Shown in pieces: positions 1 through 64,000 of a stretch of 64,000 nucleotides of DNA (positions are counted from its first letter, which is position 1; the number at the start of each line of letters is the position of its first letter). The DNA comes from Candidatus Xenobia bacterium (lineage in GTDB: Bacteria; Vulcanimicrobiota; Xenobia; Xenobiales; QWHO01), in contig BTUM01000035.1 in NCBI GenBank assembly GCA_045863235.1, positions 12,019 to 76,018 of the forward strand, in the 5' to 3' direction. The position numbers were made by a program, and so were the translations under genes. The notes under the pieces were generated by a model. It saw only the letters and a program-made list of their open reading frames with translations. It searched no databases and was not told where the DNA came from.

Positions 1-377
1 TAGGTGCGGTTGTTGTACCTCGCATCGGAGTTGACCCGCCACCAGCCCGCGGGGAGAGCGTTTCCTGCCAGGTCGGTATCGTGGAAGGTGGCCTCATAAG
101 ACCAGCCGTTGCCGAACCCTTCCGCGGCGGAAAGCGCCGGGAGCATCAATCCATCGGCTGGCAGGCCGCCATCGTTGATCCACTGCAGGGCCTCGATCAC
201 TCCGGCCTCGCCCACCAGTGACCCCGTGGTTCGGAGTTTGAGCTGGGTGGTCGCCCTTGCCTCCATCGGGAGGAGGGTGAAGAACGCTACTGACAGCAGG
301 AACGTGAACATCATCACAAAGATGGCGAACAGCACCGAGCCTCGACGGCCCCAGAGCTTTCGGTGCATGAACTGCAT
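1..377 (-). CDS. PilX-like minor pilin, 5' part (runs off window edge)
   Basis: Not in the ORF track. Manual translation MQFMHRKLWGRRG|SVLFAIFVMMFTFLLSVAFF...GEAGVIEALQWI: basic leader, Gly, hydrophobic helix without Glu5, PilX-type 'EAG' motif. AAGGAG RBS upstream. Confidence 0.75.
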   Translation of the reverse strand, partial: MQFMHRKLWGRRGSVLFAIFVMMFTFLLSVAFFTLLPMEARATTQLKLRTTGSLVGEAGVIEALQWINDGGLPADGLMLPALSAAEGFGNGWSYEATFHDTDLAGNALPAGWWRVNSDARYNNRT

Positions 378-392
378 GGGATTGCTCCTTTG

Positions 393-968
393 CTACGGGT
401 CTGGGAGGGTTACCGAAGGCACGTGGGCGGCGGTCTCGAGCATATAGTCGATGGTCCGGAGCTGACTCCGGGCGCTCTTGACCTGGCCCTGGACTCGGAC
501 TTGAACCTGGACGGTCGAAGCTGCCGCCGCCGGGCGGGTAAAACTGAGGCCCGTGATGGTCCGCTCAGGAGTGGAGCGACCCAGCACGCGCGTGGTGGTC
601 GCCACATCTCCGTTGTAGAGCTCCAACAGGATGTCATTGTTGACCAGGCGCACCCGGTAGTTGTAGCCGATCGGGTTGGCCGGGTTGTAGGGGACCTGGT
701 TGTGATAGTCGCGGCCGGCGCTGAAGACCAGAGTCGAGCTCGTTCCGCCGGCCAGGGGGAAAGTCACGCTCTCGGCGCTGACCAACAGAGGAACGATCCG
801 CTCCAGATTCTCGCGAGCCGAGTGATACAGGGCGATGCGACCGTCTTGATGGCTGTAGGTGCTGATGGAGGCCATGAAAATCTGGATGGTGGCCAGCCCG
901 ATCATGGAGAGCAAGAGCGAGCTGACCAGAAGCTCGAGTACCGTGAACCCTCGTCTGCAATTGCTCAT
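393..968 (-). CDS. Type IV prepilin-like protein (PilW-like)
   Basis: Start reassigned to ATG 968: MSNCRRG|FTVLELLVSSLLL class III signal; ATGA overlap with the upstream pilin. Confidence 0.85.
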   Translation of the reverse strand: MSNCRRGFTVLELLVSSLLLSMIGLATIQIFMASISTYSHQDGRIALYHSARENLERIVPLLVSAESVTFPLAGGTSSTLVFSAGRDYHNQVPYNPANPIGYNYRVRLVNNDILLELYNGDVATTTRVLGRSTPERTITGLSFTRPAAAASTVQVQVRVQGQVKSARSQLRTIDYMLETAAHVPSVTLPDP

Positions 969-1426
969 GGGGCGGCCAGGTCGGTCGAGAAGCCGACCAG
1001 TTCGACAGTCTTTTCCGTCCCCGCGTCGGTGCGCCAAAAGACGCGAACCTTGATGCGAGCGATGTTGGCCTTGTACCCGGCCCCGATCCCCTGGGTGATC
1101 TCGACGTTGCGAGTGAAACCCGCGTCGTCCGGAGCCATGGTCAGGGGGGCTGCATTCAGTGCCTTGCGAGTGGCCGCGCTGGGATCGTTGAGGTTGCCGC
1201 TGGGGTCGACCCAGGCATAATTGTTGGTACGAATCATGTCCATGACCTGAGAGGCATAGCCCGTCGCGGTGGCGGTCTTCTGGGCCTGGGCGTTGGCGCG
1301 TACTCCATAGGCAAACGAACCCATCAAGCCCAGCAGGGCGATGGTCACGACCACGAGCATGATCAGGATCTCGACCAGGGAATACCCACGGCGCACCCGT
1401 CGGCAGATCTCGCAAGAGAGGATCAA
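965..1426 (-). CDS. Type IV prepilin-like protein (PilV-like)
   Basis: RRG|YSLVEILIMLVVV class III signal; GGAGGT RBS before TTG start. Confidence 0.85.
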   Translation of the reverse strand: MILSCEICRRVRRGYSLVEILIMLVVVTIALLGLMGSFAYGVRANAQAQKTATATGYASQVMDMIRTNNYAWVDPSGNLNDPSAATRKALNAAPLTMAPDDAGFTRNVEITQGIGAGYKANIARIKVRVFWRTDAGTEKTVELVGFSTDLAAP

Positions 1427-1656
1427 AGAGCACCTCCCGAAGTAGTTTACCAGGCAGATCCCTTGCTTTCAACCTGAGATACTCTTGGGTACCCTAAAGG
1501 TTCCAGTTTCTGTAGCTAGAGATGCCGCTTTTTGAATACGACGGGGCTGGCGCGGTGGATCTTGCGGTCTCGGCTCGACGCCCCTTCAGTTCCCGCCTCG
1601 GACAGGTCCGCCCAACTCCAGGATCTTCTGAAGAGCCGGACGAACCGCGTGCCTCG

Positions 1657-3345
1657 ATGACCGTTTCTCAGGCTGCTCTCGCCCTCGAGCAGGCCCTGGG
1701 TGATCCGTTCCGTGCTGACCACGGGCTGAGCTTCAGCGCGGCGGTGGCCCGCGACGAAGCCGAGGAGTTTCCTGGCGAGCTGGTGGATGCGTGCCTGGCT
1801 GCGGGCCTGCAGCGCTGGTTCGTGCCCGCCGAGCTCGGGGGCGAGCTGCGCCGGTATGCCGAGCCGGCCGCTCTCCTGCGCGTGGTGGCCCGTCGCGATC
1901 TGACCGCCGCCATCGCCCTGGGTCAATCCTTTCTCGGCTCGGCCCCCATCTGGATTGCGGGCTCGAGCCTGCAGCAAGAGCGGATGGCCGAGCTCTTGCT
2001 GTCCGGGGAGTGCTGCGCCCTGGCTTTGACCGAGGAAGCCCATGGGAGCGACATCCTGGCCAGCGAGCTCAGGGCCACTCCGGCCGGCGACGGATACGTC
2101 CTGGAGGGGGAGAAGTGGCTCATCAACAACGCCACCCGGGGCGCGGCCCTGACCCTGTTCGCGCGCACTGCTCCCGAGGGAGGACTCGATGGCTTCAGCC
2201 TGCTTATGCTGGACAAGGCCGCCCTTCCCGGCGACTGTTTCACGCAACTGGAACGCAAGAAGACCCTCGGCCTGCGGGGAGCCGACATCTCGGGAATCCG
2301 ACTCACCGGGGCCGGTCTGCCCGCTCAGGCTCTGGTCGGTCAGCTCGGGTCGGGCCTGGACTGTGTGCTGAAGGCGCTGCAGGTAACTCGCGCCGGCTGC
2401 GCTTCCTTCTCACTGGGCGCGGCCGACTCGGCCCTGCGCATCGTGCTCGATTTTGCCATGAGCCGCAGGCTCTACGGGGGAACCGTGCTGGACATTCCCC
2501 ACGCCCGGGCCTGCCTCAACGACGCCTTTGTCGACCTGCTCTGCTGCGACGTGCTGGCCATCCTGGCTCCCCGGCTGCTGCATCTCTTGCCGGAGCAGAT
2601 GAGCCTGATGTCGGCGGTCGTGAAAAGCCTGGTTCCAACCATGCTGGAGAGGGCCATTCGGGAGCTGGCGATGGTTTTGGGAGCCCGCCACTACCTGCGC
2701 GAGGGGCCGGCGGGCGGGGTGTTTCAAAAATTCCTGCGCGACGCCGCCGTGGTCAGCCTGTTCGACGGCAGCACAGCGGTCAACCTGGAGCTCATCGGCC
2801 TCCAGTTGCCGCGCCTTTGTGATCGGCGGCTCCGGTGCGATCCGGCCCCCCTGGCCAGCCTCTTCGGGGTGGACCAGCCCCTGCCCGACTTCGATCCGGG
2901 CCGACTGGCCCTGCTCAACCGGGGTCGAGATGCCGTGGTTCAGGGCCTTCCCCAGGCCGAGCGGGGGCTGGCGTGCCTTCCCTCCAGCGAGCTCGTCCGC
3001 GAGTTGCAGGCCCAGGTCGGCACCATCGTCCGCGCTCTGGAGGAGCTGGAGGCGGAGCTGGCCGAGCGCCCGGCCAAACGCAGCTGGGAGCTGCTGGAGC
3101 TTTCGCGTCGATACGGCCTCCTGTACACCGCCTGCGCTGTCTTGCAGCTCTGGCTGCACAGCCGCCAGGCCGTGAACGAGTTCTTTGAGAAAGGGGAGTG
3201 GGTGGCCCTGTGCCTGCATCGGCTGCTCGGCAAGACCCCGGCGCGCCATCCGCTCGAGTTTGCCGGGGAAGCTCGGATGCTGGAGTTGTATCGCGACAAT
3301 CGCCTGTTCTCGCTGCTCGACTTCGCCCTGGCGGAGAGGGAGTGA
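1657..3345 (+). CDS. Acyl-CoA/acyl-ACP dehydrogenase family protein
   Basis: ALALTEEAHGSD, LEGEKWLINN, LGLRGAD, LFDGSTAVN motifs. Start probably ATG 1657 (ORF track 1522). Confidence 0.85.
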   Translation: MTVSQAALALEQALGDPFRADHGLSFSAAVARDEAEEFPGELVDACLAAGLQRWFVPAELGGELRRYAEPAALLRVVARRDLTAAIALGQSFLGSAPIWIAGSSLQQERMAELLLSGECCALALTEEAHGSDILASELRATPAGDGYVLEGEKWLINNATRGAALTLFARTAPEGGLDGFSLLMLDKAALPGDCFTQLERKKTLGLRGADISGIRLTGAGLPAQALVGQLGSGLDCVLKALQVTRAGCASFSLGAADSALRIVLDFAMSRRLYGGTVLDIPHARACLNDAFVDLLCCDVLAILAPRLLHLLPEQMSLMSAVVKSLVPTMLERAIRELAMVLGARHYLREGPAGGVFQKFLRDAAVVSLFDGSTAVNLELIGLQLPRLCDRRLRCDPAPLASLFGVDQPLPDFDPGRLALLNRGRDAVVQGLPQAERGLACLPSSELVRELQAQVGTIVRALEELEAELAERPAKRSWELLELSRRYGLLYTACAVLQLWLHSRQAVNEFFEKGEWVALCLHRLLGKTPARHPLEFAGEARMLELYRDNRLFSLLDFALAERE

Positions 3346-3346
3346 C

Positions 3347-4609
3347 GTGTTTCCGCTCCCGCTGACGGCCTTCGAAGAGCTCATGGTGCGCGACCGGGCC
3401 TTCCCCATGGATATCTGGATCGAGCTCTGCTTCCGTGACCGGCTCTCCGTTCCGGCCCTGGAGGAAGCCCTGGAGGTCCTGGCCAGTCGCCATCCCCTGC
3501 TGGTGGCCGGGGTGGAGAAGATTGGCGGGCGTTTTTGCTGGGTGCCGTCTGCCAGCGCCATCCCATTGGTCCGTGTCGCCGGTGGGGCCTGGCAGCCCGA
3601 GCCGGTTCTTCCCGAAGCCGGGGGAGGGGTCCGGTTCTACCTGGTGGAGCGGAGCGGAGAGTGCTCGCTCTTTCTGCAGGTCCATCACGCATGCTGTGAC
3701 GGCGCAGCCATCCGGGTCGTCTTGTTGGACCTGGTCACGCTCTACGCTCGCTTGACGGATCCGCAAGGACCCTGGCCCGAGCTCACGCGCCTGGAGCCAG
3801 CTCTCCTGCCCATGCGCGGCCGCATCCCCCCTCCACCTCCGATCAAGACTCCACGCAACGAGCTGTTGGAGCTGTTTCGCTTCCTTTTTCCCTGGCCTCA
3901 AGCGCTCTCCAGCCAGCCCGGCCCGGGTGGAGATCTGCCCTTCTCGCAAAGGGTCCTCTCTCGCGAGGAAACGGAGGCGGTGCTGCAGCGGGCCGCCCGT
4001 TCGGGCGGTCGATTCCACGAACAGGCCCTCTCCGACCTGTTCGCGGTTCTGGCCGACTGGCAGGTCGCCCACGGAAAGTCTCGGCCTGGCTCTCGTTTGC
4101 GCATCCTGATCCCGATGGACGTGCGCGAGCTGGTCGATCGGCGCCTGCCGGCCTGCAACCGGGTGACCTTCGCCTTCCTCACCCGACGATTGGATCAGTG
4201 CGGTCCCGATCTCTCCCAGGCACTCCGGGCCGAGCACGAGTACATTCGCGAGTATCGCACGGACCTGGATTTCTTGCGGGGGCTCGAGTTCGCTTGCGCC
4301 AAGCGGCTCTTGCCGCTCATTTTGCGGCTGCCCCTACCCTTGAGCAGCGCCGTGCTCACCAACCTGGGCGATGTGACCCCTCTGCGCGGCTTCCCCGTGG
4401 AGGAGCAGGGGCTGAGGATCGGCGACGCGATCTGCCTGCACGCCAGCGGAGCCACCGGCGTCAGACCTGGCACGATCGCCTCCTTCAGCCTTTGTCGCCT
4501 GGCCGGGAGACTCTCCATCGGGCTGCGCTGCGCGCGCCCAGCCCTGAGCCTGGATGCGGAGAACGCCCTGCTGGACGCGTTCAAAAGTCGGCTGCTGGGT
4601 CTTCACTGA
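3347..4609 (+). CDS. Stand-alone condensation-domain / CoA-dependent acyltransferase
   Basis: HHACCDG (HHxxxDG) motif, RHPLL, PMDVR, LTNLG; GTG start 1 nt after the upstream stop. Confidence 0.8.
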   Translation: MFPLPLTAFEELMVRDRAFPMDIWIELCFRDRLSVPALEEALEVLASRHPLLVAGVEKIGGRFCWVPSASAIPLVRVAGGAWQPEPVLPEAGGGVRFYLVERSGECSLFLQVHHACCDGAAIRVVLLDLVTLYARLTDPQGPWPELTRLEPALLPMRGRIPPPPPIKTPRNELLELFRFLFPWPQALSSQPGPGGDLPFSQRVLSREETEAVLQRAARSGGRFHEQALSDLFAVLADWQVAHGKSRPGSRLRILIPMDVRELVDRRLPACNRVTFAFLTRRLDQCGPDLSQALRAEHEYIREYRTDLDFLRGLEFACAKRLLPLILRLPLPLSSAVLTNLGDVTPLRGFPVEEQGLRIGDAICLHASGATGVRPGTIASFSLCRLAGRLSIGLRCARPALSLDAENALLDAFKSRLLGLH

Positions 4610-5882
4610 CCGCGCGGCGTCCCGCCTCGACGTCCACCCGGGTCAAGAGCCAGCCGCCCACCAGGAAGAAGGCATTCACGGCCAGCAGGGCCACTCGGGT
4701 GGAGCCGGTCCAGTCCACCAGCAGGGCGATGGTGGCCGGCCCGAGCAACCCGGCGAACTTCTCGCACACGCCAAAGAAGGCGAAAAACTCGGCCGTGCGC
4801 GCTTTGGGGATGAGACTGGCGAAGAGCGAGCGAGACAGGGCCTGACTGCCTCCCTGCACCAGGCCCACCATGGCTGCCAGCAGGTAGAAATCCTGGCTGG
4901 TTCGAACCCGAAAGGCGACCACGGTAACCACCACGTAGAGTGCCAGAGCTCCCAGCACGGCCCGCTTGGGCCCGGTCCAGCCGGCCAGCATTCCGAAGAG
5001 GAAGGTGCAGGGGATGCCCACCACCTGGGCCAGCAGGATGGCCCCGATAAGGGCGCCTCCGGGCAGGTTCAGCTCGCTGCCGAAGGTGGTGGCCATGCGG
5101 ATGATGGTGCCGATGCCGTCGTTGTAAATCATGAAGGCCAGCATCATGAGCCAGGCCTGGCGGTAGCGGCGCAGCTCGCGAAGGGTACCCCCAAGCTGAC
5201 TCAGGACCAGACCCAGGGAGGGTGGAGCGGGAGCTTGGGGGCGCGGTTCGCTCACCCGGCGGAACATCGGAACCGAGAACATGACCCACCACAGGGCCAC
5301 GCTCAGGAAGGTGAGCGAGGTCGCGGCCCCGGTGGAGGCCAGTCCAAACCACTGCGGATGGCTGATCCAGGTGAGATTGAGGGCCAGCAACAGTCCGCCC
5401 CCCAGATAGCCCAGGGCATAGCCTGCGGCCGAGACCCGGTCGACTTCCTCGGGCCGGGCTACGTGGGGGAGCAGCGCATCGTAGAAGACGAAGCTGAGCG
5501 AGGCGCCCAGGTTGGCCAGGATGAACAGCAGGCCGGCCAGCTGCCACTGTCCCGGGGAGAGCAGGGCCATGCCGGCGGTGGAGAGCACGGCCAGCCCCAT
5601 GAACCCGGCCAGGAGCCGCTTGCGCAGGCCACAGGCGTCGGCCAGTGCCCCCAGGAACGGGGACAGTACGGCTGCCAGGCCCATCGAGATGGTGGTGGTC
5701 AGGGCAAAGAGCACCACCGACCGGGTCGGCTCCAGTCCCTGGCAGGCCACTTTCTGAAAGAAGATGGGGAAGACGGCCGTCACCACCACCGTCACGAAGG
5801 CCGAGTTGGCCCAGTCGTAGAGAGCCCAGGCGCGAAGCTCGGGGCGCTCGAGGCCCAACCGATCCAGCCAGCCGGCAGGCAT
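4581..5882 (-). CDS. MFS transporter (UMF1/ATG22-like)
   Basis: WALYDWANSAF, YNDG, QALSRSLFASLIP motifs; about 12 TM helices. Confidence 0.85.
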   Translation of the reverse strand: MPAGWLDRLGLERPELRAWALYDWANSAFVTVVVTAVFPIFFQKVACQGLEPTRSVVLFALTTTISMGLAAVLSPFLGALADACGLRKRLLAGFMGLAVLSTAGMALLSPGQWQLAGLLFILANLGASLSFVFYDALLPHVARPEEVDRVSAAGYALGYLGGGLLLALNLTWISHPQWFGLASTGAATSLTFLSVALWWVMFSVPMFRRVSEPRPQAPAPPSLGLVLSQLGGTLRELRRYRQAWLMMLAFMIYNDGIGTIIRMATTFGSELNLPGGALIGAILLAQVVGIPCTFLFGMLAGWTGPKRAVLGALALYVVVTVVAFRVRTSQDFYLLAAMVGLVQGGSQALSRSLFASLIPKARTAEFFAFFGVCEKFAGLLGPATIALLVDWTGSTRVALLAVNAFFLVGGWLLTRVDVEAGRRAVSEDPAADF

Positions 5883-5922
5883 CCCGGCCGGTTCGTGCCC
5901 GGATCTCGGGCCGCCTGCCACC

Positions 5923-6759
5923 CTAAGGTCCCGAGCGGCCGGTCGCAAGCTCCGGCCTGCAATTGGCCGGCTCCCCTCCCTGCTCGAGAGCCCAGCGCGA
6001 GAGACGCTGCAGGGCCTCAGCAGGAGGCAGGTCGGCGCTCAGGGCGAGCGGCTGTTGCAGCCTAACGGTCACGGTCACTCTTGGATAATGGTTCATCGGG
6101 GCCACCAGATCGATGATCCGGTAAGGAACGGTGCCCAGGTCGGCCACACCGGACTCGTTGACAGGGGCCTGCTCGATCCGGGCCCCCCAATCGGCCTGGC
6201 GCAGAGGATTGTAGAGCCCCCCCTTGTCCACCAGCTGTTTGGTGACCTGTTTCCCACCAGGAAACTCCACCACCGCTTTCACCCCCGCCATACTGAAGGG
6301 AACTGCTCCCCGGTCGCTGAGCTCATGGGCCAGGTCGATCTCCAGCGCCGCCACGCCCTTGACGGCCTTCTTCCCGGAGGACGTCCGCTTCCCGTAGAGC
6401 CCATCCCCGTAGCCGTAGGTAGAGGCCTGTCCGGTCACCCGGATGGAGTTGATTGTCCACGCCTTGCGCTGGAGCTGGGGCGGGACTTCGACCTGGGCCC
6501 GCCGGGCCAGCTCAAGGCTGGTGCGCCACTGATGGGCGGCGTCAAACGGCCCGTTCGAGCTGGCTGGAATGGTGAAGGTCCCGCTCTGTCCGGGTATCTG
6601 GTAGGCTACGCCGGGTGCGATGCACCGGGGGTGAGCGAGCAGATCCAGCACGTCGTGGGTTGGCTCGGGCCCGAGCTCGTGCGTGGCGGACAGCGCCGGC
6701 TGGCCGACGACCAGCACGCCGGCCAGCACGGTCATGGTTTTGCTCGGCAGTGGCTGCAT
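5923..6759 (-). CDS. Exported protein with RlpA-like double-psi beta-barrel (putative lytic transglycosylase/expansin-like)
   Basis: GQASTYG..GKRTSSG, LVDKGG and RIIDL resemble the RlpA motifs GxASxY, VNDRGP, RIIDL; hydrophobic N-terminus. Confidence 0.55.
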   Translation of the reverse strand: MQPLPSKTMTVLAGVLVVGQPALSATHELGPEPTHDVLDLLAHPRCIAPGVAYQIPGQSGTFTIPASSNGPFDAAHQWRTSLELARRAQVEVPPQLQRKAWTINSIRVTGQASTYGYGDGLYGKRTSSGKKAVKGVAALEIDLAHELSDRGAVPFSMAGVKAVVEFPGGKQVTKQLVDKGGLYNPLRQADWGARIEQAPVNESGVADLGTVPYRIIDLVAPMNHYPRVTVTVRLQQPLALSADLPPAEALQRLSRWALEQGGEPANCRPELATGRSGP

Positions 6760-6844
6760 GACCTCGAGCTTAGCCTGGGGGCCTTAAAAAAGGCTCAGGG
6801 TTGGGGAAGCTCGCTCAACTCCCCAGGAAATTGAGCGTCTCGAG

Positions 6845-6951
6845 GCTACACTCCCGCGCGTCGACCTGTTCATTGGAACGCGCGGGAGTGTAGACAATCT
6901 GTTGAACGGCGCCGCGCCAATTCCTGAAGTGTTCAACGCGCGGCGCCTTAG
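6845..6951. repeat. Structured dispersed intergenic element, copy 1
   Basis: Near-identical to 39751-39849; perfect 16-bp inverted repeat 6846-6861/6878-6893. Confidence 0.85.
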
Positions 6952-7057
6952 TGCCACTCCGCTCGATCAGAAGGTGAACTCCAGCGCACAGACCAGAGTT
7001 CGAGTGTATTCCTGCGTGCTCCAGGCATTTTTCAGCCCCGAGCGGTAGACTCGGGTC

Positions 7058-8242
7058 ATGAACATCCAGGCCTTCCACGCCGCCATGATGCGCCCCACGC
7101 CCGCCTCAGCCAGCCACGTGGCGGCCGGCGAGAGCCGAGCGCTGGACGAGTATCGCCCCACCGATCCGGTGGCAACTCCAGCCGAACTGCCTCGCTTCGC
7201 TCCTCAGGAGGGCATCGAGGCAATCGCAGCCAGGCTCGAAAAGAACTGGCAGGCGCGGCTGGGTGGGCAGGAGCGCTGCACCGTGGGCATCGTCGTGGAG
7301 CGCCGCTGGAAGCCAGAAGGCCAGCACGACGAGGTGCTGAACATCGCCGACGCGGTCATGGACGCAGGCGGGGTGCCCAGACTCCTCTACCTCGGGGCCG
7401 GCGAGCCCCCCGAGCAGATGCGGGGCCTGCACGCTCTGGCCGTACCGGGCGGGCGCGACATCGATCCTGCGAGCTACGGCGCCACAATGGGCCCGGGGAT
7501 GGATCCCAACGAGCCGGACAAAGCTTTCGACAACTTCGAGATGGCCTGCATCGGTCAGGCCTATCAGACCGGATTGCCCCTGTTGGGCCACTGCCGCGGC
7601 TTTCAGATCATGAACGTGACCGGTGGCGGGACCATGACCCAGGACATTCCCACCGAGTTCAAGACCCGCGAGGGATTCGGTTCGAGCTATGGCACTCGGG
7701 TCGATCACCGCCCCGAGGAGACCCGTCACGACTACGAGAAGCGCGTCGATCCGGTGCAACTGGTCGTGGTCGAGGAGGGTGCGAGGCTGGCTGGCCTGGT
7801 GGGGCTGCTCGAGTCGGTCAACTCCATCCACCACCAGTGCCTGGCCGCCATCAGCCCCCTGCTCGTTCCGGTGGTCTTCGCGCTGGACGGACTGGTGGAG
7901 GGGGTCGAGCGCAAGGGCATGCCCTGGCAGTCGGGTTACCAGTTCCACCCCGAGGCCTTGCGCTACACCGATGGACGCTATCAGGGGCTGTATCAGAACC
8001 TGGTCGACGACGCGGAGCGCTTCAAGAACGGTGAGCTGTTCGTGCCGGCCAGCCAGGTGGAGGTGCCCGAGGGCACCCCCGAAACGGCCTTTGCCCGCGA
8101 CTCCAGAGCCCAGCGCGATTGGCTCACGAAGCAAGCCAAGCAGCGCTTCGGCACCTCGCCCGATCAACTGATGCAGAGCCAGGTCGGGTTGGCCCACTTC
8201 GAGGGCCTGGCCGAAGAGTGGCGCCTGACTCATCCCAGGTAG
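7058..8242 (+). CDS. Peptidase C26 / gamma-glutamyl-GABA hydrolase family glutamine amidotransferase with N-terminal extension
   Basis: PGGRDIDP, LLGHCRGFQ (catalytic Cys), NSIHHQ, QFHPE (His-Glu). Confidence 0.85.
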   Translation: MNIQAFHAAMMRPTPASASHVAAGESRALDEYRPTDPVATPAELPRFAPQEGIEAIAARLEKNWQARLGGQERCTVGIVVERRWKPEGQHDEVLNIADAVMDAGGVPRLLYLGAGEPPEQMRGLHALAVPGGRDIDPASYGATMGPGMDPNEPDKAFDNFEMACIGQAYQTGLPLLGHCRGFQIMNVTGGGTMTQDIPTEFKTREGFGSSYGTRVDHRPEETRHDYEKRVDPVQLVVVEEGARLAGLVGLLESVNSIHHQCLAAISPLLVPVVFALDGLVEGVERKGMPWQSGYQFHPEALRYTDGRYQGLYQNLVDDAERFKNGELFVPASQVEVPEGTPETAFARDSRAQRDWLTKQAKQRFGTSPDQLMQSQVGLAHFEGLAEEWRLTHPR

Positions 8243-8246
8243 TCGA

Positions 8247-9050
8247 TCAGTTCCTCAGATAGACGGAGAAGGGGGCCTGGTGGGTGAACCGGCTGGCGTA
8301 GCCCGGGTCGGTGCCAATTCGGCTCTCCTTTCTTGCCTCCTCAATGGACATCGCTCGAACATCCACCAGCACCTCCACGGGCAGACCGCCCGGCGGGGGG
8401 GCTGAGAACGACTCAAAACCAAGCAAGAAGGTGGCCACGATCTTTTTCTCCCCCAGTCCAGCCTCAGCCATGGCCGACAGGTCGAACCCGTTGGGGCGGG
8501 TCAAATAGGGGGCGATGTTGTTGAGAAGGGTCTCCTCGGTCGTCTCATCGGTGGGCAGGGTGGGTGGGCCCGAGTCGATCACCTTGCGGACCAGGACCTT
8601 GTGGGGGCAGCGGTCATCGTATCCAGTGGGACCCGCTCCGCCAGCGCAGATCTGGCCAAACGTGTTGTTGTGGTTTTGGGGAACCACCAGGTAGTAGAGC
8701 ACGTTTCGCTGCCAGAACGGGGTTCCATCCTGCTTTCGCACCACCTGTCCCGTGGCCGGATCGATCGGTGACAGGAACCACAGGGCTTCCCCGTCTCTTC
8801 CCCCTCCCCCGAGGGAGTCGCCGACAAACGATCGGGATAAGGCGGAGGGACGAGTCAACACCAGGTCACGCTCGATTGCCACGCGAGCCTTGCGCAACTC
8901 TCGCATACAGGTGTCGATGCCACTGGTTCGGCGCAGGGTGCTCCTGGACTGGTTGAACAAGACCCCGGCCACCATGAGCAGGAGGGAGAAAATTCCGAAG
9001 ACCACCACCAGCTCGGTCAGGGAGTGGGCACCGGTTCGTTTAAGGGGCAT
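8247..9050 (-). CDS. PilW-like minor pilin (cassette B)
   Basis: MPLKRTGA|HSLTELVVVFGIF; close paralogue of 13583-14383; overlaps the upstream pilin stop. Confidence 0.8.
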   Translation of the reverse strand: MPLKRTGAHSLTELVVVFGIFSLLLMVAGVLFNQSRSTLRRTSGIDTCMRELRKARVAIERDLVLTRPSALSRSFVGDSLGGGGRDGEALWFLSPIDPATGQVVRKQDGTPFWQRNVLYYLVVPQNHNNTFGQICAGGAGPTGYDDRCPHKVLVRKVIDSGPPTLPTDETTEETLLNNIAPYLTRPNGFDLSAMAEAGLGEKKIVATFLLGFESFSAPPPGGLPVEVLVDVRAMSIEEARKESRIGTDPGYASRFTHQAPFSVYLRN

Positions 9051-9519
9051 GCTCCTCCACCAGCCTGCTGGCCTGCACCTCCATCTTTCCATAGCCCTGT
9101 CGGTTGCCGTTGTTGGACCGGGCTTCCCACCACCAGACGCGGATATCCACTTTCTTGACCCGATTGTTGGGAACAGCACCGCCCAGCGGGCCGCCAGCGG
9201 CGTCGAGAACGGTATTGGCGTAGATGACATACTCGTAGTTGACGCCCCCGATCGTCTCCTGGGTCGGACCCCGCCAGAGTCCGGCCGCTCCCCAGAACGA
9301 GGCGTTGGTGCCAGCGGGCAGGTCGTTGGCGACCTGATAGAGCGTGCGGTTCATGAGAGAATCGGATACCTGGGTGGCCGGTCCGAGCAGTGCGGACTTC
9401 TCGCTCGCGCGCAGGCTGGAGATGGTCGTGCCCACCAGGGCCAGCAAGATCATGGTCAACAAAGCCAGCGCCAGCACGCACTCAGCCAGGGTGAAGGCCG
9501 ACCTCGAGGCCCGACCCAT
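9040..9519 (-). CDS. PilV-like minor pilin (cassette B)
   Basis: RSA|FTLAECVLALALL; paralogue of 14380-14853. Confidence 0.85.
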   Translation of the reverse strand: MGRASRSAFTLAECVLALALLTMILLALVGTTISSLRASEKSALLGPATQVSDSLMNRTLYQVANDLPAGTNASFWGAAGLWRGPTQETIGGVNYEYVIYANTVLDAAGGPLGGAVPNNRVKKVDIRVWWWEARSNNGNRQGYGKMEVQASRLVEEHAP

Positions 9520-9520
9520 C

Positions 9521-11701
9521 TTAGAAATTGTTCGCCCAGGAGAGCGGGGTCAGAGTGAAGTTGGCCGGAGGAAGGGCTGAGAGAGAGCCCAGGTAGGACG
9601 AGTCGAAAGCCAGATTGATCTCGTCGGCTCGCAGGTCGATGGTTCCCTTTCCGTTGGCCCCCGGAGCGCCAGCTGGATCGCCTCCGTAGGCGATCAGGCT
9701 TCCCTCCAAATTGAACTTGCCCCAGTTTCCTGGCAGAGCCGGGCTGCCGAGCCTGGCGATGAAGTCCCCCTGGGCGTAGATTACGCCTTTGAGGTTGACG
9801 TCGCGGTAGCTATATACCCCGCCGTTGTTGTCCAGGGTGGAGAAGACGATGTCACCCTGGGCATACATGTTCACTCCCGATTGCTGACTGGCGGCGAAAT
9901 TGGCACCCAGCCCGGTGATGTTGATGTTGCCTCCCGAGGTGATGGAGCCGCCCTGGCCCTCAATTGCCGAAGTGAGCCGCACGTTCCCCTCGGCCGTCAG
10001 GACCGCCGCGGTGCCTGCGGGCGGAGCGAACTCGATGGAGAGGTCGGCGGCATTGAGCGTGTCGGCGACTCCGGGTGGGTTGAGCACGCCGTTGTTGCCG
10101 CCTCCCCCGGTGGGCGGCGGCCCGGTGTACCAGACGGAGGCGGCAGCGGTCTGGAGATCGATCGGGTTGAAGGTGATCGACTGGTTGCTGTAGTCAAATT
10201 GATAACCGGGGACCGAGGTCGGGTTGGCCATCATCTGGAGCATCATCGCATAGGTAACCGGGGCGTCGATCGGGTCGTTGAAACCGCCGGTATCCCAGTC
10301 GACATCGCTCAAGAGATTGCCGGACATGTCGCTGATATCGATGTCGGCTGACCCGCCCTGGGTGTCGAGCAGCAGCTGTTGCAGCATGGCCGGGTCGGCG
10401 GCGATGGCGGCGGCGATGGCCGCATCGTCTCCACCTGCGGCGGCCTCGGGGTCGCCCGGGGGGGCTTCCTCAGAGCCCAGCCGCGCCACCACGTTGAGCT
10501 CGTTGGTACTGGCGGTTGGCCCAACGTAGATGCTGCCTGTGATGGTCAGCTTCTTGTTGGCGGTGTCGAGCACGACCTCCGGCGGGAGGGGTGGAGGGGT
10601 TACGCCCGGGTTGAGGGCATTGACCGGATCCGAGATCCAGGCCGCATAGTCGGAATAGGACATATCGTAGTAGTGCAAGGTCGCGCCGCCGCCGTTGTCC
10701 CACCAGACATAGGTTCCGGCCGCAAGTTGAGGCCCGGTGGGGTCGGCCTTCTTCACATCGGCCCAGGTGAGCTGGTAGTAAGGGTCGATCAGGTTCTCGG
10801 CCCCCACGACCACGCCCTGGGGCGCCGGAGCGGCCGTGTAGTTGGCCTGCAGGCTGGGGTTGGTGGCCGAGCCGATGCGCACCTCTCCATCCGGAGAAAC
10901 GTAGTTGGGCACGGCCCCGCCGGTCACCTTGGCCTCGCCTTTACTGCGCAGGCGCGGGGTGCTGGACGAGTTGGAGGTTACATTGACGGCCCCGGACCCG
11001 GCTGGCAGCAGGGCCAGGAAGTCCTTGCCGGACATGCTGCCCGACTCCTGGACTTGAGGGCCCATGTCGGGAATCTGGTAGACGGCCTCCACCACTTTGC
11101 TGGCGACGGCGCTCCCCAGGTTGGGATTCAGGTTGCCGGGGTTGAGCTGGTTGCAGGCCGGTCCAGCTCTTCCCTCGACGGCCAGGCTGACGGCCCAGAT
11201 CGGGACACTGAAGGCGGTCGGGCTGCCCGGGCCCACCGAGCTGCCGGGGCCATCGGCCCTGGGAACCGGAGCTGAGGCTCCCCCGAGCAAGTTGTTGATT
11301 GAAACGAACTGGTTCTGGATGGTCAGGGCCGGGTCGTCCAGGCCGTCGGCCCCGGGCGACCCGTCCTGATAGTTGAAGCGCAGCCGAAACTGCGACCAGC
11401 TGCCGTCCGGCGCGCGCACCAGACCCACCACGTTGCCCTGGTCTTCCTGCACGTAGAGGTCGGCGCTGTTGATCGTCACCTGATTTCGATTCCCGCGCCA
11501 GGCGGGGTTCTGGCGGACCTGAGAGAGTGCGTAGCTGATCCCTGACTCGGCTGCTCGCTGGGCCTGGCCCTGATACAGGGTTTGCTGGCCTGCCGCAAGA
11601 TTTCCCGGACCCAGTGCGATGGATGCGGCCACGAACATGACCATTACCACGCTGAGCACGATCACAGTGATCAGCAGGATGCCGCGGCGTTCGCGCAACA
11701 T
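9521..11701 (-). CDS. Large PilX-like minor pilin/adhesin (cassette B), 726 aa
   Basis: Start ATG 11701 with GAGGTG RBS; RRG|ILLITVIVLS, AQRAAESGISYAL; paralogue of 14835-16991. Confidence 0.8.
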   Translation of the reverse strand: MLRERRGILLITVIVLSVVMVMFVAASIALGPGNLAAGQQTLYQGQAQRAAESGISYALSQVRQNPAWRGNRNQVTINSADLYVQEDQGNVVGLVRAPDGSWSQFRLRFNYQDGSPGADGLDDPALTIQNQFVSINNLLGGASAPVPRADGPGSSVGPGSPTAFSVPIWAVSLAVEGRAGPACNQLNPGNLNPNLGSAVASKVVEAVYQIPDMGPQVQESGSMSGKDFLALLPAGSGAVNVTSNSSSTPRLRSKGEAKVTGGAVPNYVSPDGEVRIGSATNPSLQANYTAAPAPQGVVVGAENLIDPYYQLTWADVKKADPTGPQLAAGTYVWWDNGGGATLHYYDMSYSDYAAWISDPVNALNPGVTPPPLPPEVVLDTANKKLTITGSIYVGPTASTNELNVVARLGSEEAPPGDPEAAAGGDDAAIAAAIAADPAMLQQLLLDTQGGSADIDISDMSGNLLSDVDWDTGGFNDPIDAPVTYAMMLQMMANPTSVPGYQFDYSNQSITFNPIDLQTAAASVWYTGPPPTGGGGNNGVLNPPGVADTLNAADLSIEFAPPAGTAAVLTAEGNVRLTSAIEGQGGSITSGGNINITGLGANFAASQQSGVNMYAQGDIVFSTLDNNGGVYSYRDVNLKGVIYAQGDFIARLGSPALPGNWGKFNLEGSLIAYGGDPAGAPGANGKGTIDLRADEINLAFDSSYLGSLSALPPANFTLTPLSWANNF

Positions 11702-11884
11702 TCTCACCTCGCTTCTCGCACCATCTCCCCGAACGATCATAGCACTCCTTTCGCCAATGTCAGGTTCCAGGGGTGAACGAACAATGCGAGGAGAGAGGAA
11801 GGCTGGTGATCCGGTGGTAGCCGGGCGGGCAAAGAAGCTGAGGCAAAGCCAGGGGGATCCCCAGCTCATCGCAAAGCTGCCAGC

Positions 11885-13009
11885 ATGACCACCAGCCACC
11901 CCCCCCTGGCCCGCAGCGCCGGCAGCCTGCGCACCTCCGTCTTCGCCAAGCTGGCCGAGCGGATCAAGGCCTTTGGCTCCGACTTCCTGCCGCTCCACAT
12001 CGGTGACACCTATCGCCTGCCGCCCGAGGCGGCCCGCCTCGAGAAGGTGGACGCTAGCTCGCCCAGCTTCTACAAGTATGCTCACCCCCACGGCCACGGT
12101 GAGCTCCTCGAGGCACTGGGCCACAAGCTCAAGACGCAGAACCGGATACCTGCCGGTACGGACAGTATCCAGGTCGCCAACGGGGCCACTCAAGCCCTGT
12201 CGGCCGCCATCGCCACCGTGCTCGACCCCGAGGACGAAGTGCTGGTGCTCTCCCCTTTCTGGCCTCTCATCACGGGCGTGATGCAAAGCAATCGGGTCAA
12301 ACCGGTGCAGATCCCCTACGGTTTCGACCTCGAGCCCTACCTGACCGAGAAGACCCGGGCGGTTTACTTCGCCAACCCCAACAATCCTGACGGACGCGTG
12401 GCTACCCTTCAAGAGCTGGAGCAACTGGCCGCCCAGGCCAGCAAGCACGACCTCTGGGTCATCGCTGACGAGGTCTACGAAGACTACGTCTTCGACGGTC
12501 GCGAGCACGTCTCCATCGCTTCTCTGTCGGGCATGCACGAGCGCACCCTGACCGCCTACAGTTTCTCCAAGAGCTACGCGCTGGCCGGGGCGCGGGTGGG
12601 TTACGTGGTGGCTCACCCCGAGGTCATGGACCCGCTGCGCCGGGTGGCCAACCACCAGGTCTACAACGTCAGCCAGGCCATGCAGCTCTGTGCCCTGGGA
12701 GCCCTGCAGCACGGCCACGACTGGCTCCGCGAGTCGCAAACTCTCTACGAGCAGGCCCGCAAAGCTTTGCATGCCGGGCTGCAAGGGCGGTGCCCGTTGA
12801 GCCAGGGGGGGGCATACCTCTTTCTCGAGCTGGAGAGCGAGCAGGCCATGTGGAGCCTGCTGGAACGGGCTCTGGAGCGCGGACTGGGACTGGCCCCCGG
12901 CGAGGCTTTCGGACAGGCCCACAAGCACTGCCTGCGCATCTGCTACACGGCCGCTCCGCTGGAGGGCATCGAGAAAGGGGCGCGCATACTCACCGAGCTG
13001 CTCGGATGA
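11885..13009 (+). CDS. PLP-dependent aminotransferase class I/II
   Basis: NPNNPDG, IADEVY, SFSKSYALAGARVG (PLP lysine). Confidence 0.92.
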   Translation: MTTSHPPLARSAGSLRTSVFAKLAERIKAFGSDFLPLHIGDTYRLPPEAARLEKVDASSPSFYKYAHPHGHGELLEALGHKLKTQNRIPAGTDSIQVANGATQALSAAIATVLDPEDEVLVLSPFWPLITGVMQSNRVKPVQIPYGFDLEPYLTEKTRAVYFANPNNPDGRVATLQELEQLAAQASKHDLWVIADEVYEDYVFDGREHVSIASLSGMHERTLTAYSFSKSYALAGARVGYVVAHPEVMDPLRRVANHQVYNVSQAMQLCALGALQHGHDWLRESQTLYEQARKALHAGLQGRCPLSQGGAYLFLELESEQAMWSLLERALERGLGLAPGEAFGQAHKHCLRICYTAAPLEGIEKGARILTELLG

Positions 13010-13578
13010 GAGGGGCGGCCCTGGTGCTGGCCGCCGGGCGCTCGCAGCGCATGGGTCGCAGCAAGGCCCATCTCGAGCTGGGTCAGAGCACCTTTCTGGG
13101 CACCATCTTGCAGCGTTTGCCAACCGATCTCTGGGTGGCCGTGGTGGTGGGGGAGAAGACGCCTCTTCCCGACGGAGTCCGGGGAGTGGTGAACCCGCGC
13201 CCCGAGGACGGCCAGCTTTCCTCCCTGCGTCTCGGCCTGCGGGCGGGGGCGGCCGAGCTTCCGTTCACCCTGGTCGCGCTGGTCGACCAGCCTTCGGTGG
13301 CTGCGCTCACCTACCAGCTCCTGGCGGAGGCAGCCGCTGGCGGGCAGGGAGACCTCTGGGTTCCCGCCCACGGAGGCAAGCGCGGCCATCCGGTGGTGTT
13401 CGGGCGGGCCTGCTATGAGGATCTGCTGCACGGACCTCTTCAGGAGGGGAGCCGCTGGGTGGTCGGCCGCCATCGCTCGCGCCGCGTCGAGGTGGAGGTG
13501 GACGATCCCGAGATCCACCGTGACGTGGATACGCCCGAAGACTACCGGAGGCTGTTGCAGGACACCGGAGGGAGTTGA
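13006..13578 (+). CDS. mocA: Molybdenum cofactor cytidylyltransferase-like nucleotidyltransferase
   Basis: VLAAGRSQRMG, GQLSSL, LVDQP, GHPVVF, DVDTPEDY; ATGA overlap with the aminotransferase. Confidence 0.8.
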   Translation: MRGAALVLAAGRSQRMGRSKAHLELGQSTFLGTILQRLPTDLWVAVVVGEKTPLPDGVRGVVNPRPEDGQLSSLRLGLRAGAAELPFTLVALVDQPSVAALTYQLLAEAAAGGQGDLWVPAHGGKRGHPVVFGRACYEDLLHGPLQEGSRWVVGRHRSRRVEVEVDDPEIHRDVDTPEDYRRLLQDTGGS

Positions 13579-13582
13579 CCGG

Positions 13583-14383
13583 TCAATTGCGCAGGTAGAC
13601 CGAGAACGGGGCCGTCCGAGTAAAGCGGCTAACAAAGCAGGGAGCTGCCCCCACCTGGATCTCCCGGCGCGCCTCCTCGATCGACAGAGCTCGCAGGTCG
13701 ATGAAGATCTCTCTGGGGATGTTGCTGGGCGGGGGGGCGGTGGAGGACTCGAAGCCCAGCAGCCAGGCGGCGCTGATCTCGCGCTCGGTGAGTCCCGGCT
13801 CGGCCATGGCGGCGAGACTGAACCCAAGCGGGCGGGTCAGGTAAGGGGCGACGTTGGCCAACAAGGTTTCCTCAGTGGTCTCGTCCGTGGGAATGGTGGC
13901 GGCTCCCGAGTCGATCACTTTACGGATCAAGACCTTGTGCGGGCAGCGATCATCGTAGCCGTTAGCGGCGGCGCCTCCCAGGCAGCTCATCCCGAAGGTT
14001 GCGTCGTGGTTGTTGGGAACCACCAGATAGTAAAGGATGTTTCGTTGCCAGAAGGGGGAGCCGTCCTGCTTGTGGACCATCTCGCCCGTGGCGGGATCGA
14101 CCGGGGAGAGAAACCAGAGCGCTTCCCCATCCTTGCCGCCCCCACCGAGCGAATCGGGCACCTGAGCCCGTTGCACCTGGCCGGGGCGACCCACGACGAG
14201 GTCTCGCACGATGGCAGCACGAGCTTTGCGCAACTCGCGCATGGCCGTGTCCTGGCTGTTGGTCCTTCGAAAGGTGGCCTGGCTCTCTCGAAACAAGAGG
14301 GCCGTGATCGCCAGGATGGTGGAGAAGATCCCGAAGACCACGATCATCTCCTGCAACGTGTGACCCCCTGGTCTCCTGATCAC
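13583..14383 (-). CDS. PilW-like minor pilin (cassette C)
   Basis: GTG start with GAAGGAG RBS and GTGA overlap; RRPGG|HTLQEMIVVFGIF. Confidence 0.8.
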   Translation of the reverse strand: MIRRPGGHTLQEMIVVFGIFSTILAITALLFRESQATFRRTNSQDTAMRELRKARAAIVRDLVVGRPGQVQRAQVPDSLGGGGKDGEALWFLSPVDPATGEMVHKQDGSPFWQRNILYYLVVPNNHDATFGMSCLGGAAANGYDDRCPHKVLIRKVIDSGAATIPTDETTEETLLANVAPYLTRPLGFSLAAMAEPGLTEREISAAWLLGFESSTAPPPSNIPREIFIDLRALSIEEARREIQVGAAPCFVSRFTRTAPFSVYLRN

Positions 14384-14853
14384 GGGGCTCCTTCGTTCAC
14401 CAGGCGGCTGGCCTGGACTTGCAGGCGTCCGTAACCCTGACGGGAGCTGTTGCTCGAGCGCGAGTTCCACCACCACACCACCACGTCCACCTTCTTCAGC
14501 CGATTGTTGCCTGCCCCGTCTACCGTGTTGGCGTAGATGGCGTATTCGTAGTTCACCGCGCCGATGGTTTCTCCGGTGGGTCCCCGCCAGGGGGCCGGCC
14601 CGGAGGCTGCCCAGAACGAAGCTTTGGTGCCGGCCGGAAGGTCGTTGGCCACCTGGTAGAGGGTCCGGTTCATGATCGACTCGCTCACCTGGGTGGCCGG
14701 CCCGAGCAGAGCAGCCTTCTCACTCGAGCGCAGAGCCGACATGGTGACCCCGATCAGGGTCAGCAAGATCATGACCAGGAGCCCGATGGCCAGCATGACC
14801 TCAGTGAGGGTAAACCCGGGACGAACTCGCCAGATCAGCGGTGGGTGCTCCAC
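14380..14853 (-). CDS. PilV-like minor pilin (cassette C)
   Basis: RPG|FTLTEVMLAIGLL class III signal. Confidence 0.85.
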   Translation of the reverse strand: MEHPPLIWRVRPGFTLTEVMLAIGLLVMILLTLIGVTMSALRSSEKAALLGPATQVSESIMNRTLYQVANDLPAGTKASFWAASGPAPWRGPTGETIGAVNYEYAIYANTVDGAGNNRLKKVDVVVWWWNSRSSNSSRQGYGRLQVQASRLVNEGAP

Positions 14854-16991
14854 GCGATGGTTTTGACCTCGAATCCGGGCGGCAAGATGGAGGAGAGAGC
14901 GCCCACGTAGGAGGTATCCAGGATAAGGTCGACCGCCTCAGCCCGCAGGTCGATCTTGCCTTTGCCGTTCGTCCCCGGAGGTCCGGTCGGATCGCCGCCG
15001 TAGGCAACCAGGGTTCCTTCGAGATCGAAGTTGGCCCACTGCCCCGGCAGGGTCTCGCTGCCAAGCCGGGCGGTGAAGTTCCCTTGAGCATAGACCACGC
15101 CTTTCAGGCTGACCGGCTGGTAGGCGTAGTTGCCCGGGACGGTCTCATCGAGGGTGGAGAAGTAGATGTCGCCGGCTGCGTACATGTTGACGGCCTCGGA
15201 GGAGAAGGTGGCTCCCATTCCAACGATTCGGATGTCGCCATTGCTGGTGATCGAGCCGCCCACGCCCTCCACCGAGCCGGTCAGACGCACGTCTCCTTCG
15301 GAGGTCAGCACCACCGCGCCACCGACGGGAGGATCGAACTCCAGGCTCAGATCGGCGGCCGTCAGGCTATCGGTCACGCCGGGCGGGTCGATTTCTCCGG
15401 CCGGAGGCCCTCCCCCGGAGAAGCCGAACTGGGCTGCGGCGGCAACCTGGTCAAAGGGGATGGGCGCGCACCCCGTGTCCCAGCCCCAGGTCGGCTGGGT
15501 GGTCTGATCAAAAATGTACTTGATGGCATCCTGGTCGCTGGCGCCATTGGTCGAGTTGATCTGAATGTTGGTGGCATCCCAGATGATCTCGATCTTGTCG
15601 GCCCCGGCGCCGCCTGCGTCTTCCGCGTCAATTTCGCCGGATGGGCCCTGATATTGCAGGAGGAACTGGTGCAGGATTCCCCCCTGGGAGATGTCTGAGG
15701 TCAGGGTCACGGCAGCCGAGTCGGCCATAGAACCGCCGCCCGCCTCCGGGTCGCCGGGAGGTGCCTCGGGCGCGCCTCCACGGGGAATGATGCTGAGTTC
15801 GTTAGTGGTGGCGGTGGGGTTGATGTATAGACTACCCGTCAGCTTCATCTTGTGATTGGCCGGGTCGACCGTCACCTCGGGAGGAAGGGGGGGAGGCGAA
15901 ACCCCGGGATTGTTTGCGTTGGCCGGGACCTGGATGAAGTTGACGTAGTCGGTGTAGCTCATGTCGTAGTAGTGGAGGCTGCCGTCCTGCCACCAGACAT
16001 AGGTACCGGCAGCCAGCTTGGGGCCGGCCGGGTCGGCCTTCTTTACGTCGGCCCAGGCCAGCTGGTAGAAGGGATCCACGGCTGCTTCGCCGGCGACGGA
16101 AACCTGGGCGGAATCGTAGAGGGTCCCGGCAGTGAGGGCGCTGTCCACGCTCCGAACCTCGCCGTTGTTGGCCAGGAGATTCTCGCTCGCATTCCCTCCG
16201 CTCACGCCGGCCGTGCCCTTGCTGCGGATGCGGGGCGTCTTGGTGGTATCCTTGGAGGTGACGGTGACCTTCCCGGGGCTGCCGGTGCGGAGTGTGACCG
16301 CAAAGTTGCCGGCTGACATGCTGCCCGACTCTTGCACGGTGGGTTGGAGGTTGGGAACCTGGTAGATGGCTTCTACGACAGTGGCGCTGTTGCTGCCGGT
16401 CAGGGGCGGGTTCGGGTTGGCCGGACTCAGCTGCTGGCAGGCCGGCCCGGCTTTGCCTTCGGCTGCCAGGCTGACCGACATCACGGGAGTCTGGAAGGGT
16501 CGGGCGCTGGCCGCGGTCACCGCGTAGCCGGCCCCATCGGCGCGGGGCACCGGGGCGGCGGCAATGCCCTGGAGGTTGTTCACCGAGACATACTTGTGGT
16601 CGATGAACAGGGTCGCCGGGTCGTCCAGTCCGTCGGCTCCGCCTGCTACCGGGCCATCCTGATAGTTGAAGCGCAGCCGGAACTGAGACCAGGTGCCGTC
16701 CTGTGTGCGGACCAGGCCGACCACGTTGCCGTTGTCCTCCTGCACCCAGAGGTCGGGCAGGTTGATCGTGACGGCGTTCTTGTCTCCCCTCCAGAGCGGG
16801 TCGGCGCGCAGCCGGGTGAGAGCGTAGTTGAGCCCGGACTCGGCCGCTCGCTGGGCGTGGCCCTGATGAAGCACGGCCTGACCGGCCATCAGGTTGCCCG
16901 GACCAAGTGCGATGGCCGCCCCCACGAACATGACCAGCACCACCGACAGAACGACGGCGGTGATCAGGACGATGCCCCGGTTCTTTCTCAC
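14835..16991 (-). CDS. Large PilX-like minor pilin/adhesin (cassette C), 718 aa
   Basis: KNRG|IVLITAVVLS, AQRAAESGLNYAL. Confidence 0.8.
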   Translation of the reverse strand: MRKNRGIVLITAVVLSVVLVMFVGAAIALGPGNLMAGQAVLHQGHAQRAAESGLNYALTRLRADPLWRGDKNAVTINLPDLWVQEDNGNVVGLVRTQDGTWSQFRLRFNYQDGPVAGGADGLDDPATLFIDHKYVSVNNLQGIAAAPVPRADGAGYAVTAASARPFQTPVMSVSLAAEGKAGPACQQLSPANPNPPLTGSNSATVVEAIYQVPNLQPTVQESGSMSAGNFAVTLRTGSPGKVTVTSKDTTKTPRIRSKGTAGVSGGNASENLLANNGEVRSVDSALTAGTLYDSAQVSVAGEAAVDPFYQLAWADVKKADPAGPKLAAGTYVWWQDGSLHYYDMSYTDYVNFIQVPANANNPGVSPPPLPPEVTVDPANHKMKLTGSLYINPTATTNELSIIPRGGAPEAPPGDPEAGGGSMADSAAVTLTSDISQGGILHQFLLQYQGPSGEIDAEDAGGAGADKIEIIWDATNIQINSTNGASDQDAIKYIFDQTTQPTWGWDTGCAPIPFDQVAAAAQFGFSGGGPPAGEIDPPGVTDSLTAADLSLEFDPPVGGAVVLTSEGDVRLTGSVEGVGGSITSNGDIRIVGMGATFSSEAVNMYAAGDIYFSTLDETVPGNYAYQPVSLKGVVYAQGNFTARLGSETLPGQWANFDLEGTLVAYGGDPTGPPGTNGKGKIDLRAEAVDLILDTSYVGALSSILPPGFEVKTIAWSTHR

Positions 16992-17098
16992 GTGCCCCCC
17001 TCGGCATGAAGTTCCCTTGAGATCTTACCGCGGAAATCACCGCATTCAAGCCCGCTTCATTTCAGAGATTTTTCGGCCCCGCCGACGAGCATGGGAGG

Positions 17099-18103
17099 AT
17101 GAAGATTGTGCCCGCCGTCGTCGCTCAATCCTTGCCCGTCCCCGCCCGCGAGTACCGAGGCTCGGTGGAGCAGAGCCACTGGGTGCGCGATGCCGACCTG
17201 GAGACCTACACCCGCACCTGCGCCGGGGTGGGAGCCGCCAGCTTCGCCCTGGCCAGCCACTTGCTGATGCTGGGCGCCGGGGCCTGGGCAGGCTCCAGCG
17301 TGGGCTCGGCTGTCGGAGGACCCATCGGGGCCCTGGTGGGAGGAGTGGCGGGAGCTTACGGAGCCTTCAAGCTGCAGAGCAAGACCCTGATCGGCCGCCA
17401 GCTGGGCGGCCGGGCGGGGGCCGCCCTGGGCGCGCTGGCCGCGCCTTTCGTCAAGTCCGCCGGCATCCCGCTGCGCAGCAACCACGTGCACGAGACGCGC
17501 AACTTCAGCTACGGCGAGATGGTCAAGAAACTGGGCACCACCCAGTCCACCAGCCATCCCCACATCTCCGCCGCCGAGGCCGACGCCTTCATCGCCCAGT
17601 TGCAGCCCGGCGACATCGTGCTCACCAACGATGAAGCGGCGACCGTCTTCTCGGTGCTCTGCGCCGCGGTCGACAGCAAGGCTGACTTCAACCATTCTCT
17701 GCTTTACATCGGCAACGGCAAGACCATCGAGTCGCGTACCGTCACCGCGGGGGTGGCCGAAGGCGACATGAAGAGCGTGCTGATGAAAAAGCACCACGCC
17801 ATCTCGATTCGCCCGCACTATCAGGCCGGTCAGGCTCAGGCGGTGATCGACGCCGCCCGAGCGATGATCGGGGTGCCCTATGACTACAAGTTCCGGATGG
17901 GCAACGAGGCGATGTACTGCTCGGAGATGGTTCAGAAGGCCGTCAAAGCGGGGGCGCCCCAGGTGACCTTCGACCGCTGGAGCGTGATCGGGCGAGAAGT
18001 GATCCTGCCGGGCGACTTCGTGCGCACCGGCCAGGCCGACGTGGTGGCGGAAGCGGGTGTGGATCGCACGCTGTTCGACTCCTACCTGGGCAAGTTTACC
18101 TGA
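17099..18103 (+). CDS. Permuted NlpC/P60 (YiiX/YebB-like) cysteine hydrolase with glycine-zipper N-terminus
   Basis: QPGDIVL, FNHSLLYIGNG (His), GVPYDYKF, MYCSEMV (Cys after His = permuted); GxxxG run at about aa 60-110. Confidence 0.82.
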   Translation: MKIVPAVVAQSLPVPAREYRGSVEQSHWVRDADLETYTRTCAGVGAASFALASHLLMLGAGAWAGSSVGSAVGGPIGALVGGVAGAYGAFKLQSKTLIGRQLGGRAGAALGALAAPFVKSAGIPLRSNHVHETRNFSYGEMVKKLGTTQSTSHPHISAAEADAFIAQLQPGDIVLTNDEAATVFSVLCAAVDSKADFNHSLLYIGNGKTIESRTVTAGVAEGDMKSVLMKKHHAISIRPHYQAGQAQAVIDAARAMIGVPYDYKFRMGNEAMYCSEMVQKAVKAGAPQVTFDRWSVIGREVILPGDFVRTGQADVVAEAGVDRTLFDSYLGKFT

Positions 18104-18231
18104 CCGCCAGGCGCTGCGCTTGCGCGACGACGCCGCAGGCTGGCTTGCGAACGCCAGTTTGTCCCCCGCGGGAACGAACGCTTGCTCGCTTCGAGTTGGG
18201 CGCGCCTGACCGACGTGGACGCTGCTCAGAG

Positions 18232-18346
18232 GTCCCCGAGCTGGAGCCCGGAACGTGCGTTCGTCGTGATCGGGCTCGGAAGCGGATCATGATCCGTCCC
18301 CGAGCTGGAGCCCGGAACGTGCGTTCGTCGTGATCGGGTTCGGAAG
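18232..18346. repeat. Two 51-bp direct repeats joined by a 14-bp palindrome
   Basis: 18232-18282 and 18296-18346 differ at one base; CGGATCATGATCCG at 18283-18296. Confidence 0.9.
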
Positions 18347-18883
18347 TCAGAAGCTCAGGGTCAGAATGTTGCTGACCAGGCTCTCATCGAAGATCAGGGC
18401 CGGTGGCTCCGCAAACGGACCAGTCTCGCGGCCGGGAACCAGGCGGGCCTGAATCTCAAGCTTGCGGGCGGCCAGCACGGTTGCCCGTCCGGGCTCACTC
18501 TCGAGCAGCTCGAGGAGCCCCACCCGGGCTTCCAGAACCTGCCCCGAGGTCAGCGTCAGGGGCCCGTGATCGTGGACCGACTCGATGTCGCACCAGCTCC
18601 TGGTCAGCTCGAAGGATTGCTTCCCGGCCTGGACGCGAAACGCCAGCATCGAGCTCCAGTCCACCTGGCGGCAGAGGCTGGCCGGAATGCGCACGGGGGG
18701 ACCGGAGTTGGTGAGTCGGACCACGAGAACCTGACCGGCCGGAACATTCTTGTCGCAGATCGCGCTCAGGGTCAGGGTGATTGGGCTGCGTGGGGTCGGT
18801 GGCGGTGGGGCGCCCGAGTCCGAGGTCCACCAGCCTGCCAGGGCGATCAGGGCCAGCAAGAACAGAACGTCGGAGCGTCGCAT
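18347..18883 (-). CDS. Hypothetical exported/membrane-anchored protein
   Basis: MRRSDVLFLLALIALAGWW signal-like N-terminus, Pro linker, beta-rich domain. Confidence 0.6.
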   Translation of the reverse strand: MRRSDVLFLLALIALAGWWTSDSGAPPPPTPRSPITLTLSAICDKNVPAGQVLVVRLTNSGPPVRIPASLCRQVDWSSMLAFRVQAGKQSFELTRSWCDIESVHDHGPLTLTSGQVLEARVGLLELLESEPGRATVLAARKLEIQARLVPGRETGPFAEPPALIFDESLVSNILTLSF

Positions 18884-19014
18884 GGCGTGATGGTCGCAGG
18901 CGGGGCCGGGAACTTCCCGAGTCTTCCTTGAGCCGGACCGTGGTCGAGGTGACAGGGCCCCCCGACGCACTCGGCGAACCTGCGAGAACTCTGCTGTGGG
19001 AGGACCATTGCCGC

Positions 19015-21258
19015 GTGAAGACGCTTGGACCTGAAAGCGTAAGCGAGGTTTTGCACACCGTTGGAAAGCCCATGCGGCGCCCCGACGCGCCCGAGAAGGT
19101 GCAGGGACGGGCGCTGTACGTGGACGACGTGCACCCGGCCGGCATGCTGTATGCGGCCGTGGTCCGAAGCCCCCACGCGCACGCCCGCATCAAGGCGATT
19201 CGCACCGAGAAAGCGGCCGCCGTCGAGGGCGTGTGGACGGTCATGACCCACCGCGACATCCCGGGCCGGAACATCATCCCGATGATCAAGGAAGACTGGA
19301 TCTGCCTGGCCGCGGAGACCACCCACCACGTCGGCGAGGCGGTCGCCCTGATCGCGGCCGAGACGAAAGAGGCAGCCGCCCGGGCGGTCGAGCTGGTGGA
19401 GGTGGATTACGAGGTCCTCGCCCCTGTGCTCACTATCGAGGAAGGCTTCGAGCGCGAGGACTTCCTGGCCCAGTGGAAGATCCTCAAGGGCGATACCGAG
19501 GCTGCCTTCTCCAACCCCGAGCATGTCGTGCTCGAGGACGTCTACCGCACCCCCTATCAAGAGCATGCCTACCTCGAGACCAACGGCATGCTGGCCATGC
19601 CCGACGGGCTGGGCGGGATCCTCCTTCAAGGCTCGCTGCAGTGCCCCCACTACGTGCAGAAGGCCGTGGCCGTGGTGCTGGGCATCGACATGGCCAGGGT
19701 GCGCATCGTGCAGCTTTGCACCGGCGGCGGCTTCGGTGGCAAGGAGGACGCCCCCAGCGCGCCCGGCTCGCACTGCGCCCTGCTGGCCTGGAAGACCAGG
19801 CGTCCCGTCAAGCTGGTCTACAGCCGCGAAGAGGACATGATCTGCATGTCCAAGCGCCACCCGGGCAAGGTGCGCTATCGCATGGCCTGCTCCCAGGACG
19901 GGGTCATCCAGGCAGTCGATGTGGACTACTGGCTCAACGGCGGGGCCTATACCACGTTGTCGCCGGTGGTGTTGTGGCGCGGCCTGGTGCACGCCGGCGG
20001 GCCCTACCGGGTTCCCAACGTGCGCGTGCACGCCTACGCCGTGCGCACCGATACCGTGCCCTGCGGCGCCTTCCGAGGCTTTGGCGAGCCCCAGATCGTG
20101 TTCGCGGTCGAAGCCCACATGGACGCCATGGCCGCGAAACTGGGCCTTGATCCGGTGGCCTTTCGGCTCAAGAACCTGCTCGACTACGGGGATGAGACCA
20201 TCACCGGGCACAAGATCGAAACCTCCTGCGGCATGCTGGAAGTGGTGGAGAAGGTGCTGGAGAAGGCCGAGTGGCACCAGCGGCACCCGAGCTACGGCCG
20301 GGATACCGGCCGGCTGCGCCGGGGGCTGGGGGTGGCCTTCTCCTACTATGGGGTGGGCCTGGGGGCGCTGGGCAAGCACCTCAACCCGGCCGCGGCCAAC
20401 GTGGTGGTCTCGGCCGACGGCTCGGTGACCATCGCGGTGGGCACCACCGAGTTGGGCCAGGGCATGGTCACGGTGCTGACCCAGATTGCCGCCGAGGAGC
20501 TCGGCTGCGATCCGTGCCTGATCCGCCTGGTCGAGTCGGACACCAGCCGGGTGCCCGACTCGGGCCCCACCGTGGCCAGCCGCACCACACTGATGTCGGG
20601 CAACGCGGTGCGCAACGCATGCCAGCAGATCAAAGAGCGCATGGAGAGCGAGCTGAAAGACCAGGTCATCCCCTGGAAGTCGGCCACTTTTCAGCCCGAG
20701 GCGTGGCCGGCGGCGGTGGCCGCCTGCCTGGGCAAGTGCGTGCAGATGTCCTCTCAGGGCTGGTCGGTGCCCCCCAAGACCACCTTCGACGTGGACACGG
20801 GGCAGGGCGATCCCTACGTCACCTACACCTGGAGCGCCAACACGGTGGAGCTGACGGTGGACGTGGAGACGGGCGAGGTGGTGGTGCAACGCCTGGTCAG
20901 CGGCCACGACGTGGGCAAGATCATCAACCCCCAGACCGGCGAGGGCCAGATCGAGGGGGGCTCGATGCAGGGGCTGGGCTGGGCCCTGGTGGAGGAGCAC
21001 CACCTCAAGGACGGGCGCATCTTGAACAACCAGTTCTCCAACTACATCATCCCCACCCCGATGGACACGCCCGAGCTGATCCCCGTGATCGTCGAGCACC
21101 GCTATCCCTGGGGCCCTTACGGCGCCAAGGGCCTGGGCGAGACGCCCATGATCGCGGTGGCGCCGGCCGTGGTGAACGCCATCGCCCAGGCGGTGGGCAA
21201 GCGACTGAAGGAGATTCCGGCCACGCCGGAGCGGGTCTGGGAGGCCCTGAACGCATGA
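19015..21258 (+). CDS. xdhA: Xanthine dehydrogenase family molybdopterin-binding subunit
   Basis: RSPHAHARI, HAYLET, GGGFGGK, AFRGFG, ELGQG, GAKGLGE. Start uncertain (GTG 19015 or TTG 19051). Confidence 0.9.
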   Translation: MKTLGPESVSEVLHTVGKPMRRPDAPEKVQGRALYVDDVHPAGMLYAAVVRSPHAHARIKAIRTEKAAAVEGVWTVMTHRDIPGRNIIPMIKEDWICLAAETTHHVGEAVALIAAETKEAAARAVELVEVDYEVLAPVLTIEEGFEREDFLAQWKILKGDTEAAFSNPEHVVLEDVYRTPYQEHAYLETNGMLAMPDGLGGILLQGSLQCPHYVQKAVAVVLGIDMARVRIVQLCTGGGFGGKEDAPSAPGSHCALLAWKTRRPVKLVYSREEDMICMSKRHPGKVRYRMACSQDGVIQAVDVDYWLNGGAYTTLSPVVLWRGLVHAGGPYRVPNVRVHAYAVRTDTVPCGAFRGFGEPQIVFAVEAHMDAMAAKLGLDPVAFRLKNLLDYGDETITGHKIETSCGMLEVVEKVLEKAEWHQRHPSYGRDTGRLRRGLGVAFSYYGVGLGALGKHLNPAAANVVVSADGSVTIAVGTTELGQGMVTVLTQIAAEELGCDPCLIRLVESDTSRVPDSGPTVASRTTLMSGNAVRNACQQIKERMESELKDQVIPWKSATFQPEAWPAAVAACLGKCVQMSSQGWSVPPKTTFDVDTGQGDPYVTYTWSANTVELTVDVETGEVVVQRLVSGHDVGKIINPQTGEGQIEGGSMQGLGWALVEEHHLKDGRILNNQFSNYIIPTPMDTPELIPVIVEHRYPWGPYGAKGLGETPMIAVAPAVVNAIAQAVGKRLKEIPATPERVWEALNA

Positions 21259-21719
21259 AGCTGAGCTGCAAGATCAACGGTGAGAAGGTCGAGCGCGTGG
21301 TGGATCCGGCCGCCCGCCTGCTCGACACCCTGCGTGAGGAGCTGCGCCTGACCGGCACCAAGGAAGGGTGCGGCAAGGGCGAGTGCGGCGCCTGCACCAT
21401 CTTCGTCAACGGCAAGCCGGTGGACTCGTGCCTGATGCTCACCATCCAGGCCCAGGGGGCCGAGATCGTGACCATCGAGGGCCTGGCCAGGGACGGCAAG
21501 CTGGATGCGGTGCAGGAGTGCTTTATCTCGGAAGGGGGCGTGCAGTGCGGATTCTGCATTCCGGGCATGATTATGGCCGCCCGGGCCCTGCTCGATGAGC
21601 ACCCCGAGCCCACCCTGGAGCAGATCCAGTACGGGCTGGGCGGCAACCTGTGTCGCTGCACCGGTTACTCCAAGATCTTTCAGGCCGTTTTGAAAGCCGC
21701 CCAACTGGAGCGCGTATGA
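21255..21719 (+). CDS. xdhC: Xanthine dehydrogenase family 2x[2Fe-2S] subunit
   Basis: GTKEGCGKGECGAC, QCGFCIPG, NLCRCTGY; ATGA overlap. Confidence 0.92.
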   Translation: MKLSCKINGEKVERVVDPAARLLDTLREELRLTGTKEGCGKGECGACTIFVNGKPVDSCLMLTIQAQGAEIVTIEGLARDGKLDAVQECFISEGGVQCGFCIPGMIMAARALLDEHPEPTLEQIQYGLGGNLCRCTGYSKIFQAVLKAAQLERV

Positions 21720-22540
21720 TCACCGTCTTTCGGCCCGAGACGCCGGACGAGCTGTTCGAGCTGGTGACGAGCCAGCCGGCCCCGCACTACTTCCTGGCCG
21801 GTGGCACCGATCTGCTCGTGCAGCACAAGGACGGAGCCATCGGGCCTTCGACCTGGTTCGACCTGACGGCTATCTCCGAGTTCACTGGCATCCGCCAGGA
21901 GGAGGGCAAGATCGTGCTGGGTGCCACCACCACCCATGACGAGCTGGTTCGCTCACCTTTGATCCAGAAGTACGCTCCCGTGCTGGTGCAGGGGGCCGAG
22001 GTCATCGGCGGTCCCCAGATCCGCAACCGGGGCACGGTGGGCGGCAACCTGGCCAACGGCTCTCCGGCGGCCGACACGGCCCCGCCGCTCTATTCTCTGG
22101 AGGCCGAGGTAGGCATGAGCAATGGCCAGCGAACCCGCTGGCTGCCCATCGCCGACTTCTTCTTGCACGTGCGCAAAACGGCCCTGGAACCCGGCGAGCT
22201 GATCACGGCCGTGCGCTTTCCGGCCCGCGAGGGCATCCAGGGCGGTTTCATGCGCCTGGGCCAGCGCCGCTCGCAGGCCATCAGCAAGGTCTCGGTGGCC
22301 GTCAGCGCGGTGGGCCGCTTTGATTACCTGGCCATCGCCTGCGGCTCGGTGGCCCCCACGGTGGTGCGCGCTCCCCGGGCCGAGGCCATTTTGCGCGAGC
22401 AAGGCATGGCCGGACTGGAAGAGGCCGGCCGGGTCATCTGCGAGGAGGTCAAGCCGATCAGCGACGTGCGCTCGACGGCCGATTACCGGCGGGCCATGAC
22501 CGGGGTGCTGCTGCGACGGGTGCTGGAGAGTCTCCGGTGA
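21716..22540 (+). CDS. xdhB: Xanthine dehydrogenase family FAD-binding subunit
   Basis: LAGGTDL, QIRNRGTVGGN, SPAAD, PISDVRSTADYR; ATGA overlap. Confidence 0.92.
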   Translation: MITVFRPETPDELFELVTSQPAPHYFLAGGTDLLVQHKDGAIGPSTWFDLTAISEFTGIRQEEGKIVLGATTTHDELVRSPLIQKYAPVLVQGAEVIGGPQIRNRGTVGGNLANGSPAADTAPPLYSLEAEVGMSNGQRTRWLPIADFFLHVRKTALEPGELITAVRFPAREGIQGGFMRLGQRRSQAISKVSVAVSAVGRFDYLAIACGSVAPTVVRAPRAEAILREQGMAGLEEAGRVICEEVKPISDVRSTADYRRAMTGVLLRRVLESLR

Positions 22541-22544
22541 CCTC

Positions 22545-23567
22545 TTGAGTGATTCCCTCCCGGATTACCCCGAACTTCTCGGACTGGTGCAGCAACTGGT
22601 CCACCGGGTCAGCCAGCCTGAGCTGGTGGAGGGCCTGGAGCGAGTGGCCAGCCGCTACCTGGGCAGTCGAGTCACCTTGTACCAGGAGAAGCCAGCTGAA
22701 GCATCCCGTCCCCTGGGGGCGGGCAATGGCAGGGTTCTCGGCTATCTGGCCTGCGAGCCCTCCTTGTTGTGGGGTCCGGTGGCCGACCTGCTGGCCGCCC
22801 TTTGCTCACTGGCTCTGGACTGGACGCAGGCCAGCCAGGACGAGCCGCGCTCGGGCTATCTCGCCGAGCTCATCGCTGCCCGCACGGTGCTGGCCGAGAT
22901 GCTGCCCTCGGGACCTTTGCAGGCAGGCGACTGCACTGCTGCCGGGTGGTTGCAGGCTGTCCATTACGTGGGGGGAGACTGCTTCGACTTCTTCACGGTC
23001 AATGGTGAGTTGCGCTTCTTCATCGCGGACGCGGTGGGGCACGGTCTGGCCTCCACCTTGATGTCGCTCGAGTGCCGGGCGCTCTGGCGGGCCCTCAGCC
23101 GCACCCGCCCTCCGGCCCAGACCGCTGCCATCCTCAACGAGTTGCTCGCCCACGACGATCGGGGCCAGGAGCGTTTCGTGGCCTGCTGTCTGGGGGAGGT
23201 GAGCTGTGAGTCTTCCATGCTTCGCTACGTCTGTTGTGGGCTGGCCCCCTGCATTCATCGGCGGGCCGACGGCACTACCGACCTCGTGGAGACCGCCGAC
23301 CCTCCGCTGGGGGTGATTCAAGACGCCTCCTTCCGCCAGCATGAACGGGACTTTCCGGCCGGCGACGCGGTGCTCTTTCTCACCGATGGGGTTCTCGACT
23401 GTCTGCAGTCGGATGGCACTCGCTACGGCCAGGGGCGCATTGTTGACCTGGTGAGGGGCCTGGGACCTGACGCGATCCTGGAGGGGCTACGTCAGGATAT
23501 CGGGAGCTTCGCTGGCGATCACCCCCAGCAGGACGACGCCGCCGCGCTGGTGATTCATCGCTCCTGA
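22545..23567 (+). CDS. PP2C/SpoIIE-family (RsbU-like) Ser/Thr phosphatase
   Basis: VGGDCFD, IADAVGHG, LTDGV, QDD motifs. Confidence 0.85.
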   Translation: MSDSLPDYPELLGLVQQLVHRVSQPELVEGLERVASRYLGSRVTLYQEKPAEASRPLGAGNGRVLGYLACEPSLLWGPVADLLAALCSLALDWTQASQDEPRSGYLAELIAARTVLAEMLPSGPLQAGDCTAAGWLQAVHYVGGDCFDFFTVNGELRFFIADAVGHGLASTLMSLECRALWRALSRTRPPAQTAAILNELLAHDDRGQERFVACCLGEVSCESSMLRYVCCGLAPCIHRRADGTTDLVETADPPLGVIQDASFRQHERDFPAGDAVLFLTDGVLDCLQSDGTRYGQGRIVDLVRGLGPDAILEGLRQDIGSFAGDHPQQDDAAALVIHRS

Positions 23568-23589
23568 GTCGAGTGAGCCCCCCCGACGC

Positions 23590-24747
23590 ATGAGCCTTGC
23601 CCTCATCTTGCTCTTTGCCACGGCCGCGGGGCTGTCAGTGGGGAATCTCTACTACGCCCAACCGCTCCTGGGGGCAATCTCCAATGCCTTCCATGTGACC
23701 GAGGCTCACGCGGGTCTGATCGCCACCGTGACCCAGCTGGGCTACGCCGCAGGACTGGTGCTGCTGGTGCCCCTGGGGGACCTGTTCGAGAACCGCCGGT
23801 TGCTCACGGTGCTGCTGGGAGGAACGGTGCTCTCGCTGCTGGCGGCCGCGGTTGCTCCCAGCATGCTCTGGTTCGTGCTGGCCTCGCTGGCCATTGGCGT
23901 GACCTCGGTGGTGGCCCAGGTGCTGGTTCCGTTCGCGGCCAGCCTGTCGCCCCCGGCGCGCCGGGGTGAAGTGGTGGGGCAGGTGATGAGCGGGCTGCTG
24001 CTCGGCATTCTGCTGGCCCGCGCCCTGGCCGGGCTGCTGTCGGACCAGTTGGGCTGGCGGGCGGTGTACCTCATCTCCGCCGCCCTGATGGGGCTTTCCG
24101 CCGTGACCCTGCGCCTGTGCCTTCCGACGCGCCAGCCGGGCTATACGGGCACCTACGGGGCGCTCCTGCGCTCTCTGGTGGATATCTACCGGGCCCAGCC
24201 CGTGCTGCGTCGGCGGGCTGTCTACCAGGCGGCGATGTTCGGCAGCTTCAGCGCCTTCTGGACCTGCCTGACCTTCCTGCTGAGCGCGCCCCCCTTTCGC
24301 TTCTCGATGGCCCAGATCGGAGCGGTCGCCCTGGTGGGGGCTCTGGGGGCCACGGTCGCTCCCCTGGCCGGTAAGCTGGGCGACCGGGGCGCCTCGCATC
24401 CGGCCACGGGCGCCGCGCTGGCGCTGGCGGCGCTGGGGTTCGGACTCACTTTGTGGCAGACGTCCCTGGTCGCCATCGTGGTGGGCGCGTGTCTGCTCGA
24501 TCTCGGAGTGCAGATGTGCCTGGTGCTGGGCCAGCAGGCCATCTATAGCCTGGACGAGAGCCAGCGCAGCCGGCTGAACACGCTCTACATCAGCATCTTC
24601 TTCCTGGGAGGGGCGGTCGGCTCGGCTCTGGCCTCGCAGGCCTACGGGCACGGGGGCTGGACCTGGGTGGTGGCCATCGGGAGCGGAGGTCCGCTGCTGG
24701 CCTTCTTCTACTGGCTGACCGAGCGGCGCTCAGACCTTGCGGGCTGA
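23590..24747 (+). CDS. MFS transporter
   Basis: NLYYAQPLL, TQLGYAAGL, PLGD, RSRLNTLY; about 12 TM. Confidence 0.9.
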   Translation: MSLALILLFATAAGLSVGNLYYAQPLLGAISNAFHVTEAHAGLIATVTQLGYAAGLVLLVPLGDLFENRRLLTVLLGGTVLSLLAAAVAPSMLWFVLASLAIGVTSVVAQVLVPFAASLSPPARRGEVVGQVMSGLLLGILLARALAGLLSDQLGWRAVYLISAALMGLSAVTLRLCLPTRQPGYTGTYGALLRSLVDIYRAQPVLRRRAVYQAAMFGSFSAFWTCLTFLLSAPPFRFSMAQIGAVALVGALGATVAPLAGKLGDRGASHPATGAALALAALGFGLTLWQTSLVAIVVGACLLDLGVQMCLVLGQQAIYSLDESQRSRLNTLYISIFFLGGAVGSALASQAYGHGGWTWVVAIGSGGPLLAFFYWLTERRSDLAG

Positions 24748-24767
24748 CCGTCGGCCGGACAGGGGTT

Positions 24768-25976
24768 TCACCGCTCCTGAGTGACCTCCGATTCTCCCCG
24801 GGTCATCTCCGCCAGCGAGGCCGGGGCGCGGCAGCGCCCCATGCACACGTCCTCGAGCAGCAACAGCAAGGAGCGGTTGTTCGGATCCTTCGGATTGAGG
24901 CGCAAAGCTCGTTCGGCCAGCTCTTTGGCAGCGCTCGGGTCGCCTGCTAGCAGCTCGGCCACCGCCAGGTTGGTCAAGAGGCCCGCGTCCTCGGGCCGGA
25001 CCTGGCTTGCCTTGCGAGCGGGCTCCAGGGCCTCTTCGTTCAGGCCGACCCGCAACAGCGCCAGGGAATACTCGCGCAGCACGTCCGGGTGCTCGGGCTG
25101 AAGCTGGCTGGCCCGGCGCAGCAGCACGCAGGAGGCTTGCACTTCGCCCAGCTGAGCCTGGCCGCGTCCGGCCAGCCACAGGGCAGCCCAGCTCTCGGGG
25201 CGGTGCTGCAGGTGCTCGAGCAGATCGTCCACGGCCCTGCTCAGGGCTTGGCGAGGGGCGCTCTCTCCCTGCTCGAGCAACTCGATGAGGGCGGTCGAGC
25301 CGCGCTCATAAAGATCCCCGCGGCCCCGAGCCCAGTCGATCAGCTGCAGGGTGTAGTCGGGCTCGAGTGGGCAGGCCGTGATGGCCTGCACCGCGCCCTC
25401 GACGTCGTTTCGCAGGAGGTGGGCCCGGGCCAGCAGCTCGGCCAGGGGGGCGTGATTGGAGAGCCCCTCGCCCTGCAGGGCGGCCTGCAGAATGGTATCC
25501 ACCTCCTGGCTCGGCTCGCGGTCGTTCTTGAGCATCAGCACCTGGGCCAGATAGACCCGGGCTGGAGCATAGCGGGGCCAGGAATTGCACAGCCGGCGAA
25601 AGGCGCGCTCGGCCTCCTCGAGCTGGCCCGCCTCGGCGGCGGAAAGGCCATTCTGATAGAGGGCTTCCGCCTCGTCTGGCTCGAGAAAGCGCGGGGTGAG
25701 GACTTCGCCGCAGTCGGGACAGACCCAGCCATCTACAGACAGGGGGTAGTGATCCCACAGGGTGGCGTCGGTGGTGAAGATCACCTCCTGCACCTTTCCC
25801 CCGCAGGACTCGCAGCTCTCCAGCTCCCCCCTCCGTCGCCCCTCGGTTTCGGCCTGCAAGGGGAACTGCCGGGCGCGCTCCAGGTTGCGCAAAACCACCG
25901 TTCTCACAGCATGGAAGCTGTTCGCCCCGGGCGGAGTGTTCTCATTCCGGCAACAAATGTCGAAGTTTGGATCCAT
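24768..25976 (-). CDS. TPR protein with N-terminal zinc-ribbon-like CxxC pair
   Basis: CESC...CPDC, then several TPR-like helical repeats. Start uncertain. Confidence 0.7.
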   Translation of the reverse strand: MDPNFDICCRNENTPPGANSFHAVRTVVLRNLERARQFPLQAETEGRRRGELESCESCGGKVQEVIFTTDATLWDHYPLSVDGWVCPDCGEVLTPRFLEPDEAEALYQNGLSAAEAGQLEEAERAFRRLCNSWPRYAPARVYLAQVLMLKNDREPSQEVDTILQAALQGEGLSNHAPLAELLARAHLLRNDVEGAVQAITACPLEPDYTLQLIDWARGRGDLYERGSTALIELLEQGESAPRQALSRAVDDLLEHLQHRPESWAALWLAGRGQAQLGEVQASCVLLRRASQLQPEHPDVLREYSLALLRVGLNEEALEPARKASQVRPEDAGLLTNLAVAELLAGDPSAAKELAERALRLNPKDPNNRSLLLLLEDVCMGRCRAPASLAEMTRGESEVTQER

Positions 25977-25987
25977 ACACTCGGCCC

Positions 25988-26539
25988 ATGACGATTCGAG
26001 AAGTTGGACGGGAAGTCGGTCGTGGTCTCTTCGTGGTGGCCCGCGAGGCGGGAGAAGCGGCCAAGAACGACCCGGCGCTGGCCCTGCGGGTCTCGGCCAC
26101 CACCTTGCAGGACACCCTCATGACAGGCGTGGTCAACGACAGCGTCAAGTCGGGCATGTCCTCCACCATCGTGCCCCTGATGCGCGGGGCCTTGCTGGCC
26201 ATGAACACGGTGCGCTGCGCGGAGACCTTCAAGGACCCGACCAGCACGAAATTTGACAAGGGGATGGACGCCCTGCGCGTGGCCACGGACCTGGTCGGCT
26301 TCGTGGGCGGTCTGGCCATGCTGTTCACCCCCGCTTACGCCGGGGTGGGCGCCCAGATGGTGGGAGTGGCCTACGCCGCCGACCTGATCTCGCACGGCTA
26401 TCGGGGGATTCAGCACGTCGGGCGCCGCATCAAGTACTGGGAGGCCAAGCTGGCCGAGGAGAAGCCGCCTGAGCCCACTCCGCCGCCCCGCTCCTCGGTC
26501 ACCGGGTTGACCGGCTCGTTCTTGCTGGCCCGCCCTTAG
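25988..26539 (+). CDS. Hypothetical membrane-associated protein
   Basis: TACACT-N6-ATG (leaderless-type start at 25988); hydrophobic segments. Confidence 0.6.
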   Translation: MTIREVGREVGRGLFVVAREAGEAAKNDPALALRVSATTLQDTLMTGVVNDSVKSGMSSTIVPLMRGALLAMNTVRCAETFKDPTSTKFDKGMDALRVATDLVGFVGGLAMLFTPAYAGVGAQMVGVAYAADLISHGYRGIQHVGRRIKYWEAKLAEEKPPEPTPPPRSSVTGLTGSFLLARP

Positions 26540-26597
26540 ACGCTGAAAGCCCATGCGGCTGATGGCCGCGGATCCAAACCTGTGGCATAATCTTTTC

Positions 26598-28265
26598 ATG
26601 CGGCGAAAGCAGGGGGTCAGCCTGGGCACCACCTTGATGGTGGTCTCCATCGTGGCCATGCTGGGCCTGGCCCTGGCGGCCAGCAACATCACCCACCTCG
26701 GCCTGATGGCCCGCAGCAACAACGCCACCCTGGCCCTGGACCAGGCCCGCTCGGCGGTGGACATCACCCTGGCCCACCTTTACACCGATAAGGTCTATGG
26801 CACCAACAACGAGACGGTGACCTGCCAGGGGCCTGACCAGAGCGCGGGTTGGGTCACCTTCGACCCGGCCGAGGCGGCCCGGCTGGGGGTCAGCCAGTCG
26901 CTCAACAACCTCAGCCAGAACGGCTCCAATCTGGCCCCTGATGGCCAGGTCGTGCCCCAGCAGGGTGCCTACCTGGTGGGCGTGGGCAGAGCTAACGGAG
27001 TGACCCGCACCGTACGGGCGGTGGTGTTCCTGCCGCCCTATCCCTACGCCGCCTCCAGCGATGGGGCCATCGTGTCGCTGGGCAACCTGGTGGTGGGCTC
27101 GCTCCAGACAGGCCAGAGCGTGGGCACCCCAGCCGACCAGCTCGCTCCGGCCGATATCGCCAGCAACGACCCCACCGGGCTGGCCATCGATCTCGGCCCG
27201 AGCAGCACGATTCGGGGCAGCCTGCGAGCCGTGGGGGGAGTGCGGGTGGCGCCCGGCAGCGTGGTCGGCAAGCAGTTGACCGGGCAGTCCCCGGTCAAGG
27301 TGCCCGACATGCAGGTGGACAGCTTTGACCCCGCCGCCATGAGCCCACCTCAGCAGAGCACCGCCCTGCAACCTGTCTACTCACAGAGCACGGGCTTCAC
27401 CGGAGCCTTGCGCCGGGATGGCGACGTCACCGTGACCGGGGATCTCACCCTCACGCAGGCGCTGGTCTTCGTGCGCGGCAGTCTGAACATCACCGGCAGC
27501 GTGACCGGAGAGGGGATCCTTGTTGCCACGGGCGACCTCACGATCGGTGGTCAGGCCCGGATGACCAGCGCCAACCGGGTTGCCCTCCTGAGCAAGGGCA
27601 AGATCACCCTGGCCGGAAACGGGCCGGCCAGCTCCGACCTGCGCGGCCTGGTCTATGCCGAGAACGGCCTGTCGACGCAGCAGCTGAGCGTGCAGGGGGC
27701 GGTGGTGGCCCGCAACCCGCAGAAGGTGGAGATGGTCGACACCCGCCTGCTGGGAGATGGTGCGCTGCTGCAGGCGCCCTTTGACATCGCGCTCGCTCAG
27801 CCCGCTCCTACGCCGCCCTACGTGGTGGGGAACGGGTTGACCGCCCCTGAGGGCTCGTCTTCCCAGGTTGACATCGTGGCAGCCGCCCAGCAGGCTCCCG
27901 GGGCGAGCGCGTCCTTCTACCAGCTGACTTCCTTTCAGGTCACGTCGAGCCCGGATGGCACCATGGGAATCTCCATCGTTACCACCACATACGAGAGTGG
28001 TGGCTCGAGCGTGGCCGAGCCGGTCATTCTGAACGGTCTGTCACCCGAGGACCTCACCCTGGTCCTGACCACCGGCCGGCCGGCCGGCACCGGGCTCCCT
28101 GCCCTCCCTGGCCTGGGCATCAAGCCCCAGCAGGTCCCCACGTTCGACCCCCCCGGTAGCTCCGGCAGCGGTTCGGGTGCAGGCATCTTCCAGCTGAGCG
28201 TCGACCCGAGCCAGCTCTTGCCGCTGGAAGACCGGGCCCGCATCCTTCTCTGGCGCGAGGATTGA
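26598..28265 (+). CDS. PilX-like minor pilin with beta-helix-like body (set D)
   Basis: MRRKQG|VSLGTTLMVVSIV; repeated G-x-L-x-I/V-x-G strands; CATAAT-N6-ATG. Confidence 0.75.
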   Translation: MRRKQGVSLGTTLMVVSIVAMLGLALAASNITHLGLMARSNNATLALDQARSAVDITLAHLYTDKVYGTNNETVTCQGPDQSAGWVTFDPAEAARLGVSQSLNNLSQNGSNLAPDGQVVPQQGAYLVGVGRANGVTRTVRAVVFLPPYPYAASSDGAIVSLGNLVVGSLQTGQSVGTPADQLAPADIASNDPTGLAIDLGPSSTIRGSLRAVGGVRVAPGSVVGKQLTGQSPVKVPDMQVDSFDPAAMSPPQQSTALQPVYSQSTGFTGALRRDGDVTVTGDLTLTQALVFVRGSLNITGSVTGEGILVATGDLTIGGQARMTSANRVALLSKGKITLAGNGPASSDLRGLVYAENGLSTQQLSVQGAVVARNPQKVEMVDTRLLGDGALLQAPFDIALAQPAPTPPYVVGNGLTAPEGSSSQVDIVAAAQQAPGASASFYQLTSFQVTSSPDGTMGISIVTTTYESGGSSVAEPVILNGLSPEDLTLVLTTGRPAGTGLPALPGLGIKPQQVPTFDPPGSSGSGSGAGIFQLSVDPSQLLPLEDRARILLWRED

Positions 28266-28267
28266 GC

Positions 28268-28852
28268 TTAGAAATCCTGGTTGCGAAGCCGGATGCTGCG
28301 CGTCAGCTCGAAACGCTGGTCCTGCACCGCCAGAACCAGTCGCACCGTGGGCGCGGGCGCGGCCAGATCGACCTCGAAAGCCTGCACGTGGGTGGCCAGC
28401 ACCCGGTCGCTAGCGCTCGTCCCCCCGATCAGCTGGCCCAGCTCGGCCAGAGTGGGGGCGAAGGCTGCATTCACGGTCGGTGCGCCGCGGACCAGGTTGG
28501 GCGGGCCGGGCGGCCAGCTGCGGTAGCGGAGCTGGCCCGAAGGATCGAGCCAGTAGAGCCGCAAATTGTCGCTCCAGGCCTGATCGCCCGCGCCGGTCAC
28601 GTCGGCCAGCGGCTGCGCCGCCAGGATGGGAGGACCGGTCACGAAGCTCAGGCCCTCGAGGGGTGTGCGGGACAGGTCGCGCACGATGCGGTCGACGCTG
28701 ACCTGGGCCAGCTGCTGCAGCTCGATCTGCTGGGTGCCCCGCCGGGCGCCGGTGACCATCGGCAAGAGCACCTGCGAGAGCAGGATCAAGAGCAGCAAGA
28801 GCAAGACCCCGCCCAGCATGACCTCGATCAGCGTGAAGCCCCTACGGAGCAT
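28268..28852 (-). CDS. PilW-like prepilin (set D)
   Basis: MLRRG|FTLIEVMLGG class III signal. Confidence 0.85.
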   Translation of the reverse strand: MLRRGFTLIEVMLGGVLLLLLLILLSQVLLPMVTGARRGTQQIELQQLAQVSVDRIVRDLSRTPLEGLSFVTGPPILAAQPLADVTGAGDQAWSDNLRLYWLDPSGQLRYRSWPPGPPNLVRGAPTVNAAFAPTLAELGQLIGGTSASDRVLATHVQAFEVDLAAPAPTVRLVLAVQDQRFELTRSIRLRNQDF

Positions 28853-29231
28853 AGACCCTCGTGACCTCGCGCACCACCTCGTGGGGCACCTGACGATCGA
28901 CCCAGCTCACCCGCACCCGCAGACCGATGAGCAGGCCCGGTTTGGTGCCCGGCCGGTCGGCGGGGAAGATCTCCAGGGTGGGCTGAAATCGCGTCCCGTG
29001 CCCGTCCACAGCTGGCAGCGCCTGCGGGGGGGCGGGTACCAGTTGCGCAAAGGGGAGGGCCAGTTGTCTCTGCAACACGCTCTCGGCCAGGGCATTGGCC
29101 TGCAGGCGCTGGCCCGAGTAGCGCACGCTGGCCACCGAGGCGGGGTAGAGGTTGAAGATCAGTACCACCACCAGCCCCAGCAGGAAGAAGCACAGGATCA
29201 GCTCGGCCAGGCTGATGCCACGTCGGGTCAC
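28842..29231 (-). CDS. PilV-like prepilin (set D)
   Basis: GTG start overlapping the pilC stop; TRRG|ISLAELILCFFLL. Confidence 0.82.
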   Translation of the reverse strand: MTRRGISLAELILCFFLLGLVVVLIFNLYPASVASVRYSGQRLQANALAESVLQRQLALPFAQLVPAPPQALPAVDGHGTRFQPTLEIFPADRPGTKPGLLIGLRVRVSWVDRQVPHEVVREVTRVYAP

Positions 29232-30774
29232 AGCGACTGCACCACCTTGACCATGGGAAGCAGGGTGGCCAGGGCCACGAAGGCGGTGGCCACCCCCATG
29301 ACCAGCATGATGATGGGTTCGAGAGCGGCCATGGCCATCTCCAGGGCGGCCTCCAGCTCCATTTCGTTGAGCTTCGAGAGCCACTGCAAGCAGTCGGGCA
29401 GCTTGCCCGACTCCTCGCCGGCTCGCATGCAAGCCAAGAAAGTCCCGGGAAAGAAGTCGCTGGCAGCCAGGGCGTCGGTCACGTCGCTTCCTTCGCGCAG
29501 CGCGGCCGAGCTCGTCTCCAGGGCGTGCACCAGAACCGGTGAGCCGCTGGCCGCCCCGGCCTGGGGCACCGCCTCCAGCACCGCCAGCCCGACCCGCAAC
29601 TGGAGCGCCAGCGCCTGCGAGAAGCGGGTCACCGCGATGCGCCGCCAGAGTCCCCCCAGCCCGGGCGCCGCCAGCATGAGGCGATCGAAGCGGGCGTAGC
29701 CGCGTTCGGTTCGTAGAAAGCGGGCCAGGGCCAGCCCGCTCAGCACCGCGCCCACCGCCAGGGCGAGCAACACGCGCCAGTCGGAGAGAGCATAGAGCAC
29801 CCTGGTGATGAAGGGCAGCTCACCGCCCGCCAGCTCGAGCATGCGCAGCTGGCCCTTGAGCAGGAAGGGCGGGCCCAGCACCAGCAAGCTCAGGCACATT
29901 GCCAGCAGCAAGGCCGGGTAGGTCAGGGCCGAGCGCAGTCGCAGGGTCAGGGCGCGACGGCGCTCCTCGTGCTCGGAGAGTTGACGCAGCACCTCGACCA
30001 TGCCTCCGGTGCGCTCGCCGACCCGGATCAGCTTGAGAGCGAAAGTCGAGAAGCTTGAGCTGGCCGCCTGCATGGCGGCGGAGAGCTCTTTTCCCCGCTC
30101 GACCTCGACACGCATGCGCCGGGCGGCTTCGGTCTGGCTCTCGAGCACCTGGAGGGCGCGGGCCAGGGGAAGACCGGCTCCCAGCATCACCGACAGCGAG
30201 CGCAGGAAGATGACCTGAGTGCGATGGTCGATCGACACCGGCGGACCCAGGGGCACGACCCGGGGCGTCGCCATCGGAGGGGCAGCCGGGCGGGGCTTCG
30301 GGGTCGTGACGAGGGCTGGTCGGGGAGGGGTGAGGATGGGCCAGACCTGGCGCTCGAGGTCGCGAGCAAACGAGGTCAATCGCACCAGGTCTCCCCGGGA
30401 GAAAGCCTGGGGTCGACCGCGGTGGTCGGCGTAGAGCAGGCCCCGAACTCGCTGGGCGTGCAGCAGCGGCACGGACAGCACCGAGCGAATCCCAGACAGG
30501 AGGGCGCTGGCCGCGTCCTTCAGCCCGGGCTCTTGCTGCAGGTCCGAGGTCAGCCAGGGGGTACCCCGGCCGCGTAGTTGCTCGAGCAGGGTCAGGCTGA
30601 CCGGTTCGTCGATCCGAAGCTGATCGGGGTTGATCCCGTGGGCGGCCTGAACGGTCAACTGGCCGTTGTCGTCGGGGTCGAACAGGATCAGGATGCGCTC
30701 GGCCTCCAGGAAGGTGCGCATGGACTCGAGCGCGCTGGCGAAGAGGGTTCTTCGGCCCGAGTCCGTCGCGGCAG

Positions 30775-30778
<4 letters not shown>
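29228..30778 (-). CDS. pilC: GAF domain fused to PilC/GspF platform protein
   Basis: N-terminal GAF (IRSVLSVPL, GLLYAD, AFSRGDL); two T2SSF repeats (LSVMLGAGLPL, GERTGG, ALTYP; GEESGKL, LEPII). Confidence 0.85.
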
Positions 30779-32070
<1,292 letters not shown>

Positions 32071-32230
32071 CGAGTTGACCGCTCCTGTTCGTTGTTGATT
32101 ACCGTTGAACTGAACCGAGAATTCGCCGACCGACTTTGGGCTCCCTGGCAACTCGATCACAGCGGATCCCGTGAGGGCCTTGCAGTGAGCGCGCGGCAAC
32201 CTGCAAGCGGAAGCACGCAGGCTGGGAAAG

Positions 32231-32593
32231 CTATCGCCCCTCGGTCCGCGCTCGAAAGCTTCCTCGCACCTCCAGGGGAGGCTGTCGATCCAGCACCAGC
32301 TCGATGTTTCCCTGGGCCACCCCGTCCTTGAGAGACTGCAGGGTGAGGGTGCCCCGCACCACCTGCGAATCCGTGCCGCCCAGCTTGATCTGGCCAGACA
32401 CGCCTGACGCGCTGGACTCGAGCTTGAGGTCGCCAGCCTCCAGGTAGGTCTCGTTCCCCAGTCTTCGGTAGCTGGCCGGGCTGAAAGTGTGGCTCTCGCC
32501 TTCGTGCATGAAGGTGACGAACGTCTCCGGGCCGGGGGAGACGCAACTGGAGCAGAACAAACTGACCAGGAGCAGGACGACAAGACGAGCCAC
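32231..32593 (-). CDS. Small putative lipoprotein
   Basis: GAGGAG RBS, GTG; MARLVVLLLVSLFCSSC lipoprotein-like signal. Confidence 0.6.
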   Translation of the reverse strand: MARLVVLLLVSLFCSSCVSPGPETFVTFMHEGESHTFSPASYRRLGNETYLEAGDLKLESSASGVSGQIKLGGTDSQVVRGTLTLQSLKDGVAQGNIELVLDRQPPLEVRGSFRARTEGR

Positions 32594-32651
32594 GGGCTCC
32601 TCTTCTCGATCCAGACAGGGTGGTCCCCCCGGAGCGCGAAGGGGCGCCCCC

Positions 32652-35270
32652 ATGCGTCCACGCCTCATCGCCAAATTCGGGGGCAGCTCACTGGCCAATC
32701 CATCTACCTGGAAGCTGGTGCGCAACATCCTGCGCGAGCGCCGGGCCCTGGAGCCCCTGGTGGTGGTCTCGGCTCTGGGAGTGCTCAAGGAGAAGGGCAA
32801 AGTCAGCAAGCTCAAGGTCACCGACCGCCTGCTGCGTCTGGCCGAGCTCAAGAGCTTCAGGGCCGAGCTCGAGTCCCTGCACGCCGACCACCGCGAGCTC
32901 CTGCTCGGGTTGGAGCTGCCTGGCGAGTTGCTCGACGATGCTTTCGAAGAGCTGGCCCAGGACCTGAAGGACCGCCCTGCCGGGCCCGAGGGGCTGGACC
33001 GCATCGCCGGCTGGGGCGAGCTGCTCTCCTCTCAGGTCATGGCCGCTTACCTGCGCCAGGACGGCTGGAACGCCCGGGCAGCCTTGCCCGAGGAGCTGGG
33101 CATGATCACGGGCGAACAGTTCCAGGACGCCTCGGTGCTGGAGGAGTCGCTCAACAGCATCGCCCAGAAAGTGATCCAGAGCCGCGAGCTGCTGGTTGTG
33201 CCAGGCTTCGTGGGGGTGACCCACGATGGTCGCCGCACCACCCTGGGCCGGGGCGGCTCCGACTATACCGCCGCCGTGCTGGGGGCCGCCCTCAAGCGCG
33301 ATGTGGAGATCTGGACCGACGTGGACGGGGTGGCGGCCACCGACCCGGGCGTGGTGGACAAGCCCATCACCGTCAGCGAGCTCTCCCACGAGGAGGCCTA
33401 CCAGATGGCCGCCTTCGGATCGCGGGTGCTCTACCAGAAGTGCCTCGCGGCGGCGCGGTTGGCGGCCAAACGCGGGCGCCACCTCAAAATGGTGGTCAAG
33501 AACACGTTCAACCCCTATCACCCGGGCACGGTGATTGTGGGGCACAGCTCGCCCGACGGCGTCCCCAAAGGGGTCACCGCGCTGGAGGGAGTGCAGCTCT
33601 TGACCGTGTACCTCGACCGAGAGGAGGACTATCGTGGCCTCTGGGCCGACGTGGCCGAGCTGGCCGAGGGCCGCCTCCTCATGGCCTCTTACGCCACCGG
33701 GCGGGCCAGCTTCGTGTTCGACCGGCTCTCGCCCGGGTTGGAGGAGCTGGAGACCCGCTACTCCCGCTCTCACCTCTCGCGCGACCAGGTGCTCATCAAG
33801 GTTGTCGGGGACGGCATCGGCACAAATCACGGGCTGCTCGCGCGCATCCACCAGTCCATCGACGCCCTGGAGAACCCCGAGAAGTGGGGTGCGCCGCTGG
33901 TGCACAAGAGTCCCCAGCTCCTCACCGACGCCACCTTCGAGTTCGTGGCCCTCAAGCGAGGCGCTCGCGAGCTGATCGTGCGGCTCTACAAAGACCTTTT
34001 CGACCCCGACGCGCTGCGTGTGGGCCTGCTGGGTTTGGGCACGGTGGCCGGAGGAATGCTGCAGTACGCCAGAGAGCTCTATTCTCGCGAGAAGACCGGC
34101 GTGGACCTGCACTTCCCGGTAGCCGTGGTGCGTAGCCTGGACAAAGCTCGCGCTTTCGAGGGCGAGCTGACTCAGGACCCGGCGGCCGTGCTCGACAACC
34201 GGCAGATCGACGTGGTGGTCGAGCTGATGGGGGGCATCGAGCCGGCTCGCACCCACATCCTGACCGCCCTGCAGAACGGCAAGCACGTCATCACCGCCAA
34301 CAAGGCCGTGCTGGCCGAGCACGGGCCCGAGATCTTCGCCGCCGCCCGTCGCTATCGCCGCAACCTGGGCTTCGAGGGCAGCGTCTGCGGCGAGATTCCG
34401 GTCATCGAGATGGTTCAGAAAATGCCCTCCGACCAGGACGTGGAGGCCATCACCGGCATCCTGAACGGCACCTCCAACTACCTCTTGACCCGCATGGCCG
34501 ATGGCAGCGACTACGGCGACGCCCTGCGCGAGGCCCAGGAGAGCGGCTTTGCCGAGGCCGACCCCACCCTGGACGTGTCCGGTGCCGACGCCGCTCAGAA
34601 GCTCTCCATCCTGGCCTCGCTGGTGTTCCATACCCCGGTGGCCTGGCGCAGCATCCGCCTGCAGGGCATCGAGAGCATCCGGGCCGTGGACACGGCCGAG
34701 GCCGCCCGGCTGGGTCTCAGCCTGCGTCCCGTGGCCCGCGCCGTGCGCCATCCCGGGGGGCTGGAGCTGTGGGTCGGCCCGGCCCTGGTCGAGCCAGGCC
34801 ACAGCCTCTTTGCCGTGCGCCGCGAGACCAACGCCGTTTCGCTGCGCTTGCAGGGCCGCGAAGAGCCCCTGACGCTGGTGGGCAAGGGCGCGGGGGCTTT
34901 GCCCACGGCCCGCTCGGTGGTGCGCGACTTGCTGGAGGTGGCTCGCCGCGAGCGCTTTCGCATGGTGGACATCCCGGCCTTCCACGAGGGCGCCCCGGTG
35001 CCGGTGCTGCCCCACAGCGAGCACGTCTACCCCTGGTGGGTGCGCTTCACCGTGCAGGACCAGCCCGGCGTTTTTGGCGCCATCACGGCTGTGTTGGGCT
35101 CGCACGGCCTGTCCATCCGCCAGGCCAGCCAGCAGGAGGGACACGACGGCGTGGCTCACATTTTCCTGGCCCTCAAGCCGGCCCGAAGGGGCTCCCTGGA
35201 GGCCGCCCTCGAGCACCTGGGCGCCAATCATGCGGTGGTGGCCACGCTCTGCCTGCCGGTGCTGTCATGA
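32652..35270 (+). CDS. thrA: Bifunctional aspartokinase-homoserine dehydrogenase with C-terminal ACT domain
   Basis: KFGGSS, LGRGGSDYTA, IWTDVDG; GLGTVA, VITANK, GILNGTSNY, GFAEADP, GAGALPTA; DQPGVF ACT. Confidence 0.88.
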   Translation: MRPRLIAKFGGSSLANPSTWKLVRNILRERRALEPLVVVSALGVLKEKGKVSKLKVTDRLLRLAELKSFRAELESLHADHRELLLGLELPGELLDDAFEELAQDLKDRPAGPEGLDRIAGWGELLSSQVMAAYLRQDGWNARAALPEELGMITGEQFQDASVLEESLNSIAQKVIQSRELLVVPGFVGVTHDGRRTTLGRGGSDYTAAVLGAALKRDVEIWTDVDGVAATDPGVVDKPITVSELSHEEAYQMAAFGSRVLYQKCLAAARLAAKRGRHLKMVVKNTFNPYHPGTVIVGHSSPDGVPKGVTALEGVQLLTVYLDREEDYRGLWADVAELAEGRLLMASYATGRASFVFDRLSPGLEELETRYSRSHLSRDQVLIKVVGDGIGTNHGLLARIHQSIDALENPEKWGAPLVHKSPQLLTDATFEFVALKRGARELIVRLYKDLFDPDALRVGLLGLGTVAGGMLQYARELYSREKTGVDLHFPVAVVRSLDKARAFEGELTQDPAAVLDNRQIDVVVELMGGIEPARTHILTALQNGKHVITANKAVLAEHGPEIFAAARRYRRNLGFEGSVCGEIPVIEMVQKMPSDQDVEAITGILNGTSNYLLTRMADGSDYGDALREAQESGFAEADPTLDVSGADAAQKLSILASLVFHTPVAWRSIRLQGIESIRAVDTAEAARLGLSLRPVARAVRHPGGLELWVGPALVEPGHSLFAVRRETNAVSLRLQGREEPLTLVGKGAGALPTARSVVRDLLEVARRERFRMVDIPAFHEGAPVPVLPHSEHVYPWWVRFTVQDQPGVFGAITAVLGSHGLSIRQASQQEGHDGVAHIFLALKPARRGSLEAALEHLGANHAVVATLCLPVLS

Positions 35271-35668
35271 CCGCTCGCGCCGAAGATTGGCCTCACCAGC
35301 CGCTGGCTCAGCCTTACGAGGAGATCGCCTTTCCGAGGCGCTTTTCGCCAGCAGAGCTGGAGCGAATTGGGAAAGGGCGCGTTCCGGCCAGGAAGAGCGA
35401 CAAGTGGTTCATCTACCAGCAAGGCCCCGAGCTCTTCCTTCACCGCAGCGCCAGCGGCGAGTGCGTGTTCCAGCTCGACCTGGGGGCGGGTCTGGCGCGG
35501 GTGGCCGGCCTGGAGGGCTTCACCCCGGAGGATCGGCGGGCCGTTCTGGGCTACCTGATCGACCGGCTGCTCCTCGACAGCAAGGCCCCGCCGCCCGTCG
35601 TGTCGGCCTTCGCCTCGCTGGACAAGGAACGGCTGGAGATGGCCTGGCGCAACCTGGCAGGAGCTTGA
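35267..35668 (+). CDS. Conserved-looking hypothetical protein
   Basis: ATGA overlap with AK-HSDH; DKWFIY...LFLHRS motif. Confidence 0.6.
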   Translation: MTARAEDWPHQPLAQPYEEIAFPRRFSPAELERIGKGRVPARKSDKWFIYQQGPELFLHRSASGECVFQLDLGAGLARVAGLEGFTPEDRRAVLGYLIDRLLLDSKAPPPVVSAFASLDKERLEMAWRNLAGA

Positions 35669-35696
35669 GCGTCGGCAGGCTAAGGAGCTTTCCCCC

Positions 35697-36932
35697 ATGG
35701 ACAAGTTCCGCAACTGGTTCAAGAAGAAAGAGCTAAAGCCCGAGCTCGAGCAGGCCATGGAGGCCGTCGAAGAGGCGGTCGAAGCCGAGCACGAAGCCGA
35801 GGATGCCGCTCAGAAAGCGGTCGAGGAGCCCCCTCCGGCTGTCGAGGAGAGCGCTGCGGAAGCGGTCGAGGAGGCCTCCACCGCGGTCAAAGGCAAGAAC
35901 ATCTTCCAGAAGGCCTGGGACAAGACGGTCCAGATCGCGCTCACGCCGGTCGACCCGTTCTTCATCAAGATGGCCCAGGGCCTGGACAAAACCCGCAAGA
36001 ACCTGGTGGGCGGCATGGTGGGGCTGTTCCGGCTCCACAAGAAGATCGACGAGGAGTTCTGGGAGGAGTTGCACGACATCCTCATCTGCGCCGACCTCGG
36101 CCCGGTTACCAGCGAGCGCATCATCGAGAGCCTGCGAGCCGTGGTCAAGCAGAAGAAGCTGTCCGAGCCCTCCGAGCTGGTGGGCGAGCTGAAGGGAGTG
36201 CTGGGCCAGATCCTCCAGACCAATGCCGAGGAGCCGGGCATTCCAGCCGCCTCGCGCGAGCTCAACGTCAAGAAGGGTCGCCTGAACGTGGTGCTGATGG
36301 TGGGCGTGAACGGCACCGGCAAGACCACCACCACCGCCAAGCTGGCCAACCTGTTCAAGCAGCAGGGCTTGAAGGTGATGCTGGTGGCGGCCGACACCTT
36401 CCGGGCCGCGGCCATCGAGCAGCTGCAGGTGTGGGGCGAGCGCCTCGACCTGGAAGTGATCCGTCACAAAGAGGGGTCCGATCCCTCGGCGGTGGTCTTC
36501 GACGCCGTCAGCGCCGCCCGGGCCAGGGGAGCGGACCTGCTGCTGGTGGATACGGCCGGGCGGTTGCACTCCAAGGCCAACTTGATGGAAGAGCTGAAGA
36601 AAATGCGCCGCATCCTGCAGCGCGAGATCGAGGACGCACCCCACGAGGTGCTGCTGGTGCTCGACGCCACCACCGGCCAGAATGCTCTCATTCAAGCCCG
36701 TGAGTTCATGCAGGCGGTGGACGTGACCGGCCTTGCCCTGTGCAAGCTCGACGGCACCGCCCGGGGTGGCATCGTGGTCTCCATCGCCCAGGAGTTCCAG
36801 TTGCCGGTCAAGCTGATCGGGGTGGGGGAGGGCATCGAGGATCTCCAGCCGTTCGTGCCCGAGGTCTTCCTGGAGGCGCTGTTCAGCGAGGCCGGAACGG
36901 AGAGTGAGCCACCGGTCGCGCAGGAGGTGTAG
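35697..36932 (+). CDS. ftsY: SRP receptor FtsY
   Basis: Acidic N-region, [30 protein letters not shown]. Confidence 0.97.
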
Positions 36933-36946
36933 GAGTCGCGGCGTCA

Positions 36947-39712
36947 TTGATTCTTCGCAGAATTCTGGTCAGCCTGCTGCTGGTTCTCTGGCTCGCTCAA
37001 GCGGTTGGCTCTCAGACGCTGGACGATCCGGAGCTAAAGACCTCGGTGGCCATTTTGTACCTGCGCCTGGGGAACTACCCTGAGTGCCAGCGATTGACGC
37101 GCGAGTTGGAGGCTGTCGGGGCGAGCACCGATGGTCTGGACCTTTTGACCGGTGAGCTGGCCCTTCGGCCGCTCCTGACTCTCAACGGACAGGGTCAATA
37201 CATTCGGCTGCTGCGCGAAGCTCCCGCCCTGATCGAGCGGGCCCGGACTCTCCAACGCCCCGATCGAGAAGCCCAGCTCCGCTTGCTCGTACTGCACGCC
37301 GCATACCAGTCGGGGCACCCCGGCCAGGTGCTCGAGCAGACCGGCCCGCTCCTGGAGCTCACCCGGAACCCGGACTCCACGGCCGAGAAGTTGCGCCGCT
37401 TCACTGTGCTGACCTATGCCCGCCGGTACGCTCACCTGGAGCAGTCTCCCACGCCCGAGCAGTATCGGGGCGACCACGATAAGGTCTGGGCCCTTTGGAA
37501 GGATATCGGGCCCGACCTTGACTATCGACGCCACTCCGTGGCCGAGTGCGAGCTGGCTGCCGCAGCCTGCTTCATCTGGTGGGATGAAGCGTTCGGAATC
37601 CTGACCTACGATCAGGCCTACGACATGCTGTTCGAAGACCTTGAGCGCATCGATCCCGTGCTCTCAATTGCCGATTTTGAGGCAGAGCTCAAGCGAGGGG
37701 CGCCTCTGGCAGACTTGATCCGCTTTCACAACCTGTCTGAGGTGGTCAGTTACTGGCGCTATCTTTTCCTGGTGTTCGATTCGGTGGCTGCCCGGTTCGG
37801 ACCTCAGGACGCCTCCCATTTTGCCAGCCAGAACCTTCCGGCCGCCTTCTCGCTCCTGCGTACCGTCGAGCAATCCCCCGACATGAGCTGGCTGGATCCG
37901 ACCTTGAGCTCGCTCGACCTGGTGACCGGCAAGTTCGCCCGACTCGGGGCCCTGGTCTACCGATGCCAGGCAGGGCAGGACCTGCTCGCCTCGGCACCCG
38001 CCTCCAGGGTGGACGCGAGCCTGGCCCGGGCAGCCGCTTATGCGGCCCGTTCAGGGGACCGGTTTCTGGCCGACGAAACCGAGCTCGTCGAGGTCGCCAT
38101 CCAGACCGGCCGGCGCCCCCTCCCGCCCGACCTGGAGGAGCGACTGCGGACCCTGATCGCCCGTTCCGAGGCGACCGGGTCTTTCTACGTCACTTTGATG
38201 GCGAACGTCCAACTCGGGCGCCTGCTCTACGCCCAGGGCACCGGTCGGCGTTGCCTGGAGCCATTCACCCGGGCCATCTCCCTCTTTGAGCAGCTCTTCG
38301 TGCAGGCTCGGCTGGGTCCGACCGCGCACCTGATCTTGAGTCTGTACCGCCCCATCTATGAGGAGAAGGCTCGGATCGAGGTCGAGCTGGGTCTTCAACA
38401 CGAGGCCGCCGAGACGCTCGACCGGCTCAAGCAAGTGGGTACAGCCCTGGCTTTTCAAACTCTTCAGCCCAGGGACCCGCGCTCGCTGGCAGCGCTCCAG
38501 CGGGCCGATCAGGCCCGCGAGCAGGCCGAGGAGTTGCGCCAGAGCCTGGCCGTGGCCCCCGAGGCCGAGCGTCCTCAGCTCACTCGCCAGTTGGCCCTGA
38601 CGCGCCAGGATTTCTATGTGGCTCTGGCCGAGATCCAGCGCATCGAGCCCGGTTATCGCAGGCTCCAAGTTCGCCCCAACACGTTCTCGCATGTGCAGGC
38701 GCGGCTCCCGGATGATACCTTGCTGGTGCAGCTGTTCCCCTCCGAGGGGAAGCTGTACTTGTTCCTGGCCACGCACCAGGAGCTCAAGATCCGGGCCGTG
38801 GATGTTTCCCATCAGCAGATCAACCAGTGGGTAGCGGACTTTCGTCGTTCGGCCCTGCGGCCGAGCAAGAACTGGCTGCAGGACCAGGCCCTGTGCCAGA
38901 CGATGCAGAGCATGAGCCAGGCCCTGCTCGAACCCCTGGAGAGCGATCTGGCCGGCAAGAAGGTGGTCGCGTTCATCCCCACAGGCACGCTCTGCTACCT
39001 CCCCATGGCCGCCCTGGCCCACTGGCGCGAGGGAGAGCCGACTTTCCTGCTGGAGGACGCTCAGGTGGTTACCCTGATGAAGGCTTCCGACCTGGACCTT
39101 CCTTCCATAAGCCCGCCTGGCAAGCTCTCCCTGTTGGCGCTGGGCGATCCGGACGGCTCCTTGCCCGGCGCCCGCAAGGAGGTAACCGCCCTCCAGAGTC
39201 TGGTTCCGGGAGCCGAGGTGTTCGTGGGGCGCGAGGCGACCGCCGAACGGTTGCAGTCGAGTAAGGCCCGCTACCTGCACCTGGCCACCCACGGCATGCT
39301 GAACAGCCAGAACCCGACTGCCAGCTACCTGCTGCTGGCTCCCGGTGAGAAGCAGGGCTCGGACCGGCTGCTGGTATCGGACATCGCCGGATTGAGACTG
39401 GAGAACGTGGCCATGGTGACGCTTTCTGCCTGCCAGACCGCTCTGGCCGAGCGCTCTCCCGAGCCTGGCTCCGACCTGCAGAGCCTGGCTGACGCCTTCG
39501 GGTTCGCGGGTAGCCCCAGCGTGGTGGCCAGCCTCTGGAAGGTGGAGGACGAGCCCACCTGCCAGCTGATGCTCAAGATGTATGAAGTCCTGGCTCAGGG
39601 CCAGCCGAAGGGCGAGGCGTTGCGCCAGGCGCAACTGGCCTTGCTGCGCCGGCCTGAGACTTCACACCCCTACTTCTGGGCCGGCTTCATCTTTCTGGGC
39701 GACTGGCGCTAG
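36947..39712 (+). CDS. Secreted helical-repeat + CHAT (caspase-like) domain protein
   Basis: Signal peptide; HLATHG, VTLSACQT, ASLWKV, HPYFWAGF. Confidence 0.85.
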   Translation: MILRRILVSLLLVLWLAQAVGSQTLDDPELKTSVAILYLRLGNYPECQRLTRELEAVGASTDGLDLLTGELALRPLLTLNGQGQYIRLLREAPALIERARTLQRPDREAQLRLLVLHAAYQSGHPGQVLEQTGPLLELTRNPDSTAEKLRRFTVLTYARRYAHLEQSPTPEQYRGDHDKVWALWKDIGPDLDYRRHSVAECELAAAACFIWWDEAFGILTYDQAYDMLFEDLERIDPVLSIADFEAELKRGAPLADLIRFHNLSEVVSYWRYLFLVFDSVAARFGPQDASHFASQNLPAAFSLLRTVEQSPDMSWLDPTLSSLDLVTGKFARLGALVYRCQAGQDLLASAPASRVDASLARAAAYAARSGDRFLADETELVEVAIQTGRRPLPPDLEERLRTLIARSEATGSFYVTLMANVQLGRLLYAQGTGRRCLEPFTRAISLFEQLFVQARLGPTAHLILSLYRPIYEEKARIEVELGLQHEAAETLDRLKQVGTALAFQTLQPRDPRSLAALQRADQAREQAEELRQSLAVAPEAERPQLTRQLALTRQDFYVALAEIQRIEPGYRRLQVRPNTFSHVQARLPDDTLLVQLFPSEGKLYLFLATHQELKIRAVDVSHQQINQWVADFRRSALRPSKNWLQDQALCQTMQSMSQALLEPLESDLAGKKVVAFIPTGTLCYLPMAALAHWREGEPTFLLEDAQVVTLMKASDLDLPSISPPGKLSLLALGDPDGSLPGARKEVTALQSLVPGAEVFVGREATAERLQSSKARYLHLATHGMLNSQNPTASYLLLAPGEKQGSDRLLVSDIAGLRLENVAMVTLSACQTALAERSPEPGSDLQSLADAFGFAGSPSVVASLWKVEDEPTCQLMLKMYEVLAQGQPKGEALRQAQLALLRRPETSHPYFWAGFIFLGDWR

Positions 39713-39750
39713 ACTTCGTCGCATTGACCGTGCCACGAAACGTGCGGTGA

Positions 39751-39849
39751 GCTACACTCCCGCGCGTTGACCTGTTCAGAATGAGTGTAGACAATCTTGT
39801 TGAACGGCGCCCCGCCAATTCCTGAAGTGTTCAACGCGCGGCGCCTTAG
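39751..39849. repeat. Structured dispersed element, copy 2 (shortened right arm)
   Basis: Matches 6845-6951; overlaps the stop codon of the deacetylase gene. Confidence 0.85.
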
Positions 39850-40748
39850 CGGCTGATGCCGCTCGACTCCAGCGTGCGGGCGCGCTCCCCCTCTTTTAGC
39901 CGGGGATTGAGCGGCAGCGGCTGACCGGTGGCCTCGGCCAGCTGGCTGACGGTGACGAAGCGAAAGCCCTTGGAGCGCAACTCGGTGATCACGCTGGGCA
40001 GCATCGACACGGTGTGCATCGAGCCGTTGTGAAACAGCATGACGCCTTCACGGTTGCGCCCGCGGAAGCTGCCCTCGAGCAGCTTCTCCGAGTCCTGCAC
40101 ATACCAGTCGCCCGGATTGACGGTGTCGCCCACCACGGTGTAGCCAAGACCCAGGACCTGGCTCATCAGCTCGGGCTCCAGGCTGCCACCCGCGGGGCGA
40201 AAGAGGTGGGGACGGATGCCCAGGACAGCCGCCAGCGAATCTTCGCAGCGCAGCACGTCAGCCGGAAACCGCTCGGGACCGAGCTCGTGCCCACGCTTGT
40301 GCTCGTCGGTGTGGTTGGCCAGCTCGTGACCGTCGGCCGCGATGGCGCGGGCCAGTTCGGGGAACTCGCGCACCCGCACGCCGTTGACGAAGAAGGTGGC
40401 CGTCACCTGGTAGTGTCGCAGCACGTCCAGCAGCAGCGGGGTGTACATCGGGTAGGGTCCATCATCGAAGGTCATGGCGACCAGCCGCTGGCGGCGTTCT
40501 TCGGGAGCTTCCCCGAGCAAGCGTCGGACCATGTCCAGGGGGGCTTTGAGGGCGGCTCGCGCCTCCCGGGTGCCAGGTCGGTCACCGGGCAGCAGCAGGG
40601 GGGACAGGTTCAGCTCGTAATACCGAGGGAACACCTGATAAAAGCTCATGGCCACCAGGGAGAGGAGCACCAGGCTCAAGGCCAGCGAGCGACCTCTGGG
40701 GGCAGGGGGGGCGGTGGTCTCCACCGAACTCTCAGGAGCGGGCTTCAT
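39846..40748 (-). CDS. Membrane-anchored polysaccharide deacetylase (NodB/CE4)
   Basis: TFDDGP, HELANHTDEH, FRPAGG, LFHNG; N-terminal TM. Start likely ATG 40748. Confidence 0.88.
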   Translation of the reverse strand: MKPAPESSVETTAPPAPRGRSLALSLVLLSLVAMSFYQVFPRYYELNLSPLLLPGDRPGTREARAALKAPLDMVRRLLGEAPEERRQRLVAMTFDDGPYPMYTPLLLDVLRHYQVTATFFVNGVRVREFPELARAIAADGHELANHTDEHKRGHELGPERFPADVLRCEDSLAAVLGIRPHLFRPAGGSLEPELMSQVLGLGYTVVGDTVNPGDWYVQDSEKLLEGSFRGRNREGVMLFHNGSMHTVSMLPSVITELRSKGFRFVTVSQLAEATGQPLPLNPRLKEGERARTLESSGISR

Positions 40749-40910
40749 CGGCCGGGTATATTCCGCAAACACCTGTTCCAGGTCCTGGTCAATTTCGTTA
40801 ACAAAACGACAACAGTCTTTTAACAAGCGGTTTACATTTAGACCCTAGTCAGGGCGGGCTTCCTAGAGGATAATAAGGCCAAGAACGGTTCCAACGACAG
40901 GAGGATTTGC

Positions 40911-41654
40911 ATGGCTCTCGGCGGCGCGGTACTCCAGCAACTCAATGCATCGGGAATTACTCCTCCAAGTCGCCAGACGGCTCCCATCACGAACCGCGAC
41001 CGCGACAACGAGGTCAATCGCGGAAAGAAGGCGGACGAGGCCGAGGATAACGGAAATCCGTTTGGCTTCAACGATATCAACAAGCCGGTCGGAGAGCGTC
41101 AGGAGAGTCGCCATCAGAAGGCGCGCGACAGTCGCGTCCAGCAGCCCCGCAGCGAGAGCGTTGCCACCCCGCAAGAGACCCAGACCCGCTCCACCCGCAC
41201 CGCCGAAGAAGGCACACAGCCGGAAGGCACCGCCAAGTTTGCCAAAGAGCAGAAGTTTGCGCGAGCCTGGTCGCAGGATACCCGCTGGATGACCCAGACC
41301 AAGTTCGACAGCAACCAGGCTTCCCAGCCTCGCCTGTCCGACCTGGGCCAGCGCCGCATGCAGGCCTTCTACCTGACCCAGCTGGTCAACGACAACTACC
41401 AGCAGCACACCGGCGGCAAAGCCGACGAGGCCTACAGCCGGGCTCAGTACCGCCAGATTCTCGGGGCGCTCTCCTCGCTCGGCGCCAGCACCACCAAGAC
41501 CACCCGCACCGCCAACGACGGCTCTCGCTCCAGCGAGCCCAACACGGCCGCTTCGCTGGGCCGCAAGATGGGCGATGCCAACCGCGTGCAGCAGATTTTC
41601 GCGCCCCCGCCCCCGACTCCGGCGGATTACGAACCGCTAGAGCTTGTGGCTTAG
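40911..41654 (+). CDS. Hypothetical low-complexity hydrophilic protein
   Basis: AGGAGG RBS, own terminator, plausible codon usage. Confidence 0.7.
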   Translation: MALGGAVLQQLNASGITPPSRQTAPITNRDRDNEVNRGKKADEAEDNGNPFGFNDINKPVGERQESRHQKARDSRVQQPRSESVATPQETQTRSTRTAEEGTQPEGTAKFAKEQKFARAWSQDTRWMTQTKFDSNQASQPRLSDLGQRRMQAFYLTQLVNDNYQQHTGGKADEAYSRAQYRQILGALSSLGASTTKTTRTANDGSRSSEPNTAASLGRKMGDANRVQQIFAPPPPTPADYEPLELVA

Positions 41655-41668
41655 CAGCACACGACCCC

Positions 41669-41693
41669 AAAAGGGCCCCGAAAGGGGCCTTTC
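41669..41693 (+). terminator. Rho-independent terminator (possibly bidirectional)
   Basis: AAAAG-GGCCCC-GAAA-GGGGCC-TTT. Confidence 0.75.
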
Positions 41694-41755
41694 GGTTGTA
41701 CCCGGGAGGTGCCGCAGGAGGAACCCATTTTCTTCCGTCCAAGTACGCCCGGCCC

Positions 41756-43102
41756 ATGAGCCAGGAAATCGAACGTTACCTCCTCACCAATGCCACCGTG
41801 GTCACCCTGGGTCCCGCCAATCGGGTCCTGCAGGGCCATGGGGTGCTCGTTGACGGTGCCGTGGTGTCTCGGCTGGCCCCCAGTCCAGAGCTCGAGGCCG
41901 CCCACCGCGACATTCCCCACGTGGACATGCGGGGGATGGTGGTCATGCCGGGCAACATCAACGCCCACGACCATCTCTACAGTGCCCTGGCTCGGGGCAT
42001 CGCCATGACCGGCGATCCTCCCCAGAACTTCGTTCAGATCCTCGAGCGGCTCTGGTGGCGCCTGGATGCCGCTCTCACCGAGCAAGACGTTTTTTACAGC
42101 GCCTTGCTCGGCTTCGTGGAGGCGGTCAAGCGCGGCACCACCACCATCATCGACCATCACGCCAGCCCCGGCTTCATTGAGGGCAGTCTCGACGCCCTGG
42201 CCAGGGCTGCTCGCCAGGTCGGCCTGAGGGGCTGCTTCTGCTACGAGGTCACCGACCGGCACGGCGAAGAGGGCGCCGAGCTCGGCATTCGCGAGAACCT
42301 GCGTTTTCTCGAGCGCTGCCAGGCCGAGCAAGACCCTTACCTGCGCGGTGCCTTCGGGCTGCACGCCTCGTTCACGGTGAATCCGCTGGCTCTGCAGCGC
42401 AGCCTCGAGCAAGCCCCCGCGGGCACCTTCTTTCACGTGCACGTGGCCGAAGACTACGCTGACGTGGTCCACAGCCACGAGAACTACAAGAAGCCCCCTC
42501 TCCAGCGACTGCTCGAGGAGGGCTTGCAGGATTACCCGGTGCTGGCCGCTCATTGCATCCACCTGGAAGAGCCCGAGTATCGCTGGCTCGAAAGCCACGA
42601 CGTCACCGTGCTCCACAACCCGGAGTCCAACATGAACAACGCCGTGGGGGTGGCCCAGGTGCGGCGTATCCTGGCAGGCGGAGGCCGCGTGTGTCTGGGC
42701 ACCGATGGGATGACCCAGGACATGTTCCAGGAGATCAAAGTGTTGCCCCTGAGCCATCGCCAGAAGGCCCAGCATCCCCAGTCGTTCGGCTACGACGAGA
42801 TCTACCGGGTGGCCTACGAGAACAATCCGGCTCTGGCCGAGCGCTTCTTTGGACTGAAGCTGGGTCGGATCGAGGAGGGCGGGCCGGCCGACCTGATCGC
42901 CCTGAAGTATGACCCGCCCACCCCCTTCCATGGCGACAATTTCATGGGACACCTGCTCTTTGGACTGGGGAGCGCTCCGGTGGACACGACCATCATCGGT
43001 GGTCGGGTGGTGGTGCGCAACGGACAGGTGAGCGGGGTGGATGAGGTTGAGCTGGCGGCCCGCTGCCGAGAGCTGGCCGCGGCCCTGTGGAGTCGCTGGT
43101 AA
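41756..43102 (+). CDS. ssnA: SsnA-like amidohydrolase
   Basis: NAHDHLYSALARG, LWWRLD, TTIIDHHASP, GLHASFT, HVAE, NPESNMNNAVG, GTDG. Confidence 0.85.
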   Translation: MSQEIERYLLTNATVVTLGPANRVLQGHGVLVDGAVVSRLAPSPELEAAHRDIPHVDMRGMVVMPGNINAHDHLYSALARGIAMTGDPPQNFVQILERLWWRLDAALTEQDVFYSALLGFVEAVKRGTTTIIDHHASPGFIEGSLDALARAARQVGLRGCFCYEVTDRHGEEGAELGIRENLRFLERCQAEQDPYLRGAFGLHASFTVNPLALQRSLEQAPAGTFFHVHVAEDYADVVHSHENYKKPPLQRLLEEGLQDYPVLAAHCIHLEEPEYRWLESHDVTVLHNPESNMNNAVGVAQVRRILAGGGRVCLGTDGMTQDMFQEIKVLPLSHRQKAQHPQSFGYDEIYRVAYENNPALAERFFGLKLGRIEEGGPADLIALKYDPPTPFHGDNFMGHLLFGLGSAPVDTTIIGGRVVVRNGQVSGVDEVELAARCRELAAALWSRW

Positions 43103-43129
43103 CGCAATCGAGAAAGGTAGCCTGAGCAC

Positions 43130-44407
43130 ATGCTAGAGCACGTTTGGAAGACCGACCCCGAGGTGGCTCGAGCCATCCTCGCCGAGACCGAGCGCCAGGC
43201 CACGACCCTGGAGATGATCGCCTCGGAGAACTTCGTCAGCGAGGCCGTGCTCGAGGCCTCCGGCAGCGTGCTCACGAACAAGTACGCCGAGGGGTATCCT
43301 GGCAAGCGCTACTACGGTGGCTGCGAGTTCGTGGATGTGTGCGAGGATCTGGCCCGCAAGAGGGCTTGCGAGCTGTTCAAGGCCGACCACGCCAACGTGC
43401 AGCCTCACTCCGGCTCCAGCGCCAACATCGCCGCTTACTACGCCATGATGCAGCACGGCGACACGTTGATGGGCATGTCGCTGGCCCACGGTGGCCACCT
43501 CACCCACGGGCACAAGGTCAACTTCTCGGGCACTCACTTCAAGATCGTGCAGTACGAGGTGCATCCCGAGACCGAGTTGATCGACTACGACCAGGTTCGC
43601 TCGCTGGCGCGTGAGCACAAGCCCAAAGTTCTTCTGGCCGGCTGGAGCGCATACTCGCGCCAGATCGACTTCAAGATCTTCCGCGAGATCGCCGACGAGG
43701 TCGGCGCCTTCTTCATGGTCGACATGGCTCACTTTGCGGGGCTGGTGGTGGCCGGCCTGCACGGCAACCCCGTCGAGTATTCCGACGTGGTCACCACGAC
43801 GACCCATAAGACCCTGCGGGGTCCGCGTGGGGGCATGATCCTTTGCCGGGAGAAACTGGCCAAGGAGGTCGACAAGCGGATGTTCCCCGGCTACCAGGGC
43901 GGACCCCTTGAGCATGTGATCGCGGCCAAGGCGGTGGCCTTCAAAGAGGCCATGAGTGAGGAGTTCAAAGTTTACCAGCGTCAGATCGTCGCCAATGCGC
44001 GGGCTCTGGCGAAGGCTCTGGCCGAGGGTGGAGCCCGTATCGTGTCGGGAGGCACCGACACCCACCTGATGCTCGTCGACGTCACCCCGCTCGGGTTGAC
44101 CGGCCAGACCGCCGAGCACGCCCTCGGGACCGCCGGCATCACGGCCAACAAGAACGCCATTCCCTTTGACAAGAACCCTCCCGCGGTGGCCAGCGGGATC
44201 CGACTTGGAACTCCGGCCCTGACCACACGAGGATTGAAGGAACCTCAAATGGAACAGATCGCGGAGTGGATCCTGGAAGTCCTCAAGGCTCCCCAGGATG
44301 AGGCCAGATTGCGCGACATACGGGGGCGAGTCCTGCGCTTGTGCGAAGAGTTTCCGCTCTATCGCGACCGCCTGGAGCGCAGCCGAGAAGCGGGAGTGAC
44401 TGCGTGA
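43130..44407 (+). CDS. glyA: Serine hydroxymethyltransferase
   Basis: [41 protein letters not shown]. Confidence 0.98.
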
Positions 44408-45744
44408 GCGAAGAGGAAGAGGGCAAGAAGTCCGAGGCGGAAGACGGGGTCGAACGGGTGGAGGACGATGCCGAGGAGGCCAGGGACTCCGGTTCCTCCG
44501 AGGGTGGGGAGAGCGAGCCCTCGGACGAGCCCGTAGAGGACCGGGGCGAGGTCAAGGCCGACGACTCGAAATCGGTCGAGCCCGGGGGCGAGGGCCGGGC
44601 CGGTGGCTCACAATCGGATGAGCCCGAGGGCGACCGCTCGAAGTCGGATGAGCCCGGCCCGAGCGCAGCCGAGGGCTCGAAGTCAGACGAGCCCGGGGCC
44701 GAGAGCGCGAGGTCAGATGAGCCCGGTTCCGACGACTCGGAGTCGGGACGCGAGAGCAAGTCAGACGAGGACGGCGGCGACCTCCTGCTCGAGGAGGAAG
44801 TTTCCGACGAAGAGGTGGCACGCATCCTCGAGGATACCGATCTTGGCGATCTCGAGTTGGAGACCCCCCTGGCTCCTGACCCGGAAGTGGAGAAGCTCCT
44901 GGCTCCCGAGCCTCTGCTACCCTCGGAGGATCCGGTGGTCGACCTGCTGGCCGAGAGCGCTGACATCGACCTTCCCGCCCGCCCCAGCGATGGACTGGAG
45001 ATGTTCGAGCCCTCGGCCGAGCCTCACACCGGCCCCGAGCGACGGCGCGGAGAGCGCAAGATCTCCAAGCTCAACAAGCTGCTCACGGGCCAGGTGGATC
45101 TGGGTGAGGGCGATCAGATGGTCTACCTCTATCTGGTCGACCTTTCCGAGGGTGGCATGCGGGTCAACGTCGATCAGAACTTCCCCGAGGGACAGACCTT
45201 CCGGATGAAGCTGGGGTTGGAGTCCTTTGGCTCCGAGCTGGGCCAGGGCGGCGTTCTCGACCTTCCCCTCCAGGTGGTCTGGCAGAAGCGCCTGGTGGGA
45301 GGGATGACGGTGGCCGGCCTGAAGTTCGTCGAGCCCACCGAGGAAGCGCGAGAGGCTGTCAAGCAGATCATGGAGTTGTTCTCGGTGGAGGGCAAGCGCC
45401 GCCGCTTCCGACTCAACCGGGTGCTCGGCGTGGGAATCGGGTTGGACGAGAACACCCGCTGGCTCTATCCTCTGGCGCTCGACCTGTCGGTGGGGGGCAT
45501 GCGCATTCGTACCGAGGAGAACCTGGTGGTGGGCGACGAGTTGACGCTCAAGATTTTCCTGCAGTTCGACCTGCCGGTGGTCAACGTCAATGCCAAAGTG
45601 GTCTGGAAGGAAGAGGTTCAGGCCAACCGGTTCCAGATCGGCCTGGAGTTTCAGAATGTCACTGAGGATGTGGCCCGACCGGTGCAGGAGTATATCGACC
45701 GCTGCCTGGCTGAGGAGATGGGTAAAGCCGGGACTCTCAAGTAG
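44404..45744 (+). CDS. Tandem-PilZ protein with long acidic repetitive N-terminus
   Basis: ERRRGER...DLSEGG and KRRRFR...DLSVGG; GTGA overlap with glyA. Confidence 0.82.
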
Positions 45745-45777
45745 GACTGCGCTCAATTCAGGAATGGGAGACATTGC

Positions 45778-46719
45778 ATGCCCGGTATAGCTGTCGTGGC
45801 CGTGGGGGGGAACTCACTGATCAAGGACAGCGCTCATCAGAGCATACCCCACCAGTATCTGGCCGTCGTGGAGACGGCCCGGCACATCGCCGACATGGTC
45901 CAGGCCGGTTGGGAGGTGGTGGTTACCCACGGAAACGGGCCCCAGGTAGGATTCATCCTGCTGCGGAGCGAGCTGGCCCGAGGCAAGGTGCACCCCGTTC
46001 CGCTGGATGTTTGCGGCGCCGATACCCAGGGGGCCATCGGCTACCATCTCCAGCAGGCACTGCGCAACGTGTTCCTGGAACGGGGAATGACCAAATCGGC
46101 CATCACGCTGGTGACCCAGACGGTGGTCGACCCGCAAGACCCGGCCTTTCAGAAGCCCAGCAAGCCCATCGGTCCTTTCATGACCGAGGAGGAGGCCCAC
46201 CGCCGCGAGCAAGAGGAAGGGTGGGCAGTGGTGGAGGATGCCGGGCGCGGCTGGCGCCGGGTGGTGGCCAGCCCCAAGCCTCGCGAGATCGTGGAGCTCG
46301 ATGCCATCAACACGATGATCGGGGCCGGCTTTCTGGTCATCGCGGTGGGCGGCGGAGGGATCCCGGTCGTGCCGAACTCAGACGGGGCTCTGGAAGGGGT
46401 GGCGGCCGTGATCGACAAGGACCTGGCCTCCAGCCTGCTCGCTCAGCAGCTCAAGGCGGACCTGTTTGTCATCTCGACCGCCGTCGAGAAGGTGTGCTTG
46501 CGCTTTGGCACCCCGGAGCAGGAGGAGCTGAGCCAGCTCACGGCCGCTCAAGCCCGTCAGTATCTCGAGGAGGGCCACTTCAAGGCCGGCAGCATGAAGC
46601 CCAAGGTGGAGGCTGTGCTGGCCTATCTGGACGCCAACGGAAAGAAGGCCCTCATCACCAACCCTGAGAATCTCAAGCGGGCTCTCGGGGGGGAAACGGG
46701 TACCCACTTCTCGGCCTGA
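45778..46719 (+). CDS. arcC: Carbamate kinase
   Basis: VAVGGNSL, THGNGPQVG, TQGAIGY, PSKPIGPF, WRRVVASP, VIDKD, GSMKPKV. Confidence 0.95.
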   Translation: MPGIAVVAVGGNSLIKDSAHQSIPHQYLAVVETARHIADMVQAGWEVVVTHGNGPQVGFILLRSELARGKVHPVPLDVCGADTQGAIGYHLQQALRNVFLERGMTKSAITLVTQTVVDPQDPAFQKPSKPIGPFMTEEEAHRREQEEGWAVVEDAGRGWRRVVASPKPREIVELDAINTMIGAGFLVIAVGGGGIPVVPNSDGALEGVAAVIDKDLASSLLAQQLKADLFVISTAVEKVCLRFGTPEQEELSQLTAAQARQYLEEGHFKAGSMKPKVEAVLAYLDANGKKALITNPENLKRALGGETGTHFSA

Positions 46720-46755
46720 ACCTGCTATAATGAACCGGTACCGCGCCTTCAGGGG

Positions 46756-49407
46756 GTGGCTTTGTCTGACGACAACCGGATTGGAAATGGTCGAGGCTCC
46801 GAGCGCTCTGAGCGCTCGGAGCGCTCGCGCGGGTCCCGGTCGGCCAGGGAGAACGGCCGGGCCGAACGGACCACCGGCTCCACCGTTCCCAACATGCGCA
46901 GCCTCTTCTTCCATGATGCCGACCGGATGATGGTGCTTCAGGATGCGCGCACCTCCAATCAGGAGATCTTCCAGGGCTGGAGCCGAGCTGCGGGTGATGA
47001 GAACCGAGGCCCCGGGCGCTCCGAAGACGCTCCCGGACAGAATCGGGGGGCGGGCCGCTCAGACGACGATCGGGGGGAGAATCGGGGCCCGGGACGCTCA
47101 GACGACCGCGGGGAGAATCGGGGCCCGGGACGCTCGGAAGACGCCCCCGGCCAGAATCGGGGGCCCGGACGGTCCGACGACGACCGGGGCGAAAATCGAG
47201 GGCCGAGCCGCTCAGACGACCGGGGCCCGGGCCGCTCCGAGGAGGCGCCCGGTCAGAATCGGGCGCCCAATCGCCCGGATAGCGACGACCGTGGGTCGAG
47301 GCGCTCGGAGGACGACCGGGGTGAAAATCGAGGACCCAACCGCTCGGATGACGACAGGGGCGCACGCCGAACTGACGAGAGCCGCCAGACTCGCCGAACC
47401 GAGGAGAGCGAGCGGCGCGAGCCGCCCGGTCAGGCCAAGAAGAACGATGAGTCTCGCCGCGAGGAGAACCGTCTGCGCACCGATGGTCCCGGCCACAGCG
47501 AGGATGCACCGGGGCAGGCCCGCAAGCGAGAGGGCCCGGAGGAGCGCAGTTCGCTGATGGAGCGGATCCGTGAGGCCATGCGCAAAGAGGAGACCCGCCG
47601 CCAGGAGCCGGCAGAGCCGGCCCGGCGCGACCCTCCCCAGAACCAGCAAAGCGAGCCCCGGCGACCGGCCCAGGCCCAACCCGAGCCACCGCGTAAGGCC
47701 CCCCTCCCGGCTCAGCCCGAGCCCCCGCGCAAGCAGCCCGCGGCCGAGACGATGCGCCGCCCGCCCGACGAGCCCGTGCGCAAGATTCCGGTCGTGGTCT
47801 CGGCTCCGGTCCATCAGCCCGTGCGCAAGCCCGAGACCCAGGCGGGTGCTGCTGTCCCCGAGCAGCCCACGCCGACCCCTCCTCAACCGGCCTCGCGAGC
47901 ACTCTACAAGCGGCTCGACGCGCCCCCCCGGCTGCCCGAGCAGAGTACCGCGCCGACCGCCCGGGTGAATTCGCCGCAGGTTCCACAGGAGAGCCGCCTG
48001 CCGACCCCCCAGGCACGTCTCCCCGAGCTGCCGCGAGCCCCCCGGGGCGAGCAGCCGATGACGCCCGCCCCCACACCCGCGGTGCGGGCCGATCGGCCGG
48101 CACCGCAGCGGGTGGATCCGGCGCCTTCGCACGCGACCGTGGTCTCGCGCAGCTCGGCCGAAGGGGCGGGCACCCAGAGCGGCGGCCAGCAGGAGTCCGA
48201 GGGTCGGGCGCGGCCCACTGAGATCGCTCGGCTCTCAGCCCCGGTCGTGCGTGAGAATCGCTTGCTGAGTCGTTTCCTGCTGCCGGGCCGGGCCGAGCTC
48301 GAGGAAGAGCTGGAGGCTCTCAAGAACTCCCCCCGCGTCGAGTCGATCAGCAAGCGCAACCGCGGCGGCCAGGGTGGGGGAGGGGGGCAGCAGTCCTCGG
48401 GTCAGTCCGCCGGCCAGGCCTCCGGGGGGCCGGCGGCCGAAGTGGGCCTGGAGGTGGTCGATCCGCACACAGGCCTGCCCAGAATGTTGATCCGTCCGGG
48501 CCTGCAGCCGATTTTGCCTCAGCTCGAGCAGCTCTTTTCCACGGCCGGTCTGGCCTATGCCGCTGACACTGAGGATACGCCAGAGTTCATGCGCTCCTAC
48601 TGGATCGCCATGGCCTGGCTCAGCCAGCATCAAGAACAGCACGGCTTGAACGAGCGGATGTGCTACTTCGGCGCGGCCATGTTCGAGGGGATGCAGGGTT
48701 GGCGCCGCAAGGGCCAGGTCAGCGAAGAGCAGGTGGTCAACCGGCTGCTGGCCATGCTGGCCGAGGAGGGGGGCTTTCTTGGCGAGCACTCGCTGCGGGT
48801 CATGACCTTCGCCGACGCTGTCTGCGAAGACCTGAACGTCCAGGACCCGGCCATCCGCGAGCAGGTTCGCTCGGGAGCCCTGCTGCGCGATCTGGGCATG
48901 GCGGGGCTGGATTACCGACAGCTTCCCCCGATGCTCTCCGAGCAGTTCAACGGACTTCGAAGCTCCGGAGACCTGCACATGGCCGGTCGCCTGGCGGATA
49001 TTGGAGCTCTGCGCGTGCCGGCCGAGATCCGCAACAAACCCGGGCCTCTGAATGCCGAGGAGCGGGCTCTGATGGAGAAGCATCCCGAATTTGGTGAGCA
49101 GTTCCTGGCCCGCTTTCCGCCCTTCCGCCACCTGGGCCCCATCGTGCGGGCTCATCATGAGCGCTGGGACGGGCGGGGATACCCGGACGGACTGATGGGT
49201 CGGCGCATCCCCATGGCCGCGCGCATCATCGCCGTTTCGGATGTCTTCGACGCCCTCACCAGCGAGCGCCCCTGGCGTGAAGCCTGGAGCTACGAGCGCG
49301 CGGTCAGTGCCATCCAGGAGGGGGCGGGTACCCAGTTCGACCCGGAGGTGGTCCGGGCATTCCTGAGAACGAGCCGCCGCCTGAAGGCGGGCGGATACCT
49401 CGACTGA
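46756..49407 (+). CDS. HD-GYP domain protein (degenerate HD) with repetitive disordered N-terminus
   Basis: EHSLRV, KHPEFG, HHERWDGRGYPDGL, IIAVSDVFDALTSERP; extended -10 TGCTATAAT upstream. Confidence 0.82.
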   Translation: MALSDDNRIGNGRGSERSERSERSRGSRSARENGRAERTTGSTVPNMRSLFFHDADRMMVLQDARTSNQEIFQGWSRAAGDENRGPGRSEDAPGQNRGAGRSDDDRGENRGPGRSDDRGENRGPGRSEDAPGQNRGPGRSDDDRGENRGPSRSDDRGPGRSEEAPGQNRAPNRPDSDDRGSRRSEDDRGENRGPNRSDDDRGARRTDESRQTRRTEESERREPPGQAKKNDESRREENRLRTDGPGHSEDAPGQARKREGPEERSSLMERIREAMRKEETRRQEPAEPARRDPPQNQQSEPRRPAQAQPEPPRKAPLPAQPEPPRKQPAAETMRRPPDEPVRKIPVVVSAPVHQPVRKPETQAGAAVPEQPTPTPPQPASRALYKRLDAPPRLPEQSTAPTARVNSPQVPQESRLPTPQARLPELPRAPRGEQPMTPAPTPAVRADRPAPQRVDPAPSHATVVSRSSAEGAGTQSGGQQESEGRARPTEIARLSAPVVRENRLLSRFLLPGRAELEEELEALKNSPRVESISKRNRGGQGGGGGQQSSGQSAGQASGGPAAEVGLEVVDPHTGLPRMLIRPGLQPILPQLEQLFSTAGLAYAADTEDTPEFMRSYWIAMAWLSQHQEQHGLNERMCYFGAAMFEGMQGWRRKGQVSEEQVVNRLLAMLAEEGGFLGEHSLRVMTFADAVCEDLNVQDPAIREQVRSGALLRDLGMAGLDYRQLPPMLSEQFNGLRSSGDLHMAGRLADIGALRVPAEIRNKPGPLNAEERALMEKHPEFGEQFLARFPPFRHLGPIVRAHHERWDGRGYPDGLMGRRIPMAARIIAVSDVFDALTSERPWREAWSYERAVSAIQEGAGTQFDPEVVRAFLRTSRRLKAGGYLD
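46996..47360 (+). repeat. Intragenic tandem repeat (about 10 units, NRGPGRS-type)
   Basis: In-frame degenerate units, mostly 36-39 bp. Confidence 0.85.
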
Positions 49408-49529
49408 CGGGAAGAAACCTCCTCCTCCTCGCGACCTGGAGAAGCGTGGAGTGAACCTGCGCCGGACAGGCAAGTCCTTCATCATAGAACGCTCCACAGT
49501 ATGAAACGCAGTTCATTCGGGAGGAACCC

Positions 49530-50672
49530 ATGAAGAAGCATTTTCTCTGCGCCGCCTTGAGTGGTGCTTTGCTGGCCTCGCTGGCTACCCAGCCGGGCCT
49601 GGCCAAGCGCGACGAGCCGGGCGGCTCGCGCGATACCATCCAACTGGCTCTGTTGCTGGATACCTCCAACAGCATGGACGGCCTGATCGATCAGGCCAAG
49701 AGCCAGCTGTGGAAAGTCGTCAACGAGTTCTCGGAGATGAAGAAGGATGGCAAGGTCCCTCGCCTGGAGGTGGCCCTGTATCAATACGGCAACGACGGCC
49801 TGAACGCCCGGGAGGGCTACGTGCAGCAGGTGGTGCCTTTCACCACCGACCTGGACAGGGTCTCCGAGCATCTCTTCAAGCTCAAGACCAACGGCGGCGA
49901 GGAGTATTGCGGCTGGGTCATGCGCTCGGCCCTGAAACAGCTCTCCTGGAGCGACAAGCCCAAAGACATCCGGGTGATGTTCATCGCCGGCAACGAGCCC
50001 TTCAACCAGGGCACGGTCAACTACAAGGAAGTCTGCGCTTCTGCCCGCCAGAAGGACGTGCTCGTCAACACCATCTTCTGCGGGCCGCGCGGTGAAGGCG
50101 TGGAGACCGCCTGGTCGGATGGCGCCAAGCTGGGCGGGGGCGATTACCTGTGCATCGATCAGGACCGCAAGGTGGTCGATATCCCCACCCCCTATGACGC
50201 CGAACTGGCCGCCCTCAGCACAAAGGTCAATGATACCTACGTCGCCTACGGCGACCGCGGGGGCGCCGGCCGGGCCCGCCAGGAAGAGCAGGACAAGAAC
50301 GCCGCCGCCGCTGCACCCTCGGTTGCCGCTCAGCGGGCCAACACCAAGGCCGGGGCCAACTACAGCAACGCCGGCTGGGACCTGGTCGACGCCAGTCGCG
50401 AGGGCGAGGTGGACGTGCGCAAAGTTCCCAAAGACCAGCTGCCGGCCGAGATGCAGTCCATGAACGAGGCCGAGCGGGCGGCCTACGTCGAGAAGAAGTC
50501 CAAGGAGCGTTCGGCCCTGCAGGCTCGTATTCGCGAGCTCTCGGCCAAGCGCGACGCCTTCCTGGCCGAGAAGCAGAAGGCCGCTTCAGGCGCGGAAACG
50601 CTGGACGAGGCGATGATCAAGGCTGTGCGCACCGAGGCCGTCAAGCGCGGCTACACCGTTCCCAAAACCTGA
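49530..50672 (+). CDS. Secreted vWA-domain protein
   Basis: Signal peptide, MIDAS LLDTSNSM, GGEEYCG, FIAGNEPF, WDLVDA; GGAGG RBS. Confidence 0.85.
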   Translation: MKKHFLCAALSGALLASLATQPGLAKRDEPGGSRDTIQLALLLDTSNSMDGLIDQAKSQLWKVVNEFSEMKKDGKVPRLEVALYQYGNDGLNAREGYVQQVVPFTTDLDRVSEHLFKLKTNGGEEYCGWVMRSALKQLSWSDKPKDIRVMFIAGNEPFNQGTVNYKEVCASARQKDVLVNTIFCGPRGEGVETAWSDGAKLGGGDYLCIDQDRKVVDIPTPYDAELAALSTKVNDTYVAYGDRGGAGRARQEEQDKNAAAAAPSVAAQRANTKAGANYSNAGWDLVDASREGEVDVRKVPKDQLPAEMQSMNEAERAAYVEKKSKERSALQARIRELSAKRDAFLAEKQKAASGAETLDEAMIKAVRTEAVKRGYTVPKT

Positions 50673-50683
50673 GAGTCAGCCCG

Positions 50684-50744
50684 GTCGCAACATCTGGTGG
50701 GGGCGGTTGAGATACGCCCTCCCGCCACCACAGGATGTTGCGGC
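50684..50744. terminator. Long intergenic hairpin between convergent genes
   Basis: GTCGCAACATC...TGGTGG pairs with CCACCA...GATGTTGCGGC. Confidence 0.5.
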
Positions 50745-50832
50745 AGAGAACCTCCGCGCTCTAGCAGGCTGATACAAAACCGGTTGTGGTGTCGAAGCGT
50801 TGAGCGCAAGATGATGCAAAAGCCCTCTTTGA

Positions 50833-52701
50833 CTAGGCCACCGACTCGGGGTTGCGGAAGCTGGCCACGCTGATCTCGGGAGTTGGGGCCAGCACGACCC
50901 GGTTGCGCCCCTTCAGTTTGGCCTGATAGAGGGCCGTGTCGGCGGCTTTGATCAGAGCCGTGCAGGCCTGCCCGTGGGTGGGGTAGGAGGATACGCCCAC
51001 CGAGATGCTGATGGGCGAGAGGTTCTGGCGTCCGACGCTGACCTCGAGCCGGCTGATCCCCTCGCGCAGGGCCTCGGCCCGGGCCGCGCCGTTTTGCAGA
51101 GAGCTTCCGGGCAGGATGAGAATGAACTCCTCGCCTCCATAGCGGCAGGCCACGTCCTCGGCCCGCACGTTCTCCCTCAGGAAACGGCCCACGGCCTGGA
51201 GCACGACATCGCCGGCGTCGTGGCCAAACTGGTCGTTGAAGCGCTTGAAGTGGTCCACGTCCAGCATGATGATGCTGACCGACTCGCGCTTGCGGCGGGC
51301 GCGGAAGACCTCGCGCTCCAGCGACTCTTCCATGAAGCGACGGTTATAGAGCCCGGTCAGGGTATCGCGCACCGACTGCTGGCGCAGGGTCTCCCGCAAG
51401 ACCAGGTTGGCGATGGCCAGGGAGAGCTGCTCGGCCACGTTCTCGGCCAACTGCATCGTCTCCTGAGCCAGGGGCAGGTCGCTCAGAGGGCGCAGGTGGA
51501 GGATGCCGAGCGCCTCTCCCTGGGCCATCATGGGCACGCACAGCGTCCAACTCGAGCCCTCGTCGTCCACATGAGCGCAGAACGGCTCGGGGTCGCCCTG
51601 GCGGGCGTAATGGGTGCAGCCGCGCCGGAGCGACCAGCAGCTGGGCGGCGTGAACACCTCGTCGGCGGCATTCCATCCCCAACAGGTCAGGGTCTCGACC
51701 ACGTTCTTGGAAGGTGAGATCAGCATCACCGAGCCAGCCGTCTCGGGGAAGAGCCGCAGAAAGAACGGTCCCACCGAGCGGAAGGCCTCCTGCTTGTCTT
51801 GCGAGGACTCGATCAACTCCAGCAGTCGCCGCAAGAGGTCGGCGTCCTGGCTGCGTCGCTGCAGGCTGTGCACCATCTCCTCCAGGGAGGCATGGCTGGT
51901 CAGAATTTCCTGCTGGGTGGTTTGACGCTCCCGCTGCAACTGGTCGCTCATGTCGTTGAAGGCGGCGGCCAGCTCGGCGATCTCGTCGTGGCCCGAAACC
52001 CGAATGCGGGCGCTCAAGTCGCCCAGGCCTACCTGGCGGGCGGCCACCACCAGCGGCTCCAGCGAGCGCCCCAGGCCCCGAACGATCAGGGCGCCGATGG
52101 CGGCCACCAGCAAGAGAGAAACCCCCAGCACGCCAAGGATGGTCAGCTGGGTGGAGCGAGCCGCCCGCTCGGCTCCCTCCTGGCGTCCGCGCAGCAGGGC
52201 CTTCTCTTCGCTCTGCAACTCGGCCATCAATCGCTCCATCTTGCGCATCAGCTCGCGGCTCTGCTCGGGGCCGGCCAGGCGGCTGGCTACGGCCAGCTTG
52301 CCTTTCTGACGGGCAGCGATAGCCCGTTTGAGAAGCTCCACCCGCTGAGTGGTCAGGACCTCCAGTTGGGTGAAGCGGTCGAGTTGCACCGGATTGGACT
52401 TGAGCAGGTGGCGCAACTCTTTCCTGTCTTGCTGCAACTGACCCACCTGGGATTGAAAGCCTGTCAGAAAGTGGGGCTGGCCGGTGGCCGCGTAGCCCTG
52501 GGCGTTGCTCTCGGCCGCGCCCAGGTCGTACTGAACCTGGCTGAGAGCTCCCAGAATACGGAAGGAGTGAGACACTCCCGAGGCGTCATCGAGGAGGGAT
52601 TCCAGGCGGTCCGAGGCAACCAGGCCAACCCACAAGAGGCTGAGAACCGCCAACCCAAATCCCCCGCCGATCTTTTGCCCGATCGTCCAGGTAGAGGGCA
52701 T
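50833..52701 (-). CDS. Membrane diguanylate cyclase (CHASE3-like, HAMP, GAF-like, GGDEF)
   Basis: Two TMs; HAMP DEIAELAAAFN; CWSLRRG; DVDHFKRFND; RAED I-site; GGEEF. Confidence 0.9.
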   Translation of the reverse strand: MPSTWTIGQKIGGGFGLAVLSLLWVGLVASDRLESLLDDASGVSHSFRILGALSQVQYDLGAAESNAQGYAATGQPHFLTGFQSQVGQLQQDRKELRHLLKSNPVQLDRFTQLEVLTTQRVELLKRAIAARQKGKLAVASRLAGPEQSRELMRKMERLMAELQSEEKALLRGRQEGAERAARSTQLTILGVLGVSLLLVAAIGALIVRGLGRSLEPLVVAARQVGLGDLSARIRVSGHDEIAELAAAFNDMSDQLQRERQTTQQEILTSHASLEEMVHSLQRRSQDADLLRRLLELIESSQDKQEAFRSVGPFFLRLFPETAGSVMLISPSKNVVETLTCWGWNAADEVFTPPSCWSLRRGCTHYARQGDPEPFCAHVDDEGSSWTLCVPMMAQGEALGILHLRPLSDLPLAQETMQLAENVAEQLSLAIANLVLRETLRQQSVRDTLTGLYNRRFMEESLEREVFRARRKRESVSIIMLDVDHFKRFNDQFGHDAGDVVLQAVGRFLRENVRAEDVACRYGGEEFILILPGSSLQNGAARAEALREGISRLEVSVGRQNLSPISISVGVSSYPTHGQACTALIKAADTALYQAKLKGRNRVVLAPTPEISVASFRNPESVA

Positions 52702-52841
52702 TGTCGTCTGTCTCCAGATTCGGGATGAGTGGGGCGAAAGATACCCCGCTCAGCATACCGCTCTGGGATCAGAATCGAATAGGAGCCAGCTCACAATGGC
52801 TCGAGAAACCCTGGGAGCCGCGCCGGAACCCCGGCCAAACC

Positions 52842-53210
52842 TCAGGAGGCCTTGCGACGGGAACGTCGGCGGGCCGGCTTCTCGGCTGCTTTCGGCGAGG
52901 TTCGGGCCCTGAGCCAGCGGTGGAGGCACTTCTGATCGCAGGAGGCCCCTGTCGGGGGCAAGAGCTGCAGCCCCACCCGGTGCTGGTCGCCCTGCTGCGT
53001 GCTCCAGACGGGTCGTACCTGGAAAAGCAGGGGGGCGAGGCCCTCGAGCCGGAAGACGATCTGCTCGGGAAGAGAGGGCTCGCTGCTGACGAGACCCACT
53101 CCCGACTCACTCACATCCACCAGGTGCCCTCTTTGGAACGTGCCGTGTCCGGTTCGGAAGTAGGCCTGAGCCTCCACCATGTATCTGAGGTTGCGGCGAT
53201 TGTCGTCCAT
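52842..53210 (-). CDS. Single-domain PilZ protein
   Basis: RRNLR and DVSESG motifs; GAAGG RBS. Confidence 0.75.
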   Translation of the reverse strand: MDDNRRNLRYMVEAQAYFRTGHGTFQRGHLVDVSESGVGLVSSEPSLPEQIVFRLEGLAPLLFQVRPVWSTQQGDQHRVGLQLLPPTGASCDQKCLHRWLRARTSPKAAEKPARRRSRRKAS

Positions 53211-53269
53211 CGATGGCCTTCCTTCACAGGTCGTTATGCCCATTGTAATGGCTCGATGTTACAAAAGTG

Positions 53270-53824
53270 TTATTTTGCCACCACAGTTCTGATTACGGCA
53301 AAGCGAGCCCGTCTGGTGCTTGCCTCCAACTCGCGCCTCAGGGCTGCGGGGCTGCGCCGAACGGCCGGACGATGCAGTTCGCACTCTTTGATACCGCTTG
53401 CGTCTCGTTGGTAGCGGGTGCGATAGGTGGTGGGTGCGTTCTCAAATCCACGCTCGAGCAGCCTGTCCACCATCCCGCGCGCAGTGGCTTCATCGGTCAC
53501 CACGAAGCTGTCCACCCGAAGCTCGAGGCTTCCGTCCCGAGCCGAAGCGACCAGCTCGCGCACCTGCAGCACCCGCCGCCGAGCCATGGTCGGGTTCCCT
53601 TCTCCCACCGGCCGCATCTCCTCGAAGCTGGAAACGGTGACGCGATGCTTGCGCTGGTCGTTGTCCCAGAAGGTTCGAGAGGTGCCGTTCCGGTCGGCCT
53701 CGCTGCCGACCTTCGAGGACACGACTTCGCTCCAGAGCCGGTTGTAGGCCTGGATTCGCTTCTCACGTCCCGGGAGGGCGCCGAACTGCTTGAGGAGCAC
53801 ATCGAGGATCATCATCTCCCCCAC
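53270..53824 (-). CDS. Hypothetical protein
   Basis: Fills the gap in the same orientation as its neighbours; no motif recognised. Confidence 0.5.
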   Translation of the reverse strand: MGEMMILDVLLKQFGALPGREKRIQAYNRLWSEVVSSKVGSEADRNGTSRTFWDNDQRKHRVTVSSFEEMRPVGEGNPTMARRRVLQVRELVASARDGSLELRVDSFVVTDEATARGMVDRLLERGFENAPTTYRTRYQRDASGIKECELHRPAVRRSPAALRRELEASTRRARFAVIRTVVAK

Positions 53825-53907
53825 AGCATAACCGGAGGAATTTGGAGGCCCTTTTGCACGCCCGGGGGAGGGCTGTTAATCTTCTGTAAACTGAATGGAA
53901 GGGAAGT

Positions 53908-54819
53908 TTACGTTTCGGTTCCGGCCACCACGACCCGGTTGCGCCCGGCCCGCTTGGCCTGGTAAAGAGCCTGATCGGCGGCCTCCAGAGTCGCCCCGGG
54001 CTCCTGCTCGATCAGCAGGGGCGACAGCCCAATGCTGGTGGTGACCGGCAGCAGCGTGCCGTCTGGCAGAGTGAACGGGGTGGCTTCCACGACCTTGCGC
54101 ACCCGCTCGGCGGTCGCCTCGGCGCTGGCAAAAGGAACCTGGCGCAAGAGGACCACGAACTCCTCGCCTCCATAGCGGCCCACCAGGTCCTCGGCTCGGA
54201 GAGTTTCCTTCAGTCGATGGGCCAGCTCGACCAGAACGGCGTCGCCGGCCGGGTGACCGTGCTGGTCATTGACTTTCTTGAAGTGGTCCACGTCTAGCAA
54301 GGCCAGCGAGTATTCGGTGCGATGGCGGCGGGCGGCCGAGAGCTCTTCGGAGAGCCGGCTCATGAAGCTGCGCCGGTTCAGCACGCCGGTCAGGCCGTCC
54401 AGGTTGGCGCTGCGATACATGTCCTGGAACAGGTCGTGCACCTCCTGGTCGGAGTGCTCGAGCCGCAGGCTGACCTCGGGCCCCAGGCCCAGCGAATCGC
54501 CGTGGGAGAGCTCGGCTCGCTCCACTGGTTCGCCATTGACGAAGACCCCGTTGGTCGACCCCAGGTCTTGCACCACCACTCGCCCCTGCTGGTCCACTTC
54601 GAGCTTGGCGTGGGCCCGGCTGACCCCCGCCCCGCGCAAGACCAGATCGGCGTGCGAGGCCGACCGACCCAGCACCAGCGTTCCCGCGCGCAACTGGAGA
54701 ATCTCGCCCTTTTCGGACCCTGTCAGCGTGATCAGGCAGGGCATCTTGTTCACGGCCAGCCCCTTGAGCGGAGCAGCTCCCAGTGCCTCGGTGACGTCCT
54801 CGAACTCCATGACTCGCAT
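53908..54819 (-). CDS. FHA-GGDEF diguanylate cyclase
   Basis: LGR, VSRAHA, DLGSTNG (FHA); DVDHFK, RAED, GGEEF. Confidence 0.92.
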   Translation of the reverse strand: MRVMEFEDVTEALGAAPLKGLAVNKMPCLITLTGSEKGEILQLRAGTLVLGRSASHADLVLRGAGVSRAHAKLEVDQQGRVVVQDLGSTNGVFVNGEPVERAELSHGDSLGLGPEVSLRLEHSDQEVHDLFQDMYRSANLDGLTGVLNRRSFMSRLSEELSAARRHRTEYSLALLDVDHFKKVNDQHGHPAGDAVLVELAHRLKETLRAEDLVGRYGGEEFVVLLRQVPFASAEATAERVRKVVEATPFTLPDGTLLPVTTSIGLSPLLIEQEPGATLEAADQALYQAKRAGRNRVVVAGTET

Positions 54820-54850
54820 GGTTATCGGCCGGAGGGACTCCCTCCTCCCC

Positions 54851-54909
54851 TGCGCGCAAAATCGTCTTTGACAGGTGCGCGCATTTGTGGTAGGCTATGG
54901 GTGCGCGCA
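54851..54909 (+). promoter_or_regulatory. Sigma70 promoter with three TGCGCGCA palindromic operator boxes
   Basis: TTGACA 54868-73, 17 bp, TAGGCT 54891-96; TGCGCGCA at 54851, 54876, 54902. Confidence 0.75.
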
Positions 54910-54929
54910 ATAGAAAGTGAGGGCTGCGA

Positions 54930-55958
54930 ATGAATCCAGAAGTCCGTTTCCGGGTCCCACCCCACGTCTACGAGCTGGCCGAGCGACGCAGCGACGAGTT
55001 GGGTCTGTCGGGCTCGAAGGGGCGGTCGGGAGGGGTATCCGAGCTGGCCAGGGCCGGACTCTATCTGCTTTTGAACCTGCCTCTACCGGCCGACGCTCAC
55101 TGGCTGCAGTCTCAGCGCTTCGATGACGTGCGGCTGGCCCGGCGCGCCCTGACGGGGGATGAAGCGCGCATCGGCCTGCGGCTGCTCCACCGGGTCGACC
55201 CCGAGGTGCGCCGCCAGGCGGCCCTGGAGCGGGGCCAGGCCATCGCCTCCATGGCCACCACACGATTCGAGTTTGAGCCAGGCGAAGTTCCCGCGGAGCT
55301 TTCTTCCTGGTTTCAGTTGACCGAGAGCGGTTTACCGGTCGGGGAGATCGATCTGTCAGGCGGGCCCCTGGCGGTGGGAGCGCTGGTTTCGGCCGCGCCC
55401 GAAGCCACCTTGACCGAGCTGCTCCAGGCCGTGGGTCAGCTCAACCAGAAGAAGGCTTCCGATCAAGAGCGCCGCCGTCAGCGCGAAATGCAGCGAGAGA
55501 AGGGCCAGCGCGAGCTGTCCGATTGGGTGGCCGAGCACGGCTCCGCCCACGCTCGAGCCTTACTCGAGGAGGGTTTCGACTGGCTCGACCGGGCCGAGCG
55601 CGAATATGGAGCCTGGCGGCTGCAGGCGCTCGGCGTGGGCGGAGTGACGGCTCTGAATGGGTCGCAGTCCCTGGCCGCGGCCCACGAGTCCCCCCGGCTG
55701 GTAGCCGTGTCCGAGCCCGGGCTCGAGAGCATCGAACGGCTGCGCTCGATCCGCGCGCGAGTTTCCGGTCAACCCGGCCTGAAGGCGTCCCTGGTCTGTC
55801 GACAGGACGATCTCGAGGAGCTGGTGCTCATCGAGGTGGCCGTGCCGACTGGCAACACGGTGCAGTTTCTCTCTCCCGGCCAGCCCGCCACCCCCCTTCG
55901 GAAAGCGGCCCGCCCGGCTGCGGGACGGCCCAGAATGCAATCCTTGCGAGGTGACTGA
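54930..55958 (+). CDS. Hypothetical protein with RHH-like N-terminal DNA-binding region
   Basis: EVRFRVPP (beta strand), HVYELAERRSDELG (helix A), VSELARAGL (helix B); coiled coil in the middle. Confidence 0.6.
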   Translation: MNPEVRFRVPPHVYELAERRSDELGLSGSKGRSGGVSELARAGLYLLLNLPLPADAHWLQSQRFDDVRLARRALTGDEARIGLRLLHRVDPEVRRQAALERGQAIASMATTRFEFEPGEVPAELSSWFQLTESGLPVGEIDLSGGPLAVGALVSAAPEATLTELLQAVGQLNQKKASDQERRRQREMQREKGQRELSDWVAEHGSAHARALLEEGFDWLDRAEREYGAWRLQALGVGGVTALNGSQSLAAAHESPRLVAVSEPGLESIERLRSIRARVSGQPGLKASLVCRQDDLEELVLIEVAVPTGNTVQFLSPGQPATPLRKAARPAAGRPRMQSLRGD

Positions 55959-55960
55959 AG

Positions 55961-56254
55961 ATGGCTTATCGTCCCTGCCGGTTTCGAGGCTCGGTCCTGG
56001 GGGTGTTCCAGTGCGAGAAGCACCTTTATCAGCACAGCTATCCTGAGATCTACAACGAGCTCTACGAGTTCTGTCTCGAAAACGTGCCTGACCGCTTCTG
56101 CGACTACGTCGACTTCGGTTTCTCGCTCGAGGGCGAGACGCCTCGGATTTTCATCAACTGCACCCATCCCTACCAGTCACGCCCGCTCAAGAGCTTCCGC
56201 GACTGCATGGAGGAGTGCGACTACTATGACAAGGAGCGCGAGTCGCTGGGATAA
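55961..56254 (+). CDS. Small Cys/aromatic-rich hypothetical protein
   Basis: GAGGTG RBS, 2 nt after the upstream stop; 7 Cys in 97 aa. Confidence 0.7.
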   Translation: MAYRPCRFRGSVLGVFQCEKHLYQHSYPEIYNELYEFCLENVPDRFCDYVDFGFSLEGETPRIFINCTHPYQSRPLKSFRDCMEECDYYDKERESLG

Positions 56255-56284
56255 TCCACTGAGCGTTCCGTGATGAATGCACCT

Positions 56285-56317
56285 CAAACACAGAAGCCAT
56301 CCTGTCTCCAGGATGGC
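56285..56317 (-). terminator. Rho-independent terminator
   Basis: Minus strand GCCAUCCUG-GAGA-CAGGAUGGC-UUCUGUGUUU. Confidence 0.75.
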
Positions 56318-56563
56318 CTCGCGATCTGGCTCCCACCTCACCAGACTCCCCTGACTTCACCGACCTCGGGCGCGAACCGTGTTCGCTATCGGGCGCGCTC
56401 GTGGCGTGCCTACCCCTCACGGGACCCGCTCGGCTGTCAGGCCTTCCTCGCATGTTCTCCCAGGCGAAGTGCTGGGGCGTGCTCTGGTCTGCGCGCTACC
56501 CCTCGAGGTCTCGGTATCCTCGAGTCCGCCGCGATGTCGCTCGCGGAGCGGTCGGCCGGCGAC
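56285..56563 (-). ncRNA. Candidate structured ncRNA (~280 nt), family unknown
   Basis: Own TTGACA-18-TAATAT promoter, several hairpins, terminator with GAGA loop and U-rich tail; no credible ORF. Confidence 0.55.
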
Positions 56564-56569
56564 AGGCGC

Positions 56570-56599
56570 ATATTACCTTTTAACACGCTCGCCTGTCAA
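56570..56599 (-). promoter_or_regulatory. Sigma70 promoter of the candidate ncRNA
   Basis: Minus strand TTGACA (56599-94), 18 bp, TAATAT (56575-70). Confidence 0.7.
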
Positions 56600-56621
56600 C
56601 CCGCGAACAGAAGATCGAGAG

Positions 56622-56912
56622 TCAGGCCTCCCGTTTGCGCTCCGGCTCGTTCTTCTTGAACATCTCGCCCAGTTTGCGCAGCTTGGCGTCTTCGCGCAGT
56701 TTCTCCTCGGCGGGATAGATGCAGGAAACCTGGGCCAGGCGGACCAGGATGTCGACGGGTTGTTCGGATTCCTCGGAAAACGAGCGGATCAGAGCATAGT
56801 AGTCGTCAAAGTCGAGGATCCGCCCTTCCAGGCAATCAAAGCAGAGGTAGGTGCCCTCTGCCTGGTGATACTCCAGGAAGGCAGCCAGAACCGGGGACTT
56901 CCGTCGTTTCAT
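56622..56912 (-). CDS. Small hypothetical protein with CxxC (96 aa)
   Basis: GAGGAG RBS, ATG 56912; YLCFDCLEG. Confidence 0.7.
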   Translation of the reverse strand: MKRRKSPVLAAFLEYHQAEGTYLCFDCLEGRILDFDDYYALIRSFSEESEQPVDILVRLAQVSCIYPAEEKLREDAKLRKLGEMFKKNEPERKREA

Positions 56913-57025
56913 GGGGTTCTCCTCAGAGTGGGGCGGAGCGTTACCGCCCTGAGATTGCCGCGGGCGCGGCACTTCGTGGTCACGTACAAGCGCGTGAGCG
57001 CTTTCTGGGGGGCTACCACGTTGTC

Positions 57026-57054
57026 AGAGTATCACAATCTCCCTACCCTGTCAA
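57026..57054 (-). promoter_or_regulatory. Sigma70 promoter with extended -10
   Basis: TTGACA (57054-49), 17 bp, TG-n-TACTCT (57031-26). Confidence 0.7.
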
Positions 57055-57102
57055 TGTAAGCCGGAAGCACGTAGTTTCGAGCAATTTTCTGGAGAGAAAA
57101 AA

Positions 57103-58368
57103 TCAAGAAAGCGATGAATCTTCTTCAGGATCGGGCTCCACTCCGCTCGCTGCCTCCAGCCATCGCTGCTTGAGCTCGGGGAAGTTCTTGCTGGCAAGCG
57201 CCCGGCGGATCGAGCGCATCAACTCCAGCAAAAAATGGAGGTTGTGCAGGCTTCCCAGGTAGTAGGCCAGCAGCTCGTCGCACATGTAGAGGTGGCGCAA
57301 GTAGCCGCGGCTGAAGTTCTGGCACGTGTAGCACTGGCAGTCGGCCATGAGCGGAGATTGATCGTCGAGGTAGCGCGCGTGACGCAGGTTCAGGGTGCCC
57401 CGTCTGCCCACCCCCGGGGTCTGGGGAGGGACCAGTACGTGAGCGGTGCGGGCAAAGCGGGTAGGGAGCACGCAGTCGAAGGTGTCGATGCCCCGCTCCA
57501 CGCCTTCGAACAGATCGTTCACCTCGCCGATGCCGAGCAGATGCCGGGGGCGGTCGTCGCTCAGGTGGGGCACGGTCCACTCCAGCACCCGGTGCATGTC
57601 GGCCTTGCACTTGCCCAGCGAGCCCCCCACCGCGAACCCGTCAAAGGGCAGGTCGGCGATGAAGCGCACCGAGCGGGCCCGCAGGTCCTCCCATTCGCCC
57701 CCTTGCACGATGCCGTAGAGCGCCTGCTCGGGGTTGGTACGGGCTTCCAGGCTGCGCACCGCCCAGCGATGGGTGCGCTCCATGGCGAGCTCGGTGTACT
57801 CGTAGCCGGCCATGGGCGAGGTGCACTCGTCGAAGGCCAGGATCATGTCCGCCCCCAACTCTTGCTGGATGGCGATGGAGCTCTCGGGGGTGAGCTTGTG
57901 GCGCGAGCCGTCGATGTGGGAGCGGAAGCTGACCCCTTCCTCGTCGATGTGGGCCAGCTTCTCGCCGCTCTTGGTGCGGGCCGGCTCGCTCTGGCCCTCG
58001 TTGGGGAAGATGCCGCCGATCTTGCCCACGCCGTCCTCGCGGGCGGCCCCCAGCGAGAAGGCTTGAAAGCCGCCCGAATCGGTCATGATGGGGCCGTTCC
58101 AACCCATGAAGCGATGCAGGCCACCAAAGCGCTTGACCCGCTCCGAGCCAGGGCGCAGGTAGAGGTGGTAGGTGTTGGCCAGCAGGCCCTGCACCCCCAG
58201 CCCCTCCAGGTCGCGCGGGGTCATGGACTTGACCGTGGCCAGGGTGCCGACGGGCAGGAACTCGGGGGTCTCGATGTCGCCGTGGGGGGTGTGGATTTTC
58301 CCCAGGCGAGCCTGGGTGCCAGGCAGGCGGGCGAGTTGTCGAAAGGAGAAGTCGCGGGCTCGGATCAT
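57103..58368 (-). CDS. tgt: tRNA-guanine transglycosylase
   Basis: TPEFLPVGT, ANTYHL, TDSGGFQ, FDEC, GIVQG, FDCVLPTR, CQCYTC...H zinc site. Confidence 0.95.
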   Translation of the reverse strand: MIRARDFSFRQLARLPGTQARLGKIHTPHGDIETPEFLPVGTLATVKSMTPRDLEGLGVQGLLANTYHLYLRPGSERVKRFGGLHRFMGWNGPIMTDSGGFQAFSLGAAREDGVGKIGGIFPNEGQSEPARTKSGEKLAHIDEEGVSFRSHIDGSRHKLTPESSIAIQQELGADMILAFDECTSPMAGYEYTELAMERTHRWAVRSLEARTNPEQALYGIVQGGEWEDLRARSVRFIADLPFDGFAVGGSLGKCKADMHRVLEWTVPHLSDDRPRHLLGIGEVNDLFEGVERGIDTFDCVLPTRFARTAHVLVPPQTPGVGRRGTLNLRHARYLDDQSPLMADCQCYTCQNFSRGYLRHLYMCDELLAYYLGSLHNLHFLLELMRSIRRALASKNFPELKQRWLEAASGVEPDPEEDSSLS

Positions 58369-58396
58369 GGCCGGGCGGATTGGCAGACCGGACCCC

Positions 58397-59725
58397 TCAC
58401 TCCTTCTTATCGGAAGGAACGCCCCGGGTGAGCCATCGCCTTGCGAGCAGCAGGCCCAGCGGGGTGATGCAGGCGATGCAACCGTAGATGAACCACAGGG
58501 TGGACGGGTCGCGGGGGCCGTCCACCGGGATGTAGCGGTTGAGCATGTATCCTGAGTAGAGTCCGGTGGTGAACTTGGCCATGAACCAGGGGATGTTGGC
58601 CAGCCCCATGTAGGAACCCACCTTACCGGGCGGGGCCAGGTTGGCCACATACTCCAGGAAGCGCGAGGACCAGACCGCCTCGCCCAAAGAGAACACGGCC
58701 ACATAGAGCAACAGGAGCTGGAGTTGCGGCGGCGGTACAAGCATGAAGGTGGTGACGGCGCTCAGGGCGGTGCCGATCAACATCATGTTCAGAACCCGGG
58801 CATTGCGGGTCATGCTTGCGATCAGGGGCACGAAGATCACGATGATCAGCGGATTGAGCCCCGAGATCCACTCGAATTTGGAGTTGACCGACTCAGGGAA
58901 GCAGCGGAACACGTAGTCGGGCAGCGTCAGCCACTGGTGGGCAAAGAGCGTGCGCACGGGCAGCAAGATGAAGATGAAGAACATGAAGCGCGGGTCGAGG
59001 AATGGCGATTTGACCCGCACAGGCTGCTCGTGACCCGGATCGTCGGGGCGCTGCTCAAAAGGTTTGAGGTCGGCCGTGAAGGCCACCAGGTGGCAGAGCA
59101 GCACCAGTCCGGTCAGGGCGGTGCAGAACCAGAAGACCCCCGCGATACCCAGGCCGAGACCGTGGACGGCGGTGTCGCCGAACTTCAAAAAGACGTCGCT
59201 GGTGCGCACGAAAGGGGAGAAGAAGTTCTCCGCCACGATGCCCAGGTTCATGATGGAGTAGAGCAAGCTATAGCCGATCGTGGCGGTGCGCGCATCGGTA
59301 TATTCCTTGACCCCGGCATAGAGAGCCGGCTGGATCACCCCCGAGCCGACCGCCATCAGCACCAAAGCCGCCCAGGCGGCCAGGTGGCTGGCAGTCAGCT
59401 CGCTTGCTCCGCTCAGGAGGGCTCGCCCGAGCAGCAAGAGGAGCAGGGAGACGCTCAACGCCCGCCGCACCCCCAGTCGGTCGGAGACGAAGCCGCCGCC
59501 GATCATGGTCAGAGTCACCAGCCCCGTGAACACCGAGACGGCCACCCCCGCCTGCTGATCGCTGAACCCGAGCTCGGCTCCCAGGTAGCGCGTGAGCAGC
59601 GTCAGGATGCCGAAGTAGGCGATGCCATCCACGAAATTGACCAGGTTCACCAGCCAGAAAGCTCGCGAGGCTTTGAACAAAATCGCCAGAGATTGGCCCA
59701 GACCGAGGTCTTTGCTTTCTTGCAT
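58397..59725 (-). CDS. MFS transporter (POT/PTR-like)
   Basis: About 12 TM; GGFVSDRLG, YSIMNLG, SLGE...APPGKVGSYMG. Confidence 0.8.
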   Translation of the reverse strand: MQESKDLGLGQSLAILFKASRAFWLVNLVNFVDGIAYFGILTLLTRYLGAELGFSDQQAGVAVSVFTGLVTLTMIGGGFVSDRLGVRRALSVSLLLLLLGRALLSGASELTASHLAAWAALVLMAVGSGVIQPALYAGVKEYTDARTATIGYSLLYSIMNLGIVAENFFSPFVRTSDVFLKFGDTAVHGLGLGIAGVFWFCTALTGLVLLCHLVAFTADLKPFEQRPDDPGHEQPVRVKSPFLDPRFMFFIFILLPVRTLFAHQWLTLPDYVFRCFPESVNSKFEWISGLNPLIIVIFVPLIASMTRNARVLNMMLIGTALSAVTTFMLVPPPQLQLLLLYVAVFSLGEAVWSSRFLEYVANLAPPGKVGSYMGLANIPWFMAKFTTGLYSGYMLNRYIPVDGPRDPSTLWFIYGCIACITPLGLLLARRWLTRGVPSDKKE

Positions 59726-59819
59726 GCCCCGAGTGTGCCCTCAGTCGAGAAGGCGGTCGTGGGGGAGGGTGTTACAATTCCCCCAGGCGCGAAGGAAACC
59801 GTGTGCTGCTCGGAAACTG

Positions 59820-60536
59820 ATGGGAGTGAAGTACGCTGGCCCCTTCGCCCACGACTGCGGGCCCTGCCCTTATCTGCCCGAGCGTCGCTGGCGCACCCTG
59901 TCGCTGATCGTGGACGAGCTCGACCCGGAAGACCTCGAGCGCATGCTGGCTCAGGGCTTTCGTCGCTGCGCGCGCTCTTGCTACATCAATGCTTGCCGGG
60001 GCTGCCAGGAGTGCATTCCCATCCGCGTCCCGATCTCCACGTTTGAGATGAGCCGGTCGCAGCGCTCGGCCTGGAAGAAGAACCAGGACCTGACGGTGGA
60101 GGTGGTGGATGCTCGCTTCACCCGCGAAGCCTACGAGCTTTACGCTGAATACTGCCAGGACAAGTTCTCCAAGCCCCGGCCGGAAGAGGAAGACTTCACT
60201 GGCTTCCTGGTCGAGAACCTGGGCTGCACCAAGCATTTCGAGTACCGCCTGGAGGGTCGGTTGGTGGGGTTGGGCGTGGTGGATGTGACTCCGCGAGCAG
60301 CCAACTCGGTCTATTTTGCCTACGACGTGGCCTGCGGCGCACGCCGATTGGGAACGTTCAGCGCCCTCTACGAGCTCGATTGGTGCCGCCGCACCGGGCG
60401 TGACTACCTCTATCTCGGCTTTTACGTGCGTGACTGCCGGGCCATGCGCTACAAGTCGGCCTTCTCGCCCCATGAAATCCTGCGCCCCCAGGAAGGTTGG
60501 CGTCCTCCCCATCCAGGGGAGACCCCGCACGACTGA
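59820..60536 (+). CDS. bpt: ATE1-like aminoacyl-tRNA-protein transferase (Bpt-like)
   Basis: CPYL, GFRR, CxxCxPIR, SRSQR, LGTFSAL, YLYLGFY...MRYK. Confidence 0.85.
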   Translation: MGVKYAGPFAHDCGPCPYLPERRWRTLSLIVDELDPEDLERMLAQGFRRCARSCYINACRGCQECIPIRVPISTFEMSRSQRSAWKKNQDLTVEVVDARFTREAYELYAEYCQDKFSKPRPEEEDFTGFLVENLGCTKHFEYRLEGRLVGLGVVDVTPRAANSVYFAYDVACGARRLGTFSALYELDWCRRTGRDYLYLGFYVRDCRAMRYKSAFSPHEILRPQEGWRPPHPGETPHD

Positions 60537-60549
60537 CGAAGGGCTCTCC

Positions 60550-61821
60550 GTGAGAAAACTCGGTCTGGCTCTGGCAATGATGCTGCTGGCGGTGCTCTGG
60601 GTCCAGGCCCAGCCCGAGAAGGTCACCTTGACTTTCAATTACTTCGCCGATCCCAGCATGGAAGCCAACGTGCCTCTGGTGGCCGAGTTCGAGAGACGCT
60701 ACCCCCACATCAAGGTGTTGCATCGCACCCTGCCCGCCAACGTGGACATGATGCACGATAAGTACGTCACCTCGCTGGCCTCCGGGGATAGCTCCATGGA
60801 CGTCTTCGCCCTGGACATCATCTGGCCGGCCGAGTTCGCCAACGCCCGCTGGCTGCTGCCGCTGGACAATCTCGTCACGCCGGCCAAGCGAGCCACATTC
60901 ATCCCCAGCACCCTGCCGCCCGTGACCTGGAAGGGCAAACTGTATGCTCTGCCCTGGAACTGCAACGTGGGTACTTTCTTCTACCGGCTGGATTTGCTCG
61001 AGCAGGCCGGTCTGCCTCCGCCGGGCAACTGGAATCAGGTGGTGGAGAGCTCGATGGCGCTGCGCGAGCGCTATCCAGACCTCTTGCGCGAGCCGCTGGT
61101 CATGCAGGCGGGTCGCTACGAAGGTCTGGTCTGTGACTTCCTGGAGCTGTTGTGGGGCAACGGCGCAGAGGTCTTCGACGCCAACGGCAAGGTGGTGATC
61201 AACTCCCCCCAGGCGGTGGAGTCGCTGCAATACTTTTGCGACCTGATCGGACGCTGGAAGTTGACCCCTCGGGCGGTGACCTCCTATAAGGAAGACGATT
61301 CCTACGTGGCTTTCAGCCAGGGCAAGGCTCTTTATCACCGCTCCTGGCCTTACGTCGTCAAGACCGGGATCGAGCCCACCTCCAAGATCTACAAGAAGGT
61401 CGGCTTCACCCGAATCCCTGGGAAGAACGGCCCTGCTCATGGTTGTCTGGGCACATGGAATCTGGCCATCTCGGCCGGCACCCGTCACCCCCGCGAGGCT
61501 TATCTGCTGCTCGATTTCCTGACTTCCCCCTATGCCGAGAAGACGCACGCCCTCGAGAGCGGCCTCAATCCCAGCCTGAGCGCTCTTTATCGCGACCCCG
61601 ACCTGCTGGCCCAGCGGCCCTACCTGCCCGAATTTCTCACCCTGATCGAGACCGGCAAGCCCCGTCCGGTCACCCCGCTTTATCCCAAGGTGTCTCGCAT
61701 TCTGCAGATTCAAGTGCACAGGGCCCTGACGGGCGAGCTGACCCCTCAGCAAGCCCTGGACGAGGCGGCATGGAAGCTGGAAGAGTTGCGACGCCGGTAT
61801 CCAGGGGTGCCGCTGACTTGA
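60550..61821 (+). CDS. ABC transporter sugar-type substrate-binding protein
   Basis: Signal peptide, DIIWPAEFA, YEGLVC, LGTWNLAI, PRPVTPLY. Confidence 0.9.
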   Translation: MRKLGLALAMMLLAVLWVQAQPEKVTLTFNYFADPSMEANVPLVAEFERRYPHIKVLHRTLPANVDMMHDKYVTSLASGDSSMDVFALDIIWPAEFANARWLLPLDNLVTPAKRATFIPSTLPPVTWKGKLYALPWNCNVGTFFYRLDLLEQAGLPPPGNWNQVVESSMALRERYPDLLREPLVMQAGRYEGLVCDFLELLWGNGAEVFDANGKVVINSPQAVESLQYFCDLIGRWKLTPRAVTSYKEDDSYVAFSQGKALYHRSWPYVVKTGIEPTSKIYKKVGFTRIPGKNGPAHGCLGTWNLAISAGTRHPREAYLLLDFLTSPYAEKTHALESGLNPSLSALYRDPDLLAQRPYLPEFLTLIETGKPRPVTPLYPKVSRILQIQVHRALTGELTPQQALDEAAWKLEELRRRYPGVPLT

Positions 61822-61866
61822 GGACTTGAGTAGGATTCTGGCCGTCGGGTCGCTAACCTGGCTTGA

Positions 61867-62355
61867 ATGGCCGACTATGAACGCCTCTGGGCCCCCTGGC
61901 GCATGGGCTGGATCGCCGCCCCCAAGGATCCCGGCTGCTTTCTTTGCCGGATGACGGCGGAGGACGACGACGCTCGCAATTATCTGCTGGAGCGGGGCCA
62001 GCACTGTTTTGTCTGTCTGAACGGCTACCCCTACAACAACGGCCACCTCTTGATCTCGCCCTATCGCCATAATGGTGAGCTCGGCGCCGCAACGCCCGAG
62101 GAGCTGACCGAGATGATGCTGATGGCCCAGCGCTGGGCGGAGCACCTCAAGAAGGCCATCAACCCCTCCGGCTACAATCTGGGCATGAACGTGGGTGTGG
62201 CCGGGGGGGCGGGAGTGGCCGAGCACCTGCACCTGCACCTCTTGCCGCGCTGGGGAGGGGACCACAATTTCATGAGCGTCGTGGCTGACACCCGGGTCAT
62301 CAACCAGAGCCTCGAGGCCTGCTATCAGGCCCTCCGAGAGGCGGCCTCGTCATGA
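61867..62355 (+). CDS. HIT family hydrolase
   Basis: LWAPWR, CFLC, YPYNNGHL, HLHLHLLPRW. Confidence 0.92.
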   Translation: MADYERLWAPWRMGWIAAPKDPGCFLCRMTAEDDDARNYLLERGQHCFVCLNGYPYNNGHLLISPYRHNGELGAATPEELTEMMLMAQRWAEHLKKAINPSGYNLGMNVGVAGGAGVAEHLHLHLLPRWGGDHNFMSVVADTRVINQSLEACYQALREAASS

Positions 62356-64000
62356 TGAGCGCAGGCTGGTGGCGAGGGGTTCTCTGGCTCCTGCTGGTGG
62401 GGCTGGGGCTGTATGTCTTCACGCGCATTACCAGTACCCTGACCGTTTTCGGGCTGGGCTTCGTGATCGCATATCTCCTGAATTCCCCGGTGGAGAAGAT
62501 CACCGGCCAGAAGCTCGGGCCCATCAAGAGCCTGAGCCGGGGACAGGCCATCCTGGTTGTCTACCTTTTCCTGTTTGCCTTGTTGACAGGCGGAGGGTTC
62601 CTGATCATCCCGCTGGCTATCGAGCAGACCCAGGAGATGGTGCGCGAGGCCCCCGAGATGGTGGCCCGCATCCAGACCAAGGCTCTCGAGCTTCAGGAGC
62701 GCTACATCCACAGCGTTCCGCCCTCGGTACGCAGCAGCGTCGAATCGACCATCGCCGGCAGCGCCGACCGTTTCGGCTCCATGCTGGGCACGGTATTGAG
62801 CTTCCTGGCCTCAGCCGTGCTGGACCTGGTGGGCAAGATCTTCCTGCTGCTGACCGGCCTCCTGGTCGCGCTGTATTTCTTGTTGAACTGGCAGGGTCTC
62901 TTTGACGCCGCGCTGGGGCTGGTGCCGCGAAAATACAAGGATGATGCTCGCAGCCTGACCTTGCAGATGAACCGCATCTTCGGCGGCTACATCCGAGCCA
63001 CCATCGTGGCCAGCTCGGCTTGCGGGGTGCTGACCTTCGTTCTGCTCATGCTGCTGACCGGCTGGCATCCGAACCCCTACACCCTGTTGCTGGCTTTGCT
63101 GGCAGCGCTGACCTATCCCATTCCCGTCGTGGGTGCGGCGGGAACCTGCGTGCTGGGCGGGGTGCTGGCCTTTTTGTCCACCGGGGACCTGGGTTACGCG
63201 GTGGTGGTGCTGCTGGTCATCATGGGCGCCAATCAGGGGGTTGACCGCACCATCTATCCCAAGCTGATGGGAGACGCCATCGGGGTCTCGCCGATGTTCA
63301 TCCTGTTTGCCGCCTTTGCGGGCGGTGAGTTCCTGGGGACCACCGGAATGCTGCTGGGCATTCCGCTGGCGGCCATGACCAAGGCCCTGCTGACCTGGGT
63401 TCACGCGCGCTTCCTGGTGGTGCCGGAAGAGCAGCAGAAGCAAAGCACCGAAGAACTCTGGGCCCGGGCGCCCGCCAAGGCTGGCCAGGCTACCCCTGCT
63501 GCGAGGGAAGTCTGGGATGACGCTGCTTCACAGACCGTCAAGCCCGGTGGCTCGGCTGAAGCCACCACCTCCGCGAGCCAGCCCGCCAGCCGGGTTATCG
63601 AGCCGGTCGGCCAGGCGGGTGCAGCCAGCCCGGGCGCCGTCGAGCAAGCCGGCGCTGCAGCCCCGGCGAGCGCAGCCGTCCTGAGCGTCGAGCAAGCCGG
63701 TCAGGCGCGCGCGCCCGTCGAGCAGGCCGGCACCGCAGCCCCGGCGAGCGCAGCTGTCCTGAGCGTCGAGCAAGCCGGCCAGGCGGGCGCAGCCGTCGAG
63801 CAGGCCGGCACCGCAGCCCCGGCGGGCGCAGCCGGCCCGACCACCGTCGAGCAGGTCGGCACGGCAGCCCCGGCGAGCGCAGCCGGCCCGAGCGCCGTCG
63901 AGCAGGCCGGCACCGCAGTTCCGGCGGGCGCAGCCGGCCCGAGCACCGTCGAGCAGGCCGGCACCGCTGCCCCGGCGGGCTCAGCCGGCCCGGGCGCCGT
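62352..64000 (+). CDS. AI-2E (PerM/YhhT) family membrane protein with long Ala-rich repeat tail (3' truncated)
   Basis: Not in the ORF track (no stop before the edge). Manual translation: IAYLLNSPV, FGGYIRA, YPIPVVG, IYPKLMGDAIG, GMLLGIPLAA. Confidence 0.82.
   Translation, partial: MMSAGWWRGVLWLLLVGLGLYVFTRITSTLTVFGLGFVIAYLLNSPVEKITGQKLGPIKSLSRGQAILVVYLFLFALLTGGGFLIIPLAIEQTQEMVREAPEMVARIQTKALELQERYIHSVPPSVRSSVESTIAGSADRFGSMLGTVLSFLASAVLDLVGKIFLLLTGLLVALYFLLNWQGLFDAALGLVPRKYKDDARSLTLQMNRIFGGYIRATIVASSACGVLTFVLLMLLTGWHPNPYTLLLALLAALTYPIPVVGAAGTCVLGGVLAFLSTGDLGYAVVVLLVIMGANQGVDRTIYPKLMGDAIGVSPMFILFAAFAGGEFLGTTGMLLGIPLAAMTKALLTWVHARFLVVPEEQQKQSTEELWARAPAKAGQATPAAREVWDDAASQTVKPGGSAEATTSASQPASRVIEPVGQAGAASPGAVEQAGAAAPASAAVLSVEQAGQARAPVEQAGTAAPASAAVLSVEQAGQAGAAVEQAGTAAPAGAAGPTTVEQVGTAAPASAAGPSAVEQAGTAVPAGAAGPSTVEQAGTAAPAGSAGPGA
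63635..64000 (+). repeat. Intragenic tandem repeat, VEQAGTAAPAGAAGPST-type (51-bp units)
   Basis: Recurrent GTCGAGCA(G/A)GCCGG core, in frame with the AI-2E gene. Confidence 0.85.

Follow-up and report, generated by a model that had tools for sequence, protein, structure and literature searches.

A natural monomer of an uncatalogued RNA family with predicted triple-pseudoknot modules in Vulcanimicrobiota

We describe a gene on the minus strand of the window (the whole 64,000-nucleotide stretch analysed here) that is the natural monomer, or single-module member, of an uncatalogued modular triple-pseudoknot RNA family. That this locus is a genuine non-coding RNA gene is close to certain. The autonomous gene would give an RNA of ~280 nt, consisting of one module in which three H-type pseudoknots in a row are predicted. 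Measured against Rfam and the literature searched, the architecture is new: a module of three knots in series that is multiplied both in tandem and over eight genes. A new, independently transcribed structured RNA had been proposed here by the first-pass annotation, and this proposal is supported by the promoter, RNA contigs, covariation and an inverted cassette in the related genome G004. Our preferred reading of its role, to which we give slightly less than an even chance, is that the RNA works in trans, as a scaffold or decoy: its central pseudoknot would bind a single abundant ligand, which is most likely a protein.

Gene structure and predicted fold

The features of the gene and its immediate neighbours are as follows.

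56622..56912, minus strand: upstream 96-aa gene, predicted Hfq/Sm fold (structure model and profiles); candidate partner, outside the family unit
56594..56599, minus strand: -35 hexamer TTGACA (promoter search; unchanged in 5/5 orthologues)
56570..56575, minus strand: -10 hexamer TAATAT, then a GC-rich stretch (promoter search; G004 reads TAGTAT)
56286..56563, minus strand: predicted non-coding RNA of ~280 nt, one module (ends inferred from promoter and terminator; family model scores 76 bits at 56436-56529)
56551..56563, minus strand: 5' hairpin (pairing check); most other family genes open with related leaders
56529..56546, minus strand: leader hairpin H2 (orthologue comparison and pairing check)
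56502..56528, minus strand: predicted pseudoknot A, CGG 56528-56526 with CCG 56514-56512 in the P1 loop (P1 56524-56518 / 56508-56502)
56477..56501, minus strand: predicted pseudoknot B, the sequence-invariant core, GG 56501-56500 with CC 56487-56486 in the P2 loop
56496-56491 / 56482-56477, minus strand: P2 helix of pseudoknot B, with a single C-A mismatch
56446..56476, minus strand: predicted pseudoknot C, P3 56476-56472 / 56463-56459, loop 56469-56464 with 56451-56446
56350..56441, minus strand: 3' domain, with long-range P4 (56441-56436 / 56355-56350), P5 and P6
56423-56414 (GUGA tetraloop) and 56386-56372, minus strand: 3'-domain hairpins (covariation, orthologues, pairing check)
56325..56345, minus strand: hairpin P9 with a G-rich loop (family module comparison)
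56283..56320, minus strand: intrinsic terminator and U-rich tail (compensatory change U-A to C-G in G004)
55961..56254, plus strand: conserved 97-aa gene, convergent neighbour (homologue search)

The TTGACA-18-TAATAT promoter reported at first pass was confirmed at 56599-56570 of the minus strand, where promoter-type sites occur at 2 per 5 kb against 0.5 in shuffles. The reported terminator was also recovered, as a hairpin of 12 pairs (56320-56293) with a GAGA loop and a U-rich tail; terminator-type sites alone are at chance level (4 versus 3.1 in shuffles). The transcription start at 56563 is a prediction, and RNA contigs in the promoter region extend upstream to 56592, 56965, 57008 or 57011. 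Minus-strand folding of the 281-nt stretch gave a z of -2.53, equalled by 0/200 shuffles, and plus-strand folding a z of -1.67, equalled by 7/200.

All of the stems in the earlier structure listing pair as claimed, and what that listing overlooked were the three pseudoknots and the membership of a multi-copy family. Both copies of a repeated 9-mer that it pointed out are present; the first alone belongs to the family core, the second overlapping the GUGA tetraloop hairpin and varying among paralogues.

A search for homologues and covariation, suggested as a check at first pass, bore the fold out. From 283 non-redundant modules we aligned 202 cores with few gaps, and the top 17 covarying pairs were all model pairs, falling in P1, P2, P3 and pseudoknots B and C. 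Modules had been selected by an anchor pattern and P1 pairing, other helices not being required, so that the support for P1 is partly circular. In 29 full modules, on one of which the 48-pair structure had been drawn, the proposed pairs were paired in 80.5% of cases against 70.5% when shuffled, with double-sided changes at 35 of the 48; neither measure was matched in 500 shuffles. A three-orthologue alignment held eight pairs with double-sided changes. The outer pair of pseudoknot B was G-C in 263 of the 283 modules, A-U in 17, G-U in 1 and A-C in 2, and this compact H-type knot has near-invariant residues and an invariant G-A opposition.

Pseudoknot A was recognised as a third knot because the linker before P1 varies in step with the P1 loop: CGC accompanies GCG in 37/37 modules, GGC accompanies GCC in 88/91 and CGG accompanies CCG in 41/44. 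At least three pairs could form in 248/255 modules, compared with 126 +/- 6 in shuffles (0/2000) and 91-115 with the linker slid, and in 175/182 unique combinations compared with 86 +/- 5; relatedness of the modules inflates these tests, the effect being nevertheless large. The idea that the P1 loop pairs with the GG that follows pseudoknot C was not above shuffles (262/2000, the loop extraction having included stem bases) and was dropped, as pseudoknot A covariation shows the true loop partner to be the 5' linker. Covariation of all three knots leads us to read the 5' half, across more than 200 modules, as a predicted series of three H-type pseudoknots, followed in order by a long-range helix enclosing the GNRA hairpin, the G-rich hairpin and the terminator.

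Expression

A 1.2-kb stretch around the gene was present wholly or partly in 23 of the 24 runs listed, 18 of them recorded as RNA, from 16 studies. RNA-seq contigs lay over the gene in all four runs examined (four studies); these contigs, which carry no strand, end or level information, span 56330-56592, 56360-56965, 56332-57011 and 56333-57008. Three of them end within 4 nt of one another, just short of the terminator. Depth over the RNA exceeded that over the upstream gene in two runs (10 versus 3; 17-34 versus 6). Read-through from the upstream gene is likely in the present orientation, since three of the four runs join the RNA to that gene in one contig. Positions 55900-56309 were uncovered in the four RNA runs, which does not prove the 97-aa gene to be silent. 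By eye, a TTGACA-17-TACTCT pattern, kept in G004, lies upstream of the 96-aa gene (57026-57054, minus strand), and the RNA contigs ending at 57008-57011 fall near the start predicted from it.

Independence from the neighbouring genes

The RNA gene lies at the same place in all five genomes of the genus. G004 (83% identical) has the cassette between the 96-aa and 97-aa genes too, but turned round as a whole, promoter, RNA and terminator together. Its promoter comes after the 97-aa stop codon and its terminator adjoins that of the 96-aa gene, whereas the other four genomes have the opposite order. At the sequence level this is a clean inversion between two convergent genes (L012 1450-1800). The inversion indicates that the RNA is autonomous, and is not a UTR, riboswitch or cis antitoxin. 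A cis riboswitch was rejected, as there is no regulated same-strand downstream gene and the neighbour is convergent in both orientations of the cassette. The next ORF, at 36 other loci (some fetched twice), is on the opposite strand in 22, on the same strand in 13 and absent in one.

The suggestion at first pass that the RNA might be an antitoxin for the adjacent small proteins was not upheld: complementarity is at chance, the cassette is inverted in G004 and neighbours differ among family loci. The longest antisense matches were 7, 8 and 11 nt against shuffle means of 8.5, 8.6 and 9.5, those to either neighbour gene being 7-8 nt against 8.5. No Pfam family was common to the 20 ORFs around other family loci of this genome (G000), and in other genomes, where 43 of 60 flanking frames were scanned, just two families recurred as best match, twice each. 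An antitoxin or antisense role towards one of the small proteins nearby, or a coding role through the overlapping 88-aa ORF, we regard as very improbable and as largely refuted in cis. A promoter, tandem pseudoknot repeats and a terminator at the family level do resemble type III antitoxins, going by the accessible part of PMC8860590, but no same-strand ORF follows the terminator at the present locus. The 88-codon ORF is not conserved, its ATG being lost in G004, and its base usage is non-coding (0.60/0.72/0.54, versus 0.55/0.36/0.80 for the 97-aa gene).

With its predicted Hfq/Sm fold, which Pfam misses, the 96-aa protein would be a second and divergent protein of that kind; it carries a C-terminal helix. 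Of the matches that Foldseek listed for its model (a helix and five strands, pLDDT 72), nearly all were to Hfq, the best with E 0.015 and probability 1.0, and its profile matches SmE at E 0.008; compared profile to profile with Hfq, it scored weakly (probability 0.8%, E 0.065). The protein is 99-100% identical across the genus, adjacent to the RNA in 5/5 of its genomes and patchy in the phylum. It occurs in 5 of 21 RNA-bearing genomes and in seven RNA-free ones. All 16 f2 genomes searched, 15 of them RNA-bearing, gave no match to it; this, together with its presence in RNA-free genomes, makes it at most a local partner. In several RNA-free genomes the homologue is followed by a structured-looking gap and then a membrane-protein gene. 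The 97-aa protein is conserved and Cys/Tyr-rich, with 21 homologues and no family match, and the ORF preceding its gene (342 aa) likewise belongs to no known family. PADLOC gave no match for either flanking ORF, and NCBIfam no significant one.

A modular family and its distribution

Related stretches were first found by similarity search, and a covariance model of a 93-position core, built from 47 sequences, was then applied at E<=1e-4. It detected 27 modules on nine contigs of G000; an additional match at E 0.06 was treated as chance. We count the nine contigs as eight transcription units because C111 and C13 both end within a single array, which G001 shows unbroken. Two units consist of one module only, namely the present gene and the C12 locus. 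A sigma-70 promoter pattern precedes six of the eight, and a terminator-like hairpin closes every one.

Among 60 relatives, the model matched 4/4 genomes of the same family, 15/16 of f2 and 1/1 of f5, with 0/19 in f3 and 0/3 in f4. A phylum-wide draw matched in 21 of 151 genomes, counting G000 and one false match: in G056, of another class, the match was rejected as it sits within a long protein-coding frame, which we take to be dehydrogenase-like. In the genomes searched, the family is confined to large-genome members of one Vulcanimicrobiota class. An exact 19-letter motif was found in 38 GTDB stretches, with module context in 32; the remaining six, and metagenome stretch L158, were set aside since module context is absent. 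Record labels of the GTDB stretches read Vulcanimicrobiota, Eremiobacterota, Xenobia or 'bacterium', and another group in 11, at least one of which is identical to sequence from a genome of the same order (L062 and L013). A metagenome scan gave at least 134 stretches (~430 estimated); among the matches listed, as many as 11 modules lie within 2.6 kb. One metagenome contig (L127 1-2604) carries 11 full modules of ~255 nt; every one of them has an internal loop rich in purines, possibly a motif for tertiary docking. Viral, phage and plasmid collections yielded no genuine family match, five viral-contig matches being rejected as they have no score with the family model.

The number of modules per transcript ranges from one to at least 14. 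The larger number comes from a paralogous locus of G004 (L027 1100-2250), where 14 cores were matched and 11 consecutive spacings are only 59-70 nt. These mini-repeats keep pseudoknot B, the next hairpin (P3) and an A-rich linker, and are without the GNRA hairpin, 3' domain and P9, while orthologues of the array have 106-112-nt repeats that retain knot A as well. Because the 59-70-nt repeats keep that knot, the amplified unit is the invariant pseudoknot B. Full module, 106-112-nt repeat and 59-70-nt repeat thus form a natural deletion series that points to the functional site. The L027 array looks like that of a type III antitoxin from which the toxin is missing. Two contig ends of G000 (C13:123500-123816 and C111:1-200; L072, L077) carry exact 106-nt tandem copies, probably a collapsed array, and a phage-integrase gene lies ~2 kb from the terminator of that array.

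Comparison with known RNA classes

Rfam 15, named at first pass as the check on novelty, gave 0 matches in the window at gathering score and none over the element at E<=10; 12 and 8 other family loci gave weak unrelated matches only. A Lambda thermometer match (56874-56925) was discounted, being far below cut-off and outside the element. The earlier failure to match the RNA by eye to tmRNA, RNase P or SRP RNA proved sound, as G000 has its own copies of these on other contigs and ARAGORN finds nothing in the window. The RNA is not 6S RNA (RF00013) either, the sole G000 match to which is sub-threshold and on another contig (C34:8852-9026, minus strand, 35.5 bits); this is a candidate 6S RNA.

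Array members share with type III antitoxins (ToxI) a promoter, tandem pseudoknot repeats and a terminator, the antitoxin repeat being a protein-binding site according to the text available from PMC8860590. Relative to the antitoxins described there, modules of the present family are 60-260 nt with up to three knots. There is also no toxin ORF after the terminator, the ORF being convergent here and in G004, and the family comprises eight unlinked genes per genome, some single-module. A search for ToxN-family nucleases had no match in the genome, control genomes likewise matching none. ROOL and GOLLD are, like this family, ornate multi-pseudoknot bacterial RNAs of unknown function (PMC12286853, in the sections available), whereas the present RNAs have no Rfam match, phage association or tRNA genes (none in 43/43 family loci) and are built from repeated modules. 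The raiA motif has a similar unit size, a compact pseudoknotted core, variable peripheral stems and unknown function, and holds two knots inside a conserved closing P1 with a P3/P4/PK1/PK2 core (PMC12968392, as far as its accessible text goes). Our module, in contrast, has three predicted knots in series, occurs in tandem and at many loci, and has no Rfam match. Stand-alone multi-copy RNAs with repeated binding sites are also known as CsrB/RsmZ and CrcZ, and the GGA-rich P9 loop is a further likeness; these sponges use short single-stranded motifs and not a conserved tertiary core, CsrA was not detected in G000, and ARN repeats are not enriched in the family. Three consecutive H-type pseudoknots able to stack make up the upstream pseudoknot domain of tobamoviruses, a cis-acting element of the viral 3' UTR; the likeness lies in the three-knot series, and we claim no sequence relation. 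We found no description of the family in the literature, although the supplement catalogues of PMC8040213, PMC11109978 and PMC5737381 or subscription papers could contain one.

Discussion

In the decoy or scaffold reading, pseudoknot B would be the binding site for one ligand, because it is sequence-invariant and is retained when repeats shrink to 59-70 nt. Repetition of the site would set binding capacity, at 1 to 14 per transcript and 27 in the genome, by analogy with type III antitoxins and Csr sponges. The protein sponge suggested at first pass remains the best guess, though not one for CsrA, which was not found in G000 (97.6% complete) and is encoded in 6 of 21 RNA-bearing genomes. This reading has against it that no candidate partner tracks the family, whether CsrA, Ro60, the 96-aa Sm-fold protein or Hfq, and that buried invariant nucleotides would suit a small-molecule pocket or catalytic core equally. 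Ro60 (TROVE) was not found in G000-G004, for which reason an identity as Y RNA was rejected, and is encoded in 2/21 RNA-bearing genomes; Hfq is present in 20/21, but also in most RNA-free genomes. RRM proteins were not found in the genus, and when 2964 small ORFs were clustered, inspection of the 45 largest clusters by eye revealed no expanded family of RNA-binding proteins.

Alternatively, Hfq or the Hfq-fold protein encoded next to the RNA could have it as a client, in which case it would be a sponge for Hfq or form a dedicated ribonucleoprotein of the Sm type. RydC offers a precedent for a pseudoknotted sRNA bound to Hfq (PMC4337610, PMC3985669, in the parts available), and the upstream protein, with its predicted Hfq fold, shares a contig with the RNA in three of four runs and sits beside it throughout the genus. 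We nevertheless hold this to be improbable given the distribution of that protein in f2, the lack of a module near its homologues in six other loci, the convergence of the two genes in G004, and A-rich ARN repeats that were not above shuffles in 9/10 transcripts (the other being borderline, 10/200). The P9 loops, one per module, contain GGA in 92/136 unique loops compared with 64 +/- 5 in shuffles. With the Shine-Dalgarno motif as reference, matches of at least 5 nt occur in 43/136 unique loops against 28 +/- 4, so that the RNA might dock 30S subunits through its G-rich P9 loop; there is very little probability in this, since plain GGA is the more enriched, the loops are mutually related, no start codon follows P9 in the present RNA and the mini-repeats have no P9.

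Pseudoknot B may instead be a small-molecule or metal pocket, the RNA serving as a trans-acting aptamer buffer, or a catalytic core. Compact H-type knots are typical of several riboswitch aptamers, and the near-invariant residues and G-A opposition would fit such a site. We think this distinctly unlikely, as the mixed orientation of next ORFs at the 36 loci reveals no regulated gene, while efficient self-cleavage is weakly opposed by contigs that cross the core unbroken in 3/4 runs. Self-assembly of the RNA alone is a further, unlikely reading, in which modules would dock through tetraloops, purine-rich loops or swapped pseudoknot strands into a cage or filament, arrays being covalently linked subunits and the present RNA a free monomer. 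Natural RNAs do form cages and filaments (PMC12286853; 10.64898/2026.07.01.735769, both in the portions accessible). The conserved GNRA hairpin, the purine-rich loops and the near-identical pseudoknot C strands of neighbouring modules in some arrays are consistent with assembly, but the mini-repeats have neither the GNRA hairpin nor the 3' domain, and the wide variation in module length and number is a poor fit to a regular particle.

More speculatively, and less likely than not, this may be a new class of bacterial RNA that evolves like a repeat protein, its three-pseudoknot unit duplicated within and between genes and building a multivalent particle. Such a particle could be a polymer of RNA alone, or consist of beads with an Sm-fold ring capping each one, and the present gene would then be a natural monomer beside a dedicated Hfq-fold protein. 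Ornate abundant bacterial RNAs such as ROOL, GOLLD and raiA pose a standing open question because their function is known to nobody; for probing such an RNA, solving its structure or pulling down partners, the natural one-module gene is the simplest construct.

Other features of the window and genome

Elsewhere in the window, an 883-aa ORF (46756-49407, plus strand) has low-complexity N-terminal repeats and, by eye, an HD-GYP-like C-terminus, with two GGDEF-type genes and a PilZ gene nearby. The stretch at 63500-64000 is GC-rich and repetitive, and its frames translate to imperfect repeats. In the genome at large, an identical sequence of ~50 nt stands at four contig ends (C94, C101, C135 and C140) and is likely an unassembled repeat.
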